A DNA stretch of 64,000 nucleotides from Candidatus Latescibacterota bacterium (lineage in GTDB: Bacteria; Latescibacterota; UBA2968; UBA8231): positions 6,368,001-6,432,000 of the forward strand of contig OZ242214.1 of NCBI GenBank assembly GCA_965206595.1, given 5' to 3'. The notes under the pieces were generated by a model. That model did no database searches and was not told the DNA's origin. It saw nothing but the letters and a program-made list of their open reading frames with translations. Position numbers and translations under genes: made by a program. Positions 1-64,000 of this stretch are shown in pieces; positions within the stretch are counted from its first letter, which is position 1, and every line of letters starts with the position of its first letter.

Positions 1-2
1 CC

Positions 3-1088
3 CGCAGCGGCAACACCGCGGACCAGAACCTCTACTGGCAGTATTCCGGGCGCGGCGAGAAGATCCCGGTGCAGGACGCCATGACGTACAAGCGCCTGAA
101 GCTCGGGGAGCGGGCCGGCACCACCTACGACCGGGACAACTGGACCTTCTGGTCGGCGCCCTACGATTTCGCCGACAGCTCCGGGACTCCGGTGGTCAGC
201 CTCGGGCCGCGGCAGTTCTTCCAGTTCAAGGTCGACGTGATTCCCTTCAACGAGGCGGGGGGTGAGCTCGGTTTCCTCGAGTTCCGCATGTCGGAGCCGC
301 TCGCCTCCGGCCTGATCGGCGAGGTCTCCCCAAACCGGGTGAACGTCGCCGAGTCCTCGGCCTTCACCTATTACCTGCAGCCGTTCCTGGGATCCGACGC
401 CTCCGGATTCGACGGCCTGGAGATGTCGACGTCGTCGATAATCAACGGCGTGCGCGCCCTGCGCATAGGGGAGAACGACCGGCCCTTCGAGGTCAGGCCC
501 CTCGACGAGAACGGCGTCGAGCTGTCCGGTTTTCCGGCCAACCGGTTCGAGCTGACCTTCACCGACACCCGGCTGGTGGCGGCCGACAGCGGCACCCCGG
601 TCGAGATCGACTTCGACGCCCGCGTGTTGAGGTCGGGGGCGGCCTTCGAGGCGCGGGTCTTCGACTCGACGCAACCTCTGGCTGTGCGCCAGAAGATCGC
701 CGCCGGGGACGCGAACAATCTAGTCGAGGGGAACACCCTTTCGGTCTCGACCACGGCGAAGGCCGAGCTGCTGCTGCTGACACAGGTCTCGCCGGCCGTC
801 ATCACCCCGAACGGCGACCGCGTCAACGACCTGGCGCGGATATCCTACGACCTGCTCGAGATCATCGGCGCCGCCGAGGTCAGCGTCGAGATAAGCGATC
901 TGTCCGGGCGGGTGGTGAGGCAGGTATACGAAGGCCAGGACCTGGTCGGCAACTACGCGCGCGAGTGGGACGGCAGGAACGATGCCGGCGAGGCGGTCCC
1001 TCCGGGGATCTACCTGTACCGGATCAAGGTCGACAACGACCAGGACCGGGAAGCCGTCAGCCTCGGGTTGGTGAACGTGGTCTACTGA
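3..1088 (+). CDS. 5'-truncated large secreted protein with C-terminal FlgD-Ig / T9SS type-B-like (TPNGDxxND) domain
   Basis: Frame is open from position 3 (RSGNTADQNLYWQY...). Motifs WTFWSAPY, GPRQFFQF, GEVSP, PAVITPNGDRVND, ISDLSGRVVR, WDGRNDAGEAVPPGIYLYRI are shared with the next two genes. Confidence 0.85.
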   Translation, partial: RSGNTADQNLYWQYSGRGEKIPVQDAMTYKRLKLGERAGTTYDRDNWTFWSAPYDFADSSGTPVVSLGPRQFFQFKVDVIPFNEAGGELGFLEFRMSEPLASGLIGEVSPNRVNVAESSAFTYYLQPFLGSDASGFDGLEMSTSSIINGVRALRIGENDRPFEVRPLDENGVELSGFPANRFELTFTDTRLVAADSGTPVEIDFDARVLRSGAAFEARVFDSTQPLAVRQKIAAGDANNLVEGNTLSVSTTAKAELLLLTQVSPAVITPNGDRVNDLARISYDLLEIIGAAEVSVEISDLSGRVVRQVYEGQDLVGNYAREWDGRNDAGEAVPPGIYLYRIKVDNDQDREAVSLGLVNVVY

Positions 1089-1233
1089 ACGATCCCCCAC
1101 CGGGCTCACCGGTCCGCGGGGGCGTTCGCGACCCGGTCCGTGCGATCACATCTTGCGACGGCCGTTGCGCGTGCCGGAGCTCCAGCCTGACGCAGGTTGG
1201 CCAACCCGGCGGCCTTTCCAGGGGGGACCGGCG

Positions 1234-3796
1234 ATGGATCGATCAGCGACAAAGGCAAGCCCGACGGCTCACGCCGCGGCACCCTGGCTGACGGCGCTGG
1301 CCGGCCTCTTCATGGCGGCGATTCCCCTTTCCTCTGAACAGGGCTACACCTTCCACGACAACCAGATCGTCGCCGAGACGCAGGAGCACTGGGAAGCCTG
1401 GGACGTCAATGCCGGCATCTCCTGGATAACCCCCGAGGGATCGGTCTCCCCCCGTTTCGTGCGCAAGCGGGTCAACGCCGCCCTGGAGGCTCCGCGGTAC
1501 GAGGTCAAAGTCCGGGGCGGGGTGTTGGCGGGTTCCAACGAGCACCTCGCCCACCACCTGATCGACGGCGATCCCGGCACCTACTGGGAGCCGGATCTCG
1601 ACCGGCCCCCTGAGGACTGGTGGATCCAGCTCCGCCTCGGCCGCCTCGTCGTGGTCGAGAAGATCGTCCTGCGCTTCGTCGAGGAGGACGCCGGGGAACC
1701 TTTCCTGCAGTTCGACGCCCTCGGATGGCGGTTTCCCCCTCCCTGGGGCAGCGTCCAGTACACCCTGCTGGGGACGGATGTCGCCAGGTTCTGGTCCCTG
1801 TACAAGACCGACAGACCGAACCGGACCCAGCGCGTATTCGAGATCCAGCCATTGGCAACAACCTCCAGCAGCGAGGAGTTCCTGGGTGAACCGCTGGACG
1901 TCCTCCACATCCTGGTCGCCGACAGCGCCGCCGACCGCCTGCGCGAGGTTGCGCCCGGCACGTACGAAGCCCTGCCGGAGGACACCAGGGGCGCCGTGGA
2001 ATACTACCGCAAGGGGGGCGTCCGTCAGACCCTGACGACGCGGGAGAGCTACGAGGCTTTGGCTCCGGAGCGGCAGGGGCGGATACGGTACTACCAGCGC
2101 GAGCGTCCGCGCTTGGCGGAAATGGAGGTCTGGACGTGGGGCGACAACCTCAACTACAACCGCGGGAAGCAAGGCGGCAAGACGTTCCTGTGGCTCGACG
2201 TACAGCAGGAGGAGTCTAGAGGCAAGATCTACTCGCTCGCAAACGTGGTGACGGACGCCAACTACGCCACCGGGCCGAGCTTATGGTCGAGAGGAACCAC
2301 CTATTTCCTCGAAGATCTCGGCACCCAGTTCTGGGTGGACAGGGTGCAGTACCTGACCCAGAGAATCCTGGGTCAGCGGGCTGGAAATTTCCGACGGGAC
2401 CCTCGCCCCCGATGGCTCCGTCGAGTGGACGGAGGTGGTCGAAGGGAAACCGTACCGTCCCGGGGGACAGGATTTATACCAACAATCGAGCGCCTTCCAA
2501 ATCGAGCCGACCCGGGTCCGCTATCTGCGCTCGCGCATCAGGTCTCGGGGCGCCATCCTCGAGGTGATGATCTACGGGGAGGGGTACGTCGCCGAGGTGG
2601 CGCTGACCTCCGAACCGATCGAGATGCGCCGGCACAAGAGCTTCGTTTCCATCGAGTGGGAGGCGGACACGCCTGTGGGCACCTGGGTCGAGATCGCCAC
2701 CCGGACCGGCGACCGGCTGCGCGAGCAGCTGACCTACCACGACAGCGACGGCCTCGAGGTCACTCCGGAACGGTACAAGAAGAGACTGCCCCGGCCGAAA
2801 CAGGGGGAGATCGTCTCCCGCATGGTGCCGGACAGCGACTGGAGCCCGTGGACCCGTCCCTACCTGGAATCCGGGGAAGAGGTCAAGTCGCCGCTGCGGA
2901 AGTACCTGCAGATCCGCGCCCGGGTCATGGCGGACACGGTCAGCAAGTACGGTTCTCCGGCTTCCCTGCACGCCATTCGCGTGAACCTGACGGATCAGTA
3001 CGCCGAAGAGCTGATCGGCGAGGTGTGGCCCCGCTTCGTCGAGAAGATCGGCGAACCGGAGGAGCGCTCTTTCTTCATTCGGCCGAGGTTCGCCCGAAGC
3101 GACCAGAGCTTCGACCAGTTCCGCATCACGGCGACGGCTCCGACGACGATGGAGCTGCTCGAGGTGCGCTCCGGCACGCTGGAGGATTTCGCCAGCGGGG
3201 AGACGAAGCGCTGGCTGCCGGAGGAGCTGGAGATCACCGCGGCCGCCTCCGACACCTTGTTGTTCCGGCTGCCGTCCCCGATCCGGCAGGGGGTGGAGCT
3301 GGTCGAGGTGCGCATCAGGCCGACCATATACGGTCACTCGGCCGCTTTCGAGGCGGGGGTGAAGGCGTCGGGGGCCGCGGGAACCTGGCAGAGGGTGGAG
3401 ATCGGCAACGCCGCGGACCATGCGCCGAGCGAGTCCAACGTCGTCGTCGCTCTGGGAGACAACGCCGCGCTGACTGCCCTGCGGGTCGAGCCTTCGGTAG
3501 TGACGCCGAACGGGGACGGCGTCAACGACGCCGCGGTGTTCCGCTTCAGCGTCAACCGGCTGCACTCGGAAACGGCGGTTGAGCTTTCGATCTACGACCT
3601 GGGTGGCAGGTTGGTGTACCGTCGCCTGGCCGAGCGCGCCGACCCGCGTGGCCGCTACGCCATCGAGTGGCGGGGAGAGGGGATGAAGGGGGTGCTCATT
3701 CCCCCCGGGACCTACCTCGCCCGGGTCGAGCTGCCGGCCTACTCGGAGCGGGCGCAGCAGACCGCCCTGACCCGGATCCTGCGCGTGGCCTACTGA
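1234..3796 (+). CDS. Secreted discoidin(F5/8C)-like + FlgD-Ig CTD protein, about 853 aa, interrupted by a +1 frameshift at 2357-2380
   Basis: Signal peptide after ATG 1234; HLIDGDPGTYW..WWIQLRLGRLVVVEKIVLRF discoidin-like motif. Sensible reading continues in the next frame (LEISDGTLAPDGSVEW...WSPWTRPY...GEVWP...VTPNGDGVND...PPGTYLARV). Confidence 0.8.
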
Positions 3797-5666
3797 TGGC
3801 GAATCCGCGGTACCGGTGGGTGCTCGTCCTGTACTTCGGCCTCCTGCCGGAAAGTTCGCCCGCGGTAACGATCTACCGCTTCGGCGGCGGCGACCTGCCC
3901 CCGCCTGCGGAAAGCGCCCGGGCAGACGTGGAATTCCTGCAGATGGACTGGGGGGAGATCGGCGCCGAGAGCGGCGGGGAACAGGCAGGCATCCGCATGG
4001 AGAAGGGGACCATCGAGCCTCGGAAGCTCGACCCGGGAAGGAACGTCGCCGCCCTGCTCTGGAAGGGAGACCCGTCGCTCGAGCTGCTGTTCGACAACCA
4101 CCCCGGCACCGCCTGGATCGCCGACGCGTACAAGTGCGGCGATACGTTCGCGAGCCGCTGCGAAGGCCGCTACGGCCCGCGCGGGATCCTCAACATCGAC
4201 TTCGCCGACAGGGTCCTGATAAACCGGATTCGACTGTTCTCGGGCAGCAGGGACAATCCCCTGGAAATCGTGAGGAACTTCGGGCTCTCCCTCTCGCCGA
4301 CCCGTCTCGGAAGCAACAGGACCCTGCTTTTTCCCTTCCTGGTGGAGGTGGTGGAAAACGAGGACAGGAGGCTGGAGCTGGAGTTCCCGGCCGACCTGCC
4401 CGCGGCGTCGGCGCTGCAGATCGTCATGAGCGACCACGCCCAGCCCTGGAAGATCGGCGAGATCCAGATATACGCGCGGGGGGTGGCGGGAAAGGCGACG
4501 TACACCGCCGACATCCTCGACTTCGGGCAGCCGGCGGTGTGGGGGGAGATGTGCTGGTCCCTGAAGCAGGAACCGGAGTCCCTCCTCCATGTCCGCACCC
4601 GCAACGGCGGCAGCTCGCAGCTGTTCCGCTACTGGAAATACACCGGCATGGGGGATCACAAGGTCGAGGTGTCGCAGGAGGAGTACGAGCAGCTGCGCAA
4701 GAGTCAGCGGGCCGAGCCGACCTACAACTACGACAGCTGGAACCCGTGGACGTCCCGTTTCCACCTGGTGAACGAGGGGGGCCAGCCGCCGGTCTTCCCG
4801 GTCCCCCGCCGCAGCTTCCAGTTCAGTCTCGAGTTCGTCTCCTCCGGCGAAACCGGCACCCGGCTCGAGTTCCTCGAGTTTCGCGCTTCCGTGGCCGCGG
4901 TGACCCGTATCGTGGGAGAGCTCGACCCGATCAAGGTGAAGGCCGGGGCCATGACCCGCTTCACCTACGCCCTCAAGCCGCGCATCCACGAGCGCGACCC
5001 CGGGTTCGACCTTTTGGAAATCAGGGCGGTGGCGGCGCGTATCGACGGCGTGCACGCGGTGCTGATCGACGGCGCCGAGGCGCCCTTCCGGGTCCTGGAG
5101 CTCGAGGAGCGGCGCGCCGTTCTCGGCATACCCCGGCTAGCCGGGCTCGCCTACTCCGACGCCATCGTCGAGGTGGTGTTCGACGCCCAGGTGCTGCGCT
5201 TCGGCGGCGCCTTCAGGGGTCAGATCGCCGACAGCGGGCGGCCGTACGACGTGCCGCAGCCGGTGCTGGCCGGGGACGCCATCGACGAGGCCTTCGGGGA
5301 CCGGGTATGGATCGAGACCTCGATCACCGTCGAGTCCGCCCTGGCGGCGCGCGCCGAGCCCGCGGCGTTCACCCCGAACGGAGACGGCTTCAACGACGAG
5401 GTCGAGATCGCCTACGACCTCGTCGAAATCACCCGGCCCGTCGTTGTCGAGGTGGAGATACGGGACCTCGCAGGCCGGCGGGTGCGGCTGCTGCATTCCG
5501 GCCAGGAGGGGATCGGCAGCTACCGGCGCTGGTGGGACGGCCGGCTCGACGACGGCACGCCGGCGGCACGCCGGCGCCCCCCGGCATCTACCTGTACCGC
5601 GTGACGACGACGGATGTCGCCGGCGATCGCTTTGCCGAGATCGGCCCCCTGCAGGTCGTCTACTGA
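3796..5666 (+). CDS. Third paralogue (discoidin-like + FlgD-Ig CTD), about 619 aa, frameshifted near the C-terminus by an 11-bp tandem duplication
   Basis: ATG overlaps the previous TGA. Motifs LFDNHPGTAW, WNPWTSRF, GELDP, FTPNGDGFND, WDGRLDDG. Removing one GGCACGCCGGC copy (5554-5575) restores DGTPAPPGIYLYRV...LQVVY*. Confidence 0.82.
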
Positions 5667-8434
5667 GCGCCGGCACCCCCGGCGCCTCTTCTCCGCGGGG
5701 TTGCTCCTGGCGGTCTGCGCCGGGAGCGCCGCAGCGCAGCCGGACTACGGCAACCGGCTGGGGCAGCGCAGCGCCGGGGAGGTGGAGTTCCGTCCCTTCG
5801 GGGCGACGGTCGCCTCCGAGCACCTCGACCCCTCGGTGCGGAAGTGGTACCTGCCGCAGGAACTGCTGCACGAGTACAAGTGGCGGCCCTGGGAGACGCT
5901 CAACTACGCCAGGGACCGCTACCGGCGATACCGCTCGATCCTCTCGGAAGGAACCTACCTGTACGACCGCTTCGGCAAGTACCTGACCAGGGGCTGGGTG
6001 ATCTACGACTGGACGGAGGAGCGGCCGAGAGAAGCCGAGGGAAGCCGCATCCTGCCGCCTCAGTGGCCGCTCTCCGGCCTCAACATCGTGTCCGACCGCA
6101 AGGGCCGGCACCAGATGCGCGTCACCATCGGCACCAACATCCCGGTGAACCTGACGCCGATGACGTTTCGCAAGTCCGCCTTCGACGGCACGTTGGTCGA
6201 CTATCAGTCGGACCGGTTTTCAGCCACCGGGCTGGTGTCGCGCGTCACCCACCCGGGATTCGGATCGGTTCCCGCGTACGAGCAGATCTCCTTCGCCAAC
6301 ATCACCAGCCTGTTCGGCGGAAGGGCCGAGGCCGCCCTCGGCGACCGCTTCACCCTGGGTGCGACCTTCGTCAACGCCCACCACGGCAGGACGGTGCTGT
6401 CGAGCTTCCAGGGAAGCCCGTTCACGGGGGCGCTCACCGCAAGCCAGCACCAGGCGCAGATCACGGAGATCGTCCTCCGCATCAGCGACGATTCCCCGGC
6501 GGATCCCGGCGGGGCCATTCTCGTGTACGACGACGTCGAGATCACCACGCGGCTCGGGCACGTCGACACCGTGCTCGTCGGCAGCCGCATCGGCTTCAGG
6601 CCCGAAAAGGAAGGGGGGTTCACAAGGGAGGGAGTGAGGGTGGCGGAAGGGGGGGACGCGATACTGCTGCGCTACGTCCTGGCCGACGACCCGGAAACCC
6701 CGGGACTCGAGGGACTGCAGGGGATGATCGGCGACGCCGAGATCGCCGCCAACATACGCAACGTCCGCTTCAGGCTGTTCCTGGTCGACGACTACAAGGT
6801 CGAGGTGACCTCGAGCAACCAGACCAACGCCGAGGGGAAAGCGGTCTTTCTCACGGTGACGCGGGCGCGCCGCAATTCCCGGGACGGCTCCAACAAGAAG
6901 CAGGTGGTGTTCGACTACGGCCTGCCGACGGCCAACCAGATCGCCGGCGTCACCGCGGAGGCGCGCGACCTGCTGGGGTTCGATCTCTACGGCGAGCTCG
7001 ACGTCAACCACCGCTACAGACAGTTCCCCTACCGCCGCAGCGAGACCCACCGGGCGCGCTCCGGGATCCTCGGGGACGAGACCGCCCTGGCCTGGATGGC
7101 CAATCTCGCCAGGGACTCGTTCCCCTGGTTCTGCCTCGTCGAGGCCTTCTACATGGACGAGGATTACAGCACGAGCTCCTTCGTCGCCGACGGGGCCGGC
7201 AACGTCGACTACGAGGACCAGACCCGGAGCCTGTACGATTTCGTCGACGACAACGACGACAACGACCGCCTGCCGGATCAGCGGCGCCTCCACCAGGACG
7301 CGCGGATCGGCGTCGAAAGGCTGAACGAGACCCTGACCGCCCAGGGGTTCGCCGACAACGCGGTATTTCCCGGATGGGACACCAACAACGACTTCATCTC
7401 CGATTTCAACCAGAACGGCAACAGGCTGCAGGAAAACCTGCTTCCCGACTACGCGGAGCCGTTTCTGCGCTACTCGGTGGACCGCCCGGAATTCCTTTTC
7501 GGGATCGACCTCAACAACAACGGATGGATCGACCGCTTCGAGAACGACAACGAGCCCGACTATCCCTACAAGAGCGACCGCAAGGGGTACAACGCGTACC
7601 TGCGCAGGCATTTCACCCCGGAGCTCAACCTGACCGTCGGGCGCACGCGCCAGTCCCTGATTTCGGACGACCGGGAGAGCGCGACGAGCTACGCCATCCT
7701 GGCGCTCGAACGGGATTTCTCCGGCATCGGGCTTGTCCGGGTATTCGACATGCTCAAGAGAGCGGAGGACGATATCCCGGACGATCTCGTCCAGTGGGTG
7801 CAGCCGCCGCAGACCCGCGGCTTCCTCGAGCCGTTCGCCGATCCGCTGGCCGCCCGGGGACACCTGGATCAACACCGCCTTCCTCGGATTCGAGAGGCGC
7901 GCCGACCTCGGGGTCAACCTCGCCGCCAAGCTCAAGTACGAGAGCGTGAGACAGGCCTCGGACGGGAGCGGCCACAAGCGGTATACGCGGCTGCTCGGGC
8001 TCGTGAACAAGGCCTCCTGGATCGCGAGCATCGGCAACCTGACGGTGGAGCCGAGACTGAAAAGCGCCCTGCTGAGAGACGACACCCCGTACTCCATCGG
8101 CAAATCCGAGCGCGACCAGTGGACGGGGACCGCCGACATCCTGTTGCGGTACCCGTTCCTGCGCAGGAGCCAGGTGGAGTTGGGGGTCGAGCAGACCTGG
8201 TTCGGCGACAGTCTCGTGAAGGAGGAGGGGCTTTCCCGGGGAGAGCCGACCGGCGACTACCGCAACCTCGTGGTCGCCGTGCAGGTAACCAACCGCAGCG
8301 ACTACCTGGGGTACCGGGTCAACACGCAGTTCGGCTACATGATGAACTGGAGAAGCGCGGAAAAGTACCGGAGGGAGCCGCTGTCCGAGACCGGCGGGTT
8401 GAGCTTTCTCACGATCTACGCGGCGCTCCGGTGA
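5614..8434 (+). CDS. Large predicted outer-membrane beta-barrel protein with acidic Ca-binding-type (TSP3/DxDxNG-like) repeats, about 939 aa, +1 frameshift at 7853-7859; start uncertain
   Basis: Signal peptide RRLFSAGLLLAVCAGSAAA; many amphipathic beta-hairpins; DFVDDNDDNDRLPD, WDTNNDFISD and IDLNNNGWID repeats. Continues as DTWINTAFLGF...GGLSFLTIYAALR* in ORF 7733..8434. Confidence 0.72.
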
Positions 8435-8466
8435 GGGCACATACGCCCGCCCGACAGGGAACAACT

Positions 8467-8504
8467 GCCCTTCATTGTCAGGGCTCTGACAAGAATGAAG
8501 GGGC
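8467..8504. terminator. Hairpin between convergent genes (possible bidirectional terminator or mobile-element scar)
   Basis: CCCTTCATT-GTCAG-ggct-CTGAC-aag-AATGAAGGG; no clear U-tract. Confidence 0.35.
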
Positions 8505-8529
8505 GATCGGAGTCGGCGCGGTAATACCC

Positions 8530-10488
8530 CTATGGAGGCAACTGCTCCCCGGGGCGGGGGATGGCGAGCCCCACCCATTCGGGAGCCCTGCTCCCTCCGC
8601 CGATGGAAACGGCGATGTAGTCGCGGCCGGCTGCGGTGTAGGCGACGGGATTGCCGCTGGCGTTCCCGGGCAGGTCGACGCGGGCGATGAGACGCCCGTC
8701 CAGCAGGTCGTAGGCGGAGAGGTGTTTCTCGGGGTCGATGTAGTACCGTTCGGGGAATCCTCTCAGTCTACCCGGCGGCTCCGAGGCGGCGATCAGCATC
8801 TCCGGGGTCGTCAGCACGAAGACGCGCGAATCCCATCCGAGAGGCGGCAGGTCCAACCCCTTCAGGGCGGGATGGTCGACCGGTCCGAGACCGGTGGGGA
8901 TCATCCAGCGGTGCTCGCCGGTGTTCACGTCGATGGCGGTGATGCGGCCATACGGCGGTTTCAGGAGCGGCAACCCCTGCGGCCCGCCGGAAGAGGAGAA
9001 GACGGGGGTGTACCTCGAGAACGAGGTCTCGCTGTCGAACTCCCTGAGGCCGAAAACGGAAAGCACCGTCCTCGACGGGACGTACACCCAGCCGTTGGGA
9101 TGAGCGGCCCCGCCGCCCCAGTCGGCGCCGCCCACGCCACCCGGCAGGGTCCACGTGCCCCGTGCGCTCGGAGGCGTGTAGAGCGGCCCGAAGTCGTGCC
9201 GTCTGGCGATCTCCAGGGCCTGTTCCCGCAGCTCCGGGGTGAAGTCGATCAGGTCCTCTTCGCCGAATCCCTGGCGGTCGAAGGGCAGGGGCCGGGTCGG
9301 AAAGGGCTGTGTCGGCGAGGGCCGTTCGCCCGGGACCGACGACTGCGGGACAGGGCGCTCTTGCACGGGCCAGAGCGGCTCTCCGGAGACGCGGTCGAAG
9401 ACGTAGGCGAACGCCTGCTTGGTCAGCTGCACGACCGCCTTGACCGGCTTGCCGTCTACTGAAACGTCCATCAGGATGGGCGCCGCGGCGACGTCGTAAT
9501 CCCAGATTCCGTGGTGGATGAGCTGGTAGTGCCAGATGCGGCGTCCGCTGGCGCAGTCGACGCAGGCCAGTGTTTCGGAGAACAGATTGTCGCCCGGCCG
9601 CTCGCCCCCATAGAAGTCGTGGCTCGGGGCGCTGATCGGCAGGTAGGCGTAGCCGAGATCGAGGTCGGCGCTCATCGGGGCCCAGACGTTGGCGCCGCCG
9701 TAGCGTTTCCAGCTGCCCTCCTCCCACGTCTCGCTGCCGAACTCTCCGGCCTGCGGAACGGTGCGGAAAGTCCACAGCAACTCTCCGCTGCGCACGTCGA
9801 AGCCGCGCACGTCGCCGAGGGGCAGAAATTCCGGGACGTCCCTGCCGTTCCACCCGCTATGGCTCGAACCGACGATGACGACGTCCTCACAGACCATGGG
9901 AGGGGAGGAGACGCCGTACAGGTAACGGTCCGCCGGCCTGCGGAGATGCCGCGTCAGGTCGACGCGCCCGCTGTCGCCGAATGCCCTGTCCGGCTCGCCG
10001 CTGACGGCGTCGAGGGAATAGAGGTACGCCGACGAAGTAGCGGTCAGGATGCGCTGCCGGGTACCGTCGCTCCAATAGGCCACGCCGCGACTGGCGTTGA
10101 ATTGCGCTTCCACCTTCCACGCCTCGGGATCGAACGTCCAGAGCTCGCGGCCGGTCGCCGCGTCGAGAGCCGCCACGATGTTGTAGGGGCTGCTGACGTA
10201 GAGGATTCCGCCGACCATCAGCGGCGTGCACTCGTTGCTGCTCGGGTTGATCCTGACGTCCCCGGTCTCGCGGATCCGGGGATCGGGGGCAGGCCAGCGC
10301 CAGATCACCCGCAGTTGCGAAAAGTTGGTGCTGTCGATTCCGCTGATGGGGGCGAAGCGGGTGCTGGCGGCATCGCCGCCGTGGTAGCGCCACTCGAGCT
10401 GCGGCGGTTCCGGCGCCGGGGAGCGAAGGTGGACGCAGGCGCAGAAAGCCAGCGGCAGCGCCCACAGGCTGCGCAGAAGCGAGCTCAC
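8530..10488 (-). CDS. PQQ-dependent (quinoprotein glucose dehydrogenase-like) beta-propeller dehydrogenase, probable lipoprotein
   Basis: GTG start at 10488 overlaps the upstream TGA. Motifs EWRYHGGDAASTRF, ECTPLMVGG, GGANVWAPMSAD, HHGIWDYD, GGADWGG, KPPYGRITAID; LAFCAC lipobox-like. Confidence 0.9.
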   Translation of the reverse strand: MSSLLRSLWALPLAFCACVHLRSPAPEPPQLEWRYHGGDAASTRFAPISGIDSTNFSQLRVIWRWPAPDPRIRETGDVRINPSSNECTPLMVGGILYVSSPYNIVAALDAATGRELWTFDPEAWKVEAQFNASRGVAYWSDGTRQRILTATSSAYLYSLDAVSGEPDRAFGDSGRVDLTRHLRRPADRYLYGVSSPPMVCEDVVIVGSSHSGWNGRDVPEFLPLGDVRGFDVRSGELLWTFRTVPQAGEFGSETWEEGSWKRYGGANVWAPMSADLDLGYAYLPISAPSHDFYGGERPGDNLFSETLACVDCASGRRIWHYQLIHHGIWDYDVAAAPILMDVSVDGKPVKAVVQLTKQAFAYVFDRVSGEPLWPVQERPVPQSSVPGERPSPTQPFPTRPLPFDRQGFGEEDLIDFTPELREQALEIARRHDFGPLYTPPSARGTWTLPGGVGGADWGGGAAHPNGWVYVPSRTVLSVFGLREFDSETSFSRYTPVFSSSGGPQGLPLLKPPYGRITAIDVNTGEHRWMIPTGLGPVDHPALKGLDLPPLGWDSRVFVLTTPEMLIAASEPPGRLRGFPERYYIDPEKHLSAYDLLDGRLIARVDLPGNASGNPVAYTAAGRDYIAVSIGGGSRAPEWVGLAIPRPGEQLPP

Positions 10489-10782
10489 TGCCGCATGTGG
10501 TGGTAGGCCTCCGTGGCGGACTGCGGGCGCTCGTAGTCGATTGCCCACTCCCGCTCCTCGGCCGGCATCTTGCCGAGCGCCCTTGCCATCTGGCGGATGT
10601 GCGAGCCCTGGCAGCCGCAGCAGCCGACCGCGGCCCGCATCTCCTCGACCACGGGCAGCATGAAGGTCGGGGTCCTGCCAGCAGTTGACGCCGACGATGT
10701 CGGCTCCCGCCTGCTCTAGCGCCTTCGCGGCGTCCCCCGGCGTCATGCCTTCCTTGAGCTTGTCCGTTATCGGTACAGTCAC
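10485..10782 (-). pseudogene. Remnant of a homocysteine S-methyltransferase (BHMT-like): N-terminus lost, frameshift, internal deletion
   Basis: AGADIVGVNC (Zn ligand), then after a frameshift at about 10670 TFMLPVVEEMRAAV fused directly to GCCGCQGSHIRQMARALG...HMRQ*. Confidence 0.72.
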
Positions 10783-11250
10783 GAGGCCGCTCCTTTGGTG
10801 GGAAGTAAAAGCGGTTCCGCTGTCACCGTGGCGGCGAGGCGCTCGCCGAAGTACTCGATCTCGACGCCGGTTCCCGGCGCGGCGTTCCGCACCGGCAGGT
10901 AGCCGTAGGCGATATGCCTGCCGACCGTGTAGCCGCGGTTGCTGCTGGTGACCGAGCCCAGCACCCGCTCCCCTCCGAGGATCGGTTCCTTCCCGAGGAT
11001 AATCGCCTCCAGGTCGTCGAGGGTCATGCAGCTCAGCCGGCGCTTCACCCCCCGCTCGCGCAGCGCCAGCAGGGCGTCCCGGCCGAGGAAGTTCCCCTTG
11101 TCGAGCTTCACCGTCCAGCCGAGGCCGGCCTCGAAGGGGTCGTGCCCGGTGTCGATGTCGCTGCCCCGCAGGCGGTACCCCCTCTCCAGGCGCAGCGAGT
11201 CGAAGGCCCCCGACCCCAGGGCGGCGATCCCGGCGTCTTGCCCCGCCTGA
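10779..11250 (-). pseudogene. C-terminal GcvT (aminomethyltransferase) domain fragment of a dimethylglycine/sarcosine dehydrogenase-like protein
   Basis: AFDSLRLERGYR, PFEAGLGWTVKLDKGNFLGR, GSVTSSNRGYTVGRHIAYGYLP, EIEYFGER. FAD and N-terminal folate domains are absent. Confidence 0.8.
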
Positions 11251-11311
11251 CCCGGGCTGGCGCCAGCCTCCTTCACTTGCCCCGCCCCGCGGGCAATCCC
11301 TTCTTCGCTTC

Positions 11312-13639
11312 ATGCTGCTCCCGCTGATTATCGCCGCTGCGGCGGCGGCCGCCCAGGCCGCCGGATCCCCGCCGTTCACCCTGGTGCAGGCGTTCCCCAC
11401 TCTGCCGGTAGAGTCCCCGGTCTTCATGGGACCGTCCGGGGACGGCAGCGGCCGTCTCTTCCTCGCGGAGAAATCAGGCCTGATCCGGGTGTTCCACCCG
11501 GCGCGGCAGGACACCGGCGCCGTCTTCATCGACCTGCAGCCCCAGGCGCGCGACTTCAGGCCGGAGACCGGCCTCCTCGGGCTGGCCTTCCATCCCGGGT
11601 TCGCCGCCAACGGGCGCTTCTTCGTGCACTACTCCGGGGAGAGCTTCCGCACCGTGCTGTCGGAGTTCCGCGTTTCCGGGGAGGACCCGGACCGCGCCGA
11701 CCCGGAGGAGCGGATCCGCCTCGTGGTTTCCCAGCCGACAGACAGCCACAACGGCGGCCACATCGAGTTCGGCCCCGACGGCTACCTCTACATGGGCCTC
11801 GGAGACGGCGGCGGCGTGGAGGGAGTGGAACGCTACGATCACGGCCAGGACCTCACCACCCTTCTCGGGACGATCCTGCGGCTCGACGTCGACGCCGGCG
11901 GCGAGGGGTACGGCATTCCCGCGGACAACCCGTTCGCCGGCAACGAGCGCGGCTGGCGCGAGGAGATATGGGCCTTCGGCCTGCGCAATCCCTGGCGTTT
12001 CAGCTTCGACCCGTTCTCCGGGCTGATCTGGGTGGGGGACGTCGGCGAGAAGGACCGCGAAGAGATCGACCTCGTCGAGCGGGGCGGCAACTACGGCTGG
12101 GCGCGCATGGAGGGGACCCTGTGCCGGGACGCGGACGGCTGTGACGACGGTCTCATCCCGCCGGTGTTCGAGTACGGGCGCGAGGAGGGGGTGGCCGTGA
12201 TCGGGGGGTTCGTGTACCAGGGAAGCCGCTGGCCGCAGCTGGCCGGCCTCTACCTGTTCGGCGACTTCGGCTCGCGCAAGGTCTGGGCCCTGCGCCGGGA
12301 CGGGGAGGCCTGGAGCAGCGAGCTGCTGGCGGTGGCCGACGACCACGTCCTCGCCTTCGGGCGGGACGCCGCGGACGAGCTGTACGTGCTGGCGAGCAAT
12401 GCCGTGTACCGGCTCGAGTCCGCGGCAGGGCGGGAACTGCCGCCGCCGCGGCTGTCGCAGACCGGGGTCTTCTCCAGCATGGCCTCACAGGAGCCGGCCG
12501 CCGGGGTGGCGCCGTACGAGGTCAACGCCCCGCTCTGGTCGGACGGCGCCGGCAAGCGGCGCTACCTCGTGCTGCCGGAGGGGGGGCGCATCCGCTTCCG
12601 GAGCGGCGGCGCCTGGGAGCTTCCGAACGGGACCGTGCTCGTCAAGAGCTTCTACGCCGGAGAGCGGATCGCCGAGACGCGGCTGCTGATCAAGCGCTCC
12701 GGCTACCCGGGATGGGACGGCTACTCCTACAAATGGAATGACGAGGAGACCGAGGCCTTCCTGCTTGAGGTGGCCGAGACCGCGGAGTACGCGGTCTCCT
12801 CGCCGGACGGGGCCCGCATCCACAGCCACTACTTCCCGTCGCGCGGCCAGTGCGGCGACTGCCACACGCCGGCGTCCGGGTACGTGCTCGGCCTGCGCAC
12901 GGGGCAGATGAACCGCGGCGGCCGGATCGAGAGCTGGGAACGGGACGGGCTGTTCGCCGGCGAGCTGCCGCCCCCCGGGACCTGGGCGAAGTGGCCTGAG
13001 CCCGCGGACGAGAGCGTCCCCCTGGAGCCGCGGGCTCGCGCCTACCTCGCCGCCAACTGCGCCAACTGCCATCGCCCGGGCCACGGCATCCGCGCCGAGT
13101 TCGACCTGCGCTTCGACACGCCGCTGACAGAGACAGGGATCCTCGAGCGCGCCCGGCTCGGAAATATTGGAGTGCACGAGGCAAAGGTCGTGGAGCCGGG
13201 GGAGCCGGGGCGCTCCCTGCTGTACCTGCGCATGCTCGAAACCGGCAGGTGGCGCATGCCGCCGCTGGCGACCGCCCTGATCGACACGCAGGGGGCGCGG
13301 CTGGTGAGCCGCTGGATCGAGCGCCTCGGGGATCCGACCGCAATCGAGGTGGCCCTGGGCGGGGAGCTTCTTCCGCGGGAGTTCGCCCTGCTGCCGCCGT
13401 ATCCCAACCCGGCCAACGCAAGCCTGTCGATACCGTTCGCTCTCGGCGCTTTGGGGGATGCCCGGCTGGAGGTGTTCAGCCTCGCGGGCCAACGGGTCGA
13501 GACGCTGCTGGAGGGAACGACTCCGGCCGGCCGCCACTTGCTGCGCTGGGACAGCGCAGGCAACGCGAGCGGGGTCTACGTGGTCCGCCTGATGGCGGGG
13601 AGCCGGATGCAGTCGCGCAAGGTCATGCTGCTGCGCTGA
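11312..13639 (+). CDS. Secreted PQQ-dependent sugar (glucose/sorbosone) dehydrogenase fused to a diheme cytochrome c and a T9SS type-A-like CTD
   Basis: Signal peptide; HNGGHIEFGPDGYLYMGLGDGG, WAFGLRNPWRFSFD; PYEVNAPLWSDGA; heme motifs CGDCH and CANCH; C-terminus PYPNPAN...VFSLAGQRV...ASGVYVVRL...RKVMLLR. Confidence 0.9.
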   Translation: MLLPLIIAAAAAAAQAAGSPPFTLVQAFPTLPVESPVFMGPSGDGSGRLFLAEKSGLIRVFHPARQDTGAVFIDLQPQARDFRPETGLLGLAFHPGFAANGRFFVHYSGESFRTVLSEFRVSGEDPDRADPEERIRLVVSQPTDSHNGGHIEFGPDGYLYMGLGDGGGVEGVERYDHGQDLTTLLGTILRLDVDAGGEGYGIPADNPFAGNERGWREEIWAFGLRNPWRFSFDPFSGLIWVGDVGEKDREEIDLVERGGNYGWARMEGTLCRDADGCDDGLIPPVFEYGREEGVAVIGGFVYQGSRWPQLAGLYLFGDFGSRKVWALRRDGEAWSSELLAVADDHVLAFGRDAADELYVLASNAVYRLESAAGRELPPPRLSQTGVFSSMASQEPAAGVAPYEVNAPLWSDGAGKRRYLVLPEGGRIRFRSGGAWELPNGTVLVKSFYAGERIAETRLLIKRSGYPGWDGYSYKWNDEETEAFLLEVAETAEYAVSSPDGARIHSHYFPSRGQCGDCHTPASGYVLGLRTGQMNRGGRIESWERDGLFAGELPPPGTWAKWPEPADESVPLEPRARAYLAANCANCHRPGHGIRAEFDLRFDTPLTETGILERARLGNIGVHEAKVVEPGEPGRSLLYLRMLETGRWRMPPLATALIDTQGARLVSRWIERLGDPTAIEVALGGELLPREFALLPPYPNPANASLSIPFALGALGDARLEVFSLAGQRVETLLEGTTPAGRHLLRWDSAGNASGVYVVRLMAGSRMQSRKVMLLR

Positions 13640-13661
13640 GCCGGGGGGCGAGCCGGTTAAG

Positions 13662-15522
13662 CCTTTGTTATTCATTCAACCCGCGCATAAGCGGACATAG
13701 GCGCTTCCGAGACCCCTTCGCTTAGCCTCAGAGGCTTGCGTCCCTTCTATAGTCGGCTTTTTGGGTAGAGCCGTCTCCTTATCTCTACCGACCTTGTTGA
13801 AATTGTACGCGCCTTCTCGAAGACGCTTGCCTTTGCGAGCCCATCATCCCGACCGACCCGGCCTGCGCTTACGCCATCGCCGCGTCCACCGGTTTGAGCG
13901 TGGCCAGAAATCTCCACAGACGATCCCAGGCAGCCGCCGTCCCTTGGGTCAGGATGACGCCCACCCTGCGCCCATGCAAGGTGACGCGGGACGGCAGGCG
14001 CAGGTAGCGCCGTCGAAAACTGTCCAGGCTCAGGGCCGTCGTCGAGCGTCCGTATGTGCGGGGCCGCCCGCGTCGGGCCTCGGCGCGTTCGGCGGCCTGG
14101 CGGCCCAGGTGAAGCAGGTTGTAGGCCAGCAGGTTCAAGGTCAGAAGCGCCTGGTTGGCAGCGAAGGCATCCCGGGACGGGGTGCGCTGACGCGGCTCTC
14201 GACCCCGGTAGTGTTGCTTGCGACGGGTGGTAGAGGAGAGCTGAGGCTGGAGGGTGGAGCTCAACTCGCCGAGCATGCGCTCGAAAAGGCCGCGCTGACG
14301 ATAAAAGGCGACCAGGTCGCGGCCGCTCATCGTCTGGGGACTCTGGTCGGTGATCAGGAAGAAGTGGCGGGCGATGGGCAGCTCTTCCGTCTCGGAAGGG
14401 ACCAGGACCAACACCACCCGCCGGGGCTGCGCCCAGGACCTGGCTTGATAGCGCAGCTCGCGACAGCGAAAACCCTCTTCCCGCAGCTCTTCCGGGTGCT
14501 GCGCCAGCTCCTGCTGATAGCCTTCCACCCAGGCACGAGCCAGCTCCTCCAGGCGCGCATTCTTCTTGATGCGCGCCACGTACGAGGTGTCGGCCCGCGC
14601 TTCCAGCTCACTCAGGAAAGACCCGCTCACCGAGGCCGCGTCGAAGCGCAGGATGAGGCGCCGGGCCAGATGCGACTGAATCCAGTCCAAGCGCTTGCCG
14701 AGAGCCTCTGAGGCACCCTCATGGGCGTGCACGTTGCCCGGCCGCAGCACGGCACCGAAGAAATCGCCCGTCTGCGCCGAGCCGAGGAGCAGGGGATGGT
14801 ACCCCGAGGCGTGGAAGTAGCCGTTGTATTCGACCCCCGCCTGGTGCCCGTGCGCCGGCATCGGCAGGGCATCCATGTCGACGGCCAACTCCTCGTATTT
14901 CATCCGTCCTTCCAGCAGCCGGCAACGAGACCGGGCGCTGCGCAGGACGGCTTCCTCCAACACCTCGCGGTTATAGGCAGTCGAGGCTTGCTCGAGCAGG
15001 CGCGACAGCGTCGGCTGACTGGCCAGTCCCTGCGGCCGGTCTTCGTCGCCGCTGCGCAACGGCGCCTGCCCTTTGCGATCGCTGACCGCCAGACGCAGGA
15101 TCGGATCTTGGCGCAACGCGTCGGCGTCGGCGGCGTGGGTCCAGCCCTGTGCCAGCAGCACGATCTGTGTGCGCAGCAGCTCCGGCAGCGGGTGCGTGAT
15201 CTGGTCTTGGGTACGGAGATCCTCGAAGTGGGCGTCGACCCAATCCAGAACCCGGCTGTGTTCGAGCAGTTGACGCAACATCAGCGCACCGGTGTCGCTG
15301 CCAAGGTGGGTGGGGCGGGCTTCGATGTGGATGGAGCGGTTGAAAGACGGCTGAATCGGCCCGGCTTGCTCGGACTCGGTGTGTGACGGTAATTCACCCA
15401 TTGGGTGTCCTACTGTGTGATGGGTTCAAAGGGCGATACTGCCTTGTGTTTCCCTCTGAAATCTAAGCATGGGAGGCACCCAGTACAGCCCTCTCCACTA
15501 AAATTCCATGAATAACAAGGGG
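13662..15522 (-). mobile_element. IS1380-family insertion sequence
   Basis: Terminal IRs CCTTTGTTATTCAT (13662-13675) and ATGAATAACAAGGG (15508-15521), 13/14 match. Flanking TAAG at 13658-13661 and 15523-15526 is a candidate 4-bp TSD. Confidence 0.88.
13869..15401 (-). CDS. IS1380-family DDE transposase
   Basis: SDTGALMLR, LASQPTLSRL, DMDALPMPAHGHQ, YNGYFH..YHPL, LRPGNVH, RFDAA, FYRQRGLFE, FAANQA motifs. Confidence 0.93.
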   Translation of the reverse strand: MGELPSHTESEQAGPIQPSFNRSIHIEARPTHLGSDTGALMLRQLLEHSRVLDWVDAHFEDLRTQDQITHPLPELLRTQIVLLAQGWTHAADADALRQDPILRLAVSDRKGQAPLRSGDEDRPQGLASQPTLSRLLEQASTAYNREVLEEAVLRSARSRCRLLEGRMKYEELAVDMDALPMPAHGHQAGVEYNGYFHASGYHPLLLGSAQTGDFFGAVLRPGNVHAHEGASEALGKRLDWIQSHLARRLILRFDAASVSGSFLSELEARADTSYVARIKKNARLEELARAWVEGYQQELAQHPEELREEGFRCRELRYQARSWAQPRRVVLVLVPSETEELPIARHFFLITDQSPQTMSGRDLVAFYRQRGLFERMLGELSSTLQPQLSSTTRRKQHYRGREPRQRTPSRDAFAANQALLTLNLLAYNLLHLGRQAAERAEARRGRPRTYGRSTTALSLDSFRRRYLRLPSRVTLHGRRVGVILTQGTAAAWDRLWRFLATLKPVDAAMA

Positions 15523-15763
15523 TAAGATAAGTGAGAAACCAAGCGAGATCGGAAAATCCTGTGCCTAGGATGGAAGAGCAAGAAGGTGGGTAGGTTCCTG
15601 GCTGAACAGGGTGTATTTTCTTTCAGCTGGTAGCTGTTGAACGGGGAAAACCAAATGAGTTGACCGACCGCTTTGGTCAACTTGGAATTTCGTAGTGATC
15701 GCGGCATCGGATCAGTGCTGATTTGGGAAGCCCCAAGCGGGGAAAGAAGGAGGAAAAAGAAAA

Positions 15764-16027
15764 GTGACAGAACGTCGCGTAACTGTTCCGGGGCCTGATG
15801 GAAATAGTGTGGAGGGGGTAGTGGTTGGCATCATAGAATCTAGAGAGAAATTCAGCGAAATACGCCTTGAGGACGGAACAACTTTGAGAATGAAGCCAAA
15901 CATCCAGAGAGTTGTTCGGCTGACTGATATGTGGGATGATGAAGGGAATCCGCTATACTGGGTTTCTCATAATGCGATAATTTCGATTCACGAGGCCCCG
16001 TCAGATCTTCTGAAGAGGTTGAAATGA
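15764..16027 (+). CDS. Small hypothetical protein, 87 aa, low GC
   Basis: GGAGG RBS upstream; AT-rich codons; LEDGTTLRMK...DDEGNPLY; stop overlaps next ATG. Confidence 0.7.
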   Translation: MTERRVTVPGPDGNSVEGVVVGIIESREKFSEIRLEDGTTLRMKPNIQRVVRLTDMWDDEGNPLYWVSHNAIISIHEAPSDLLKRLK

Positions 16028-16440
16028 AAGAACTCATTCACCCATTGTATAGAAGTCGGACGGGGATTGCCCAAGGTAGCAGTGCGGTTTCTTTTTCTGG
16101 GTCTGACCGCGTTGTCGCTGCACAGGACGATTTTGACCCCAAAAAGTCCTCCGTTGCCCCCACCCGGGGGGTTTTGACCAGGTTGAGCAGGGACGAAGAT
16201 TGCAACTACCCTGGAATTGTAAAAACACCTGGAATTTGTGGAGGAGACGCTCGAATAGAGAACACAAGAATCCCAGTCTGGGGGTTAGTGCGTTCTAAAG
16301 AGTTGGTAGAGGATGATGAAAAGCTATTGGAGGCATATCCCAATTTGACTATGCAGGATTTAAAAAATGCATGGAATTACTACCACAATAACTATAGGGA
16401 GATAGACAACAGCATTTACGAAAACGAGAAAGACCAGTAA
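16024..16440 (+). CDS. DUF433-domain protein (putative antitoxin) with N-terminal extension
   Basis: IVKTPGICGGDARIENTRIPVW...LLEAYPNLTMQDLKNAWNYY is the DUF433 signature. Confidence 0.88.
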   Translation: MKELIHPLYRSRTGIAQGSSAVSFSGSDRVVAAQDDFDPKKSSVAPTRGVLTRLSRDEDCNYPGIVKTPGICGGDARIENTRIPVWGLVRSKELVEDDEKLLEAYPNLTMQDLKNAWNYYHNNYREIDNSIYENEKDQ

Positions 16441-16441
16441 C

Positions 16442-16480
16442 ATGGCGAAGCTGTATTCCAATGAACATTTTCCATATTCT
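16442..16480 (+). pseudogene. Truncated DUF5615 PIN-like toxin start
   Basis: MAKLYSNEHFP directly after DUF433 resembles the usual MARLYxDENFP start of the partner toxin; similarity ends after about 11 codons. Confidence 0.6.
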
Positions 16481-16649
16481 CAAAATCGCTGTCCTCCACT
16501 CGCTTCATTCTTTAGCAAATCTCTTGTACTGTTGATGGTAACTGTCCCTGACAGTGGCCCCCTGTTCGGGGTAGAGTTGTTCAGGCTGTTGAAACAGACC
16601 ATAGGGACGCCGATCTGTCCGGCGGGAGAAAATTCCGGCCAGTATTGCC

Positions 16650-17462
16650 TTAGCGTCCGCGCGCGAGCAGCTTGCGCACCTTCTCCTCGTCACCGGGATT
16701 GGTGACGCCGATCCAGTCCTCGCTGGAGACGTACACGTCCATCACCAGCTTTCCGGATGAAACGAGACGGTCGATCTCGGTCGGCAGCAGGCACTCCGCC
16801 GCGGGATCGCCGGCATGCTCCGCCTTGAAGGAGGCGAGCGCCTCTTCGAACAGCGCCAGCGCCGGAGGGTGGAACCCGAACAGGTTGACGTTGCCGAGGG
16901 TGTCCGGCGTCAGGCCCCGGGCCTCGATGTTGTCGCGGTCGAGATCGAACAGTTCGGTGGCCGCCTTCAGGGTCCCGTCCTCGTTGAGTTCGAAGACCCC
17001 CCGGTTCACCGTCCCTTCCTCGGGCAGCATCTTCGCCAGCGGGAACCCCACGGTGGCGGCGTTCCCCGACCTCGCCAGGTGATCGGTGAGGAGCCTGAAC
17101 GCCTGCTCGCCGCATAGGTCGTCGCCGTTGGAGACCACGAACGGACCGCCGGTGAAGTCCCGGGCGGCGCAGACCGCATCGACGGTGCCCCACGGCTTCT
17201 TCCGGGCCGCGGGGTCGAACTCCTGCAGGGCGTAGTCGACCGGAACCCCCCTGTGCCCGGAGCCGAACAGCTCCTCGAAATGGGTGCGCGTGGCTTCGCC
17301 GACGACGAAGACGATCCGGGAAATTCCCGCGCTCAGCGCCTGGTCGAGAATCAGCTCGACGAGCCTTTCATTGTTGGGGCCGACCTTTGCGAACCCCTTG
17401 ATGCGGCCGCCGAAACGCCGCGAGAGGCCCGCGACCATGCAGACGAGTGTGACCTCGGACAT
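16650..17462 (-). CDS. Sugar-phosphate nucleotidyltransferase family protein
   Basis: MVAGLSRRFGG-K, RKKPWGTVDAV, FVVSNGDDL, GTVNRG, WIGVTNPGD. Confidence 0.88.
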   Translation of the reverse strand: MSEVTLVCMVAGLSRRFGGRIKGFAKVGPNNERLVELILDQALSAGISRIVFVVGEATRTHFEELFGSGHRGVPVDYALQEFDPAARKKPWGTVDAVCAARDFTGGPFVVSNGDDLCGEQAFRLLTDHLARSGNAATVGFPLAKMLPEEGTVNRGVFELNEDGTLKAATELFDLDRDNIEARGLTPDTLGNVNLFGFHPPALALFEEALASFKAEHAGDPAAECLLPTEIDRLVSSGKLVMDVYVSSEDWIGVTNPGDEEKVRKLLARGR

Positions 17463-17780
17463 ACGTCGAAACCGTCAGGAAATGGGGGATGAAGCAGTTG
17501 CGGCAGGGGATTCGTCCAACATAGGGGCTGCCCGGTTGCGCGCAAACACCCATCCCTCGGCTCTTCCCGGCGCCTGGTTGCGGCCGCGCGACACCCTCAG
17601 GCGAGCCTGAAAAGCCGGGGCATGCCGGCGCCTTCCCGTAATCGCGCCAATCCCTGCCGGGCAACCCTCCCTCAAGGCGGCGGCAATTCCCGCGAGTACC
17701 GTGAAGCCGGCCGGCACCGCTGAATTTCAGTATCGTCACCGGGACAACTCGAAAGTTCCCACTCCAACCTGGAGGTCGCC

Positions 17781-18706
17781 ATGCCGCGGTTGCGCCCCCT
17801 GCCCTTCGTCTACCCTCCTTTCGACTTCCTCGAGGACGAGCGCGTCCAGGACGAGCTGATCGCCGGCGGGGTCGGCGACCTGATGCTCGTCTTCGGCCAC
17901 CTCTACGACGAACGCCCGCACCAGGAGGCGGCGCCCCGCGGCGCCCGCACCAATGGGCGGTTCGTTCGCGATTACTTCGCCACCCCCCGCCGCGGGCGCA
18001 TGGTCCCGGCGGCATTCCGGGCTACCCCCGAGCTCTACGAAGGGGTCGGCGCCAGGCCCCCGGAGCTGCCGCCCGGGATGGAGGAGAAGTCCGAGCGCCT
18101 CGGGGCCGTGATCGAGCAGCTGTCGTCCAAGGGAGTGCGGGTCTGCGTCTTCGGCTACCTCGGCGAGGGCCCGGACGGAGAGGCCGAGTGGGCGTCCGAA
18201 GAGTCGAGGCGGGACCACGGCTGGGAGTACGTCGAAGCCCGCGTCCGCGACTTCCTGCTGCACTTCCCGTCGCTGGCCGGCTTCGTCACCGACGGCCCCG
18301 GATTCGGGTACGAGATCACCCCCGGCTTCACCGGCGGAGGTCCGCTGACCTTCGCGCCGCTGCCAACAGGAGAGGATGCCCGGGCCCTCGCCGCGGAGCT
18401 AGGCGGCGACCTGGAAGAGATGAATGCGGCATCCGGCCGGCTGCGCGAGTGCCTGCGGGGCCTCACCCCGGAGAAGGTCGACCTGTTCCTCGACAGCCAG
18501 GCCGGCATCTTCGACGCCGTCGACCTGTTGATGGAGGACGACGCCGTCGTCGACCTGCTGCGCTTCAAGACCCTGGCGACCGAGCGCCAGGTCGCGGCGA
18601 TGAGCCGGGCCATCAAGGCGGCCGACCCCCGGCTCGAGTACGGCATCTGCCCCCGGTTGCCCTGCTTCGTCCCCTTCCAGGGCTGCAACTTCCGCCGCCT
18701 CCACCA
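17781..18706 (+). pseudogene. Hypothetical protein (possibly TIM-barrel-like), apparently 3'-truncated at about 18700
   Basis: GGAGG RBS and high-GC codon usage up to GCNFRRL. The ORF then runs through a terminator and antisense into mazG. Confidence 0.65.
18692..18706 (+). other. tmRNA 3'-end-like sequence (candidate att site)
   Basis: CCGCCGCCTCCACCA, preceded by GGCTGCAACTT resembling GGTTCRANTC, and followed by an intrinsic terminator. Confidence 0.55.
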
Positions 18707-18713
18707 TTTTCTA

Positions 18714-18748
18714 GGGCGCAACCTCGGTTCGGGGTTGCACCCTTTTTT
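18714..18748 (+). terminator. Rho-independent terminator
   Basis: GGGCGCAACCTCG-gtt-CGGGGTTGCACCC followed by TTTTTT. Confidence 0.8.
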
Positions 18749-18916
18749 GACCTGCAGCAGCGGCTCATCCCCGAGATCAGGGTCGCCCGAAAACGTCCTC
18801 TCCCTGAACGGGGTAGAGCGAGAGAGAAGCCGAAAGCACGCCGCGGCAGGCCGTCGATTCGCGCCGAGTCCTGATTGCCGGCGGAGAGCGGACGCCTCGG
18901 GGCTCGGGCCCCCTCC

Positions 18917-19753
18917 TTATCCTTCCGACTCCTTCACTTCCTCCCAGACTCGGTCCATCTCCTCGAGCGAGGCCTCCTCGAGATCGCACCCGGCGGCGCG
19001 GAAGCGCTTCTCGACGGCGCGGAACCTGCGCTCGAACTTGGCGACCGCTCGTCGCAGCGCCTCTTCGGGACAAAGGCGCAGGAAGCGGCCTGTGTTGACC
19101 AGCGCGAACAGCAGGTCGCCCATCTCCTCCTCAACACGGGCCCCCTCGCCGGGGCCCGCAGCTGTAACTCCGGCACCTGAGGGCCTCTCCCTAGCCGCCA
19201 GTTCCAGGCGCAGTTCCTCGAACTCCTCGGCTACCTTGTCGAGCGCGCCCCCTGCATGCTCCCAGTCGAACCCCGTCTTCGAGGCCTTTTCCTGAATCCG
19301 CTGCGCGCGCAGCAGCGCCGGAAGCTCCGCGGGCACCCCGTCGAGAGCGGAAACCGGATGCTCGCGGTTCTCCTCCCGCTCCGATCTCTTGATCCGTTCC
19401 CAGTTGGCAACCACCTCGTCGGCGTCCTCTACCTCGGTGCTGCCGAATACGTGCGGATGGCGGCGGATCAGCTTGTCGACGATCGCCGCGGCGACGTCGT
19501 CGATCGTGAAGCGCCCCGCCTCCGCGGCGATCTGGGAATGGAATATCACCTGCAGGAGAACGTCTCCGAGCTCCCCGACGAACTCCCGGTCGCTACCCGA
19601 GTCGATCGCCTCGAACAGCTCGTACGTCTCCTCGAGAAGGAACGGTTTGAGGGTAGCGTGGGTCTGCTCGCGGTCCCAGGGGCAGCCGTCCCGGGCCCGC
19701 AGGTGCGCCATGATCCCCACCAGGCGCTCGATACCCGAACCTTGCCCGCTCAT
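18917..19753 (-). CDS. mazG: Nucleoside triphosphate pyrophosphohydrolase MazG
   Basis: GCPWDREQTH, LLEETYE, ELGDVLLQVIFH, KLIRRHPHVF, EEEMGDLLF. Confidence 0.96.
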   Translation of the reverse strand: MSGQGSGIERLVGIMAHLRARDGCPWDREQTHATLKPFLLEETYELFEAIDSGSDREFVGELGDVLLQVIFHSQIAAEAGRFTIDDVAAAIVDKLIRRHPHVFGSTEVEDADEVVANWERIKRSEREENREHPVSALDGVPAELPALLRAQRIQEKASKTGFDWEHAGGALDKVAEEFEELRLELAARERPSGAGVTAAGPGEGARVEEEMGDLLFALVNTGRFLRLCPEEALRRAVAKFERRFRAVEKRFRAAGCDLEEASLEEMDRVWEEVKESEG

Positions 19754-20151
19754 TCCCCCTCCCCCTCGCCGGCCGCGGTCTGCAACTCGGTGTACTTGAG
19801 GTTGCGGCCCCTCGCTTTCTCGACCGGGTACTGTTGCGCGGATAGCGCCAGCTTTTCCGCGAGAATGGAGCTCGTGTCCAGTCCGAGGTTTGCGCACATC
19901 AGGAGCACGAAGTAGAGGACGTCGGCCAGCTCGTGGGCGACCCGCCGCCGCTGCCCGGAATCGACCATCATTCCTTCGATCTCCTCGTTGCTGCGAAAGC
20001 GGAACTGCTCGAGTAGCTCAGCGGCCTCGATCGCCAGCCCGATGGCCAAGTCCTTGGGAAAATGATACTGGTCCCAGTCGCGGTCGCTGACGAACTCGCG
20101 TACCCGGGCCTTGAGCTCGGCCACAACCGTGCTGTCGTCGTTGAATTCCAT
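19750..20151 (-). CDS. MazG-like nucleotide pyrophosphohydrolase (dCTP pyrophosphatase 1-like)
   Basis: RDWDQYHFPKDLA, EAAELLEQF, ELADV, YPVEKARG...KYTEL. Confidence 0.92.
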   Translation of the reverse strand: MEFNDDSTVVAELKARVREFVSDRDWDQYHFPKDLAIGLAIEAAELLEQFRFRSNEEIEGMMVDSGQRRRVAHELADVLYFVLLMCANLGLDTSSILAEKLALSAQQYPVEKARGRNLKYTELQTAAGEGEGE

Positions 20152-20373
20152 CCGGTCTCCCCTCGTAGGTGTAGGACGAAATCTCTGTTGCCATCTTCCC
20201 AGAGACCGCCCTATATTGCCCCTCTGTCTCGTGGCGGTCGCGAGGCTTTTTTCTACTTGGTTCCACGAAAATACCTCAGTAAATCTTTCCCTCGCGTGCG
20301 ACCTGCACCCTCGTCGCGCGGGCAGGCCGGGACTGTTTCGTGCAGCCAATCCACGGGAGAGAGCGGGCGGAAA

Positions 20374-21150
20374 ATGGGAAAGGTCATCGCAATCGCCAAT
20401 CAGAAGGGCGGGGTGGGAAAGACGACGACGGCGGTAAACCTTTCGGCCTGCCTCGCCGCCAACGGACGCAGTACCCTCCTCGTCGATCTCGATCCCCAGG
20501 CAAACGCAACCAGCGGCTGCGAAGCGGGCCTCGAGCAATACGACGGCTCCGTGTACGAAGTTCTGGTCGGACAGGCCCCGCTCGAGGGCGTAATATGCTC
20601 GAGTGATATTCCCGATCTCGAGCTGGTACCCTCGAACATCAGCCTGGCGGGCGCCGAAGTCGAGATGGCCTCCGTTTTCGGACGCGAAAAGAAGCTCGCC
20701 GAGGCCTTGAAGGAAGTTAAGGAGAACTACGATTTCGTAATCCTCGACTGCCCACCTTCCCTCGGGCTGCTCACGGTCAACGCCCTGTCCGCGGCCGACT
20801 CGGTGTTGATCCCGGTGCAGTGCGAGTACTACGCTCTCGAGGGCCTGAGCAAGCTGCTAAACTCGGTGCAGCTCGTACAGCGCTACCTCAACCCCGACCT
20901 CGAAGTGGAGGGGGTCCTGCTGACGATGTACGACGAGCGCCTGCAGCTGTCCAAGCGGGTGGCGGCCGAAGTCAGATCCTACTTCGAGGACAAGGTTTTC
21001 GATACCCTTATCAAGCGCAACGTCAGTCTCGCCTCGGCTCCCAGCTTCGGCATGCCCGTCATTCTGCACGAGCCGCGTTCGACCGGAGCCCGGAACTACC
21101 GCCAGCTCGCCGAAGAACTCACTACCGCGGCCGGCCCGGACTTCAACTGA
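20374..21150 (+). CDS. parA: ParA/Soj family ATPase
   Basis: IANQKGGVGKTTT, DLDPQANAT, DCPPSLGLLT, PVQCEYYALEG. Confidence 0.93.
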   Translation: MGKVIAIANQKGGVGKTTTAVNLSACLAANGRSTLLVDLDPQANATSGCEAGLEQYDGSVYEVLVGQAPLEGVICSSDIPDLELVPSNISLAGAEVEMASVFGREKKLAEALKEVKENYDFVILDCPPSLGLLTVNALSAADSVLIPVQCEYYALEGLSKLLNSVQLVQRYLNPDLEVEGVLLTMYDERLQLSKRVAAEVRSYFEDKVFDTLIKRNVSLASAPSFGMPVILHEPRSTGARNYRQLAEELTTAAGPDFN

Positions 21151-21218
21151 TCCCCCGGAGACCGGCCGCGGGCTCCATCATCGCATCTCGCAGCGGGCAA
21201 CGCACGACGAGGTCGACC

Positions 21219-21977
21219 ATGCATATCGTCGACAGCCACTGTCACACCGGTCTTCACAAGTACGAGCCGATCGACCACCTGCTGTTCCATATGGACCGCT
21301 CGGGGGTCGACAAGGCGGTGCTTATCCAGTACAACGGCAACAGCGACAACAGCTATCTCGTCGACTGCCTGCGCACCCACGGGGATCGCCTTCAGGGGGC
21401 CATGATCGTGCCTGCGGACGATGACGGCGGCGCCATCCGCAGGTGGGCGGACCAGGGTGTCGGCGGCATCCGCCTGCTCGCCGGCTCGCGGGCTTCGTGC
21501 GCCGAGCCGATGGCTCACTGGCGCACCGCGGCCGAGGTCGACCTCGTGGTCAGCGCCTTCTGCTCCCCCGCCAGCCTGCTGTCCCCGCGCTTCCGGGAGG
21601 TCGTCGAGACCTTCCCGGAACTGCGCATCGTCATCGAGCACCTCGGCGGCGTCGGCCAGGACGAAAAACCCCCGTACAGCGAGTTCGCCGAGGTCCTGAA
21701 GCTGGCCTCCTACCCAAACCTGACGATGAAAGTTCCCGGGTTCGGGGAATTCTGCCGGCTCCCGCATCCCTTCCAGGAGGTGCCGCCCCTGGCGCGCATG
21801 GCCCTGGAAGCTTTCGGCCCCAGCCGCCTGATGTGGGGCAGCGACTATCCCCCGGTCAGCTCCCGCGAGGGGTACGACAATTCGCTGACCTTCCCGCGGG
21901 AGTATTTCTCCGACCTCGACGCAGGCGACCGCGACTGGATCTTCGGGGGCACCGCCATCGGGGTCTGGGGACTGTAG
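21219..21977 (+). CDS. Amidohydrolase_2 family protein
   Basis: IVDSHCH, IVIEHLG, FGPSRLMWGSDYP. Confidence 0.92.
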   Translation: MHIVDSHCHTGLHKYEPIDHLLFHMDRSGVDKAVLIQYNGNSDNSYLVDCLRTHGDRLQGAMIVPADDDGGAIRRWADQGVGGIRLLAGSRASCAEPMAHWRTAAEVDLVVSAFCSPASLLSPRFREVVETFPELRIVIEHLGGVGQDEKPPYSEFAEVLKLASYPNLTMKVPGFGEFCRLPHPFQEVPPLARMALEAFGPSRLMWGSDYPPVSSREGYDNSLTFPREYFSDLDAGDRDWIFGGTAIGVWGL

Positions 21978-21986
21978 GGCGGGACC

Positions 21987-22928
21987 TCACCCGTCCGGAG
22001 CGACCAACACCGACTTGAGGATGCGCTCGGCTCCCGGTGCCTCGAAATCCGCGTCCGCTTCGGGAGCCGGCCCCGGAACTGCATCCCTTCCCCTCAAGGC
22101 CTCCGCAACTACCTGCTCGAACCGAGGGGCCGTCCACTTCTCGTAGTTGCTGCTGACCAGCATCTTCCCGCCAGGCCGCAGCAGGGCGGCGGCGGCGGCG
22201 AGCAGGGCCGGCAGATCGCGTTCGATGCGGAAGACACCTTCGGCGCCGCGCGAGAAAGAGGGCGGGTCGCAGACGATCAGGTCGAACCGCCGGCCCCGGC
22301 GCCTGCAGCCGCGCATGAACTGGCGCGCGTCGACCCCGGCGAACTCGATCAGGAGTTCGTCGAGATCGTTGAGGCGGACGTTCTCTCGGGCCCATTCGAG
22401 ATTTGCCCGGCTGCTGTCGACGTTGACGACCTCCTCGGCGCCGCCGCGGGCCGCGCACAGCCCGAAGCCTCCCGTGTAGGCGAACAGGTTCAACACTTTC
22501 CTGCCCTGCGCTTCCCCCAGAATCCATTCGCGATTGCGCCGCTGGTCGAGAAACAGCCCGGGCGCCTGCCCTCGGTCGGAGCGCAGCATGTAGGCCAACC
22601 CGTGCTCCTCCACCCTCCAGACCGCAGGCGCCTCCGCCGAGCTCCAGGTCCGGCTCCGGTTGGGGGCGAAACCCCGGTCCGGCATCTCCCGCGCAATCCA
22701 GTGCTCGCAGCCGGCGAGGCGGCAGACTAGCTCGAAGTACTGCATCTGGAGGACCGTCGGGGCCGCTTGGCGGTACCAGTAGAACCAGCAGACAGGCCCC
22801 AGCCGGTCGCAGCGCACGCCGTTTCCGTCGGTATGGATCAGCCGCACCGCCGGCAACCGGCGCAGCGACGGGTCGGCGAGCCGCAGCTCGACCGCCCCCA
22901 GCCAGACCCTGCGGTCCTCCGGATTCAC
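21987..22928 (-). CDS. Class I SAM-dependent methyltransferase (RlmI/RlmK-like, no PUA domain)
   Basis: GLFLDQRRNR, VLNLFAYTGGF, FDLIVCDPPSF; GTG start overlaps upstream TGA. Confidence 0.88.
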   Translation of the reverse strand: MNPEDRRVWLGAVELRLADPSLRRLPAVRLIHTDGNGVRCDRLGPVCWFYWYRQAAPTVLQMQYFELVCRLAGCEHWIAREMPDRGFAPNRSRTWSSAEAPAVWRVEEHGLAYMLRSDRGQAPGLFLDQRRNREWILGEAQGRKVLNLFAYTGGFGLCAARGGAEEVVNVDSSRANLEWARENVRLNDLDELLIEFAGVDARQFMRGCRRRGRRFDLIVCDPPSFSRGAEGVFRIERDLPALLAAAAALLRPGGKMLVSSNYEKWTAPRFEQVVAEALRGRDAVPGPAPEADADFEAPGAERILKSVLVAPDG

Positions 22929-23875
22929 GGTTTCTCGATTCCCAGCTTGCGCAGGCGGTCGAACAGGGTCGAACGCTTCATCCCCAGCATGCGGGCGGCC
23001 GCGGAGATATTTCCCGCGCTTTTGCGCAGGGCCGCCTCGAGGTGGTGGCGCTCCAGTATCTGCAGCTGGGACCCCAAGGGGAGGACCGGAACCGGGGGTT
23101 CGTCGGCGAGCAGATGCCCGAGCTGCAGCACCGTGCCGTCGCAGCGCAGGACGGCGCGTTTCAAGGCCACCGAGAGCTCGCGCACGTTGTTCTCCGCCCA
23201 ATCCCGGTTCTGCAGCCAGGCCGCGGCTTCCCCCGACAGCGAGCGCAGACCGCTCTTGCCGAACTGGTGGGAGAATTGGGCGAGGAAATGGTGCGCCAGC
23301 GGCAGGATGTCGCCGCGCCGCTCGCGCAGGGGCGGCATGCAAAGCTCGAATTCGGCGAGCCGGTAGAAGAGGTCGGCGCGAAACTGCCCGGCCCCCATGC
23401 AGGTCCGCAGGGGGCGGTTGGTGGCGCAGATTACGCGTAGGTCGACCGGCACCTCGGCGCTGTGGCCTAGGGGCCGTACCGCCCGTTCCTGTAGAACGCG
23501 CAGCAGTTTGGGCTGCAGGGGAAGCGACAGCTCGGAAACCTCGTCGAGGAACAGCGTGCCGCGGTCGGCGCGCCGGATGAGGCCGTCGCGGTCGCGGTCG
23601 GCCCCGGTGAACAGCCCCTTGCGATGGCCGAACAGTTCCGCTTCCAGCAGCTGCTCCGGCAGGGCAGCACAGTTGACCGCAACGAACCGCCCCCGCTTGC
23701 GTGCCGGGTCGTCGAAGTGGAGCGAGCGCGCCAGCAGTTCCTTCCCGGTTCCGCTCTCCCCTTCTATCAGCACATTGATCGGCAGGCCGAGAAGGCGCCG
23801 GACGTCGGCCAGAACCTCGGCGAGGCCGTTGGAATTGCCGATGAGCTCACCGGTCCCGGCATGTCTTTCAGTCAT
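22925..23875 (-). CDS. Sigma54-dependent activator (AAA+ and Fis HTH), no N-terminal sensor, GLFTGA variant
   Basis: [42 protein letters not shown]-terminal HTH. Confidence 0.92.
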
Positions 23876-24090
23876 CTTTTCTATCACTGCAATCACCCTG
23901 TGTCGTCGAGTTCCCGTTGCCGTGCACAGCCTCACGCTGCCCGTGCGAGGGGTCGAGGCCATGCCCCCCGGTACCGGATTTCCGGCAGGCGGCAGCGCCT
24001 CCACGGACGGCCGCTCACAGTCTGACGGATGAACCCGCAGGAGTACTCGCGAAAAGGGGGAAAGTGCCGGACCGGGGAGGCAACGGGGGC

Positions 24091-24106
24091 CGGCACGCAT
24101 CTTGCA
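24091..24106 (+). promoter_or_regulatory. Sigma54 (-24/-12) promoter
   Basis: CGGCAC-GCATC-TTGCA matches TGGCAC-N5-TTGCW with exact GG-to-GC spacing. Confidence 0.7.
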
Positions 24107-24231
24107 GCGAGCGCGGAGCATTCCGGGGCGAGGGGCGTCTAGCCTCCGCGAGGGGCGTCTACCCTCCGCCAGCGGCCGGCTACCGCAGCAGGCCGGGTAT
24201 CAAGGTCACTTTCGACGAGGAAAGACACGAC

Positions 24232-25269
24232 ATGTCGCATACCGAGATCCAAACCGGCCAGGCGGTAACGGTTCGCAATCCACCCTTCTCCCCTCCGCAG
24301 ACCGCCAAGGGGGAACCGGACTTGATGGTGACGGGAAACAGCCGAATGAAGCGGGTCCTCGACGAGCTCGAGCGCATGGCCCGGACGGGGGCGACGGTCC
24401 TGATCCAGGGTGAATCCGGAACCGGTAAGGAGGTGCTGGCGCGGGCGATTCACCGTCAAAGCCCGCGCTCCGAGGGGCCCTTCGTGCGGGTGAACTGCGC
24501 ATCCCTGCCGGAGGGGATCCTGGAAAGCGAGCTCTTCGGCCACGAAAAGGGGGCCTTCACCGGGGCCGTGCGGCAGCGGCCAGGGCGCTTCGAGCTCGCC
24601 CACCAGGGGACCATCCTGCTCGACGAGATCGGGACCGCCGACGGCAAGGTGCAACAGCGCCTGCTGCGCGTTATCCAGGAACGGGAGTTCGAACGCATCG
24701 GCGGCACCCGCACCCTGCGCACCGATGTCCGCGTCGTCGCCGCGACCAACGTCGACTTGGCCGCGGCGGTGAAGCGCGGGGAATTCCGGGAGGATCTCTA
24801 CTACCGCCTCAACGTCCTGCCGATAGAGCTTCCGCCGCTCCGGGACCGCGGCGAGGACATCCCCCTGCTGATCGAGCATTTCCTGGCCCGGTCCGGCCGC
24901 CGGAAGGGGCACACCCTGCGCATCCGGTCCGATGCCGTCGAGTGCCTGCAGCAGTACCCCTGGCCGGGAAACATCCGGCAGCTCGAAAACATCTTGGAGC
25001 GCATGGTGATCCTCGCGCGCGGGGAGGAGCTGACCTGCGCCGACATTCCCGCGGAGGTCGCCACTTGGCAGGAGCAGGAGGAGTTGGCGGAAATGGGCGC
25101 CACCACCTACTGGGAGGCGCGCAAGCAGTTCGAGCGCCGGTTCCTGTGCGGTGCCCTGCGGCGTCACAACGGGGTAATCACCCACGTGGCCGAGGCGATC
25201 GGAATCTCGCGCAAGCACCTGTACATGCGTCTCGACCAGTTGCGCATCGACTACAGGCGGTATCGATAA
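24232..25269 (+). CDS. Sigma54-dependent activator (AAA+ and Fis HTH), no N-terminal sensor
   Basis: [48 protein letters not shown]. Confidence 0.94.
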
Positions 25270-25274
25270 CCGAG

Positions 25275-26363
25275 CTACGGGGTTTCGGGCAACACCGGCA
25301 TCGCCGCACCGCCGCGGAACTTCTCCAGCTGGGCCAGCAGGTAGTCGTACTGCTCGCCGCCCGGGAGCTCCATCACCAGTGCCAGCTCCATCAGGGCGAT
25401 GGCACGCTGGCGCTGACCGAGCAGGAAAAGCAGCTCGGCGTAGGTGTCGAGAAAGACGACGTTGTCCGGGGCGCTCTTGACTGCGCGTAGCGACAAGTCG
25501 AGAGCTCGCTCCAGCTGCACCCCTTCCTCGGCGTAGAGCCAGGCGAGGTTGTTGAGAGTCAGCGGCGTCTCCTCCTTTCGAAGGGAGCGCTCGTAGTACT
25601 CGATGGCCCGTTGCCGCGCCCCGATGCCGTAGTAGACCATGGCGATGTGGGAGGCGGTCGCCGCCGGTGCATGCGAAGCGGCCATGGCCTCCTCGAACCG
25701 GAGTCCGGCCTTCTCTTCCAGGCCCTGCCTGAGACGGCATTCCCCGAGCAGCAGCAGGGTGTACTCCTCGCCCGCGCGCGACAGCGCCTTCTGCAGCACC
25801 ACGGCGCAGTCCTCGAAGCGCTCCTGCCGCAGGTAGATCCTGCCGAGCTGGACGAGGGCGAAGTCGCGGGCGCCGCTGTCTATGCTGTCAGCCGGAGCGA
25901 TCGCCTCCTCGAGCAACTCCAGGGCCGTCCCCGCTTCATCCAACCCGCGATAGGCCCAGCCCAGTCCCGCACGGACGTGCCAGTTTTCGGGGAACTCCGC
26001 GCGCAGCTCCCCAAGGGCGTCCCGCGCCAGATCGAGGCGATTCTCCTGAAGGCAGATCTCCCGCAGTGTCGCGAACAGGCGGGGGTCGTCCGGCTCGATA
26101 CGAATCGCCCCTTGCATTTGCTCTACTGCGCTTTCGACATCCTCGAGGCCGAGATGGGCGAGAGCGGCCAGCAGCCGCGGTCTCGTCGCCACGCTCTCCT
26201 CGCGCCGCGCTCTCTCCGCCTCCTGCAAGGCGCGCTCGTAGTACCCCTGCTCTAGAAAGTGACGGGCGAGATGCCCGTGATCGACGGGGGAGCCGCCGCA
26301 GTGGTTCTCGATGACGAAAACGCCGGTCAGAGAAAACACCAGCGGCGCGGCGCGCAGCACCAT
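25275..26363 (-). CDS. Tetratricopeptide repeat protein
   Basis: Repeated helical TPR patterns; LNNLAWLYAE..FLDTYA. Confidence 0.85.
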   Translation of the reverse strand: MVLRAAPLVFSLTGVFVIENHCGGSPVDHGHLARHFLEQGYYERALQEAERARREESVATRPRLLAALAHLGLEDVESAVEQMQGAIRIEPDDPRLFATLREICLQENRLDLARDALGELRAEFPENWHVRAGLGWAYRGLDEAGTALELLEEAIAPADSIDSGARDFALVQLGRIYLRQERFEDCAVVLQKALSRAGEEYTLLLLGECRLRQGLEEKAGLRFEEAMAASHAPAATASHIAMVYYGIGARQRAIEYYERSLRKEETPLTLNNLAWLYAEEGVQLERALDLSLRAVKSAPDNVVFLDTYAELLFLLGQRQRAIALMELALVMELPGGEQYDYLLAQLEKFRGGAAMPVLPETP

Positions 26364-27577
26364 CAGTACTCGTTCCGGTAGTTGTAGACGTGGAGCAGCA
26401 GGCCGATGGCAATCCAGTTGGCCAACAGGGAAGAGCCCCCGTAGCTCAGGAAAGGAAGGGGCAATCCGGTCACCGGCATCACGCCGATGGTCATGCCGAC
26501 GTTGACGAACACGTGGAAAGTGAACATCGACGCTAGGCCGATCGCCGTCAGGCTGAAAAACCGGTTGCTCGCCATCGTGCCGATGTAGAGCGAGCGGCAG
26601 ATGACCGCCAGAAATAACGCCAGGACCAGGAGAACCCCGCCGAAGCCGAGCTCCTCTCCAATGACGGAGAAGATGAAGTCGGTGTGGGCGGCAGGCAGGA
26701 ATTCGTACTTGGCCTGCGTCCCCTCAAGGAATCCCTTCCCGGTCAACCCCCCCGATCCGATGGCGATTTTCGACTGGATGATGTTCCAGCCGGCACCAAG
26801 CGGATCGCTTTCGGGATCGAGCATGGTCAGGATGCGGGTTTTCTGGTAGTCGCGAACTATTTCCGACCACAGGTACAGCCCCGCAGTCAGGTTGACGGCC
26901 AGCAGTGCCAGGGTCGCCCACAGCCGCGCCACCACGAGGTGGATGCCGACCGAGCTGGCGATGATGAAGAAGGCGTACAGAATGGCGGCGTTGTCCGGCC
27001 CCCACAGCGGCTCGAAGGAAAAGAGGACGCTGAGCACGGGAGCGACGATGATAAGCAGGTGTGAGGGCCTCATCCCCGCCCAGTAGATCATCGAAAACAA
27101 CGACCCGCCCATGGCGACCGCGGTACCCAGGTCTGGTTGCTTGGCGACCAGGACCATCGGCGCGAGGGTCAGGGCCATGACCATAACGAACGGCTTTACG
27201 CTGTTCATCTGCTCGGCGTTGGTGTCTCCGAGGCAGCGAGCAAGGGCGAGCACGGTGGTCACCTTCACCAACTCGCTCGGCTGCAGGCGCAACGGACCGA
27301 TGGCGAGCCAGCGCGCCGGTTCACCGGACCCCCAGACCAGCACGGCAGCCAGCAGGAGCAGGGAAAAACCGTACGCCGGGTACGCCAGTCCGAAGAGGAG
27401 GCGCTCCGGCACGTAGACGATGGCGGCGGCAGAAAAAACCGAGCACAGGGCGAAAAAGGCCTGGTTCTTCCAGATATCGGACTCGTTGGCGGCGCTGTGG
27501 ATCATGAAGACCCCCACCACCACCATCGCCGCGGCCGGCGCCAGCAACAGCAAGTCGAAGTCGCGAGCCGCTCTCAC
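26363..27577 (-). CDS. rodA: Rod shape-determining protein RodA
   Basis: LQPSELVK, KQPDLGT, IQSKIAIGSGG, HTDFIFSVIGEELG, PVTGLPLPFLSYGGSS. Confidence 0.96.
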   Translation of the reverse strand: MRAARDFDLLLLAPAAAMVVVGVFMIHSAANESDIWKNQAFFALCSVFSAAAIVYVPERLLFGLAYPAYGFSLLLLAAVLVWGSGEPARWLAIGPLRLQPSELVKVTTVLALARCLGDTNAEQMNSVKPFVMVMALTLAPMVLVAKQPDLGTAVAMGGSLFSMIYWAGMRPSHLLIIVAPVLSVLFSFEPLWGPDNAAILYAFFIIASSVGIHLVVARLWATLALLAVNLTAGLYLWSEIVRDYQKTRILTMLDPESDPLGAGWNIIQSKIAIGSGGLTGKGFLEGTQAKYEFLPAAHTDFIFSVIGEELGFGGVLLVLALFLAVICRSLYIGTMASNRFFSLTAIGLASMFTFHVFVNVGMTIGVMPVTGLPLPFLSYGGSSLLANWIAIGLLLHVYNYRNEY

Positions 27578-29352
27578 GTCCCCGGGCGCCTTCGGTTCCC
27601 ACCTGCCTCCGGGACCGGCCGCGGACCTGCCCCGGCGAGCCTGTCCTCGAAACAGGCCTCGAAGACCGCGCGCGCCACCGGAGCCGCCACCGCTCCTCCC
27701 CCCCCTCCCCCTTCAACGATCACGGCGACGGCTATCTCCGGCTTCTCGAAGGGAGCGAAGGCGATGAACCATGCGTCGTCCCCCCTGCCCGGAGCCTGCG
27801 CGGTCCCACTCTTGCCGGCGACCTCTAGGCCGTCGAGACGCAGGCGCTTCCCGGTTCCGTTGGAGCTGTAGACGACGCGGCGCATCGACTCCTTGACGAT
27901 GTTCAGGGTGCTCCTGGAAATCCCCTCGATTCTCTCTGGCCGCGGGGCCGAACCATGAACGTGGGGGGTGACGAGGTTACCGCCGTTGGCCAGGGCGGCT
28001 ACGTATCGGGCCATCTGCAGCGGCGTCGCCAGAAAAGCTCCCTGTCCGATAACGAGGTTCAGCAGGTGCCCGGCCGCCCACCACCCCTCGTTTTCGACAT
28101 AGTACTGTCGCGAGGGCAGCAGGCCGGTTCTCTCCATGAACTCCTCGTGAAAGCCGGTCGCGGCCCCGAACCCGAGCTTGGAGGCCGTGGCGTACCACGC
28201 CTTCATGCCGAGATGCTGGGCGAGGTGATAGAAATAGATGTTGCACGAGGTGGCAGTCGCTTCCAGCAGGTTCAGCGCCCCGTGCCCCTGGCGGTTGAAA
28301 CAGCGGAAGACGGTGTCTCCCACCCGCAGCGAGCCGGCGCAGGGTGGGAAGGTACTCATGGTGTCGGTTATTCCCGCTTCGAGGGCAGCTACGGAAGCGA
28401 CCAACTTCAGAGTCGAGCCGGGCGGGTACTGCCCCTGGAGCGAGCGATTCAACAGATCGTCGTCACTGGACATCAGGCGCAGCCGATCCTGCTGGGACTG
28501 GAACGACACGAAAACATTCGGATCGAAGGTCGGCCGGCTGGCCATCGCCAGCACCGCCCCGTCGCGGGGATCTAGGGCTACCACACTGCCCGCCCGGGTT
28601 TTCGGCAACGCGGCTTCGGCAGCCCGCTGAAGGTCGAGGTCCAGGGTGAGGAGGAGATCCCGTCCAGGCGTTGGGACCCGTTCTCTTTCGGGAAAGGGGA
28701 ATTCATCGATTATGCGGAGCTTGGCATCCATTTCCACGTAGCGGACACCGTCCCAGCCGCGCAGAGTGTCCTCGAAAACTCTCTCGACCCCGCTCCTGCC
28801 TACGTAGTCCCCCGAGACGTAGCGCCCCGACGACAACTTGTCGATATCGGTTGGCGGCAGTTGTCCCATGTACCCAAGCAGGTGGGAGGCCACCGGGCCA
28901 TGCGGGTACTGTCGCTGCGGCTCGATGGCGATCGCCAGGGGCCAGTCATCCATGAGGCGCTCCTCGACGATGCAGACGGTCTCGAAATCGACGTCCCGCT
29001 TCAGTCGCTTGAATCGCTCCCTGGAAGCAGAAAGGGGGATCACATCACCTAGCGCACTCTCAAGGGCGGCAATGGTTTCGGCGTTGCGCTGTGGCGTCGA
29101 CGAGATCAGCGAGACCGTGTAGGAGGCGCGGTTGCGGGAAAGGACGCGGCCATCGCGATCGAGGATACGCCCTCGCGGAGCGGTGACGCGCTTCTGGTGG
29201 ATGCGGTTGTCCTCCGACTCCTTGGCGTAGTCCGCAAAGGTCCTGACCTGCAGATGGAAGAGCCGGACCAGGAGCACGCTGAAAAGGATGGCTACCGCGA
29301 TGATCAGGACGCGGAACTTGCTCATCCACTGTTTGTGAGTCGCCGGATCCAT
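27574..29352 (-). CDS. mrdA: Penicillin-binding protein 2
   Basis: APRGRILDR, PPGSTLK (SxxK), SCN, GKSGTAQ; lies between mreD and rodA. Confidence 0.96.
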   Translation of the reverse strand: MDPATHKQWMSKFRVLIIAVAILFSVLLVRLFHLQVRTFADYAKESEDNRIHQKRVTAPRGRILDRDGRVLSRNRASYTVSLISSTPQRNAETIAALESALGDVIPLSASRERFKRLKRDVDFETVCIVEERLMDDWPLAIAIEPQRQYPHGPVASHLLGYMGQLPPTDIDKLSSGRYVSGDYVGRSGVERVFEDTLRGWDGVRYVEMDAKLRIIDEFPFPERERVPTPGRDLLLTLDLDLQRAAEAALPKTRAGSVVALDPRDGAVLAMASRPTFDPNVFVSFQSQQDRLRLMSSDDDLLNRSLQGQYPPGSTLKLVASVAALEAGITDTMSTFPPCAGSLRVGDTVFRCFNRQGHGALNLLEATATSCNIYFYHLAQHLGMKAWYATASKLGFGAATGFHEEFMERTGLLPSRQYYVENEGWWAAGHLLNLVIGQGAFLATPLQMARYVAALANGGNLVTPHVHGSAPRPERIEGISRSTLNIVKESMRRVVYSSNGTGKRLRLDGLEVAGKSGTAQAPGRGDDAWFIAFAPFEKPEIAVAVIVEGGGGGGAVAAPVARAVFEACFEDRLAGAGPRPVPEAGGNRRRPGT

Positions 29353-29375
29353 GGCGGAGCAGCTTCAGCGGGAGC

Positions 29376-29858
29376 CTACAGGTGAAGACGCCGGAGCACC
29401 CGCAGAGGAAACACAAAGAGGCCGGCGGCAAGGCCGGTGTAGAACGCCCGGCCCGGTGCGTAACGCAGCCAGAAATAGGGCTTCTCGAACACCGCGATCC
29501 CGCCGTGGGCGGCGTAGAAGATCAGGTCGTGCACCAGGACGGAGGCGCAGATGATCATCACCTGAACCCGCGGGGAATCCGCCAGAACGCGGCCCCGCAG
29601 GGAGGCGACGGCGAAGGCGGTGACGGACTTGGCCAAGGTGTTCAACCCCAGCTCCCCCGGAAGATAGGTATCCTGGACGAAGCCGGCGCAGAAGGCGAGA
29701 AGGGTCGACCGAACCGGTCCTGCCCTCAGGGCGATGAAGACGACCGTCAGGATGACGACGTCGGGAAAGACCTCGAAAATACCGAGGTGATATGCCCATG
29801 TCGTCTGGATAACGAAAGCCAGGCACAGGAACAGGATCTGCCGTACCAGGTCGAGCAC
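29376..29858 (-). CDS. mreD: Rod shape-determining protein MreD
   Basis: Hydrophobic 160 aa; PDVVIL, GFVQD, LGLNTLAK; position upstream of mrdA. Confidence 0.88.
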   Translation of the reverse strand: MLDLVRQILFLCLAFVIQTTWAYHLGIFEVFPDVVILTVVFIALRAGPVRSTLLAFCAGFVQDTYLPGELGLNTLAKSVTAFAVASLRGRVLADSPRVQVMIICASVLVHDLIFYAAHGGIAVFEKPYFWLRYAPGRAFYTGLAAGLFVFPLRVLRRLHL

Positions 29859-29865
29859 AGAGACG

Positions 29866-31917
29866 CTAATCCACTTGGGATGGAACCCTGAGCGTCATCC
29901 CCGTGAGAAGCATCGTCGACTGGCTCATGTTGTTGTTGCGAGCAACGGAACGCGCGTTGGTGCCGAAGCGGCGCGCGATGCTATGGAGGGTGTCTCCGCT
30001 TATGACGGTGTAGAGGTCGAAACCGCCGTCCTCCGGCGGGCCCACGACAAGATCACGCCCCGGTCTGATCGTCGAATCTGTGAGCCCGTTCCAGGCGACA
30101 AGGTCGTCCAGGTCGATGCGGTATCGCCGCGACAGCCCCCACAAGGTTTCCCCTGACTGGACGCGGTGCACGGTCCCCCGGGTCGAACGCTGTGATCGTG
30201 CCGGGGCGCGCGTAGCCGATCCCGAAATCTCGAGCCGCAGCTTGTCACCTGGCCGGATCAGGTCGCCCCGCAGCCCGTTCCAGCGCTTCAGGTCGGCAAC
30301 GGCGACCCGGTACCGGCGCGCCACCACGCTCAGGGATTCGCCCCGCCGGACCGTATGAACGGAATGGGTCCCCTGCGAGCTGCCGGCGTTCGCATTGGTC
30401 CGCAACCGCCCGGTCATGGAGCCCACGGGAATGTACAGGCTTTGTCCGGGGTGAATGAGGTCTGGATTTCGCAATCCGTTGGCCTCGGCGATGTCGCGGA
30501 TGCCGATGCCGAACGCGGCCGCTATCGACGATATGCTGTCGCCGCGACGGACCACGTACCGGTCGACCCCGGGTTTCTGCGAATCGGGGAGCCGGGCGTA
30601 GGCGCGCAGCAAGGAGGGCCCGCTTCCGGCCAGGACCCGCAGGAAATACGGTTTCCCTGGAGGCGTCCACTGGCGCCGCAGCTCCGGGTTGAGGTCGCGA
30701 AGCGTCTGATAGTCGATTCCCATGAGGCGCGCCGCGGTCGGCAAGTGCACCTGTTCCGAGAACCGTACCTGCTCAATGTCGGCAGGGGTCTCCGTGGGCG
30801 GATGGTCCAGCCCGAACAGCCGCGGGTTCTTGGAGATGAGCGTCGCCGCCATCAGCAACGGCACGTAGTTACGCGTCTCCCTCGGCAACTGCAGCTCCCA
30901 AAAGTCGCGGCTTCCGGTCTTGTTGATCGCCCGCGAAACGCGCCCCTTTCCGGAATTGTACGCCGCCGCGGCCAACCGCCAATCTCCAAACTGTGCGAAC
31001 AGGTCCTTGAGGTGGCGGGCGGCGGCGCGCGTGGCCTTTTCAGGGTCGCGGCGCTCGTCGACCCAGTGAGTTCGGTCAAGGCCGTAGAGGCGGCCGGTCC
31101 CGAGCATGAACTGCCACAACCCGACCGCCTTGGCCCTGGAATAGGCGCGTGGGTTGAAGCCGCTCTCGATCATGGCCAGGTAAACGAAGTCGAGGGGAAG
31201 CCCTTCGCTGCGCAGAATTTCGAGTATCATGTCGCGGTACCTGCCCGAGCGGCGCATCCAGCTCGCGTAACTTTTTCGGCCCTTGGTCTGGAAGAAGTGA
31301 ATGCTGGCTGCGACCCGGGGGTTGTAGTCGATCGGGATGTCGCACAGAGGCGTGACCTTGTGGATGCGGACCATCTCGCTGGCATCGGGGGGAAGGTCCT
31401 CGATGCGCTCTTCCGACAATCCCTGCAGCAGAACCGATACCGGGCTGTCGGGGGACAGACTCTCGAGGTGGGGCACCAGCGTCAGGTAGGTGCGCTCCAC
31501 CGCCGCCGCAAGGCTGTCGACATCCTCCGCATACGGCGCCGGGCCGGAATACGGCACCGGTCCCGGGGCAGCGGGCGGAAGCTGGCCGGTCCCAGTTTCC
31601 CGGGTCTCTTGGCCGTCCTCCTCCTCCTCCTCCTCCTGCTGCAGGGCCGTGAGAGTGAAAAAAGCCTTGTCGAGCTCCTTTTGAGCCGACTGGAACCGCT
31701 TGGCGGCGATCTCCTCGAGCGCGCGCAGATGGCGCATGCGGGCCCGCAGAAGCAGCCGCTCGCGTTCGCGTTCGCGTTCGAGCGAGAGGTCGGCATACAC
31801 GGAATCGGCCGCCTGGGCAACGGGCTGCTGAGGGGTGTCGTGGACCACCCACTTGGTCGCGCACCCCGCCAGGTGTGCGACCAGGGACAGCAGGAACACT
31901 CGCGCGACCGCGCTCAT
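29866..31917 (-). CDS. mltD: MltD-like lytic transglycosylase lipoprotein with four LysM domains
   Basis: LAGC lipobox; AMIESGF, AVGLWQFM, AAYNSG, ETRNYVP; LysM repeats VRRGDS, VRRGES, VQSGET, VISGDT. Confidence 0.9.
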   Translation of the reverse strand: MSAVARVFLLSLVAHLAGCATKWVVHDTPQQPVAQAADSVYADLSLERERERERLLLRARMRHLRALEEIAAKRFQSAQKELDKAFFTLTALQQEEEEEEDGQETRETGTGQLPPAAPGPVPYSGPAPYAEDVDSLAAAVERTYLTLVPHLESLSPDSPVSVLLQGLSEERIEDLPPDASEMVRIHKVTPLCDIPIDYNPRVAASIHFFQTKGRKSYASWMRRSGRYRDMILEILRSEGLPLDFVYLAMIESGFNPRAYSRAKAVGLWQFMLGTGRLYGLDRTHWVDERRDPEKATRAAARHLKDLFAQFGDWRLAAAAYNSGKGRVSRAINKTGSRDFWELQLPRETRNYVPLLMAATLISKNPRLFGLDHPPTETPADIEQVRFSEQVHLPTAARLMGIDYQTLRDLNPELRRQWTPPGKPYFLRVLAGSGPSLLRAYARLPDSQKPGVDRYVVRRGDSISSIAAAFGIGIRDIAEANGLRNPDLIHPGQSLYIPVGSMTGRLRTNANAGSSQGTHSVHTVRRGESLSVVARRYRVAVADLKRWNGLRGDLIRPGDKLRLEISGSATRAPARSQRSTRGTVHRVQSGETLWGLSRRYRIDLDDLVAWNGLTDSTIRPGRDLVVGPPEDGGFDLYTVISGDTLHSIARRFGTNARSVARNNNMSQSTMLLTGMTLRVPSQVD

Positions 31918-32834
31918 TGGTCCTCCTTCGGAACCGTCACCTCGCGGCGCACTTTCAGGGCGCTGGGAAAGCCGCGTCTCTTGACCAACGCCACCAGCTC
32001 CTGCGCCGCGGCTTCCTCCCCGGCCCTGAACTGGCCCACCTCGACCTTGAACAAGGGCTCGTGGAAGTTGATCTCCACATCGTCCCGGCCGAGCCGCTCG
32101 ACCGCCTTGCGGCGGAACGCCTCGGCATCCGTCAGGTCGAGAGACTCGTAGATGAGGACCCTCCATCCGGGCTCGCGCCCGCGCCCGGGGTCCTCCGGCC
32201 CGGGGAGGTCCTGCTCGGGCTCCTCTCCGGGGGGAGGGCTTTTTTCGTTCGGCGGTTCCACCTGCCCAGCGGCAGGGAAGCGGACGACGAAGGCATCGGC
32301 GAAGTCGCTTTTCATTTCCGCGATTCGCGCCCGCAGCACCTGGGCCGCGTCAGGGCGGGCAAATCGACCTGCCCTGACGGCATGCAGACCGTTGTGCGGG
32401 AAGACGGTTACCTCCACTCCCAACTGCCGCTGCAACGATTCGGCAAGCTGCCGCGCCGCGGTTTCACTGCTCAGAGCGACGACCTGGACGCGATATGCCC
32501 CCGGCGTATCCGGCACGGCGCTGCCGCCCCAGGGCCGTTCCTCGGCGGAAGTCTGGTCCGGTCTGACTTCCTGCACCGGGGACTCCGCTGCAGGCGCCTC
32601 GGTTCGCTGGGAGGGCGGCGCGAACGCGGGCTCGATCAGCAGCAGATCGTCCCGCACCGACCGCGGATCGAACTCCTCCGCAAGCGGGGGGGCGCCCTCG
32701 GTCTGCCGCGGGGCGGGTTGCTGCACTTGTTGCGCCCGGCCTGCGCAGCCGCTGCCGACGGTAAGCGCCCACAGCAGCAGCCCCGCGGAAACGCGGACCC
32801 AGGAAACGCAAGGCACGCGGCGACGGCTATTCAT
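31914..32834 (-). CDS. SPOR-domain lipoprotein
   Basis: GSGC lipobox-like; YRVQVVAL..AVRAGRF; FKVEVGQF. Confidence 0.82.
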   Translation of the reverse strand: MNSRRRVPCVSWVRVSAGLLLWALTVGSGCAGRAQQVQQPAPRQTEGAPPLAEEFDPRSVRDDLLLIEPAFAPPSQRTEAPAAESPVQEVRPDQTSAEERPWGGSAVPDTPGAYRVQVVALSSETAARQLAESLQRQLGVEVTVFPHNGLHAVRAGRFARPDAAQVLRARIAEMKSDFADAFVVRFPAAGQVEPPNEKSPPPGEEPEQDLPGPEDPGRGREPGWRVLIYESLDLTDAEAFRRKAVERLGRDDVEINFHEPLFKVEVGQFRAGEEAAAQELVALVKRRGFPSALKVRREVTVPKEDQ

Positions 32835-33894
32835 GCTTTCCGTTCCAGATGCTCAAGGCGGCATCGAAAGATGGCCGCGCCACGCCGTGCTCGGTGATGA
32901 TGGCGTCGATGAGGCTGTGCGGCGTCACGTCGAAGGCCGGGTTCAAAACCTCGACTCCCCGCGGGGTATTGGCCGCTACCGGCCCCCCGCTCACCTCCTC
33001 CGGGGACCTCTCTTCGATGGGGATCTCGGCTCCTGACCGCAGCTGGAAATCGACGGTCGACATCGGGGCGGCCACGTAGAAGGGGATTCCGTGCTCGCGC
33101 GCGACCACCGCCAATCCATACGTGCCGATCTTGTTGGCGACATCACCGTTGGCGGCGACGCGGTCGGCGCCGACGATGACACTGGAAATCTTCTCGGCTC
33201 TCATGACGGCCGCGGCGGCCCCGTCGCAGATCACGGTTACGTCGATTCCGTTCTGCATAAGTTCCCATGCCGTCAGCCGCGAACCCTGCAGCAGCGGCCT
33301 CGTCTCGTCTGCGAAAACCCGCACCCGCTTGCCTTGCTGAGCCGCGCCGTACACAACACCGAGCGCGGTGCCCCAGCCAGCCGTCGCAAGGGACCCGGCG
33401 TTGCAGTGGGTGAGGACCTTGTCGCCATCGGACAACAGGCCGGACCCGTGTTCCCCGATGCGCCTGCAGACCGCGCGGTCCTCCTCACGGATGCGGTGAG
33501 CAGCTGCGAGCAGATCGCGGGCAAGCCGTTCCTCATCGAGAGATCCCTCGCCTGCACATCGCCCAATCGTGTCGCGCATCTGCTGCAACGCCCAGAACAG
33601 GTTCACGGCAGTCGGCCGCGTACCGGCGAGCCGTTTCAAGGCCTCCTCGACACGCCCAGAGAAGTCCGCTTTTCCGAGGGCATTGCGGGCCTCCAGAGCA
33701 ACTCCGTAGGCCGCGGCGACGCCGATGGCCGGGGCTCCCCGCACTCTGAGGACCTCGATGCTTTCGGCGACCATTTCTGCGTCGGTGCAGTCGACGTAGA
33801 CAACCTCCGCGGGCAGTCGCGTTTGATCTAGCAGGCGCAGGACGGGCTCTTTCCCGCCCCCGGGCTCGATCCACTCGACTGTTTCGATCCTCAC
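32827..33894 (-). CDS. mtnA: S-methyl-5-thioribose-1-phosphate isomerase
   Basis: LDQTRLP, VRGAPAIG, RPTAVNL, THCNAGSLAT, ETRPLLQG, ANKIGT. Confidence 0.96.
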   Translation of the reverse strand: MRIETVEWIEPGGGKEPVLRLLDQTRLPAEVVYVDCTDAEMVAESIEVLRVRGAPAIGVAAAYGVALEARNALGKADFSGRVEEALKRLAGTRPTAVNLFWALQQMRDTIGRCAGEGSLDEERLARDLLAAAHRIREEDRAVCRRIGEHGSGLLSDGDKVLTHCNAGSLATAGWGTALGVVYGAAQQGKRVRVFADETRPLLQGSRLTAWELMQNGIDVTVICDGAAAAVMRAEKISSVIVGADRVAANGDVANKIGTYGLAVVAREHGIPFYVAAPMSTVDFQLRSGAEIPIEERSPEEVSGGPVAANTPRGVEVLNPAFDVTPHSLIDAIITEHGVARPSFDAALSIWNGKHE

Positions 33895-34310
33895 GTCGTC
33901 TCGATAACCCCGGACGCTGCCGGAAGCCGCGGCGATTCGGACAGATCGCACTCCAACGCCACATGCTCGGCGTCTCCCCAAAGACGCTCCAATTCGTAAT
34001 ACTCCCGGGCCTGCGGAAGGAAAACGTGGACCACGATATCCACTAGGTCGATCAGCACCCAGCGGCATTGCTCCATCCCCTCGACATGCCAAGGCTTGTT
34101 GCCCGCCGCTCTCAGGGACTCGACGAGAGCGGTGACGAGGGCCTTTACATGGGGGTCCGAAGAAGCGCTGCAGATAACAAAACAGTCGGCTGCATCGCTG
34201 ACCGTCCTCAGGTCCAGAACCAGGATGTCCTCCGCCTTTTTCTCCTGAAGAATTCCGGCGATGAGCGACAGCCTTGGATCTTGTGACAGAGGATCGGGGA
34301 GGCACTCCAA
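33891..34310 (-). CDS. rsfS: Ribosome silencing factor (start uncertain)
   Basis: EKKAEDILVLDL, WVLIDLVDIVVHVF, REYYELERLW. Confidence 0.95.
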   Translation of the reverse strand: MECLPDPLSQDPRLSLIAGILQEKKAEDILVLDLRTVSDAADCFVICSASSDPHVKALVTALVESLRAAGNKPWHVEGMEQCRWVLIDLVDIVVHVFLPQAREYYELERLWGDAEHVALECDLSESPRLPAASGVIETT

Positions 34311-34341
34311 ACGCGAATTCAGCTGTTCGGCCCTCTTTGGT

Positions 34342-34785
34342 CTACTCCAGCAGTTGGAGCTTTCTGTAATCCTTGCCAACGATAATGCGGATATCCTCGA
34401 GACGGTAGTCGTCCTCACTGATTTGCTGGATGAAGTTGGGGATTCCGAGCAATGAGGCGACCTGCCGGGTCTTTTCGAGGTCTCCGTCGCGATCGATCAC
34501 GATCGATTCAAGGTAGCCGAAACTGTCGGCGTTACCCTCCTCGATTACGTCGAGGCCCAGTGACTGCGCCTTTTCCCTCATGCGGGCGGCGACGCCCAAG
34601 TCCCCGCAGCCGTTCAGGACCGAAACGCGAGCGAACAGTACCGGAACCGGCGCGGCCTGGGGCGGTTCAGAAACCGGCACGACCGGCTCTACCGGTTCCT
34701 CGACTTGGAATCGCGGCCAGATGGAGGCCGCCAGAAGAAAGGCTCCCGCCAGGCTGCCAAGGAGCCACAATGCTTTGTCCCGCAC
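34342..34785 (-). CDS. LytR C-terminal domain membrane protein
   Basis: VSVLNGCGDLGVA, GNAD, DIRIIVGKDY. Confidence 0.88.
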   Translation of the reverse strand: MRDKALWLLGSLAGAFLLAASIWPRFQVEEPVEPVVPVSEPPQAAPVPVLFARVSVLNGCGDLGVAARMREKAQSLGLDVIEEGNADSFGYLESIVIDRDGDLEKTRQVASLLGIPNFIQQISEDDYRLEDIRIIVGKDYRKLQLLE

Positions 34786-35056
34786 AGAATCAGGGGATTA
34801 TTAACGATGCTTTGGGGATGACTACAAATCAAGCTGAACTCGTCCATAAAGTCAAACAAAAAAAGACATTTACGGACGATCCGGAGGAGCTGCCCAGCCC
34901 CTTGGGAACGGGTGCCTATGGAGGTTCAGGTCCGAGAAGCCCCATGCCGATGCGGACGGCGAGATAGAGCGACGCGACCGCGCTCAGCGCTCGCGCGCAA
35001 CGGTCGGCTATCAGGGAAACCATGCAGATTGTAAGTTCATCAGAGTGCACATATGT

Positions 35057-35085
35057 ATCTTAATGAACATAGTTTCAGGTGTCAA
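35057..35085 (-). promoter_or_regulatory. Sigma70-type promoter
   Basis: TTGACA-17-TAAGAT on the minus strand, upstream of the LytR_C-rsfS-mtnA...rodA operon. Confidence 0.7.
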
Positions 35086-35332
35086 GTGATCTCCCGAAAA
35101 TTGGGGCCGGCCGCCTTGTCTGTGAGGAATATCTGGAAATGCAGGAGGCAACCGTTACGCCATTGCCCCCGGGGCGCACGTCCGAGTACGACAAGGCGAG
35201 GACCACCGGCATCCCCTTTTCAAATACGGGGACCCGTCCGGGTCTCGGGAGGTGAAATTCATGTGTCCCGCCCTCGGAGTTCGAGTTCCAGATTGGTCCG
35301 GGGAGATGCCCGGACAGGCAGGATTCCGGAAC

Positions 35333-38062
35333 CTAGAACAGCCCGGAGTACTTGATCGTCATGATGTAGTCCTGGGTCCCTTTACGTTTGACCAGTGGCC
35401 TGGAATCGTAGATATCCCACCCGAACCCGAAGAGGAGCCGGTCCTTGTAGGCGGACAGGGCGATCCCGAGGCTGACGGCAATGGCGTTGTCCGTCGACAG
35501 CGCCTCCAGCACGTTCCCGATGGCGGTCAGGTGGATGCCGGACACCGACGGGTTGTCGGGATTGTGCCATCCCGCAAAAGCGATTCCAGGCAGCCCGATA
35601 AGCCTTTCGGTCTCTCCTTCCACCTTTTTTCCGTCGCGCCCGGTGTAGTCGCGGCCCGGGCGGATCGTCAGGAAGGAGACCAGGGGCTTTGCTTCGAACT
35701 CCCACTTCCAGCCCCCCACTTCGAACACCTGCGATATCGCCTGCGGAGCGGCGCCGGGGTGGCTGCGCGTCGTGATCTTGAGGCGGACCTGCTTCATTCC
35801 GGCTTCCTCAAGGCGGAGGTTGAGGGCCTCGGCCGGCACCAGACTCTGGTCGTCGTCGTAGATGTTGACCTCGAGCCGTTTCGAAGGGCCTACAGGACCG
35901 TACCCCTCGTCCAGCTCGACCCACTCCACCTCCATCCGCCTCCCGACGAGGGCGGCTTTCAAGGAGTCCGGTACGGAGAAAGCAAGATCGATGCGGGTCC
36001 CGTCGACGACGACGACCGGGGTACCGGTCCAGGGCACCGGCAGGGGTCGCGACCGCGATTTCCTCGAGGCCGTCACCGCGGACACCTGCGTCAGGTAGAT
36101 CGTCCCCAGGGCTCCGTGGCCCTTCAGTTTGACAGGCTGGGCTTTGTCGCGCACGTCGTTGCTCACCAGCAGGATCTCAGCGAAATGGTCGCCGAGGGAC
36201 CGGGGGGAGAACGAAACCTGCAGTCTGGTCGACTCTTCGGGCTGCAGCGAGAAGGACGCCGGTTCCAGGGAGGCCTCGCGACTCAAGGTGCTGGCGGCGA
36301 CCCGCAGGGCGGTGTCGCCGATGTTGGTGGCGACCAGGGTTCGCGTCCCGGTCTCCCCTAGGACGACGTAGCCGAAATCCAGGGGCCCGGAGGGGTGCAA
36401 CTCGATCTCGGCGGCGATGCCGGTACCGTTGAGGAGGATGTCGAAGGTCTCGCTCCCCTCCTCCCAGAAGCCTTCGAGGCGCAAGGTGCCGCTGCGCGGC
36501 CCGCGAAGCGTCGGCGTGAAGGTGACCTTGAGGGGCAACGACCGCAGGCTGTTGGCGGGCAGTCCGTACTCGTCGTCGGCCGACACCTGCGTGTACACGG
36601 TGAAATCGGAGCTCGTAGACAGCACCCGCGTAACGGTGAAATCGGCGTTGCCGACGTTGGTCAGGTCGATGACGGCATGGCTGGCCTCTCCGACCGGCAC
36701 GCGCCCGAACTCAGCCGCGGTCGGGCTCAGCTCCAGGTAGCGCCCCGTCCCGGTCAGAGGCAGCACCGTGCGCCCTTTTTCGGTCGCGACCTCGAGCAGG
36801 GCATCGCGAAGTCCCCTCGCCTGCGGGCTGAAGCTGAGACCTGCGCTCACACTTTCACCCGGCTGCAGCAGGTACGAGCTGCTCTCGACCCCGAACTCCT
36901 CCCCTTCCCCTTTCACCTCGACGGAGACCCTGAAAGCGCTGCCGCCGCGGTTCCAGATCAACAGCGGCTGTCTCAAGGTCTTGCCGATGGCGGCGCTGCC
37001 CATATCGATCGCCCCGTCCCCCACCACGACGATTTCCGGGGGGCCGACGAAGGCGGTTCCCTTCAGGGGTAGCGAAATCCGGGGGCGTTCAGGGTCGCTG
37101 GTAGCCAGGGACAGGGTTCCCGTGGACACCCCCGGAAAGGCGGGATTGAAGGCGACCTCGAAATCGCCGCGTCCTCCCGGTTTCAGAATCAGCGTGTCAT
37201 TGGCGGCAGAAAGAGAGAAGCTCTCTCCCGACAGCGCGAGACCCGAGATCTCGAGGGGGGCGCGGCCATGGTTGAGAAGGGTGACCGCGGCGCTGCTCCG
37301 GCGGCCGGCCTCGAGACGGCCGAAATCGAGGCCGACTTCCGGCAGGGGGGAGACTGCGGCGGCCGCGGCCAACCCCTCTCCGCCTACCTCCACCTCCACC
37401 CTGTCAGGGATCATTTCCGGGGCCTCGACGATCAGGCGGTCGACCACGAGGCCGTCCGTTGGCGGGGTGAATTCGAGCGTCACCACGACGGATGCACCAG
37501 GCTCCAGGGAGAGCTGGTCGGGGGGGAGGGCGGCGAACGGTCCCGTGCCGCTGGCGAGGTAGATACTGTCGATCTGCAGCGGCACCGGACCGCTGTTGCT
37601 CAGCAGGAGAGTGCGCCTCGCGGACGCACCCACGGCGACGGAGTCGAACTCGATTTCCAGGGGATCGAGAACCAGCCCGGGGCGCGCCGCGGTCGCCGTG
37701 ACAGGTACGGCGAGACCGTCAGAGCCGAACAGCTGTTCCACCTCGACGGCGATCTCGGACCGGTAGACACCCGGCTTCGTGGCCGCGAAAGCGATCGCGA
37801 TCTCCCGCTCACTCCCCTTCTCGATGGTGAGGGACTCCACCGGCATGGAGAAGGGCTCCCCTGCGGAAAGGCGTACCTCGATGGCCTCGTGGGCTTTGTT
37901 GACCAGGGTGATCTTGGATTCGACGCGAAGTCCGACCTGGACGGTTCCGAAGTCGACGCTCCTGGGTCGCACGGAAACCTGTTCGGCACCGACGCTCGCG
38001 GCGAGCGCGAGCAAGGTCGCGACGAATCGGGTACTGCGATGGAGTGAGGGGGCCGGACCCAT
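35333..38062 (-). CDS. Surface protein with six choice-of-anchor-D / ASH-HYDIN Ig-like repeats and a beta-rich C-terminal domain
   Basis: Signal peptide; six (D/E)FGxVxxG...LxNxG...LxPG repeats; ends YIMTIKYSGLF. Confidence 0.88.
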   Translation of the reverse strand: MGPAPSLHRSTRFVATLLALAASVGAEQVSVRPRSVDFGTVQVGLRVESKITLVNKAHEAIEVRLSAGEPFSMPVESLTIEKGSEREIAIAFAATKPGVYRSEIAVEVEQLFGSDGLAVPVTATAARPGLVLDPLEIEFDSVAVGASARRTLLLSNSGPVPLQIDSIYLASGTGPFAALPPDQLSLEPGASVVVTLEFTPPTDGLVVDRLIVEAPEMIPDRVEVEVGGEGLAAAAAVSPLPEVGLDFGRLEAGRRSSAAVTLLNHGRAPLEISGLALSGESFSLSAANDTLILKPGGRGDFEVAFNPAFPGVSTGTLSLATSDPERPRISLPLKGTAFVGPPEIVVVGDGAIDMGSAAIGKTLRQPLLIWNRGGSAFRVSVEVKGEGEEFGVESSSYLLQPGESVSAGLSFSPQARGLRDALLEVATEKGRTVLPLTGTGRYLELSPTAAEFGRVPVGEASHAVIDLTNVGNADFTVTRVLSTSSDFTVYTQVSADDEYGLPANSLRSLPLKVTFTPTLRGPRSGTLRLEGFWEEGSETFDILLNGTGIAAEIELHPSGPLDFGYVVLGETGTRTLVATNIGDTALRVAASTLSREASLEPASFSLQPEESTRLQVSFSPRSLGDHFAEILLVSNDVRDKAQPVKLKGHGALGTIYLTQVSAVTASRKSRSRPLPVPWTGTPVVVVDGTRIDLAFSVPDSLKAALVGRRMEVEWVELDEGYGPVGPSKRLEVNIYDDDQSLVPAEALNLRLEEAGMKQVRLKITTRSHPGAAPQAISQVFEVGGWKWEFEAKPLVSFLTIRPGRDYTGRDGKKVEGETERLIGLPGIAFAGWHNPDNPSVSGIHLTAIGNVLEALSTDNAIAVSLGIALSAYKDRLLFGFGWDIYDSRPLVKRKGTQDYIMTIKYSGLF

Positions 38063-38079
38063 ATCCGCTGGCGGTCACG

Positions 38080-38197
38080 AAAAAAAGAGCGACCAACTCA
38101 CCAGAATGCCGGAAAAAACTTTGTCGAAGTTCCACGTTCAGAGGAAGTGGAAAACTTCCGCAGGGGCAATCTTTCGTGAATTCAGGTCGCTCTCGTG
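38080..38197 (-). ncRNA. ssrS: Candidate short 6S RNA (6S-Flavo-like)
   Basis: About 118-nt rod: GAGCGACC/GGTCGCTC, AATTCAC/GTGAGTT, TGCC/GGCA, asymmetric central bubble, GAAGTT(TT)CCAC/GTGGAACTTC; ends in T7; own promoter. Confidence 0.6.
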
Positions 38198-38203
38198 TGG
38201 GCA

Positions 38204-38231
38204 AAGATAAAATCGCCAACGCAAGTGTCAA
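38204..38231 (-). promoter_or_regulatory. Sigma70-type promoter of the candidate ncRNA
   Basis: TTGACA-16-TATCTT; predicted +1 at about 38197, the first base of the stem. Confidence 0.65.
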
Positions 38232-38352
38232 GAAACCGGCACCATTCCGAGCCGCTCTCAATTGGCGGCAAGCAGTGGATGAAAGAAGCCCCCGGGACCA
38301 CTGCAGGGCGGGTGGTGCGAAAACGACGGCACTCCGCGGGGCGCGCCTGCCC

Positions 38353-39522
38353 CTACGCGATCAGCTTGCGCAGACCCCTCACAAGGCGATCCATCCCTTC
38401 GGCAACGGTGTCCGGCTCGAGGGCCCCGTAGGCGACACGGAGGTAGCAGCCATCCGTCATCCCGAATCCTGATCCGGGAATGGCGGCGACCTTGAACTCC
38501 CTCACCAGGCGTTCGACAACCGCCATCGAATCGAGGTCGCAATGCAGGCGAACGAGCAGGTAGAAGGCGCCATTCGACTTCGGCACCGTGCACAGGTCGT
38601 CCACTTCGGTGAGCCGCTCCAGACAGAGCCGCCGCACCTGGGAGAGCTTCTCGACGTGGCGGCGGCAGTACTCGAGTCCAGCATCGAGGGCTCCAGAAGC
38701 CGCGGCCTGGGAAACGACGGGGGGACAGATCAGGATCGTGTCCTGGCTCTTCTCGAGCGCCCGCAGCAGGTGGCGAGGGATCGCCATGTAGCCGACACGC
38801 CAGCTGGCCAGGCTGTACGACTTCGAGAAGGAAAACAGTGAGATCGTGTGCACCTCGGTGTCGGGCAGAGAGCCCACCGAGAAGTGATCTGCCCCATCGT
38901 AGGTGAAGTACTCGTAGGCTTCGTCGCTGAAGTGGTAGAGTCCGTGCCTTCGGCACAGATCATTGATCCTCTGCAGGACCGCCCGCGGGTAGACAACTCC
39001 CGCGGGGTTGTTGGGAGAAATGGTTACGACGGCGCGAGTGCGCGGGGACAGACGGGCTTCGACGGTGTCGGGGTCGAGCTGATAATCCGATCCTGTCGGC
39101 GCCAGCACCGGCCGGCAGTTCGCCATGGTTATGGCCATCTCGTGGTTGAAGTAGAACGGCGACGCGATCACAACCTCGTCACCGGGGTCGCAGATCGACA
39201 GCAAGGCGTGATAGAAGGCCATGTTGCTGCCGGCGGTGACTACGAGGGCCTGCCCGTCGCCGTCGCCGACGCCGATCCCGTTTTCGCGGTGGAGCTTGGC
39301 GATCAGCTTCTCGCGCAGCGGCGGAATCCCCGACGCCGCCTGGTAGTGATGGTGTTCGATTTCTCCGCCGAAACGGGAGACCGCCTCCAACGCCTGCGGC
39401 GGCGGCCGGTAGTGGACGACTCCCTGTCCGAGCGAGATGGTGCCGGGGTTGGCGCGGATCAGCACCGCGACGTCGGGAATGACCGGACTGAGCACCCCGG
39501 CCATGCGCCGCGATTGCTCCAT
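38353..39522 (-). CDS. PLP-dependent class I/II aminotransferase
   Basis: SLGQG, SPNNPAG, SDEAY, SFSKSYSLASWRVGY. Alternative GTG start at 39561. Confidence 0.94.
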   Translation of the reverse strand: MEQSRRMAGVLSPVIPDVAVLIRANPGTISLGQGVVHYRPPPQALEAVSRFGGEIEHHHYQAASGIPPLREKLIAKLHRENGIGVGDGDGQALVVTAGSNMAFYHALLSICDPGDEVVIASPFYFNHEMAITMANCRPVLAPTGSDYQLDPDTVEARLSPRTRAVVTISPNNPAGVVYPRAVLQRINDLCRRHGLYHFSDEAYEYFTYDGADHFSVGSLPDTEVHTISLFSFSKSYSLASWRVGYMAIPRHLLRALEKSQDTILICPPVVSQAAASGALDAGLEYCRRHVEKLSQVRRLCLERLTEVDDLCTVPKSNGAFYLLVRLHCDLDSMAVVERLVREFKVAAIPGSGFGMTDGCYLRVAYGALEPDTVAEGMDRLVRGLRKLIA

Positions 39523-39557
39523 GGCGCACCCCGACCACCCGATGTCGCCTGCGTCTC

Positions 39558-40469
39558 TCACTGCTCAAGGACCTGCTGCAGCAGGTCGTACAGGCGATCG
39601 AGCTCCGCCCTGGTAATATCGTCGAGCTCGAATGAGAGGGGGCGGCGGTGATGCTGCCGGGAGAACAGACCCTGGCGATGGAGCATATGGCGACCGGCGA
39701 TTATGAAGCCGTCGAGCCCGCCCTGAAGCTGCAGGGTCGCGAGTGCGCAGATGGGAAACCAGAGGTCGTAGATCCTTTCCTCCTCCCCCGACTCCAGGGC
39801 CTGCCAGAGCGCCACCAGCCCGGCTAGCATTTCCACTCCCGGAATGGTTCCGGTTACGCCGCGGCGATGGGAGTCGATCAGGAGCACCCCGCCGCTCCCT
39901 TCGAAGATGCCGGCGCGCCCCGCGGTGCTCGCACGCAACGCAGAGATCGCCGGGCCGAGCGGGGTCGCCTCCGGTTTGAAGAGGATGCGGTCCCCGTACT
40001 GGTGAAACAGGTCGGCCTGGAACTGCACGCTCATCGGACTGCCGACGTACGAACTGGCATCTTGGACGAACATGGGAATTTCAACGGCCTCGAGAATCGC
40101 CTCGAAGTAGGCGAGCAGCTCGGTCTGCGGCAGGGCTCGCGTGACCGGCGGAAGGACCATCGTCGCCGCAGCTCCTCCCTGTTCGGCGGCACGCGCGTAG
40201 AGAACCGCCTGCGCGGTGCTCTCCGCACCGACGTTGACGATGACCGGACCCCTTCCCGCGGCGAACTTCACCAGTTCCGCCGGGAGCCGGAGACGCTCTT
40301 CCCCGGCAAGGCGCAGCAGGTCGGAAACCAGGGCGAGACAGAAGCCGTCGGCGCCGAGAGCGAAGATGTGGTCGACCTCCCTTTGCAGGGATGCGTAGTC
40401 GATCGAGAGGTCGGTGTGGTAAGGCATGCTGACGACCGGCAGGACGCCGCCGAACCCTTGCCCGGTCAC
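39558..40469 (-). CDS. Dihydrodipicolinate synthase family (class I aldolase-like) protein
   Basis: GVLPVVSMPY, PVIVNVG, MVLPP, FVQD, FKPE. Confidence 0.88.
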   Translation of the reverse strand: MTGQGFGGVLPVVSMPYHTDLSIDYASLQREVDHIFALGADGFCLALVSDLLRLAGEERLRLPAELVKFAAGRGPVIVNVGAESTAQAVLYARAAEQGGAAATMVLPPVTRALPQTELLAYFEAILEAVEIPMFVQDASSYVGSPMSVQFQADLFHQYGDRILFKPEATPLGPAISALRASTAGRAGIFEGSGGVLLIDSHRRGVTGTIPGVEMLAGLVALWQALESGEEERIYDLWFPICALATLQLQGGLDGFIIAGRHMLHRQGLFSRQHHRRPLSFELDDITRAELDRLYDLLQQVLEQ

Positions 40470-41314
40470 GGCCTTCTCCCGCCCGCCCGAACCGCGTCGT
40501 GCAGCAGCTGTTCTATTCCAGCGTTTGCGGCGGCCATGAACAGGGGGAACTTTCCCCGCCTCATGTAGGCGGGCACCCCGCCCCCCCTGACGAAGCAGCG
40601 CGCGCCCGCTTCCTCCGCTATCAACGAGGGGGGGCCTACGTCATACACCTCGACCTGGCGCGTGAGATAGGCGCACAGCTCTCCCTCGGCCAGCAGGGTG
40701 AGAACCAGGGCCGCGCCGATCGGGTGCTCGCGCGGCTCCAGTGCGGGGCGCACCAGCTCCTGGTATTGGCGCGCCTTCGACGAGACGAAAGCCGCCTTCG
40801 TCCCTGGGGTGCGCGGCAGCCGCAGCCGGCTAGGCCGGCGGTTTCCGGCCTGCACCCAGGCTCCCCGGCCGCGAATCGCGGTGAAGATCTTGCCCTCATC
40901 CGGACGGGCGACTATCGCCGCCTGCATCAGGCCGTTCCGGCACAGCCCGACGGACAGGTGATACGGTGCATCGCCGCGCTGAAAGTGCAAGGTGCCGTCG
41001 ATCGGGTCTAGGATGAGAGCGTAATCGCTGCGATTGCCGCGGAAGCGGCGCTTAAGGGCGGTGTCCTCCTCGGCTATACAGCGAATCTCCGGGTAGCGTT
41101 GCAACACCACCGCCAGGATGATCTCCTGCAGGGCGCCGTCCAGCGCCGTGAGCACGCCCGACGCCTCCTGCGCCTTCGACCCGGTGAGACTGGTGTCGGC
41201 CGCCTTTCCCAGATCGGCGACCCGGCCGTAGAAAATCAGCGACGCCTCGGCGCACTGTCGCACGACAGGCAGCAGGATATCGACGAACTCCCGTGGATCG
41301 ATCTGTCGGGACAT
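40466..41314 (-). CDS. Inositol monophosphatase family protein
   Basis: IAEE, LDPIDGT, YDVGPPSLIAEEAG. Confidence 0.9.
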   Translation of the reverse strand: MSRQIDPREFVDILLPVVRQCAEASLIFYGRVADLGKAADTSLTGSKAQEASGVLTALDGALQEIILAVVLQRYPEIRCIAEEDTALKRRFRGNRSDYALILDPIDGTLHFQRGDAPYHLSVGLCRNGLMQAAIVARPDEGKIFTAIRGRGAWVQAGNRRPSRLRLPRTPGTKAAFVSSKARQYQELVRPALEPREHPIGAALVLTLLAEGELCAYLTRQVEVYDVGPPSLIAEEAGARCFVRGGGVPAYMRRGKFPLFMAAANAGIEQLLHDAVRAGGRRP

Positions 41315-41335
41315 GGGGTTTCCTGGAACGAAACG

Positions 41336-41363
41336 GGCCCCGGAACGAAAACTCCCGGGGCCC
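41336..41363 (-). terminator. GC-rich hairpin after the Mo-hydroxylase gene
   Basis: GGGCCCCGG-N10-CCGGGGCCC, followed by GTTTCGTT on the minus strand. Confidence 0.5.
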
Positions 41364-41393
41364 CGATGAGGCAGGTTTTGCCGCGCGGGGCCG

Positions 41394-43706
41394 TCAGCCG
41401 GCCGCTTCCTGATACTGCTCCGAATGCCGCTGCAGGGCCGCCACGATCCGGTCCGGGCTCATCGGCAGTTCGCGCAGGCGGACGCCGACAGCGTCGTAGA
41501 TGGCGTTGGCGATCGCCGCCATCGGAGGAACCAGGGGAACCTCGCCGACGCCGCGGATCCCGTGCGGGCTGGCGGGGTTGTTCACTTCCACCAGTATGCA
41601 GTCGACCATCGGCAAATCGAGAGTGGTGGGCATGCGGTAGTCGAGAAAGGTCGGATTCGCCATGGTGCCGTCCTCCCCGTAGAAATACCCCTCGGTCAAA
41701 GCCCAGCCGATCCCCTGAACGACGCCGCCCTGGATCTGCCCCTCTACATACGAGGGGTGGATGGCCTTGCCGACGTCCTGGGCCGCGGTGTAGCGGAGGA
41801 TCCTGACCTTGCCAGTCTCGGGGTCGACCTCGACATCGACGGCGTGCGTCGCGAAGGCATTGCCCGGGCCCGAAGCGTTGATCGCACCGGTGCCCTCGAT
41901 AGGGCCGCCCGTCGACCCCTGCTCGGCGGCGACCTCGTTGAAAGTCAGCCCCTTGCTCGAATCCGACTTGCAGACGAAACGGCCGTTGGCGAACTCAACG
42001 TCCCCCTCCTCGACCTCCAGTTGGAGGGCGGCGCGCACGCGCATCTTTTCCTTGACGTCCTCGGCGGCGAGATAGCAGGCGTGGCCGGTTGCGTAACAGA
42101 CGCGGCTGCCACCCGTGCCGTCGGTGTAGCCGATCGAATCGGTGTCGACGACCATCGGGTTCACCTGGTCGGCGGAAAGACCGAGAGTCTCGGCCACGAT
42201 CATCGCCATGGCGGCGCGCGTGCCGCCGATGTCGGCCGAGCCTTCCTGCAAGGTCACGGTACCGTCCGTTGCCACGACGATGGTCGCTGCCGACTGCCCG
42301 CCGCCGTTGAACCAGAAACCGGAGGCAACGCCGCGGCCCTGGTTTAGACCGCCCGGGGCCGGGCTCCGGTAGTGGTCGGAACCGACGATGGAGGCGACGG
42401 TTTCCTCGCAACCGATCTCCCCGTAGACCGTGCCGTCCGCCCTGCGAGTGCCCTTGCGGGCCGAGTTCCGGTGCCGCAACTCCAGTGGGTCCATGCCGAT
42501 TTTTTCGGCGAGCTCGTCGATCACGGTCTCCGACGCGAAAGCGGCGTTCGGAGCCCCCGGGGCGCGGTAGGCACTCGACTTGGGTTTGTTGACGACGACG
42601 TCGTAGGCGTCGATGGTGACGTTCGGAATGTTGTACGGGGCGAGAATGCACTGCGAACCGGCGCCGACGGCCGAGCCGGGATAGGCGCCGGCTTCGTACA
42701 CCATGTAGCAGTGGGCGGCGACGAGGCGGCCGTCATTGGTCACCCCCATCCTGATGCGCTGGAACGACCCTGGCGCCGGCCCGGTCGCCTCGAAAACCTC
42801 GCTCCGGCTCATCAGCATCTTCACCGGGTGGCCGGTCTTGTGCGACATCACCGCGGCCGCAGGTTCCATGTAGATCGGGAATTTGCCGCCGAACCCGCCG
42901 CCGATCTCGCAGGGGATCACCTTGACCTTCGAGATCGGCAGCTGCAGCACTTCGGCAAGCTGGGCGCGAATCTGGAACGGCCCCTGGGTGCTGACCCAGA
43001 CGGTGACCGAGCCGTCTTCCTTCCAGAAGACGGTCGTGTTGTGGGGCTCGATGTAACCCTGATGAACGGTGGCAGTGTGGAACTCCCGCTCGACGACCAC
43101 GTCGGCCTGGGCAAAACCTTCCTCGAGGTCCCCCATCTTATGCTGGTTGTAGCTGGCGATGTTGCTCTTCCTTCCCGAATCCTCCCCCAGGGACTGGGTA
43201 TTGCGGTTATCGTCGAGCAGGGGCGCCCCCTCTTCCATCGCTTTGCGCACGTCGACTACGGCCGGCAGGGGTTCGTACTCGACCTCGATCAGGGCAAGTG
43301 CCTCTTCTGCGATGTGCGGGCTCGTCGCCGCGACCGCGGCGACCGCATGGCCCTTGTAGAGCACCTTGTCCGATGCCAGGCTGTTCTGGGCGATCTCGCG
43401 GATGTTGACTAGGGTTTCCCCTATGTCGGACAGCTTGTCGACGGTCTCGACGAGATCGTCGGCGGTGGCGACGGCCCGGACCCCTTCAACCTCGAGGGCC
43501 CTGCTCGTATCGATGGAAAGGATGCGCGCGTGGGCGTGGGGGCTGCGAAGCACCTTTCCGTAGAGCGTGTCGGGAAGCCTCACATCCGCTCCGTAGACCG
43601 CGCGGCCGGTCACCTTGTCGTGGCCGTCATGGCGGACAGGACGGGTACCGATGACCTTGTACTTGCCGTCGCTGGTGTAGTCGGGATAATGCGGTTTCGT
43701 TGCCAT
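41394..43706 (-). CDS. Xanthine dehydrogenase family molybdopterin-binding subunit
   Basis: KVTGRAVY, RSPHAHA, STQGP, IGGGFGGK, AYRAPG, EGQIQGG, RGVGE. Confidence 0.95.
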   Translation of the reverse strand: MATKPHYPDYTSDGKYKVIGTRPVRHDGHDKVTGRAVYGADVRLPDTLYGKVLRSPHAHARILSIDTSRALEVEGVRAVATADDLVETVDKLSDIGETLVNIREIAQNSLASDKVLYKGHAVAAVAATSPHIAEEALALIEVEYEPLPAVVDVRKAMEEGAPLLDDNRNTQSLGEDSGRKSNIASYNQHKMGDLEEGFAQADVVVEREFHTATVHQGYIEPHNTTVFWKEDGSVTVWVSTQGPFQIRAQLAEVLQLPISKVKVIPCEIGGGFGGKFPIYMEPAAAVMSHKTGHPVKMLMSRSEVFEATGPAPGSFQRIRMGVTNDGRLVAAHCYMVYEAGAYPGSAVGAGSQCILAPYNIPNVTIDAYDVVVNKPKSSAYRAPGAPNAAFASETVIDELAEKIGMDPLELRHRNSARKGTRRADGTVYGEIGCEETVASIVGSDHYRSPAPGGLNQGRGVASGFWFNGGGQSAATIVVATDGTVTLQEGSADIGGTRAAMAMIVAETLGLSADQVNPMVVDTDSIGYTDGTGGSRVCYATGHACYLAAEDVKEKMRVRAALQLEVEEGDVEFANGRFVCKSDSSKGLTFNEVAAEQGSTGGPIEGTGAINASGPGNAFATHAVDVEVDPETGKVRILRYTAAQDVGKAIHPSYVEGQIQGGVVQGIGWALTEGYFYGEDGTMANPTFLDYRMPTTLDLPMVDCILVEVNNPASPHGIRGVGEVPLVPPMAAIANAIYDAVGVRLRELPMSPDRIVAALQRHSEQYQEAAG

Positions 43707-43739
43707 GTCGTTCTCTTTCTCGCCGATGGCTGGTTTATA

Positions 43740-43824
43740 TGGTGCGGAAGCGGGGATTCGAACCCCGACGCCCGAAGGCACTGCCCCCTCAAGACAGCGT
43801 GTCTACCAATTCCACCACTTCCGC
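43740..43824 (-). tRNA. tRNA-Leu(GAG)
   Basis: GCGGAAGTGGTGGAATTGGTAGACACG CTGTC-TTGAGGG-GGCAG, long variable arm, GGTTCGAATCCCCGCTTCCGCACCA. Confidence 0.97.
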
Positions 43825-43851
43825 ACGATTCCGAAATCCTCCGGGGATTGG

Positions 43852-44256
43852 CTACTCCTGCGAGCCCTCGCCCCCCGCCGTCTCCACGGCCTCGGTTACG
43901 CCCCCGAGCACAGACGGATTCTCGACCTCCTCACCGACGGTTTCCTGGAAATTCGGGAGTTGGCTCTGTGGCACCCCACCCTCCTGCAGCATTCTTTCGG
44001 TAGCCGTCATCGGCTGCTCGTCGGAGCTGCTCCACATGAACGACTGCACGAGGCAGCTTACCAGAAAAGCGGTGGCGAGCGCACTGGTCGTTTTGGAGAG
44101 AAAGGTCGCTGCAGTGCGGCCCCCGAGAACCGAAGACGAACTCAACCCTCCTCCCACGGAGGCGGCCAGGCCGCCGCCTTTGCCCGATTGCATGAGCACG
44201 GCAACGACGAGGAGGATGGCGATCAGAACGTGAAGAATCGTGAGCAGGACAATCAT
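43852..44256 (-). CDS. secG: Preprotein translocase subunit SecG
   Basis: VLMQSGKGGGLA; tpiA-secG-tRNA-Leu synteny. Confidence 0.95.
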   Translation of the reverse strand: MIVLLTILHVLIAILLVVAVLMQSGKGGGLAASVGGGLSSSSVLGGRTAATFLSKTTSALATAFLVSCLVQSFMWSSSDEQPMTATERMLQEGGVPQSQLPNFQETVGEEVENPSVLGGVTEAVETAGGEGSQE

Positions 44257-44260
44257 GGCG

Positions 44261-45022
<762 letters not shown>

Positions 45023-45105
45023 GGACGGGACCTACCGCTGTCTTGCGACAGGCTGTGCTGGTTCCTGCGCTCGCAATTCCGCGTGAATTCGGCCGCCGCT
45101 GCATC

Positions 45106-45235
45106 TTGAGGGGAAATCGCTGTTCGATCCAATCCAGTTCATCTGTGGACTTTTCCCCTCAATCCCGGCTCACTGCGTTGCTTTCGCTCGCCGTACACCC
45201 CCGGTACGGCTCGTTCAGGCGCCTTGCGAGCCGGG
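45106..45235. repeat. Nested palindromic REP/MITE-like element between pgk and tpiA
   Basis: TTGAGGGGAAA/TTTCCCCTCAA (45106-45162), then CCCGGCTC...TGCGTTG...GCCGTAC/GTACGGC...GCGCCTTG...GAGCCGGG (45164-45235). Confidence 0.55.
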
Positions 45236-45300
45236 CGCTTCGACGAAAGGACGCAGTTGGTCCTCGCCCTCGTTCGTACGCTTACTTACGCCCGCAGATA

Positions 45301-46500
45301 CTAGGCATCTGAAAGGGCTGCCGCTCCCGGCAGCTCGAAACCGGCGAGGCATTCGAGCGAAGCGCCCCCCCCGGTAGAGACGTGGGTCATGCGGTCGGCT
45401 ACCCCGGCCTGCGCCACCGCGGCCGCGGTATCCCCTCCTCCGATGATGGTCACCGCGCCTGATTCCCAGCCGGCCCGTTCCAGGCAGCGGGCCATCGAGA
45501 GCGTAGCGTTCGCGAACGGCTCTACCTCGAAAACACCAAGGGGTCCGTTCCAGACGACCGTGCCCGCCTTGCTTGCCCGGTCTTCGAACAGAGAGCTCGT
45601 TTCCGGTCCTACATCCAGCCCTTGCAGGCCTTCCGGGATGGCGTCGGCGGCGACCACCTCGGTATCGACACCCGCAACGATGCGGCCGGCTACGACGAGG
45701 TCCACCGGCAGCAGCAGCTCGACGCCACTGCTTTCCGCTTGGCGCAGCAGCTCGACGGCCACCACCACGGAAGCCGGGTCGAACAGGGAGTCGCCGATCT
45801 CAAGACCCCGTGCTTTGAGAAAGGTGTAGGACATGCCTCCGCCAATGAGCAGAGTATCCACCTTGGCCATCAGGTTGCGGACCACCTCGATCTTGTCAAC
45901 CACCTTGGCACCCCCCAGGATAGCGACAAAAGGCCTTTGGGGATCGGCGATGGCGTCCTGGAGGTACTGCAACTCCTTTTTCATCAGGTAGCCGCTGATT
46001 GCCTCGTCGAAGAAATGGGTTACTCCCTCCGTGGAAGCGTGGGCGCGATGGGCGGCGCCGAATGCGTCGTTGACGTAGAGATCCCCGAGGCCGGCCAGCT
46101 GCCCCGCGAAGTCGGGGTCGTTCTCCTCTTCTTCGGGGTGGAAGCGCAGGTTTTCCAGCAGGATCACCTGCCCAGGCTTGAGGTCCGCGGCCATGCGCCG
46201 CGTTTCTTCGCCGATGCAGTCCGGCGCCAGGTGGACCGAGGTTCCCAGCAGCTGATGCAACAGGCTGGCCACCGGGGCGAGCGTGAGGTCGGGCCGGTGC
46301 TGTCCCCTGGGGCGGCCGAGGTGGGACATGAGCACGAGCGAGGCCCCCTTTTCCAGAAGATGCCACAGGGTCGGCAGCGCCGCCTTCACGCGCGTGTCGT
46401 CGGTAATGTTGCGGTCGGCGTCTATCGGCACGTTGAAATCTACACGCACCAGAACGCACTTGCCTGCTACATCGACGTCGTCAATCGTTTTTTTCGGCAT
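45301..46500 (-). CDS. pgk: Phosphoglycerate kinase
   Basis: RVDFNVP, SHLGRP, LENLRF, NDAFG, WNGPLG, STGGGASLE. Confidence 0.98.
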   Translation of the reverse strand: MPKKTIDDVDVAGKCVLVRVDFNVPIDADRNITDDTRVKAALPTLWHLLEKGASLVLMSHLGRPRGQHRPDLTLAPVASLLHQLLGTSVHLAPDCIGEETRRMAADLKPGQVILLENLRFHPEEEENDPDFAGQLAGLGDLYVNDAFGAAHRAHASTEGVTHFFDEAISGYLMKKELQYLQDAIADPQRPFVAILGGAKVVDKIEVVRNLMAKVDTLLIGGGMSYTFLKARGLEIGDSLFDPASVVVAVELLRQAESSGVELLLPVDLVVAGRIVAGVDTEVVAADAIPEGLQGLDVGPETSSLFEDRASKAGTVVWNGPLGVFEVEPFANATLSMARCLERAGWESGAVTIIGGGDTAAAVAQAGVADRMTHVSTGGGASLECLAGFELPGAAALSDA

Positions 46501-46563
46501 GGGCTGTCTCCGCGGGCTTCTGCCCGGCCTTGCCATTAAAAAACAGTGTCCGCATTCGCTGAG

Positions 46564-47482
46564 TCACCCGAAAAAAACTCGCGCGATGTCGAAAAGATCC
46601 TCACCTACCATCTTCAGCTCTCCGATCCCTTCCCCGAGGGGGATGGGCACGACCTCATTCCCCTGCAGGCTCACCATCTTGCCGAAGTCGGCGGCGGCGA
46701 CCAGGTCTATGGCGGCGATTCCGAACCGGGTTCCCAGAACGCGATCGAAAGCCGTCGGGGTGCCGCCGCGCTGCAAATGACCCAGAACGATAACCCTGGT
46801 TTCGTAGCCTGTCCGCTTTGCGATCTCCTCCCCCACCAGATGTCCCACCCCGCCCAGTTTCAGGTGGCCGAACTCGTCCCTGCCCCGCGATGAAACCACG
46901 TGGTCGTCCGTTCCCTCGATCTTCACTCCCTCCGCAACCACGACGATGCTGAAGTCCTTCCCGCGCTCGTGGCGCTTCTGAATCGACGCGACGATCTCGG
47001 TGATCGAGTACGCCTGCTCGGGAATCAGGATCATGTCCGCTCCCCCGGCGATGCCGGCGTGGACGGCGATCCAGCCGCTGTGCCTTCCCATCACTTCGAC
47101 GACCATCACCCTGTTGTGGGATTCGGCTGTCGTGTGAATGCGATCCAGCGCCTCGGTGACGATGTTGACCGCGGTGTCGAAACCGAAGGTGTAGTCCGTT
47201 TTGCTGATGTCGTTGTCAATCGTCTTGGGGACCCCGACCACGGGAGCATCCATCTCCGTGAGCTGGTGTGCGACCGTAAGGGTATCGTCCCCCCCTATGG
47301 CGATCAGGGCGTCGAGTTTCATGCGCTTGATGTTTTCGACGACGATATCGCCGCCATCGGGATCCTTGAACGGGGCGGTACCCGTACTCGACGATACCTT
47401 TGCGGACCGCGGCGCGAATGACGGCATTGAGTCCGGGACAGTCGCCACCACCGGTAAGAATTCCGACGGTCTTTTTCGGCAA
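46564..47482 (-). pseudogene. pfkA: 6-phosphofructokinase with an internal out-of-frame deletion at about 47375
   Basis: GILTGGGDCPGLNAVIR...GIVEYGYR joined in a different frame to PFKD..IGGDDT, PKTIDND, EVMGR, LGHLQRGG. The segment carrying GGTILG(T/S)SR is missing. Confidence 0.85.
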
Positions 47483-47669
47483 TTTCCACTCCTGTTTCTG
47501 CAAAATGCGTGGGAAATCCGCCCCGGTAGCGAGCCCCTTCTCCGATGGGTTTCCTCTCCTTCAGGAGGGGGCGAGAGATCCTCTGCCCGTCGCGCCCCGC
47601 CGCAGCAGGCCGGCCCCTCGATGGCCCTCGGAAAACCGCTGTCCGGCAGGGCGATGCGAGGGAGCGGCA

Positions 47670-47698
47670 ATTCTATCTCGCCCTATGGGTAACGTCAA
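47670..47698 (-). promoter_or_regulatory. Sigma70-type promoter of pfkA-pgk-tpiA-secG
   Basis: TTGACG-17-TAGAAT. Confidence 0.72.
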
Positions 47699-47712
47699 GA
47701 CGGACGGGACTT

Positions 47713-48525
47713 TCAGGCTTCTTTCAGAGGTGCCGAAGCGAGCGCCAGGACGACCACGGAAGCCCCCCGTGCGGCGAGGGATTCCGCGCATGCCCCGATT
47801 GTCGAGCCGGTCGTTATCACATCGTCGACCAGGCCCGCGACAACCCCTCGAGGGAGGTCGGATGCCGCGAATGCGGAGCTGAGGTTTTTCACGCGTTCCG
47901 CCGCCGTCAATTTCGCCTGCTGACGAGTCGCCACGACCCTCCTGACCTTGTCAGCGGCGACCGGCTTGCCGCTTGCCGCGGCGATGCCGCGCGCAATGAG
48001 CAGGCTCTGGTTGAACCCGCGTTCGCGCAGCCGGGTCGGGTGAAGCGGCACCGGGACCAGCAGGTCGATGCATCCGAGCTCCACGAACCCGGGCAGTGAT
48101 GCCAGGTGCATGCCCAGCTCCACCGCCAGCCTGCGATTGCCGGCGAACTTGATCGCATGGACGGCCTCCCTCAGGGCGCCTGCGAACGGCCCCAGCACCA
48201 GGGCGCGCTCGATCACCGGAGGCCAGTTCCGGCACTGGGAACAGTTGTTCAGGGAAGAACCGGGGTCACCTGGCAACGCCCCGGTCCGCGCACGAACGCC
48301 ACTGCAGCGAGGACACCGGTTCGGAAGCGGCTGGACGATCTCATCGCGGCAGGAAGGACACAGGGCCCGTTCCACCGAAACGACGGGTTCCCGGCAGACT
48401 GCGCAGTGCGGCGGGTAGACGAAATCGAGGAGACACCTGGCGCCGGCGCGAAGAGTGTGTGCGATCCGCGTCGCCTCCGTTTCCAATGGGTCGCATTCAT
48501 GGGCGGCGGGGGAGTTGCTGGCCAT
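47713..48525 (-). CDS. ComF family protein (double zinc ribbon + phosphoribosyltransferase)
   Basis: YPPHCAVC, CPRC, VPVPLH..RLRERGFNQS, LVDDVITTGST. Confidence 0.93.
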   Translation of the reverse strand: MASNSPAAHECDPLETEATRIAHTLRAGARCLLDFVYPPHCAVCREPVVSVERALCPSCRDEIVQPLPNRCPRCSGVRARTGALPGDPGSSLNNCSQCRNWPPVIERALVLGPFAGALREAVHAIKFAGNRRLAVELGMHLASLPGFVELGCIDLLVPVPLHPTRLRERGFNQSLLIARGIAAASGKPVAADKVRRVVATRQQAKLTAAERVKNLSSAFAASDLPRGVVAGLVDDVITTGSTIGACAESLAARGASVVVLALASAPLKEA

Positions 48526-48764
48526 GGTGGCGGGATCGCATCAACAACCGTGCCCGCCGGGAATTCCGCGCCGCCTGGCTCCCTCCCACACCGAACCGAC
48601 ACGGAGTGACTTTACCAGGAATTCTTCTTCTCCTCCTCCCGTCGCCGCCTGAGTCCGGGGTTTTTTAGGTAGCTGCATGCAATTGACGCCGATGTCGCAG
48701 GACCATTATGCTCTTCCACTCCGCATCCCACTCACCACCCCGAAGTCACCCGCGAGCAACCAGC

Positions 48765-51683
48765 ATGACCCGATCGTTGGCCTTGGCATGGCGGATCGCG
48801 GCCGCGCTCGCCGTCGCCATTCCCTCCTGGTCAGAGCCCAAGCTCATCGAGGCGTCGGACCCGTCGGACCCGATGGCCGTTCACGTCTACCGCCTGAAGA
48901 ACGGCCTGACCGTATATCTCAGCGAAAACGATCAGAAACCCAGGTTTCACGCCGAGATCGCGGTCAGGGCCGGCAGCAAGCACGACCCCGAAATATCCAC
49001 CGGAATCGCCCATTACCTCGAGCACATGCTGTTCAAGGGCACCACCCGCCTCGGCACGCTCGACTACGAGACGGAGCGGGTCCATCTCGACAGCATCACT
49101 ACCCTCTACGAACACCGCTTCGCCGAGACCGATTCGACACGGCGCCGGCATCTCTACGCCCGTATCAACGAACAGGGGCAGCTCGGATCGCGGTACGCGG
49201 TCCCCGGCGAGCTCGACCGGATCTACGCGGCCCTCGGGGGGGAAGGTCTCAATGCCCACACTTGGATCGAAGAGACGGTGTACAAGGTCGACCTGCCGGC
49301 GAATCGACTTTCCCATTGGGCCCGGCTGGAGGCGGAGCGCTTCTCGCAGCCGGTGTTCAGACTGTTCCAGACCGAGCTCGAAACCGTGTACGAGGAGAAA
49401 AACCGCTCCCTCGACAACAAGGACCGCCTCCTCCGGGAGGCGGTGAACCGCCGCCTCTACAAGGTTCATCCCTACGGGCAGCAGACCACCCTCGGCTCGC
49501 TCGAGCACCTGAAGAACCCGTCGCTCGAGCTGATGTACGAGTATTACCGCACTTGGTACGTGCCGAACAACATGGCGGTGATCATCTCGGGCGACATCGC
49601 CATCGGGGAAACGATCGCCCTGATCGACAGCGAGTTCTCCGACTGGGAACCGCGGCGCCTGCCGAAGCCGAGGAAGTGGAAGGAAAAGCAGCTGAAGGAA
49701 GTCGAACGCCTCGAGGTCGTCTACCCGGGGGAGGAGTACGTGCTGCTGGCCTTTCGCACCGCCCCGAGCACGCACGCGCACACCGAGGCGCTGCAGGTGC
49801 TCGATTACATACTCGACAACGCCACCGCCGGGCTCATCGACCTCAACCTCAACCAGAAGCAGCTGGTGCGGCGCGCCGGCTCCTGGACGACGTCCCACCA
49901 CAACAGCAACGACTGCGGAGCCCAGTATCTGTACGGGGTTCCCAAGGAGGGGCAGACCCTGGGGGAAGTCGAGGCGCTCCTGCTCGAGCAGGTGGAGCTG
50001 ATCAAGTCGGGGGAGTTCGAAGACTGGATCATTCCCGCCATCGTCACCGACTGGAAGAAGGGATACCGCCTCAGGCTCGAGGAGAACGGCTCCCGAGTCG
50101 GCCTGATGAACGAGGCATTCCTGTCGTTTCAGGATTGGGGCCGCGCCCGCCGCAAGCTCGAGCGCATGGCGAAGCTGCGCCGGAAGGACATCGTCAAGGT
50201 AGCGAGGAAGTACTTCAGCAGCGGCTACGTCGCCGGCTACCGCCGCGACGGCAAGCAGGAGCTTCCCGAGATCGAGAAACCGGTACTGGATCCCATCGAC
50301 GTCGACCCTTCCAGGCAGTCCGCCTTCGCCGCCGAGGTCCTCGTGCTTCCGAGCGAAGAGATCGAGCCGGTGTTCGTGGAATCCGGCAGGGATTTCACCA
50401 GGAAGAAGCTGCGCCAGGGAGTCGCTCTTTACTACGCCGCCAATCCGCTGAACGACCTGTTTTCATTCGAGATATCGGTCGACGTCGGCAAGCTGGCGGA
50501 CGAGCGGCTGGGGGTGGCCGGGCGGCTCCTCGACAAGTCGGGTGCCGGCGACCTGAGCGCCGGGGAGCTGAAGAAGGAGTGGTACCGCCTGGGAACGGAG
50601 TTCTCCTTCTCTCCGGGCAGTCACGCGACGGCGATTTCGATCTCCGGGCTGGACGAAAACTTCGCGGCCTCGATCGATCTGATGATGGAGATCCTGAACC
50701 GGGCGGCGGCCCCCGGCAGCACCCTGGATGAACTGATCGAAATCATCCTGGCAGAGCGGCAGGATGCGGTCAAGGATCACAACACCGTTCACCGTGCCCT
50801 GTTCCGCTACAACCGCCATGGAGGCAACTCTTCCTACCTGCGGGTCGTCCCGAACGAGCGGCTCCGGCGCCTGACAGTGGGGGAATTGCACGGGCTCGTG
50901 GCGAGCCTGTTGTCCTACCAGCACGACCTGTCTTATACCGGCTCGCTGCCCCTCGAGGAAGTGACGGCGACGCTGTCGCAACGGTACCCGCCTATGGCAG
51001 CCCAACTGAAACCTCCCCCCCCTTTCGAGGCCTTGGAGATACGTCGTCCGCATGAGACCGAAATCCTGTTTTTCGACAAGGAGATGGCCCAGGCTCTTGT
51101 GCGCATCGAATCCGGTGGGGAGACCTACGGCGAAAGCAGGCGCCCGCAGATCGACCTCTTCAACGAGTATTTCTACGGCGGCATGGCCGGCATTGTCTTC
51201 CAGGAACTAAGGGAAGCCAGGGCCCTGGCGTATTCGACCTGGGCCTGGCTGTTCCCGGGAACCCGCAAGGAGGACTACGACCTGTTCTCCGCCTATATCG
51301 GCTGCCAGGCGGACAAGACCCCCGAAGCGGTCGGGGTGTTCCTCGAGCTGATCGACGACATCCCCGCCTCGAAAGAGCGCTTCGCCTCGGCGCGAAAGGC
51401 GCTGTTAGAGCAGTACCGCACCCGCAGGCTCGGGTTCAGGGACGTGCTGGGGGCGGTGCATAAGTGGGAACTCCAGGAAGTCCCGGTCGATCCGAGACAA
51501 CAGCGCTTCGAACGGATCCGCTCCTCCTCGCTCGAGCGGCTGCTCGACTACCATGCCGAGCATATCGGCGGGCGGCCGAAGATGATCTCGGTCGTGGGGG
51601 ACGGATCGAAGATCGATGTCGACCGGCTCGCCCGGTACGGCAAGGTGGTTACCGTCGGAACCGAGGATATTTTCGGGTATTGA
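48765..51683 (+). CDS. Secreted M16 (insulinase/pitrilysin) zinc peptidase
   Basis: Signal peptide; GIAHYLEHMLFKG (HxxEH); VYEEK; FQELREARALAYS. Confidence 0.95.
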   Translation: MTRSLALAWRIAAALAVAIPSWSEPKLIEASDPSDPMAVHVYRLKNGLTVYLSENDQKPRFHAEIAVRAGSKHDPEISTGIAHYLEHMLFKGTTRLGTLDYETERVHLDSITTLYEHRFAETDSTRRRHLYARINEQGQLGSRYAVPGELDRIYAALGGEGLNAHTWIEETVYKVDLPANRLSHWARLEAERFSQPVFRLFQTELETVYEEKNRSLDNKDRLLREAVNRRLYKVHPYGQQTTLGSLEHLKNPSLELMYEYYRTWYVPNNMAVIISGDIAIGETIALIDSEFSDWEPRRLPKPRKWKEKQLKEVERLEVVYPGEEYVLLAFRTAPSTHAHTEALQVLDYILDNATAGLIDLNLNQKQLVRRAGSWTTSHHNSNDCGAQYLYGVPKEGQTLGEVEALLLEQVELIKSGEFEDWIIPAIVTDWKKGYRLRLEENGSRVGLMNEAFLSFQDWGRARRKLERMAKLRRKDIVKVARKYFSSGYVAGYRRDGKQELPEIEKPVLDPIDVDPSRQSAFAAEVLVLPSEEIEPVFVESGRDFTRKKLRQGVALYYAANPLNDLFSFEISVDVGKLADERLGVAGRLLDKSGAGDLSAGELKKEWYRLGTEFSFSPGSHATAISISGLDENFAASIDLMMEILNRAAAPGSTLDELIEIILAERQDAVKDHNTVHRALFRYNRHGGNSSYLRVVPNERLRRLTVGELHGLVASLLSYQHDLSYTGSLPLEEVTATLSQRYPPMAAQLKPPPPFEALEIRRPHETEILFFDKEMAQALVRIESGGETYGESRRPQIDLFNEYFYGGMAGIVFQELREARALAYSTWAWLFPGTRKEDYDLFSAYIGCQADKTPEAVGVFLELIDDIPASKERFASARKALLEQYRTRRLGFRDVLGAVHKWELQEVPVDPRQQRFERIRSSSLERLLDYHAEHIGGRPKMISVVGDGSKIDVDRLARYGKVVTVGTEDIFGY

Positions 51684-51723
51684 AAAACGAGTGCGTCCCG
51701 TGTTTGCCCCCCCGGCTCCTTTG

Positions 51724-51752
51724 TTGACAGGGAATAAGCCCCCATCTAGGTT
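51724..51752 (+). promoter_or_regulatory. Sigma70-type promoter of tRNA-Met
   Basis: TTGACA-17-TAGGTT. Confidence 0.7.
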
Positions 51753-51763
51753 TCGATTTCCGG

Positions 51764-51840
51764 GGCGGCGTAGCTCAGTTGGTTAGAGCAGTGGAATCAT
51801 AATCCACGTGTCGGGGGTTCGAGTCCCTCCGCCGCTACCA
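51764..51840 (+). tRNA. tRNA-Met(CAT), elongator type (Ile2 not excluded)
   Basis: GGCGGCGTAGCTCAGTTGGTTAGAGCA GTGGA-ATCATAA-TCCAC ... GGTTCGAGTCCCTCCGCCGCTACCA; lacks the initiator GGG/CCC stem. Confidence 0.95.
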
Positions 51841-51859
51841 TACAAATGCCCGGCCGCAG

Positions 51860-51888
51860 GCATTCGAGTGCCCTCGAATGCTTTTTTT
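51860..51888 (+). terminator. Rho-independent terminator
   Basis: GCATTCGAG-tgcc-CTCGAATGC-TTTTTTT. Confidence 0.9.
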
Positions 51889-52220
51889 ATGCCCTTTCCA
51901 GACCTGACAGGTCAGCTGGCAGCCCTCGCACTGACTCTGCCCTGGGTCGGGCTGGCTGTGGCGTTATTGGCGAGCCACTCTCTCGGACAGCGGATGACAA
52001 TCGGAGTTGCAGCTGGTCTCGCCGGCACCGTTGCGACGGCACATCGGCTGGCGAGTTGGGGGCTCCTCGACCATGGGGCCCGTGGAACCGATTCGGGCCG
52101 GGACGCCGGAGCGTGCGGCCCCGGCTTCGCGTCACCCCTCAGGAGCGGTCAACCCAGTGGCGGAAGAGCGGTCTCATCTCTGCGGGCAGCCGGTCGAACA
52201 CCTCGGCCGGAACCAGGGGA

Positions 52221-52700
52221 CTACGTTCTCCGACAGCCCCCCGGCCCGGCGTCTCCCGAAGGGTTGTAGCCGAGCCGGTGGGATCCCGGCACCACGAGGG
52301 TGCCCGTATCCGCGGTGAATGGAGTGAGCATCCAGATCGTCCTCAGGTGCAGGTTCGCATCGGCGCACGGCGCCTGAACGTGCCCTGCCTTCTGTTGATT
52401 GAACGGCCAGTCGGCGTGCCAGGAGCCCCGTTCTCTCACCATGCAGGGGGGTTGTACGACACCCGCACGTGCTCCCCCAGGAGGGCCGGCCCAGCAGGCG
52501 AGACTCGGCGAGGTAGGGGGCCGAAGGACTGGTCGAAGTTGATCAGGCCGGACACCTTGTCGAGGCGGCTGCGCGGATCGTCGATCTTGCGGGCCGCGAC
52601 CGTGGCCAGGACGCTGCCCGCGCTCCCCGCCGACCGCGCCGGCCGGAATCACGCCTTCGAGCACGCAGAATCCGTCCTCGTCAATCCGGGTCCGGTGCGG
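52221..52700 (-). pseudogene. Degraded phytanoyl-CoA dioxygenase (PhyH) family gene
   Basis: EDGFCVLEGVIP, WHADWP, TIWMLTPFT, TLVVPGSH, separated by out-of-frame segments; no proper start or C-terminus. Confidence 0.72.
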
Positions 52701-52758
52701 GCGGGCGGTCACGGAATCCCTCGGCCTGGAGAACGAACAGCGGATTCCACGGGACGGG

Positions 52759-53781
52759 CTACCATGCGAGCCGCTGCGGCGCCCCGTCATCCTGCAAAGA
52801 TCGCTGCGCCGCCTCGAGCACCCGCACTACGCGCAGCCCGTCCCGCCCGTCGCTGCGCGGGGTTTTCCGTGAGCGAATGCAGTCGGCAAAATGCTGCGCC
52901 TCGAGGCGCAGGGGCTCGGCCATGTGGATGTGGGGGATCACGATGTCACCCAGCCGCAGGGTAATGGCATCGCCGTAGCTTTCGTACTCCTCGCGCTCGG
53001 CGGCCTTGTCGTAGATGCGCACCTTCTCGGTGCTCTCCATGTCGTCGAACACCGCCATTTTGCGGCTTCCCACGATCGTGAGCTTGCGGATCTTGTGCGG
53101 ATCGAGCCAAGACAGCTGCAGCTGCGCCATCTTCCCGTCGGGGAAATGCAGGTTGACGAAAACGACGTCCTCCACTCCCCGCCGCAGGTAGGACTCGCCG
53201 CGGGCGCTCACCGTGTCGGGGACCTGGCCCAGCAGGTAGAGCATCACCGACAGGTCGTGCGGCGCGAAGCTCCACAAGGCGTTCTCGTCGCGGCGCACGA
53301 TGCCGAGGTTCACCCGCTGCGAGTAGAGGTAGAATATCTCTCCCAGCTCCCCCCGGACGATCATCTCCTTGAGGAAATCTACCGCGGGGTGGTACTCCAG
53401 CAGGTGTCCGACCATCAGGGTGCGCCCCTGCCTTTCCCCCAGCTCCACCAGTTCTTCGGCCTCGCCGCTGGACAGGGTCATCGGCTTTTCGACGAACACG
53501 TGCTTGCCCGCCTCCAGTGCCGCCCTGGCCGCGGCAAAATGGCGTATCGCCGGCACCGCCAGCACCACTGCCTCCACTTCGCCGTCGGCCAGCACCTCGT
53601 CGTACGACGACGCCACCTCAGTATCCGGGTACTGCGCTCGCATCCCCTTGCGGATATCGGCATTGGCGTCGCAGACGGTCTTCAAACGGATATCGGGAAT
53701 GCTGTCGAAAACCCGCACAAGGTTCCTGCCCCAGTAACCGGCTCCCACGCAGGCCAGCGTCGTCCGATCCCCTGCACTCAC
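52759..53781 (-). CDS. Gfo/Idh/MocA oxidoreductase (WbpB/WlbA-like)
   Basis: VGAGYWG, HVFVEKP, MVGH, APHDLS. Confidence 0.92.
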   Translation of the reverse strand: MSAGDRTTLACVGAGYWGRNLVRVFDSIPDIRLKTVCDANADIRKGMRAQYPDTEVASSYDEVLADGEVEAVVLAVPAIRHFAAARAALEAGKHVFVEKPMTLSSGEAEELVELGERQGRTLMVGHLLEYHPAVDFLKEMIVRGELGEIFYLYSQRVNLGIVRRDENALWSFAPHDLSVMLYLLGQVPDTVSARGESYLRRGVEDVVFVNLHFPDGKMAQLQLSWLDPHKIRKLTIVGSRKMAVFDDMESTEKVRIYDKAAEREEYESYGDAITLRLGDIVIPHIHMAEPLRLEAQHFADCIRSRKTPRSDGRDGLRVVRVLEAAQRSLQDDGAPQRLAW

Positions 53782-55082
53782 AGCCCCCTCACTTTCGCCG
53801 CTTCCCCGAGCGGTCCCAGGACGTTGCGGGTATCGACGATCAGTTGCGCCTTGCAGGCAACACGGCTCCAGTCGCAGGCCGAGTGCGCCGTCACTATCAC
53901 GACGCAGTCGGCCGCCTCGAGCTCCTCTCCCTCCAGCTCGACGGAGGCGAGATCTTCCCCGTATTCAACGGAGAGCCTGGGGACGTGCGGGTCGTGGTAG
54001 GACACCTCCGCTCCCCTGCGCCGCAGCAGCTCGATGATGCGCACTGCGGGACTCTCGCGGACGTCGTCGACATCCGCCTTGTAGGCGACGCCTATGACCA
54101 GGATCTGCGACCCCTTCACCGCCCGCCTCTCGTCGTTGAGGGCGCCGGCGACCTTCTCCAGAACGTGATGCGGCATGTGCGCGTTCACCTTGTCCGCGAG
54201 ATCGATGAATCTCGTCTCGTAGTCCAGGCTGCGCATCTTCCAGGAGAGGTACAGCGGGTCGATGGGCAGGCAGTGTCCCCCCAGCCCGGGACCGGGGGAG
54301 AACTGCATGAAGCCGAACGGCTTGGTCGCCGCGGCCTCGATGATCTCCCAGACGTCGAGCCCCAGCCGGTCGCAGATCAGGGCGATCTCGTTGACCAGTC
54401 CGACATTTACGGAGCGGTAGGTGTTCTCCAGCAGCTTGACCATCTCCGCGGCGGCAGGAGAGGAGACCGGGACGACGACCTCGACCGCGTGCTTGTAGAG
54501 AGCCGCAGCCGCGGCGCTGCACTTCGGGGTCAGTCCTCCGATCACCTTGGGGGTGTTCCGCGTAGTCCAGCGCCGATTTCCCGGATCGACACGTTCCGGC
54601 GAGAAGGCGAGAAAGAAATCCTCGCCAGGCAGGGCGCCATCGACGCACAGCCTCGGGAGGATCAATTCCTCCGTCGAACCCGGGTACGTCGTGCTCTCGA
54701 GAACGACGAGCATTCCCGGGTGCGTGTAGCGCGCGATCTCGTCGCAGGCGGAAACTATGTAGGAGATGTCCGGGGCCTTCGTCTTGCTCAGCGGCGTGGG
54801 AACGCAGATGCAGACGCAATCCACCTCCTTGAGCACGCTGAAATCGGTGCCTGCCGAGAGCATTCCGGCGTCGACCAGCCGTTTGAGCTCGCCGCCGGCC
54901 ACCTCGGACACGTAGGAATCGCCGGCGTTGACTCGACCAGCCCTTTCCGGGTCGACGTCGATGCCGAAGGTGCGGATGCCGCCGCGTGCGAACTCCACCG
55001 AGAGCGGCAGGCCGACGTAGCCTATGCCGAGAACGGCCAGCCGCGCTTCCCGGCGTTCGATCTTTTCGATCAGGGCGCTCAT
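53778..55082 (-). CDS. Nucleotide-sugar dehydrogenase (UDP-GlcNAc 6-dehydrogenase, WbpA/WecC family)
   Basis: GIGYVGLP, CVPTP, ESTTYPG, SPER, KLLEN, GGHCLPIDP, DVRESP. Confidence 0.95.
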   Translation of the reverse strand: MSALIEKIERREARLAVLGIGYVGLPLSVEFARGGIRTFGIDVDPERAGRVNAGDSYVSEVAGGELKRLVDAGMLSAGTDFSVLKEVDCVCICVPTPLSKTKAPDISYIVSACDEIARYTHPGMLVVLESTTYPGSTEELILPRLCVDGALPGEDFFLAFSPERVDPGNRRWTTRNTPKVIGGLTPKCSAAAAALYKHAVEVVVPVSSPAAAEMVKLLENTYRSVNVGLVNEIALICDRLGLDVWEIIEAAATKPFGFMQFSPGPGLGGHCLPIDPLYLSWKMRSLDYETRFIDLADKVNAHMPHHVLEKVAGALNDERRAVKGSQILVIGVAYKADVDDVRESPAVRIIELLRRRGAEVSYHDPHVPRLSVEYGEDLASVELEGEELEAADCVVIVTAHSACDWSRVACKAQLIVDTRNVLGPLGEAAKVRGL

Positions 55083-56050
55083 GGAGCCGTTCTCCAGATC
55101 CAGTCGCCGGCGCTTCTGCCTTCGTTTCTGTACCAGGTAACGGTGCGCTCGATTCCCTCGCGCGCCGGAACGCGGGGCACGTACCCCAGCATTCGGCGCG
55201 CCTTGTCGATGCCGGCGAGGGAGCGCCTGATGTCGCCGGGACGTTCCGGTCCGTGACGGATGTCTCCCTCTGTCTGCAGCAGTTCCCTGAGGATTTCGAC
55301 CACCTCGTTCAGGCTGGTGGTAGCGCCGCACCCCACGTTGAAGACCTCCCCGCTGACCCCCTCGGCTTCCAGGGCCCTGGTGTTCGCGTCGACTACGTTC
55401 TTGACGTAGGTGAAGTCCCGCGCAAAGGTGCCGTCGCCGTTGATGGTCAGCGGCCTGCCCTCGATCAGCCCCACCGTGAAGATGGCGATGACCGCGGCGT
55501 ACGCGGAGCCGGGATCCATACCGGGGCCGAAAGCGTTGAAATACCTCAGGGACACCGTTTCGAGACCGTACAGCTGCGAAAAAACCCGGCAGTAGAACTC
55601 GCCCGTCAACTTGGAAACCGCGTACGGAGAAATCGGCTTCGGCACCATGTCCTCGGTGTTCGGCACGGTCTCGGTGTCGCCGTACACCGAGCAGGAAGAG
55701 GCGTTGACGAGCCGTTTCACCCCGGCATCCCGCGCCGCCTCGAGCAGGTTGAGGGTGCCGCCGACGTTGACGTCGTTGGTGGTAACCGGATCCTCCACCG
55801 ACTGCGGCACCGACGGCACCGCCGCCTGGTGGAGGACGAAGTCGACCCCGTCGACCGCTTCGCGCACGGTCCGCCGGCTGCGCAGGTCTCCCCCGACGAT
55901 CTCGATCCCGCCGGCGAACGGCTCGATGCGTTCCTGCCTGCCGGAAGAGAAATTGTCGAGGACGCGGACGCGGTGTCCTTTCGCCAGCAGCTCCTCGACC
56001 AGGTGTGAACCGATAAACCCGGCGCCCCCGGTTACCAGTGTCGACGTCAT
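55079..56050 (-). CDS. NAD-dependent epimerase (UDP-GlcNAc/Glc 4-epimerase, WbpP-like SDR)
   Basis: TGGAGFIG, HQAAVPSV, SPYAVSK, LRYFN, RDFTYV. Confidence 0.94.
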   Translation of the reverse strand: MTSTLVTGGAGFIGSHLVEELLAKGHRVRVLDNFSSGRQERIEPFAGGIEIVGGDLRSRRTVREAVDGVDFVLHQAAVPSVPQSVEDPVTTNDVNVGGTLNLLEAARDAGVKRLVNASSCSVYGDTETVPNTEDMVPKPISPYAVSKLTGEFYCRVFSQLYGLETVSLRYFNAFGPGMDPGSAYAAVIAIFTVGLIEGRPLTINGDGTFARDFTYVKNVVDANTRALEAEGVSGEVFNVGCGATTSLNEVVEILRELLQTEGDIRHGPERPGDIRRSLAGIDKARRMLGYVPRVPAREGIERTVTWYRNEGRSAGDWIWRTAP

Positions 56051-57027
56051 TCCGTTCCTCGTTTTTTCGTTGCCGGACATCCCTTTTTCGAAGTGCAGGC
56101 CGTTGGGTGGGCCTCCATCCACGCCCGGGTCCTTTCAAGACCTTCGCGGAGGTCCACCGATGGTTTCCAGCCTGTGAGAGCCGCGGCCTTGGAGCCGTCC
56201 CCCACCATCCCCGAGGGCTCGCCCGAGGGATGCTCAGGCTCCCGGGTGGCCACCCGGTCTCCGGCGATCATTTCCGCCAGCTCCCCGAGGCGCACCCCGC
56301 GGCCGCTGGCGGCGTTGAGCACCTCTCCCTCGCAGCGCCGCGAGAGCCCGGCCTCGGCTATCAGGGCGGCGCAGTCTTCCACGTACACGAAATCCCGGGT
56401 CTCCATCCCGTCCCCGCCAAGGACCAGGGATTCACCCGCCATCGCCCGCCGTTGCAGGCGAGCGACCACGCCGCCTTCCCCCTCGCCCCTCTGGAAGGGC
56501 CCGTAGATGTCGAACGGCCGCACGACGACGACGGGATGGCGGTAAGCCCGGTGGTATCCGAGGCAAAGGTTTTCGGCCGCCAGCTTGCATGCGGCGTACG
56601 GGGATCCGGGGGCCGGGGGATGATCCTCGGCAATGGCCCAACCGCCATCGCAGACCCGGGAGGTGCTGACCAAAACCATTTTGCAGTCGTACTCGCGGCA
56701 CATTTCGAGCAGCCGCATGGTGCCGCCAACGACGCAGTCGAAGGTCTCCTGCGGTTCTTCGAGCGACTTCCGAGCATCGGTTCCGGAGGCGAGATGAAAG
56801 CAGCACTCGAGGCCGCGGAAGAAAAGCTCGTACAAAGTTCCGGGATTCCGGACGTCCCCCCGGATCAGCCCCTCGAATCCGGGACGGCCGGAGAACTCGG
56901 CGAGGTTGGCGCGGCACCCCCCCGACAGATTGTCGAGGACGATGACCCGCTTGCCGCGTTGCAGCAACCCGGAAACCAGCCAGCGACCGATGAATCCGGC
57001 CCCGCCGGTTACCAGACAGAGTCCCAT
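56047..57027 (-). CDS. NAD-dependent epimerase/dehydratase
   Basis: TGGAGFIG, SPYAACK, RPFDIYGP, TRDFVYVED. Confidence 0.9.
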   Translation of the reverse strand: MGLCLVTGGAGFIGRWLVSGLLQRGKRVIVLDNLSGGCRANLAEFSGRPGFEGLIRGDVRNPGTLYELFFRGLECCFHLASGTDARKSLEEPQETFDCVVGGTMRLLEMCREYDCKMVLVSTSRVCDGGWAIAEDHPPAPGSPYAACKLAAENLCLGYHRAYRHPVVVVRPFDIYGPFQRGEGEGGVVARLQRRAMAGESLVLGGDGMETRDFVYVEDCAALIAEAGLSRRCEGEVLNAASGRGVRLGELAEMIAGDRVATREPEHPSGEPSGMVGDGSKAAALTGWKPSVDLREGLERTRAWMEAHPTACTSKKGCPATKKRGTE

Positions 57028-57190
57028 TCCGCCCGTCTGCGCGGATCGGCCCCGGCTGACAACGGCAGCCGTAAGATGCCCTTTCTCCCGCCCTCCGGTT
57101 TGATGATGTCTCGCCGAGTAATTAGAATTTTCCGCGTTTTCAGATTACTGTATCATTCAAAAATACATAAACTTGCGAGAATTTCACCCC

Positions 57191-58681
57191 ATGCCGAACC
57201 GCATCCGCAAAACCATGCGGAAGAACGGCCTGCCCCTGGCAGCGGCCGCTTTCGCCCTCGTCCTGCTCGTCGATCCACCCGCCCAGGCCGCGCCCCTCTC
57301 GCTGCGGGAATGCATGGATCTCGCGACCAGAAAGAATCTCGGGTACCTCAGCGACCTTCGCGATGTCGAGGCCACCCGGGAGCAGCTGCGCCAGGCGCGC
57401 TCCCAATTCGGGCTGGGCATCGACGCTTCCTTCGACCTGCCTACCTATACGGAGAGCCGCCAGCTCCAGGACAACGTCGCCCTGATCCAGAGAGTCCGTG
57501 AAGAGAACACCAATATGGTATACCGGGGCCGGACGACCTTGTCGCAACAGGTTCCTCAGGTCGGCAGGTTCAGTGTCACCGCCGCCGGCTCGCGCCAGGA
57601 TTTCAGCTCCAACCGCCGCTTGGACCGGCGCGAGTTCATCGGCGATCTCCAGGTCGCGTACACGCGCGACCTCCTGTTCACACCGGCCGCGGAAATCCAG
57701 CTGCAACAGGCCCAACTCGGGCTCTCGATCAGCCGATCCAACCTGTACCGCCGTGAGCTCCAGCTCGAGGAGCGGGTCACCAACTCCTTCTACGACCTCG
57801 TACAGGCGATGCGCGAGCTCGAGATCCAGAAGCAGCGGCTCGAGCAGTCGACGGCGGCCCTCGATCTCGCCCTGCGCAAGTTCGAGATCGGGCTCATCGC
57901 CGAAGTGGAGGCGCTCCGCCTCAAGGTCGAGAAGCTCAGGGCGGAGGCGGAATTCACCAGGGCGCAGACGCAGATCGAAAGCCAGCGCGACCGCTTGCGG
58001 GAGATACTCGGGATCGAGATGGACGAACCGCTCGAGGTGCTGACCGCGGTCGATCACCAAGTGGTGCCGATCGCCGAAGGACCGGCCGTCGAGATCGGAC
58101 TGCGCCGGCGCAGCGACCTGCGCCAGGCGGAGTGGTCGCGTCGCTCCTCGGAGCTCTCGCTCAGGGATCTCGAGCAGCAGCTGGGCCCGACTGCGCAGCT
58201 GACCACGCGGCTGACGCTGCTGGGACAGGGCCCGGAGGCTAGCGACATCAGCAGTACCTTCGAGCGCAGTTTTGTCGAAGCAGGCATCCGCATGGAACTG
58301 CCGCTCGTCGACGGTGGGGAGCGGCGCGCCCGCGTGCGCAGGGCGGAGATCGACCTGGAGAAATCACAGCTGAACCAGAAGTCGGTCGAGCGCGGGATCG
58401 TGCGCGAAATCCGCGACGCCGTGCGCACCGTCGGCGAAGCGAAACAGCAGATCGAGCTGGGACGGGAAGAGCTGGAAGTCGCCGAACGGACCTACGACGT
58501 GGAGCGCAGCCGTTTCGAGTTGGGGCTTGCCGACAGCCAGGAACTGCTGCAGGCGCAGACAACCCTGACCCAGGCACGGCTGGACGGGCTGCGCGAGGCG
58601 ATAGACTACCAGCGCGCGCTCGCCGGTCTGCGGGTCGCCACCATGGCCGACCTCGCGGAGTTGAGCGCGCCGGGGGAGTAG
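57191..58681 (+). CDS. TolC family outer-membrane efflux protein
   Basis: Signal peptide; two OEP repeats (RKFEIGLI / SRFELGLA). Confidence 0.92.
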   Translation: MPNRIRKTMRKNGLPLAAAAFALVLLVDPPAQAAPLSLRECMDLATRKNLGYLSDLRDVEATREQLRQARSQFGLGIDASFDLPTYTESRQLQDNVALIQRVREENTNMVYRGRTTLSQQVPQVGRFSVTAAGSRQDFSSNRRLDRREFIGDLQVAYTRDLLFTPAAEIQLQQAQLGLSISRSNLYRRELQLEERVTNSFYDLVQAMRELEIQKQRLEQSTAALDLALRKFEIGLIAEVEALRLKVEKLRAEAEFTRAQTQIESQRDRLREILGIEMDEPLEVLTAVDHQVVPIAEGPAVEIGLRRRSDLRQAEWSRRSSELSLRDLEQQLGPTAQLTTRLTLLGQGPEASDISSTFERSFVEAGIRMELPLVDGGERRARVRRAEIDLEKSQLNQKSVERGIVREIRDAVRTVGEAKQQIELGREELEVAERTYDVERSRFELGLADSQELLQAQTTLTQARLDGLREAIDYQRALAGLRVATMADLAELSAPGE

Positions 58682-58685
58682 GTCT

Positions 58686-59174
58686 TCAGCTGTCGTCGTT
58701 CGAATCCATCAGGGGATGGCTGAACTCCTCGTCCTCGCCGAAAATCATGCGCCGCGGCCTCAGGCGGGTGTAGTTCGGGATCTGATTCTTCTCTTCGGCT
58801 TCCTGGCAAGCGACGCACAGGCGTGCGGTCGGCAGGGCGTTGAGCCGCAGGGGCGGGATAAGCGGGCAGGTCGGGCACAACTCAAGCGGGGTCTCCAGAC
58901 AGGCCTCGCACTTTCCGTAGGTGTTGGTTTCGAGCTTTTCGAGGGCGAGGGTGATCTCCTCCAGCTCGCGGCGCTCCGTATCTCCCAACGCGACCAGCAG
59001 CTCCATGGTTCCCGCTTCCACGGCGCGGTCGAGATCGTCCGCCTTGGGATCCTGCAGGTGGTCGATTTCGGTCTCGTTTCCCTGCAGATCGGCGATCAAC
59101 TCGGCGCGGCGATCGAGAAGCTGCTTCTTCATCTTCTGGCGTTCTTTTTTGTTAAGCGCCGTTTTTTCAACCAT
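58686..59174 (-). CDS. DksA/TraR C4 zinc-finger protein
   Basis: DDLDRA, TYGKCEAC...RLNALPTARLCVAC. Confidence 0.92.
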   Translation of the reverse strand: MVEKTALNKKERQKMKKQLLDRRAELIADLQGNETEIDHLQDPKADDLDRAVEAGTMELLVALGDTERRELEEITLALEKLETNTYGKCEACLETPLELCPTCPLIPPLRLNALPTARLCVACQEAEEKNQIPNYTRLRPRRMIFGEDEEFSHPLMDSNDDS

Positions 59175-59320
59175 CCTGTTCTCCCCTGGAGGCCCCGCGG
59201 TTCCCTGCGGGGCGTGAATCGTGGGCGAGCGCCCGGGATCCGCCCGTCGCTCGCGAAGTTCCAGCGGTCCCTGTTTGCCGGAACTGGCCAGATCCATTCG
59301 ATACTCTGATTTTTTCGAGC

Positions 59321-60073
59321 TCAATCCCGAAGGCGGCGAAGCTTGTCGCGCAACGAGGCGGCGAGCTCGAATTTCTCTTCCTCTACCGCTGCCCGAAGAT
59401 CGGCATCGAGCCTCTCTCTCCGGCTCAAGGGCCGGTTCCCTTCCACTTCCTTTTCCCACTTTCTGAGAAACTGCAGTTCCTCGCATTCATCCTGGCCGGG
59501 TTCTCCCTGGGCCTCCAGGAGCTGCTCGATCTCTCCGATTCCCCCGCGAATCTCCTGCAGCGCATCCCCGTGCTCCTTCTCCTCGAGCAGCTGCAGGGCA
59601 CGTGCCTGGATTCGGTGCGTGGTTACGAAAACCCGGTACTGATCGGAAATCCGGCGGTCCTCTTCATGTTCGGCGTACTGCTGGCACATGTCGAGAATAC
59701 CGAGATTGTGCTCGGCGTCCTCCTCGGCCCGCTCGTATTCCTTGAGCTCGAAAAAGCTGATGCGCCGCCAGTAGTACTGCATCGCCTCCCGGCTCAGGGC
59801 CCAGCAGTCCTCCCGCGACAACGAGAAGCCGCGCTTGCCGCCGCCCCTGACCGCCTCCCGCAGCTTGCCCTGGTAATAGCTGAGAAGGGAGCGACTGTTG
59901 TGGGGCCGGGACCCGTCCGGACGATCCGTCCACTCCAGCTGCATCAGCCCAAGGTCGACGCGAATCTGGATCTTGCGTCTGCGGTCGCTCCCGTCAAGGG
60001 CGCGAACGATGAGTTCTCCCGGCTTGTAGTTCCAGGCCTCGAGTATGCTGCTGATGTCCTTGTCCCTGATCAC
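59321..60073 (-). CDS. UvrB/UvrC-motif-containing hypothetical protein
   Basis: KIQIRVDLGLMQLE..RPDG; C-terminal AVEEEKFELAASLRD UVR motif. Confidence 0.85.
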   Translation of the reverse strand: MIRDKDISSILEAWNYKPGELIVRALDGSDRRRKIQIRVDLGLMQLEWTDRPDGSRPHNSRSLLSYYQGKLREAVRGGGKRGFSLSREDCWALSREAMQYYWRRISFFELKEYERAEEDAEHNLGILDMCQQYAEHEEDRRISDQYRVFVTTHRIQARALQLLEEKEHGDALQEIRGGIGEIEQLLEAQGEPGQDECEELQFLRKWEKEVEGNRPLSRRERLDADLRAAVEEEKFELAASLRDKLRRLRD

Positions 60074-60180
60074 GTCGGGATTCGTTTCGGTGAAGCTGCC
60101 GGAGGAAGGGGGGGCGAAGGCAGGCAACGGATCGATTTTTGGCAAAAGGCCGGCCAGTATAGAGCCCCCCTGGCACCTTG

Positions 60181-61023
60181 TCAACTTCCAGGGGGAGATT
60201 CCGTCCCATCCGGGCCGGCCCGGATCTCCTCTACGATGGCCAGCAGTTCCTTCTCCAGGCTCGCGGTCGAGGGCTTGTCGAGGCGGTCTCGAATGACAGG
60301 AAGGGCCTGGTCGCCGACCATCACCAGCGAGGAGTGGGCTAGGGCCCTCTCACGAGGAGTGGTCTCTTCGGCGCGGCCCGGGCTCTCCACCTGGGTACCG
60401 AACATCGTGATCCGCGGCATACTCTCCCCGAACATTCCGGTGGCCAGACCCGGATCTCCGAACAGCTCCATCGGCCCGCGCAGCGAATCGCGAAGAGCGG
60501 CGAGGTCGGTCTCCTCACCGGTGAAGACCCCCTTGGGAGAGCGCCGTTCTTCCTGCAGCATCAGCACGTCGTAGTAGACCAGGGCATTGACGAGGATGTC
60601 CGCGGCCTCGGTTCCTCCGAGCTGCCCCAGCACCGGGATGGCCGCCATGCGCAACTCGACGTTGGGATCGTTCAGGGAGCGATCGAGCAGTTTCCCGATC
60701 GGCTTGACGGCGCTGCGGTCTCCGATCTTCCCGAGCGAGACCATGGCCGTCCCCTTGAGGGTGGTTCGCTGATCGTACTCACCCAGCACCCCGATCAGGG
60801 CCTGGACCGCGGCGGGCTCCCCGATTTCCCCGAGCACCTCCGCGGCCTTCCGGCGCGTCGCGTAGGGATAGTCCGGGCGCGAAACGATCTCAATCAGCTT
60901 GTCGAGCTTTTTCGTGTCTCCCGCTTCGTACGCCTTGTGCATGCGGGATACGTTGCTGCATGAAAGCAGAAAGCAGACCGCCGGGACGACGGCCAGCGAG
61001 GTTGTTGCTGGCAGCAAGCGCAT
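60181..61023 (-). CDS. HEAT (PBS-lyase-like) repeat lipoprotein
   Basis: LLSC lipobox; RRKAAEVLGEIG, AMVSLGKIGD, AIPVLGQLG. Confidence 0.85.
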   Translation of the reverse strand: MRLLPATTSLAVVPAVCFLLSCSNVSRMHKAYEAGDTKKLDKLIEIVSRPDYPYATRRKAAEVLGEIGEPAAVQALIGVLGEYDQRTTLKGTAMVSLGKIGDRSAVKPIGKLLDRSLNDPNVELRMAAIPVLGQLGGTEAADILVNALVYYDVLMLQEERRSPKGVFTGEETDLAALRDSLRGPMELFGDPGLATGMFGESMPRITMFGTQVESPGRAEETTPRERALAHSSLVMVGDQALPVIRDRLDKPSTASLEKELLAIVEEIRAGPDGTESPPGS

Positions 61024-61059
61024 CGGGGATATTCTCCCCCCCTTTCGGAGCATAGAATC

Positions 61060-61866
61060 GTGATGAACCAGACGTCTGTACACAATCGCCAACCCATTCC
61101 GGGAGTTAAAGATATGGTCGCGGTATCGAGCGGCAAGGGGGGCGTCGGCAAGTCGACGATCGCGACCAATCTCGCTGTCGCCATTGCCGCCGAGGGGGCC
61201 GCGGTGGGGCTGATCGACTCCGACATATACGGCCCCAACGTTCCGGAAATGCTCGGCCTCGAAGGCCGCCCGGCCGTCGACCCCGGAAGCAACCGGATCA
61301 GACCGGCAAGCGCGCACGGGATAAAGGTGATCTCCATGGGAATGCTGATCGATCCCGGAGTTCCCGTGATCTGGCGCGGGCCGATGCTGGCGAAAATGAT
61401 GAATCAGTTTCTCTTCCAGGTCGACTGGGGGGATATCGACGTCATGCTGCTGGACCTGCCCCCGGGAACCGGGGATGTGCAGATCACGCTGACCCAGATC
61501 GCGCCCCTCACCGGGGCCGTCATCGTCACAACTCCGTCGGAGATCGCGCTGGAAGACGTGCGCCGCGGGGTGCTGATGTTCCGCCAGACCGACGTTCCTC
61601 TGCTCGGACTGATCGAGAACATGTGCGAGTTCGCCTGCGATCACTGCGGCCATCGCACCAACCTGTTCGGCGAGGGAGGCGGCAGGAAGCTCGCCGCGGC
61701 CTTCGGCATCGACCTGTTGGCTCAGTTGCCTCTCGATCCCCGCGTAGGCCAGTGTTCCGATGAGGGAACCCCGTTCGCCGCGGCGTACCGAGACGACCCG
61801 ACGAGCGAGCTGTTTCGGAAGACCGCGAGGTCCCTCTTGGAACGCCTGGGGGAATCGAAGGTATAG
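61060..61866 (+). CDS. apbC: Mrp/NBP35 (ApbC) Fe-S carrier ATPase
   Basis: SGKGGVGKST, DIYGP, WRGPM, DLPPGTGD, IENM..CDHC. Confidence 0.95.
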   Translation: MMNQTSVHNRQPIPGVKDMVAVSSGKGGVGKSTIATNLAVAIAAEGAAVGLIDSDIYGPNVPEMLGLEGRPAVDPGSNRIRPASAHGIKVISMGMLIDPGVPVIWRGPMLAKMMNQFLFQVDWGDIDVMLLDLPPGTGDVQITLTQIAPLTGAVIVTTPSEIALEDVRRGVLMFRQTDVPLLGLIENMCEFACDHCGHRTNLFGEGGGRKLAAAFGIDLLAQLPLDPRVGQCSDEGTPFAAAYRDDPTSELFRKTARSLLERLGESKV

Positions 61867-61963
61867 CGGGGCGGGATGAAGGTAGCCCCGCCTGATTGTT
61901 CGCCTCGGGTCGCAGCCGGGCACATCAGACTTCTGCGCCCGATCACCGTGCAGATCGTCGGCT

Positions 61964-64000
61964 TCAGCGCACCCTGAACTCCGCCCGCCTCTCGGATTCG
62001 TTTCCGCACCGGTCCCGGGCGGCGACGCGCAGCACGTGCCTTCCCGGCTGCAGGTCCGCTTCGGGACGGTAGAGCAGCAGGCTGGCCTCCGGGTCGTACT
62101 CGAAAATCACCCCCATTCCATCGAGCTCCATGACGAGGTCGGTCTCGGCGCCGATCCCCGAACCGGAGTCGGCGACCCTGGCCGAGAGGAGGCCCGGGCT
62201 GCGCTCCAGAACGGCACCGCCGGGGGGGGTCAACCCGGAAACCGCCGGAGGGGTTTCGTCGGCCAGCACTGCGAACCGTCCGAGGTTCCTGACCCTGGCG
62301 CCGATCCGGGTCGATCCCCGGCTCAGCCGGTTGCCTGCGAATCCCCAGCCCCCCTTCCTCCCCTGCCTGTAGACGGCGAGCTTTCCGGGCTCACCGCCAT
62401 CCTCCGGAACGGGGAATGATACCTCGACATGCTTGTCGAAACTTGCCAGCACAGGTCCGAAGGCGTATCCGGGGCCGGTGCTCTTCAGCTCCTTCGTTCC
62501 GGACGCTGCGAATGGGGAGGCCTGGGGATAGACGGGTCCATAGGCGCTTGTCGCGGCGAAGCGGAGAGAAACGGCTCCCTGTGCGAACGCCAGGTCGACC
62601 GCTTCCCCCGGAACCGCAGGGCGCAGATTCAGCGGGATCTCGAGCCGCGCCGAGGGGCGGTCAGGAGGTGCCGCGACCAGCAGGGGGACGGGGCCTGCGG
62701 GAAGGCCCGAAGCGCCCAGAAGACCGGCTGCTGCTCCCCGCAGGGCGCGCAGGTCCGCTGTCAGCTCGAATTGTCGAGGGCCTTCCTGGCGCACACGGAG
62801 GGCCGCGGCGGGAACGGGCACCGGGCTCCGCGAGGCACCCGGGCCCTTTATTTCCAGCGCAACTGCAGGGGCCGCCGACAGGTGCGCGTCGCTGGTCAGA
62901 ACGACGGTGACGTACTCCCCGTGGGCCTGGACCGGCGCCGCGGTCAGCCGCGCCGATGCAGCCGGCTCCGCGGTGAGGAATACGGCGTCGCGACCGCCGT
63001 CGGGATCGCTTGCCGCCAGCTCCCAGACCGCCCCCGGACCCCCTCCCTCGAGCGCGAAGGAGTAGGGGCCCCGTCCCACCCGAACCTCCTGCCGCACAAC
63101 AGGCAGCGCCTTTCCGCCTTCCATCGGGGACAGCGATACGATGACGCGGTCGTCGTCGGCATCGGCGACCTCCATCTCGGCGAACCAGTGGTCGCCATCG
63201 ACGGCGAGAAGCCGCGGGTTGAGGATGGCGGGGCCGGCGTTTACCAGCAGCCGGCAGCGAGCCGCGGCCCTGTTGCCGGCGGCGTCGAACGACTCGATCT
63301 CCAGCAGGTGCGACCCCTTCCCCAGGACCGGTTCGGAACCGCTCCCCGGTTCGCCGCCGCACTGCAGTATCCCCGCTGCCTCCTCTTTCGGACGGTAGAA
63401 CGGCAGGCGGTTCCCCGGCAGGCGAAAGAGGTTGAAATAGGTGCGCAGGGCCCCGCCGGAGGGAATGCGGAAGCGGTCGAGGCGCATCTGGTAGCCATCG
63501 GAGTAAGAGACCGAGGCGTAACGCGCGGAAAACCGCTCGACCCCGTCGACGAGCAGGCGGTTGCCGAGAGGCGCGAGCTTGTTGGCCGCCCCGTCGGCGC
63601 GGTCGTACCCCTCGACGGCGATCCCGATCCTGCCGAAAACCCTCACCGGGCCGGGGGCCGCGAACCTGCCCGCTGCCGCATCCGGGCGCAACTCCACCGA
63701 AACGGGGTGGGAGCGTCCGTTCACGCGGCTTGCCCAGTCCATCGGCACCAGGGCGATCCGCTGCAGGGTCGGTGCCTTCGTGTCGGTTACGGAGTAGCCG
63801 TGGAGCAGCGGGTTGAGGGGGACGTTGCCGGCATTGCGAATCTCCAGATGCAGGTGGGGCGGTCCCGCCCCGCTTTGGCCGCTGCGGGCGATCACCTCCC
63901 CGCGCGCAACCGGAAGCTCCCCCTCCCCGAACCAGAGGTCCACGCTGTAGCTGCCCGCCTCCTGCTGCGCCGCACGAACCCGTTGCGCCAGCACCTTCGA
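61964..64000 (-). CDS. M23-family metallopeptidase, 5'-truncated by the window edge
   Basis: VARGEVIARSGQSGAGPPHLHLEIR..LNP; C-terminal Ig-like DETPP..DRCGN. Confidence 0.85.
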   Translation of the reverse strand, partial: SKVLAQRVRAAQQEAGSYSVDLWFGEGELPVARGEVIARSGQSGAGPPHLHLEIRNAGNVPLNPLLHGYSVTDTKAPTLQRIALVPMDWASRVNGRSHPVSVELRPDAAAGRFAAPGPVRVFGRIGIAVEGYDRADGAANKLAPLGNRLLVDGVERFSARYASVSYSDGYQMRLDRFRIPSGGALRTYFNLFRLPGNRLPFYRPKEEAAGILQCGGEPGSGSEPVLGKGSHLLEIESFDAAGNRAAARCRLLVNAGPAILNPRLLAVDGDHWFAEMEVADADDDRVIVSLSPMEGGKALPVVRQEVRVGRGPYSFALEGGGPGAVWELAASDPDGGRDAVFLTAEPAASARLTAAPVQAHGEYVTVVLTSDAHLSAAPAVALEIKGPGASRSPVPVPAAALRVRQEGPRQFELTADLRALRGAAAGLLGASGLPAGPVPLLVAAPPDRPSARLEIPLNLRPAVPGEAVDLAFAQGAVSLRFAATSAYGPVYPQASPFAASGTKELKSTGPGYAFGPVLASFDKHVEVSFPVPEDGGEPGKLAVYRQGRKGGWGFAGNRLSRGSTRIGARVRNLGRFAVLADETPPAVSGLTPPGGAVLERSPGLLSARVADSGSGIGAETDLVMELDGMGVIFEYDPEASLLLYRPEADLQPGRHVLRVAARDRCGNESERRAEFRVR

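What the first reader, a model, noticed from the sequence alone, without database searches (positions are those of the whole stretch)
1..8434. Candidate undescribed surface-display module: tandem discoidin/type-B-CTD-like paralogues with an adjacent large beta-barrel
Seen: three consecutive paralogues share WxxW(S/T)xx(Y/F), a short xQ(F/I) strand motif, GE(V/L)xP and a terminal P-x-(V/A)-x-TPNGDxxND...DLxGR.V...W.G...PPG.Y domain. Two have discoidin-like N-termini. They are followed, overlapping, by a 939-aa signal-peptide protein made of amphipathic hairpins with acidic loops and a final strand FLTIYAAL. Established: TPNGDGxND marks Bacteroidota T9SS type-B (CHU_C) CTDs, whose genes lie next to cognate PorP/SprF barrels of roughly 300 aa. 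Inference: this is an analogous cargo-plus-dedicated-barrel unit outside Bacteroidota, using a much larger barrel as shuttle or anchor, or a SusCD-like glycan-capture complex.
Basis: partly seen in the sequence, partly recalled or inferred. Interest (0 to 1): 0.85.

Follow-up and report, generated by a model that had tools for sequence, protein, structure and literature searches.

The report
Lectin cargo genes with giant barrel
This stretch is one broken copy of a gene cassette repeated many times in Latescibacterota genomes, in which sugar-binding surface proteins carrying a type IX secretion tail sit next to a large outer-membrane barrel from an unnamed family that probably holds them on the cell surface.

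Summary
Window 1-8434 carries three paralogous secreted proteins (A, B, C). Each has a discoidin/CBM32-like head, beta-sandwich domains and a CHU_C/FlgD_ig-type C-terminal domain. A 939-aa signal-peptide protein (D) follows. D's 92%-identical orthologue folds as a roughly 25-26-strand beta-barrel, and every top structural match is a membrane barrel. D has no Pfam, NCBIfam or PDB sequence match.

The link between cargo and barrel is strong:
- The genome holds 32 D genes in 15 loci.
- 33 of 61 CHU_C tails lie within 10 kb of a D gene, against 2 of 35 tails of the other class.
- In 80 loci from 45 other assemblies, 120 of 128 D genes follow a cargo gene or another D.
- Across 151 genomes of the phylum, SprA is in 146 and D in 94. 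Full-length cargo relatives occur only where D does.

No PorP/SprF gene was found. B, C and D each carry a frame-breaking indel that related strains lack, so this copy is decaying.

My best reading (0.5) is that D is the outer-membrane partner or hub of these lectins, forming glycan-capture cassettes. Binding is untested.

The parts
1..1088 (+). Gene A, an A/C-type cargo. This is the 3' part, 361 of about 665 aa; the start codon lies 909 bases upstream of the window. The gene is intact.
   Evidence: ORF; full ORF in the genome. Pfam CHU_C 38.8 and FlgD_ig 39.3 bits. The orthologue in L009 (3394-5391) is 665 aa.
792..1052 (+). C-terminal sorting domain of A. It is the CHU_C/FlgD_ig type, carries TPNGD..ND and ends ..VNVVY.
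   Evidence: The CHU_C hit at G000 6368792-6369052 equals window 792-1052. TIGR04131 scores 21.3 (cut-off 35) and TIGR04183 23.2 (cut-off 23).
1153..3796 (+). Gene B, the B-type cargo with a discoidin-like N-half. The reading frame is broken at about 2370 by one extra base.
   Evidence: Two frames. F5_F8_type_C 22.9 bits and CHU_C 32.8 bits. The intact 874-aa orthologue is L009 5467-8091. One base at 2370 is left out in runs X18 and X20 but present in X15.
3491..3751 (+). C-terminal sorting domain of B.
   Evidence: The CHU_C hit at G000 6371491-6371751.
3796..5666 (+). Gene C, an A/C-type cargo and the gene directly upstream of the barrel. Its tail is broken by an 11-base tandem duplication.
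   Evidence: It is 32.6% identical to A. The intact 619-aa orthologue L009 8091-9947 scores CHU_C 28.7 and FlgD_ig 36.0. The orthologue's model has pLDDT 86.4.
5553..5575 (+). GGCACGCCGGC repeated twice. This frame-breaking 11-base duplication sits inside the CTD of C.
   Evidence: Sequence. Eleven bases are left out at 5553 in contigs of runs X18 and X20. They are present in X15, whose contig matches window 2000-6940 with 0 differences.
5614..8434 (+). Gene D, the 939-aa signal-peptide outer-membrane beta-barrel of an unnamed family (tandem-position subtype II). One extra base at about 7856 breaks the frame at codon 748.
   Evidence: No Pfam or NCBIfam hit. Model of the 92%-identical orthologue: pLDDT 75.8, pTM 0.77. 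Only membrane barrels among the top structural matches. One base is left out at 7856 in X18 and X20.
7136..7580 (+). The most conserved part of D: acidic D/N-rich loop motifs (VDDNDDNDR, DTNNDFISDFNQ, DLNNNGWIDRFEND). They are inferred to be extracellular.
   Evidence: Invariant columns D546-D555, D589-N601 and D632-E643 in 84 homologues. Word depth spikes 10- to 30-fold here in four runs. The placement is my inference from the strand order.

Best explanation
Window 1-8434 is one decaying copy of a multi-copy envelope cassette found in one phylum, labelled Latescibacterota in most record titles.

The cassette encodes three paralogous secreted lectin-like proteins, A, B and C. Each has a signal peptide, a discoidin/CBM32-fold head, beta-sandwich domains and a C-terminal sorting domain of a distinct class. 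That class matches CHU_C/FlgD_ig, carries a TPNGDG motif and ends in ..V(A/V)Y. A large outer-membrane beta-barrel, D, of about 25-26 strands follows. D belongs to a family with no name.

Proposed mechanism:
1. A, B and C cross the inner membrane by Sec. They cross the outer membrane through the SprA translocon, recognised by their tails. This step is inferred.
2. On the surface they are taken over and held by D. The contact is proposed to run through D's strongly conserved extracellular acidic loops and its inserted beta domain. D would thus play the part that the small 14-strand PorP/SprF barrels play for type B cargo in Bacteroidota. This step is inferred from gene order, phyletic coupling and the absence of detectable PorP.
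3. The resulting barrel-plus-lectin complex captures glycans. In fuller cassettes a CBM9-like protein, a DUF6785 inner-membrane protein and once a GH20 enzyme ride along, so D may also pass the captured substrate inwards. This step is also inferred.

In this genome B, C and D each carry a frame-breaking indel, so this particular copy is probably no longer functional.
For: Anatomy and domains.

Cargo fold. Residues 80-228 match the galactose oxidase N-domain (Z 11.4, rmsd 2.6), a fucolectin (Z 11.7) and CBM32 (Z 10.8). The tail, residues 513-619, matches the PorZ CTD (Z 10.2, rmsd 2.7, 90 aligned, 23% identity) and the PorU C-terminus (Z 13.1).

Barrel.
- Model: pLDDT 75.8, pTM 0.77, long antiparallel hairpins from residue 156 to 938.
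- All listed Foldseek matches are outer-membrane barrels.
- All 50 listed rows of the Foldseek-independent search are membrane barrels.

Two tail classes in the genome.
- Of 61 CHU_C hits, 51 end in Y and 46 carry P[ND]G[DN].
- Of 35 other tails, all 35 end in R or K and none carries the motif.

Linkage in the genome.
- There are 32 D genes in 15 loci.
- 33 of 61 CHU_C tails lie within 10 kb of a D gene, a zone covering 5.7% of the genome, against 2 of 35 other tails.
- 11 of 32 D genes have a CHU_C tail ending within 400 bases upstream, and 13 of 32 follow another D.

Linkage elsewhere. In 80 loci from 45 assemblies I identified 133 D genes, 128 of them with upstream sequence. Of those, 72 follow a cargo gene, 48 follow a D and 8 follow something else.

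Phylum sample of 151 genomes.
- SprA is in 146 and D in 94.
- The cargo profile reaches E <= 1e-40 in 80 of the 94 D-positive genomes and in 0 of the 57 D-negative ones.
- D-negative families f2, f3 and f4 (51 genomes) have 0-5 weak CHU_C matches each. All 63 genomes of family f1 have 7 to at least 32.

Secretion parts. SprA 488 bits, PorU 618 bits and a PorV-like gene at 141 bits are present. No PorP/SprF was found.

Extended cassette. A CBM9-like gene is in 8 of 15 own loci and 64 of 80 foreign loci. DUF6785 is in 5 of 15 own and 28 of 80 foreign loci. A GH20 gene occurs in one own locus.

Background. A porP/sprF-like gene directly downstream of type B cargo genes, and anchoring by PorP-like barrels, are described in PMC12618676 (introduction read) and PMC9143113 (passages read).

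Decay. All three indels are absent from contigs of two other studies but present in a 0-difference contig of run X15.
Against: - No contact between D and any cargo domain has been shown.
- D is three times the size of PorP/SprF and shares no detectable sequence similarity with it.
- Many loci hold 2-4 tandem D genes, which a simple one-cargo-one-shuttle picture does not need.
- 28 of 61 CHU_C tails lie more than 10 kb from any D gene.
- The tails fail the curated type B model: TIGR04131 scores 16-21 bits against a cut-off of 35. Their predicted fold is the Ig sandwich known from type A tails, so they could be handled by PorV/PorU like other cargo.
- GldL, GldM and GldN were not detected and GldK only weakly. 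How, or whether, SprA is powered here is therefore unknown. Those models also rang in no control genome, so their absence is not proven.
- The phyletic coupling rests on few independent contrasts, mainly f1 against f2/f3/f4 and f8, because related genomes are not independent.
- The barrel model has two long low-confidence stretches (94-154 and 584-616). I could not inspect coordinates, so barrel closure and strand number are read from the secondary-structure string only.
Confidence: 0.5

Rival explanations
1. D is chiefly a substrate channel, a TonB-independent counterpart of SusC or a very large specific porin. The lectins are fixed to the surface by the general PorV/PorU route. On this reading, adjacency reflects a shared job in glycan uptake, not binding of the tail by D.
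For: - Cassettes are multi-copy, like polysaccharide utilisation loci.
- Cargo heads have a lectin fold.
- A CBM9-like gene, a DUF6785 polytopic membrane protein and once a GH20 enzyme share the strand with D.
- The tail fold equals the PorZ/PorU tails.
- PorU and a PorV-like gene are present.
- Partial structural matches include CymA, maltoporin and polysaccharide export barrels.
Against: - It does not explain why exactly the Y-ending, TPNGDG tail class travels with D, in the genome (33 of 61 against 2 of 35) and across families.
- D has no Plug or TonB-dependent receptor match.
- No CAZyme lies beside the window's own copy.
- GH20 was found in 1 of 15 own loci and in 0 of 80 foreign loci.
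Confidence: 0.25
2. The cassette builds a structural surface coat or adhesin array, with D as its outer-membrane base in the manner of Deinococcus SlpA. It has no role in nutrient capture.
For: - The three best Foldseek matches by E-value include two SlpA assemblies (7zgx, 8agd), and 8ae1 is fourth. 421-436 residues align at Z 11.2-12.3.
- 3 of 10 distant family members give sub-threshold SlpA_C matches; the best is 30.2 bits against a cut-off of 35.
- Cargo resembles adhesin or biofilm-matrix Ig arrays such as RbmA and C5a peptidase Fn domains.
Against: - TM-scores to SlpA are only 0.18-0.28.
- The window's D and its close orthologue have no SlpA_C match.
- No SLH domain or coiled coil was found.
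- Fifteen diverged loci per genome fit substrate diversity better than a single coat.
Confidence: 0.1
3. The adjacency is incidental. D is an unrelated outer-membrane protein whose genes happen to be co-amplified with a cargo family.
For: - Both families are expanded and could hitch-hike in segmental duplications.
- 28 of 61 CHU_C tails are far from any D gene.
Against: - Same-strand order with a median apparent gap of 80 bases holds across 45 assemblies.
- Full-length cargo relatives reach E <= 1e-40 in 80 of 94 D-positive genomes and in 0 of 57 D-negative ones.
Confidence: 0.05

Closest known systems
Type B CTD cargo with a cognate PorP/SprF-like barrel in Bacteroidota T9SS (SprB-SprF, PG1035-PorP)
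   Same: - A secreted protein has a C-terminal sorting domain that matches Pfam CHU_C and carries TPNGDG.
- The gene for an outer-membrane barrel lies directly downstream on the same strand.
- There are many cargo-barrel pairs per genome, and some orphan cargo.
- A separate tail class coexists in the same genome.
- The SprA translocon is present (PMC12618676, PMC9143113).
   Different: - The barrel is 939 aa with about 25-26 strands, not about 300 aa with 14 strands, and has no PorP_SprF or TIGR03519 match.
- Barrels are often tandem, in two position-specific subtypes.
- The tail misses the TIGR04131 cut-off and is predicted as a 7-strand Ig sandwich.
- The organism is not a Bacteroidota, and GldL, GldM and GldN were not detected.
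Polysaccharide utilisation loci of Bacteroidota (SusC/SusD with SusE/F-type surface glycan-binding proteins)
   Same: - Many diverged cassettes per genome.
- Each pairs a large outer-membrane barrel with several surface proteins built from carbohydrate-binding-type and Ig-like beta-sandwich domains.
- A CBM-like protein, a membrane protein and sometimes a glycoside hydrolase are co-located.
   Different: - D has no TonB-dependent receptor or Plug domain, and no SusD-like gene was seen.
- The surface proteins carry T9SS-type tails rather than lipoprotein signals.
- Enzymes are rare in the loci I examined.
Very large outer-membrane barrels: Deinococcus SlpA, MtrB, LptD
   Same: They share size class and all-beta hairpin architecture, and they give the best whole-chain structural matches.
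   Different: - TM-scores are 0.16-0.28.
- A profile search against PDB sequences gave no match.
- There is no SLH domain, no cytochrome partner and no LptD N-terminal jelly-roll match.

Membership tests
T9SS type B sorting domain (Pfam CHU_C PF13585 / NCBIfam TIGR04131) | Score over the curated Pfam CHU_C cut-off (27 bits) | tested here: met
   A 38.8, B 32.8 and the intact orthologue of C 28.7 bits. The broken C of the window scores only 15.3.
T9SS type B sorting domain (Pfam CHU_C PF13585 / NCBIfam TIGR04131) | Score over the curated TIGR04131 cut-off (35 bits) | tested here: not met
   A 21.3, B 16.1 (orthologue 17.2), orthologue of C 19.1.
T9SS type B sorting domain (Pfam CHU_C PF13585 / NCBIfam TIGR04131) | A PorP/SprF-family gene directly downstream or elsewhere in the genome | tested here: not met
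   TIGR03519 gave 0 matches. PF11751 gave one 16.7-bit match, inside the PorV-like gene. TIGR03519 also rang in no control genome, so absence is not proven. The downstream gene is D instead.
T9SS type B sorting domain (Pfam CHU_C PF13585 / NCBIfam TIGR04131) | Secretion through SprA that depends on a cognate barrel and not on PorV | not testable with these tools
   This needs genetics or biochemistry.
T9SS type A sorting domain (TIGR04183 / PF18962) | HMM score over the cut-off and a 7-strand Ig sandwich | tested here: inconclusive
   TIGR04183 scores 23.2 against a cut-off of 23 for A only. The fold matches the PorZ tail at Z 10.2, rmsd 2.7. But the tails end in Y and carry TPNGDG, unlike the genome's 35 other tails, which all end in R or K.
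PorP/SprF outer-membrane shuttle or anchor (PF11751, TIGR03519) | Family HMM match and a 14-strand FadL-type barrel of about 300 aa | tested here: not met
   D and P0001 have no hit. D is 939 aa with about 25 long strands. The 14-strand description comes from PMC9143113.
PorP/SprF outer-membrane shuttle or anchor (PF11751, TIGR03519) | Gene placed directly after the gene of a CHU_C-type cargo | tested here: met
   Of 128 D genes with upstream sequence in foreign loci, 72 follow a cargo gene and 48 follow another D. In the own genome the figures are 11 of 32 and 13 of 32.
PorP/SprF outer-membrane shuttle or anchor (PF11751, TIGR03519) | Binds its cargo's C-terminal domain | not testable with these tools
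   This needs pull-down, cross-linking or a structure.
SusC-type TonB-dependent transporter | Plug and TonB_dep_Rec domains, with a SusD partner gene | tested here: not met
   D or its orthologue has no Pfam match at E <= 0.1 to 1. No SusD-like gene turned up among the flanking genes I scanned.
SlpA_C barrel (PF21620) | HMM score over the cut-off (35 bits) | tested here: not met
   No match for D or P0001. 3 of 10 distant family members scored 16.8-30.2 bits, all below the cut-off. Fold matches to SlpA have TM 0.18-0.28.
Discoidin / F5_F8 type C / CBM32 fold (cargo head) | HMM match or a clear domain-level structural match | tested here: met
   - B: F5_F8_type_C 22.9 bits, below the 28.2 cut-off.
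- Orthologue of C, residues 80-228: galactose oxidase N-domain Z 11.4 (rmsd 2.6, 122 aligned), fucolectin Z 11.7, CBM32 Z 10.8.
The feature is met by fold, not by HMM.

The most novel reading that the evidence does not exclude
The Y-ending tail (..VxV(A/V)Y, an alternating hydrophobic strand with a terminal aromatic, like the insertion signal of barrel proteins) may act as a donor strand. It would dock into or complete the D barrel, which by my count of the model's secondary structure has an odd number of long strands (25). If so, Latescibacterota anchor secreted lectins by strand complementation to a giant barrel. The 30-50 cassettes per genome would then be a T9SS-fed, TonB-independent counterpart of polysaccharide utilisation loci, with D serving as both dock and conduit.
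Probability: 0.1. Interest if true: 0.9.

Novelty: new variant of a known kind. Interest (0 to 1): 0.65.

Why it matters
Work on how type IX cargo is sorted and held on the surface has been done only in Bacteroidota. There, small PorP/SprF barrels serve the type B class.

This window shows a second solution in another phylum. SprA is present almost everywhere in that phylum. On top of it sits an accessory pair: a distinct tail class and a giant barrel from an unnamed family. The pair appears and disappears together, and where present it is amplified to dozens of copies per genome.

If the barrel is the partner of these lectins, three things follow:
- It gives a testable model for tail-class recognition outside Bacteroidota.
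- It gives a function to a family of at least 977 sequence clusters now labelled hypothetical.
- It points to how an uncultured, polysaccharide-associated phylum may capture substrates without SusCD.

The finding also corrects annotation. NCBI names some of the cargo 'gliding motility-associated C-terminal domain-containing protein', while the barrels carry no name at all.

Tried and rejected
Steps that gave no answer or led nowhere:
- Complex prediction of the mature barrel orthologue (898 aa, 85-row alignment) with the last 100 residues of the neighbouring cargo orthologue (46-row alignment) scored 0.00 in two runs. The tool's verdict was 'no answer' and the controls were not run. I do not count this either way.
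- A profile of 84 D homologues against all PDB sequences found 0 matches at E <= 10.
- Pfam and NCBIfam scans of D, of its orthologue and of 10 distant members found no family over its cut-off.
- The ESM Atlas returned 30 clusters, none with a Pfam family. The nearest named cluster (DUF6029, score 0.89) is below the level the tool calls more than a lead.
- No single structural family stands out for D. PorV, PorQ and PorP do not appear among the listed rows, which does not exclude them.
- DUF6785 has no PDB sequence match, no NCBIfam match and no paper.

Literature searches that found nothing on this system:
- 'latescibacter' with 'type IX secretion': 0 papers.
- 'latescibacteria' with 'T9SS': 0 papers.
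- 'T9SS' with 'Fibrobacteres' and 'Gemmatimonadetes': 0 papers.
- 'Latescibacterota' with 'outer membrane': 12 papers. I judged them unrelated from the listing only.
- 'type B CTD' with 'PorP': 31 papers. All 12 listed concern Bacteroidota.

Ideas I considered and dropped:
- That the frameshifts are assembly errors. The contig of run X15 matches window 2000-6940 and 7545-8400 with 0 differences and 0 gaps. X15 may be the sample the genome was built from, so this is read-level support, not independent support.
- That D occurs in Gemmatimonadota or 'Handelsmanbacteria'. Four such labelled assemblies give match coordinates identical to genomes placed in the window's own family in the phylum sample. 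The one labelled Bryobacterales has D on a single contig.
- That SprA's position 5 kb from a D locus is meaningful. It is seen in the same genus only.

I could not see model coordinates, so barrel closure, pore size and plug position were not measured. 

Full report
ANATOMY. The window is bases 6368001-6432000 of a 7.05-Mb single-contig genome of about 66% G+C. Four genes on the + strand fill 1-8434.
- A occupies 3-1088. Its start lies 909 bases upstream of the window, and the whole gene encodes about 665 aa.
- B occupies 1153-3796.
- C occupies 3796-5666.
- D occupies 5614-8434.

A and C are full-length paralogues, 32.6% identical over 598 aa. The C-terminal 400-470 residues of B are homologous to both (26.1% and 22.9%), while its N-terminal 400 residues are different. 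They coincide with invariant or nearly invariant columns in an alignment of 46 family members.

THE COPY IS BROKEN.
- B changes frame at about 2370.
- The tail of C is interrupted by a tandem duplication of the 11 bases GGCACGCCGGC at about 5553-5575.
- D changes frame at codon 748, about 7856.

The orthologous locus of a related assembly (L009, proteins 92-93% identical) has all four genes intact: 665, 874, 619 and 939 aa. I laid public contigs on window 2000-8400. Run X15 holds 0.99 of the sampled words and may be the source sample. It matches 2000-6940 and 7545-8400 with 0 differences and 0 gaps. Runs X18 and X20 come from two other studies and are about 97% identical. They lack exactly the three indels: 1 base at 2370, 11 bases at 5553 and 1 base at 7856. 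So the breaks are in the reads. They are specific to this strain and hit three neighbouring genes, which marks a cassette under relaxed selection.

THE TAILS.
- Pfam CHU_C and FlgD_ig are matched over their cut-offs.
- The curated type B model TIGR04131 is not: 16-21 bits against 35.
- A just touches the type A model TIGR04183: 23.2 bits against 23.

In the model of the intact C orthologue (pLDDT 86.4) the tail is a seven-strand sandwich. It superposes on the tail of PorZ (Z 10.2, rmsd 2.7, 90 aligned, 23% identity) and on the C-terminus of PorU.

The genome has two sharply separate tail classes. Of 61 CHU_C hits, 51 end in tyrosine (..VAY or ..VVY) and 46 carry P[ND]G[DN]. Of 35 further tails found only through the PorU model's C-terminal part, all 35 end in R or K and none has the motif. 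A neighbour in the window, at 11312-13639, carries a glucose/sorbosone dehydrogenase domain plus a Por_Secre_tail match at 24.6 bits. It is an example of the second class.

THE CARGO BODY. There is no enzyme domain. Residues 80-228 of the C type have the discoidin/F5_F8-type-C/CBM32/F-lectin fold: galactose oxidase N-domain Z 11.4 (rmsd 2.6), fucolectin Z 11.7, CBM32 Z 10.8, and a GH92 accessory domain Z 12.2. The rest is a series of Ig/FnIII-like sandwiches, as in adhesins and matrix proteins. B has a sub-threshold F5_F8_type_C match. These are lectin-like surface proteins.

THE BARREL. D and its relatives have no Pfam, NCBIfam or PDB sequence match. Among the 120 best of 577 homologues, none has a Pfam domain. 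Every name given by a source is 'hypothetical protein', and the organism labels that appear are Latescibacteria or Latescibacterota. A profile search of 1.84 billion cluster representatives finds 977 at E <= 0.001 and 700 at 1e-10.

AlphaFold2 on the 939-aa orthologue with 84 sequences gives pLDDT 75.8 and pTM 0.77. The model shows:
- a signal-peptide helix;
- a conserved but low-confidence N-terminal stretch (residues 94-154 below pLDDT 50);
- about 25 long antiparallel strands from residue 156 to 938;
- an inserted beta domain at about 285-420;
- a second region around 515-655, partly low-confidence (584-616 below pLDDT 50), that holds the most conserved columns of the family.

That last region carries three acidic D/N-rich motifs. 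One of them, DLNNNGWIDRFE, fits the EF-hand/dockerin calcium-loop pattern as I recall it.

Foldseek lists only outer-membrane barrels. SlpA, MtrB and LptD come first, with TM 0.16-0.28. The second-look aligner and the Foldseek-independent search of 48,161 chains likewise list only membrane barrels, at Z 8.7-13.9, and no family stands out.

If the C-terminus is periplasmic, as in known barrel proteins (my knowledge), counting hairpins backwards from the C-terminus puts both the insert and the acidic region outside the cell. This is inference, because I could not see coordinates.

LINKAGE IN THIS GENOME. tblastn finds 32 D genes in 15 loci. Twenty-one are 37-59% identical to the window's D, which is counted among them. 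Eleven are 26-30% identical. The cargo C-terminal region has about 60-70 hits and the B-type head 19.
- 33 of 61 CHU_C tails lie within 10 kb of a D gene, a zone covering 5.7% of the genome. Only 2 of the 35 other tails do.
- 11 of 32 D genes have a CHU_C tail ending within 400 bases upstream on the same strand, and 13 of 32 follow another D.
- Four of the remaining eight, the window's own among them, have a cargo-family hit directly upstream.
- 28 of 61 CHU_C tails are more than 10 kb from any D.

LINKAGE ELSEWHERE. The best 80 loci come from 45 assemblies. In them I identified 133 D genes, 128 with upstream sequence. Of those, 72 follow a cargo gene, 48 follow another D and 8 follow something else. 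The median apparent gap is 80 bases.

Assemblies labelled Gemmatimonadota, Gemmatimonas or Handelsmanbacteria gave match coordinates identical to genomes of the window's own family in the phylum sample. Those labels therefore do not widen the range.

In a sample of 151 genomes of the phylum:
- SprA is in 146, including 30 of 30, 19 of 19 and 2 of 2 genomes in families f2, f3 and f4.
- D is in 94: 63 of 63 in f1, but 0 of 30, 0 of 19 and 0 of 2 in f2, f3 and f4, and 1 of 5 in f8.
- The cargo profile reaches E <= 1e-40 in 80 of the 94 D-positive genomes and in none of the 57 D-negative ones, where the best is 9.3e-20, the level of a tail alone.
- CHU_C gives 7 to at least 32 matches in every f1 genome. 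It gives 0-5 weak ones (best E 1.6e-6) in f2, f3 and f4, and 14 of those 51 genomes have none.

Related genomes are not independent, so this amounts to a few contrasts, not 151.

SECRETION PARTS. SprA scores 488 bits, or 615 with its neighbour (cut-off 200). PorU scores 618 bits (cut-off 420). A PorV-like gene next to PorU scores 141 bits, below its cut-off of 250. No PorP/SprF was found. No GldL, GldM or GldN was found, and GldK appears only as a 100-bit match of a kind that also occurs in unrelated control genomes. TIGR03519 and the GldL, GldM and GldN models rang in no control genome, so their silence is weak evidence.

THE FULLER CASSETTE. Other loci add further genes.
- A secreted protein of about 300 aa with no Pfam match. 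The protein atlas places it beside clusters in which 13%, 37% and 94% of members carry CBM9_1. It is in 8 of 15 own loci and 64 of 80 foreign loci, usually as the first gene.
- A polytopic DUF6785/DUF6784 membrane protein, with about 40 places in the genome. It is in 5 of 15 own and 28 of 80 foreign loci, often as the last gene on the same strand.
- A GH20 enzyme, in one own locus.

A frequent order is CBM9-like, A, B, C, D, D. Another is CBM9-like, cargo, D, cargo, B, cargo, DUF6785. The window's copy has only A, B, C and one D. Its flanks, a PQQ dehydrogenase and a GSDH protein, look unrelated.

READING. Four things are shown:
- a conserved, amplified cassette;
- a barrel fold;
- a lectin fold;
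- a T9SS-type tail of a distinct class whose distribution follows the barrel.

Three things are inferred:
- the tails are exported through SprA;
- D binds them;
- the complex captures glycans.

I commit to D as the cargo's outer-membrane partner or hub, at 0.5. My reasons are that the gene order copies the type B cargo-sprF rule (PMC12618676, introduction). PorP-like barrels are reported to anchor such cargo (PMC9143113, passages). No PorP match was found here. The tail class and D come and go together. And D's outward-facing parts are its most conserved, which is unusual for barrel loops and suggests a conserved ligand such as the tail.

The main rival, at 0.25, is that D is only the channel of a glycan uptake unit and the lectins are fixed by PorV/PorU. 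The two readings are not exclusive.

COMPARISON AND NOVELTY. The system works like a type B cargo-PorP pair and looks like a polysaccharide utilisation locus, but it belongs to neither. D fails the PorP and SusC family tests, and the tail fails TIGR04131. I found no paper on it. I rate it a new variant of a known kind, built around a new protein family.

LIMITS.
- No binding evidence.
- No model coordinates.
- The organisms are uncultured.
- Annotations in public records are sparse.
- The copy in this window is a pseudogene cluster, so any experiment should use an intact cassette.

Noticed in passing
window 2370, 5553-5575, 7856; also 7097: Three adjacent genes each carry a private frame-breaking indel that two related populations lack (runs X18, X20). 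X18 in turn has an extra G behind 7097 in one 353-base contig at depth 12.2. That would break D there, which suggests this cassette family decays repeatedly.
   Followed up: partly
window 11312-13639 (+): A glucose/sorbosone dehydrogenase protein with a type-A-like tail (Por_Secre_tail 24.6 bits, ends ..VMLLR). It is an example of the genome's second tail class, which is not linked to D.
   Followed up: partly
G000 327185-328105, 933050-973 and about 65 other places; L010-L088: A family of secreted proteins of about 300 aa with no Pfam match. Protein-language-model neighbours are CBM9_1-like. It is amplified to about 65 places in this genome and is usually the first gene of a cassette in other loci.
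   Followed up: partly
G000 909491-911527 and about 40 other places; 28 of 80 foreign loci: A polytopic membrane protein, DUF6785 plus DUF6784, is also amplified and often closes the cassette on the same strand. It has no PDB or NCBIfam match and no paper.
   Followed up: partly
G000 tandem D pairs, e.g. 6667532-6673031, 4187658-4193382: Tandem barrels come in two position-specific subtypes. In 6 of 6 pairs the second gene is closer to the window's D and aligns through residue 736-748. The first aligns only to residue 724 and resumes after a gap. The window's D is of the second subtype, and its locus lacks the first.
   Followed up: partly
G000 3743816-3755105, 3821988-3829825, 6495252-6502717: Arrays of three or four distant D paralogues (26-30% identity) are each followed by a TPR protein of about 1100 aa. 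This may be a separate variant of the system.
   Followed up: no
whole genome G000: SprA, PorU and a PorV-like gene are present, but GldL, GldM, GldN and PorP models find nothing and GldK only a weak generic match. The genome nevertheless encodes roughly 100 tail-bearing proteins. What powers secretion here is open.
   Followed up: partly
G000 335299-338379 and 1210844-1213453: A fused MFS-like and spermine-synthase-like protein of 870-1027 aa lies directly after D in two own loci and in two foreign loci (L070, L072).
   Followed up: no
L014, L017, L028, L031, L032, L036-L038, L040, L048, L051, L053, L054, L058, L061, L080, L087: Public titles call these assemblies Gemmatimonadota, Gemmatimonadaceae, Gemmatimonas phototrophica, Handelsmanbacteria or Bryobacterales. 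Four that I checked coincide with genomes of the window's own family in the phylum sample. The Bryobacterales one has D on one contig only, which is probably a mis-binned contig.
   Followed up: partly
window 35333-38062 (-): A 908-aa protein made of HYDIN/ASH/DUF1573-type Ig-like repeats, another large beta-sandwich surface-type protein unrelated to the cassette.
   Followed up: no
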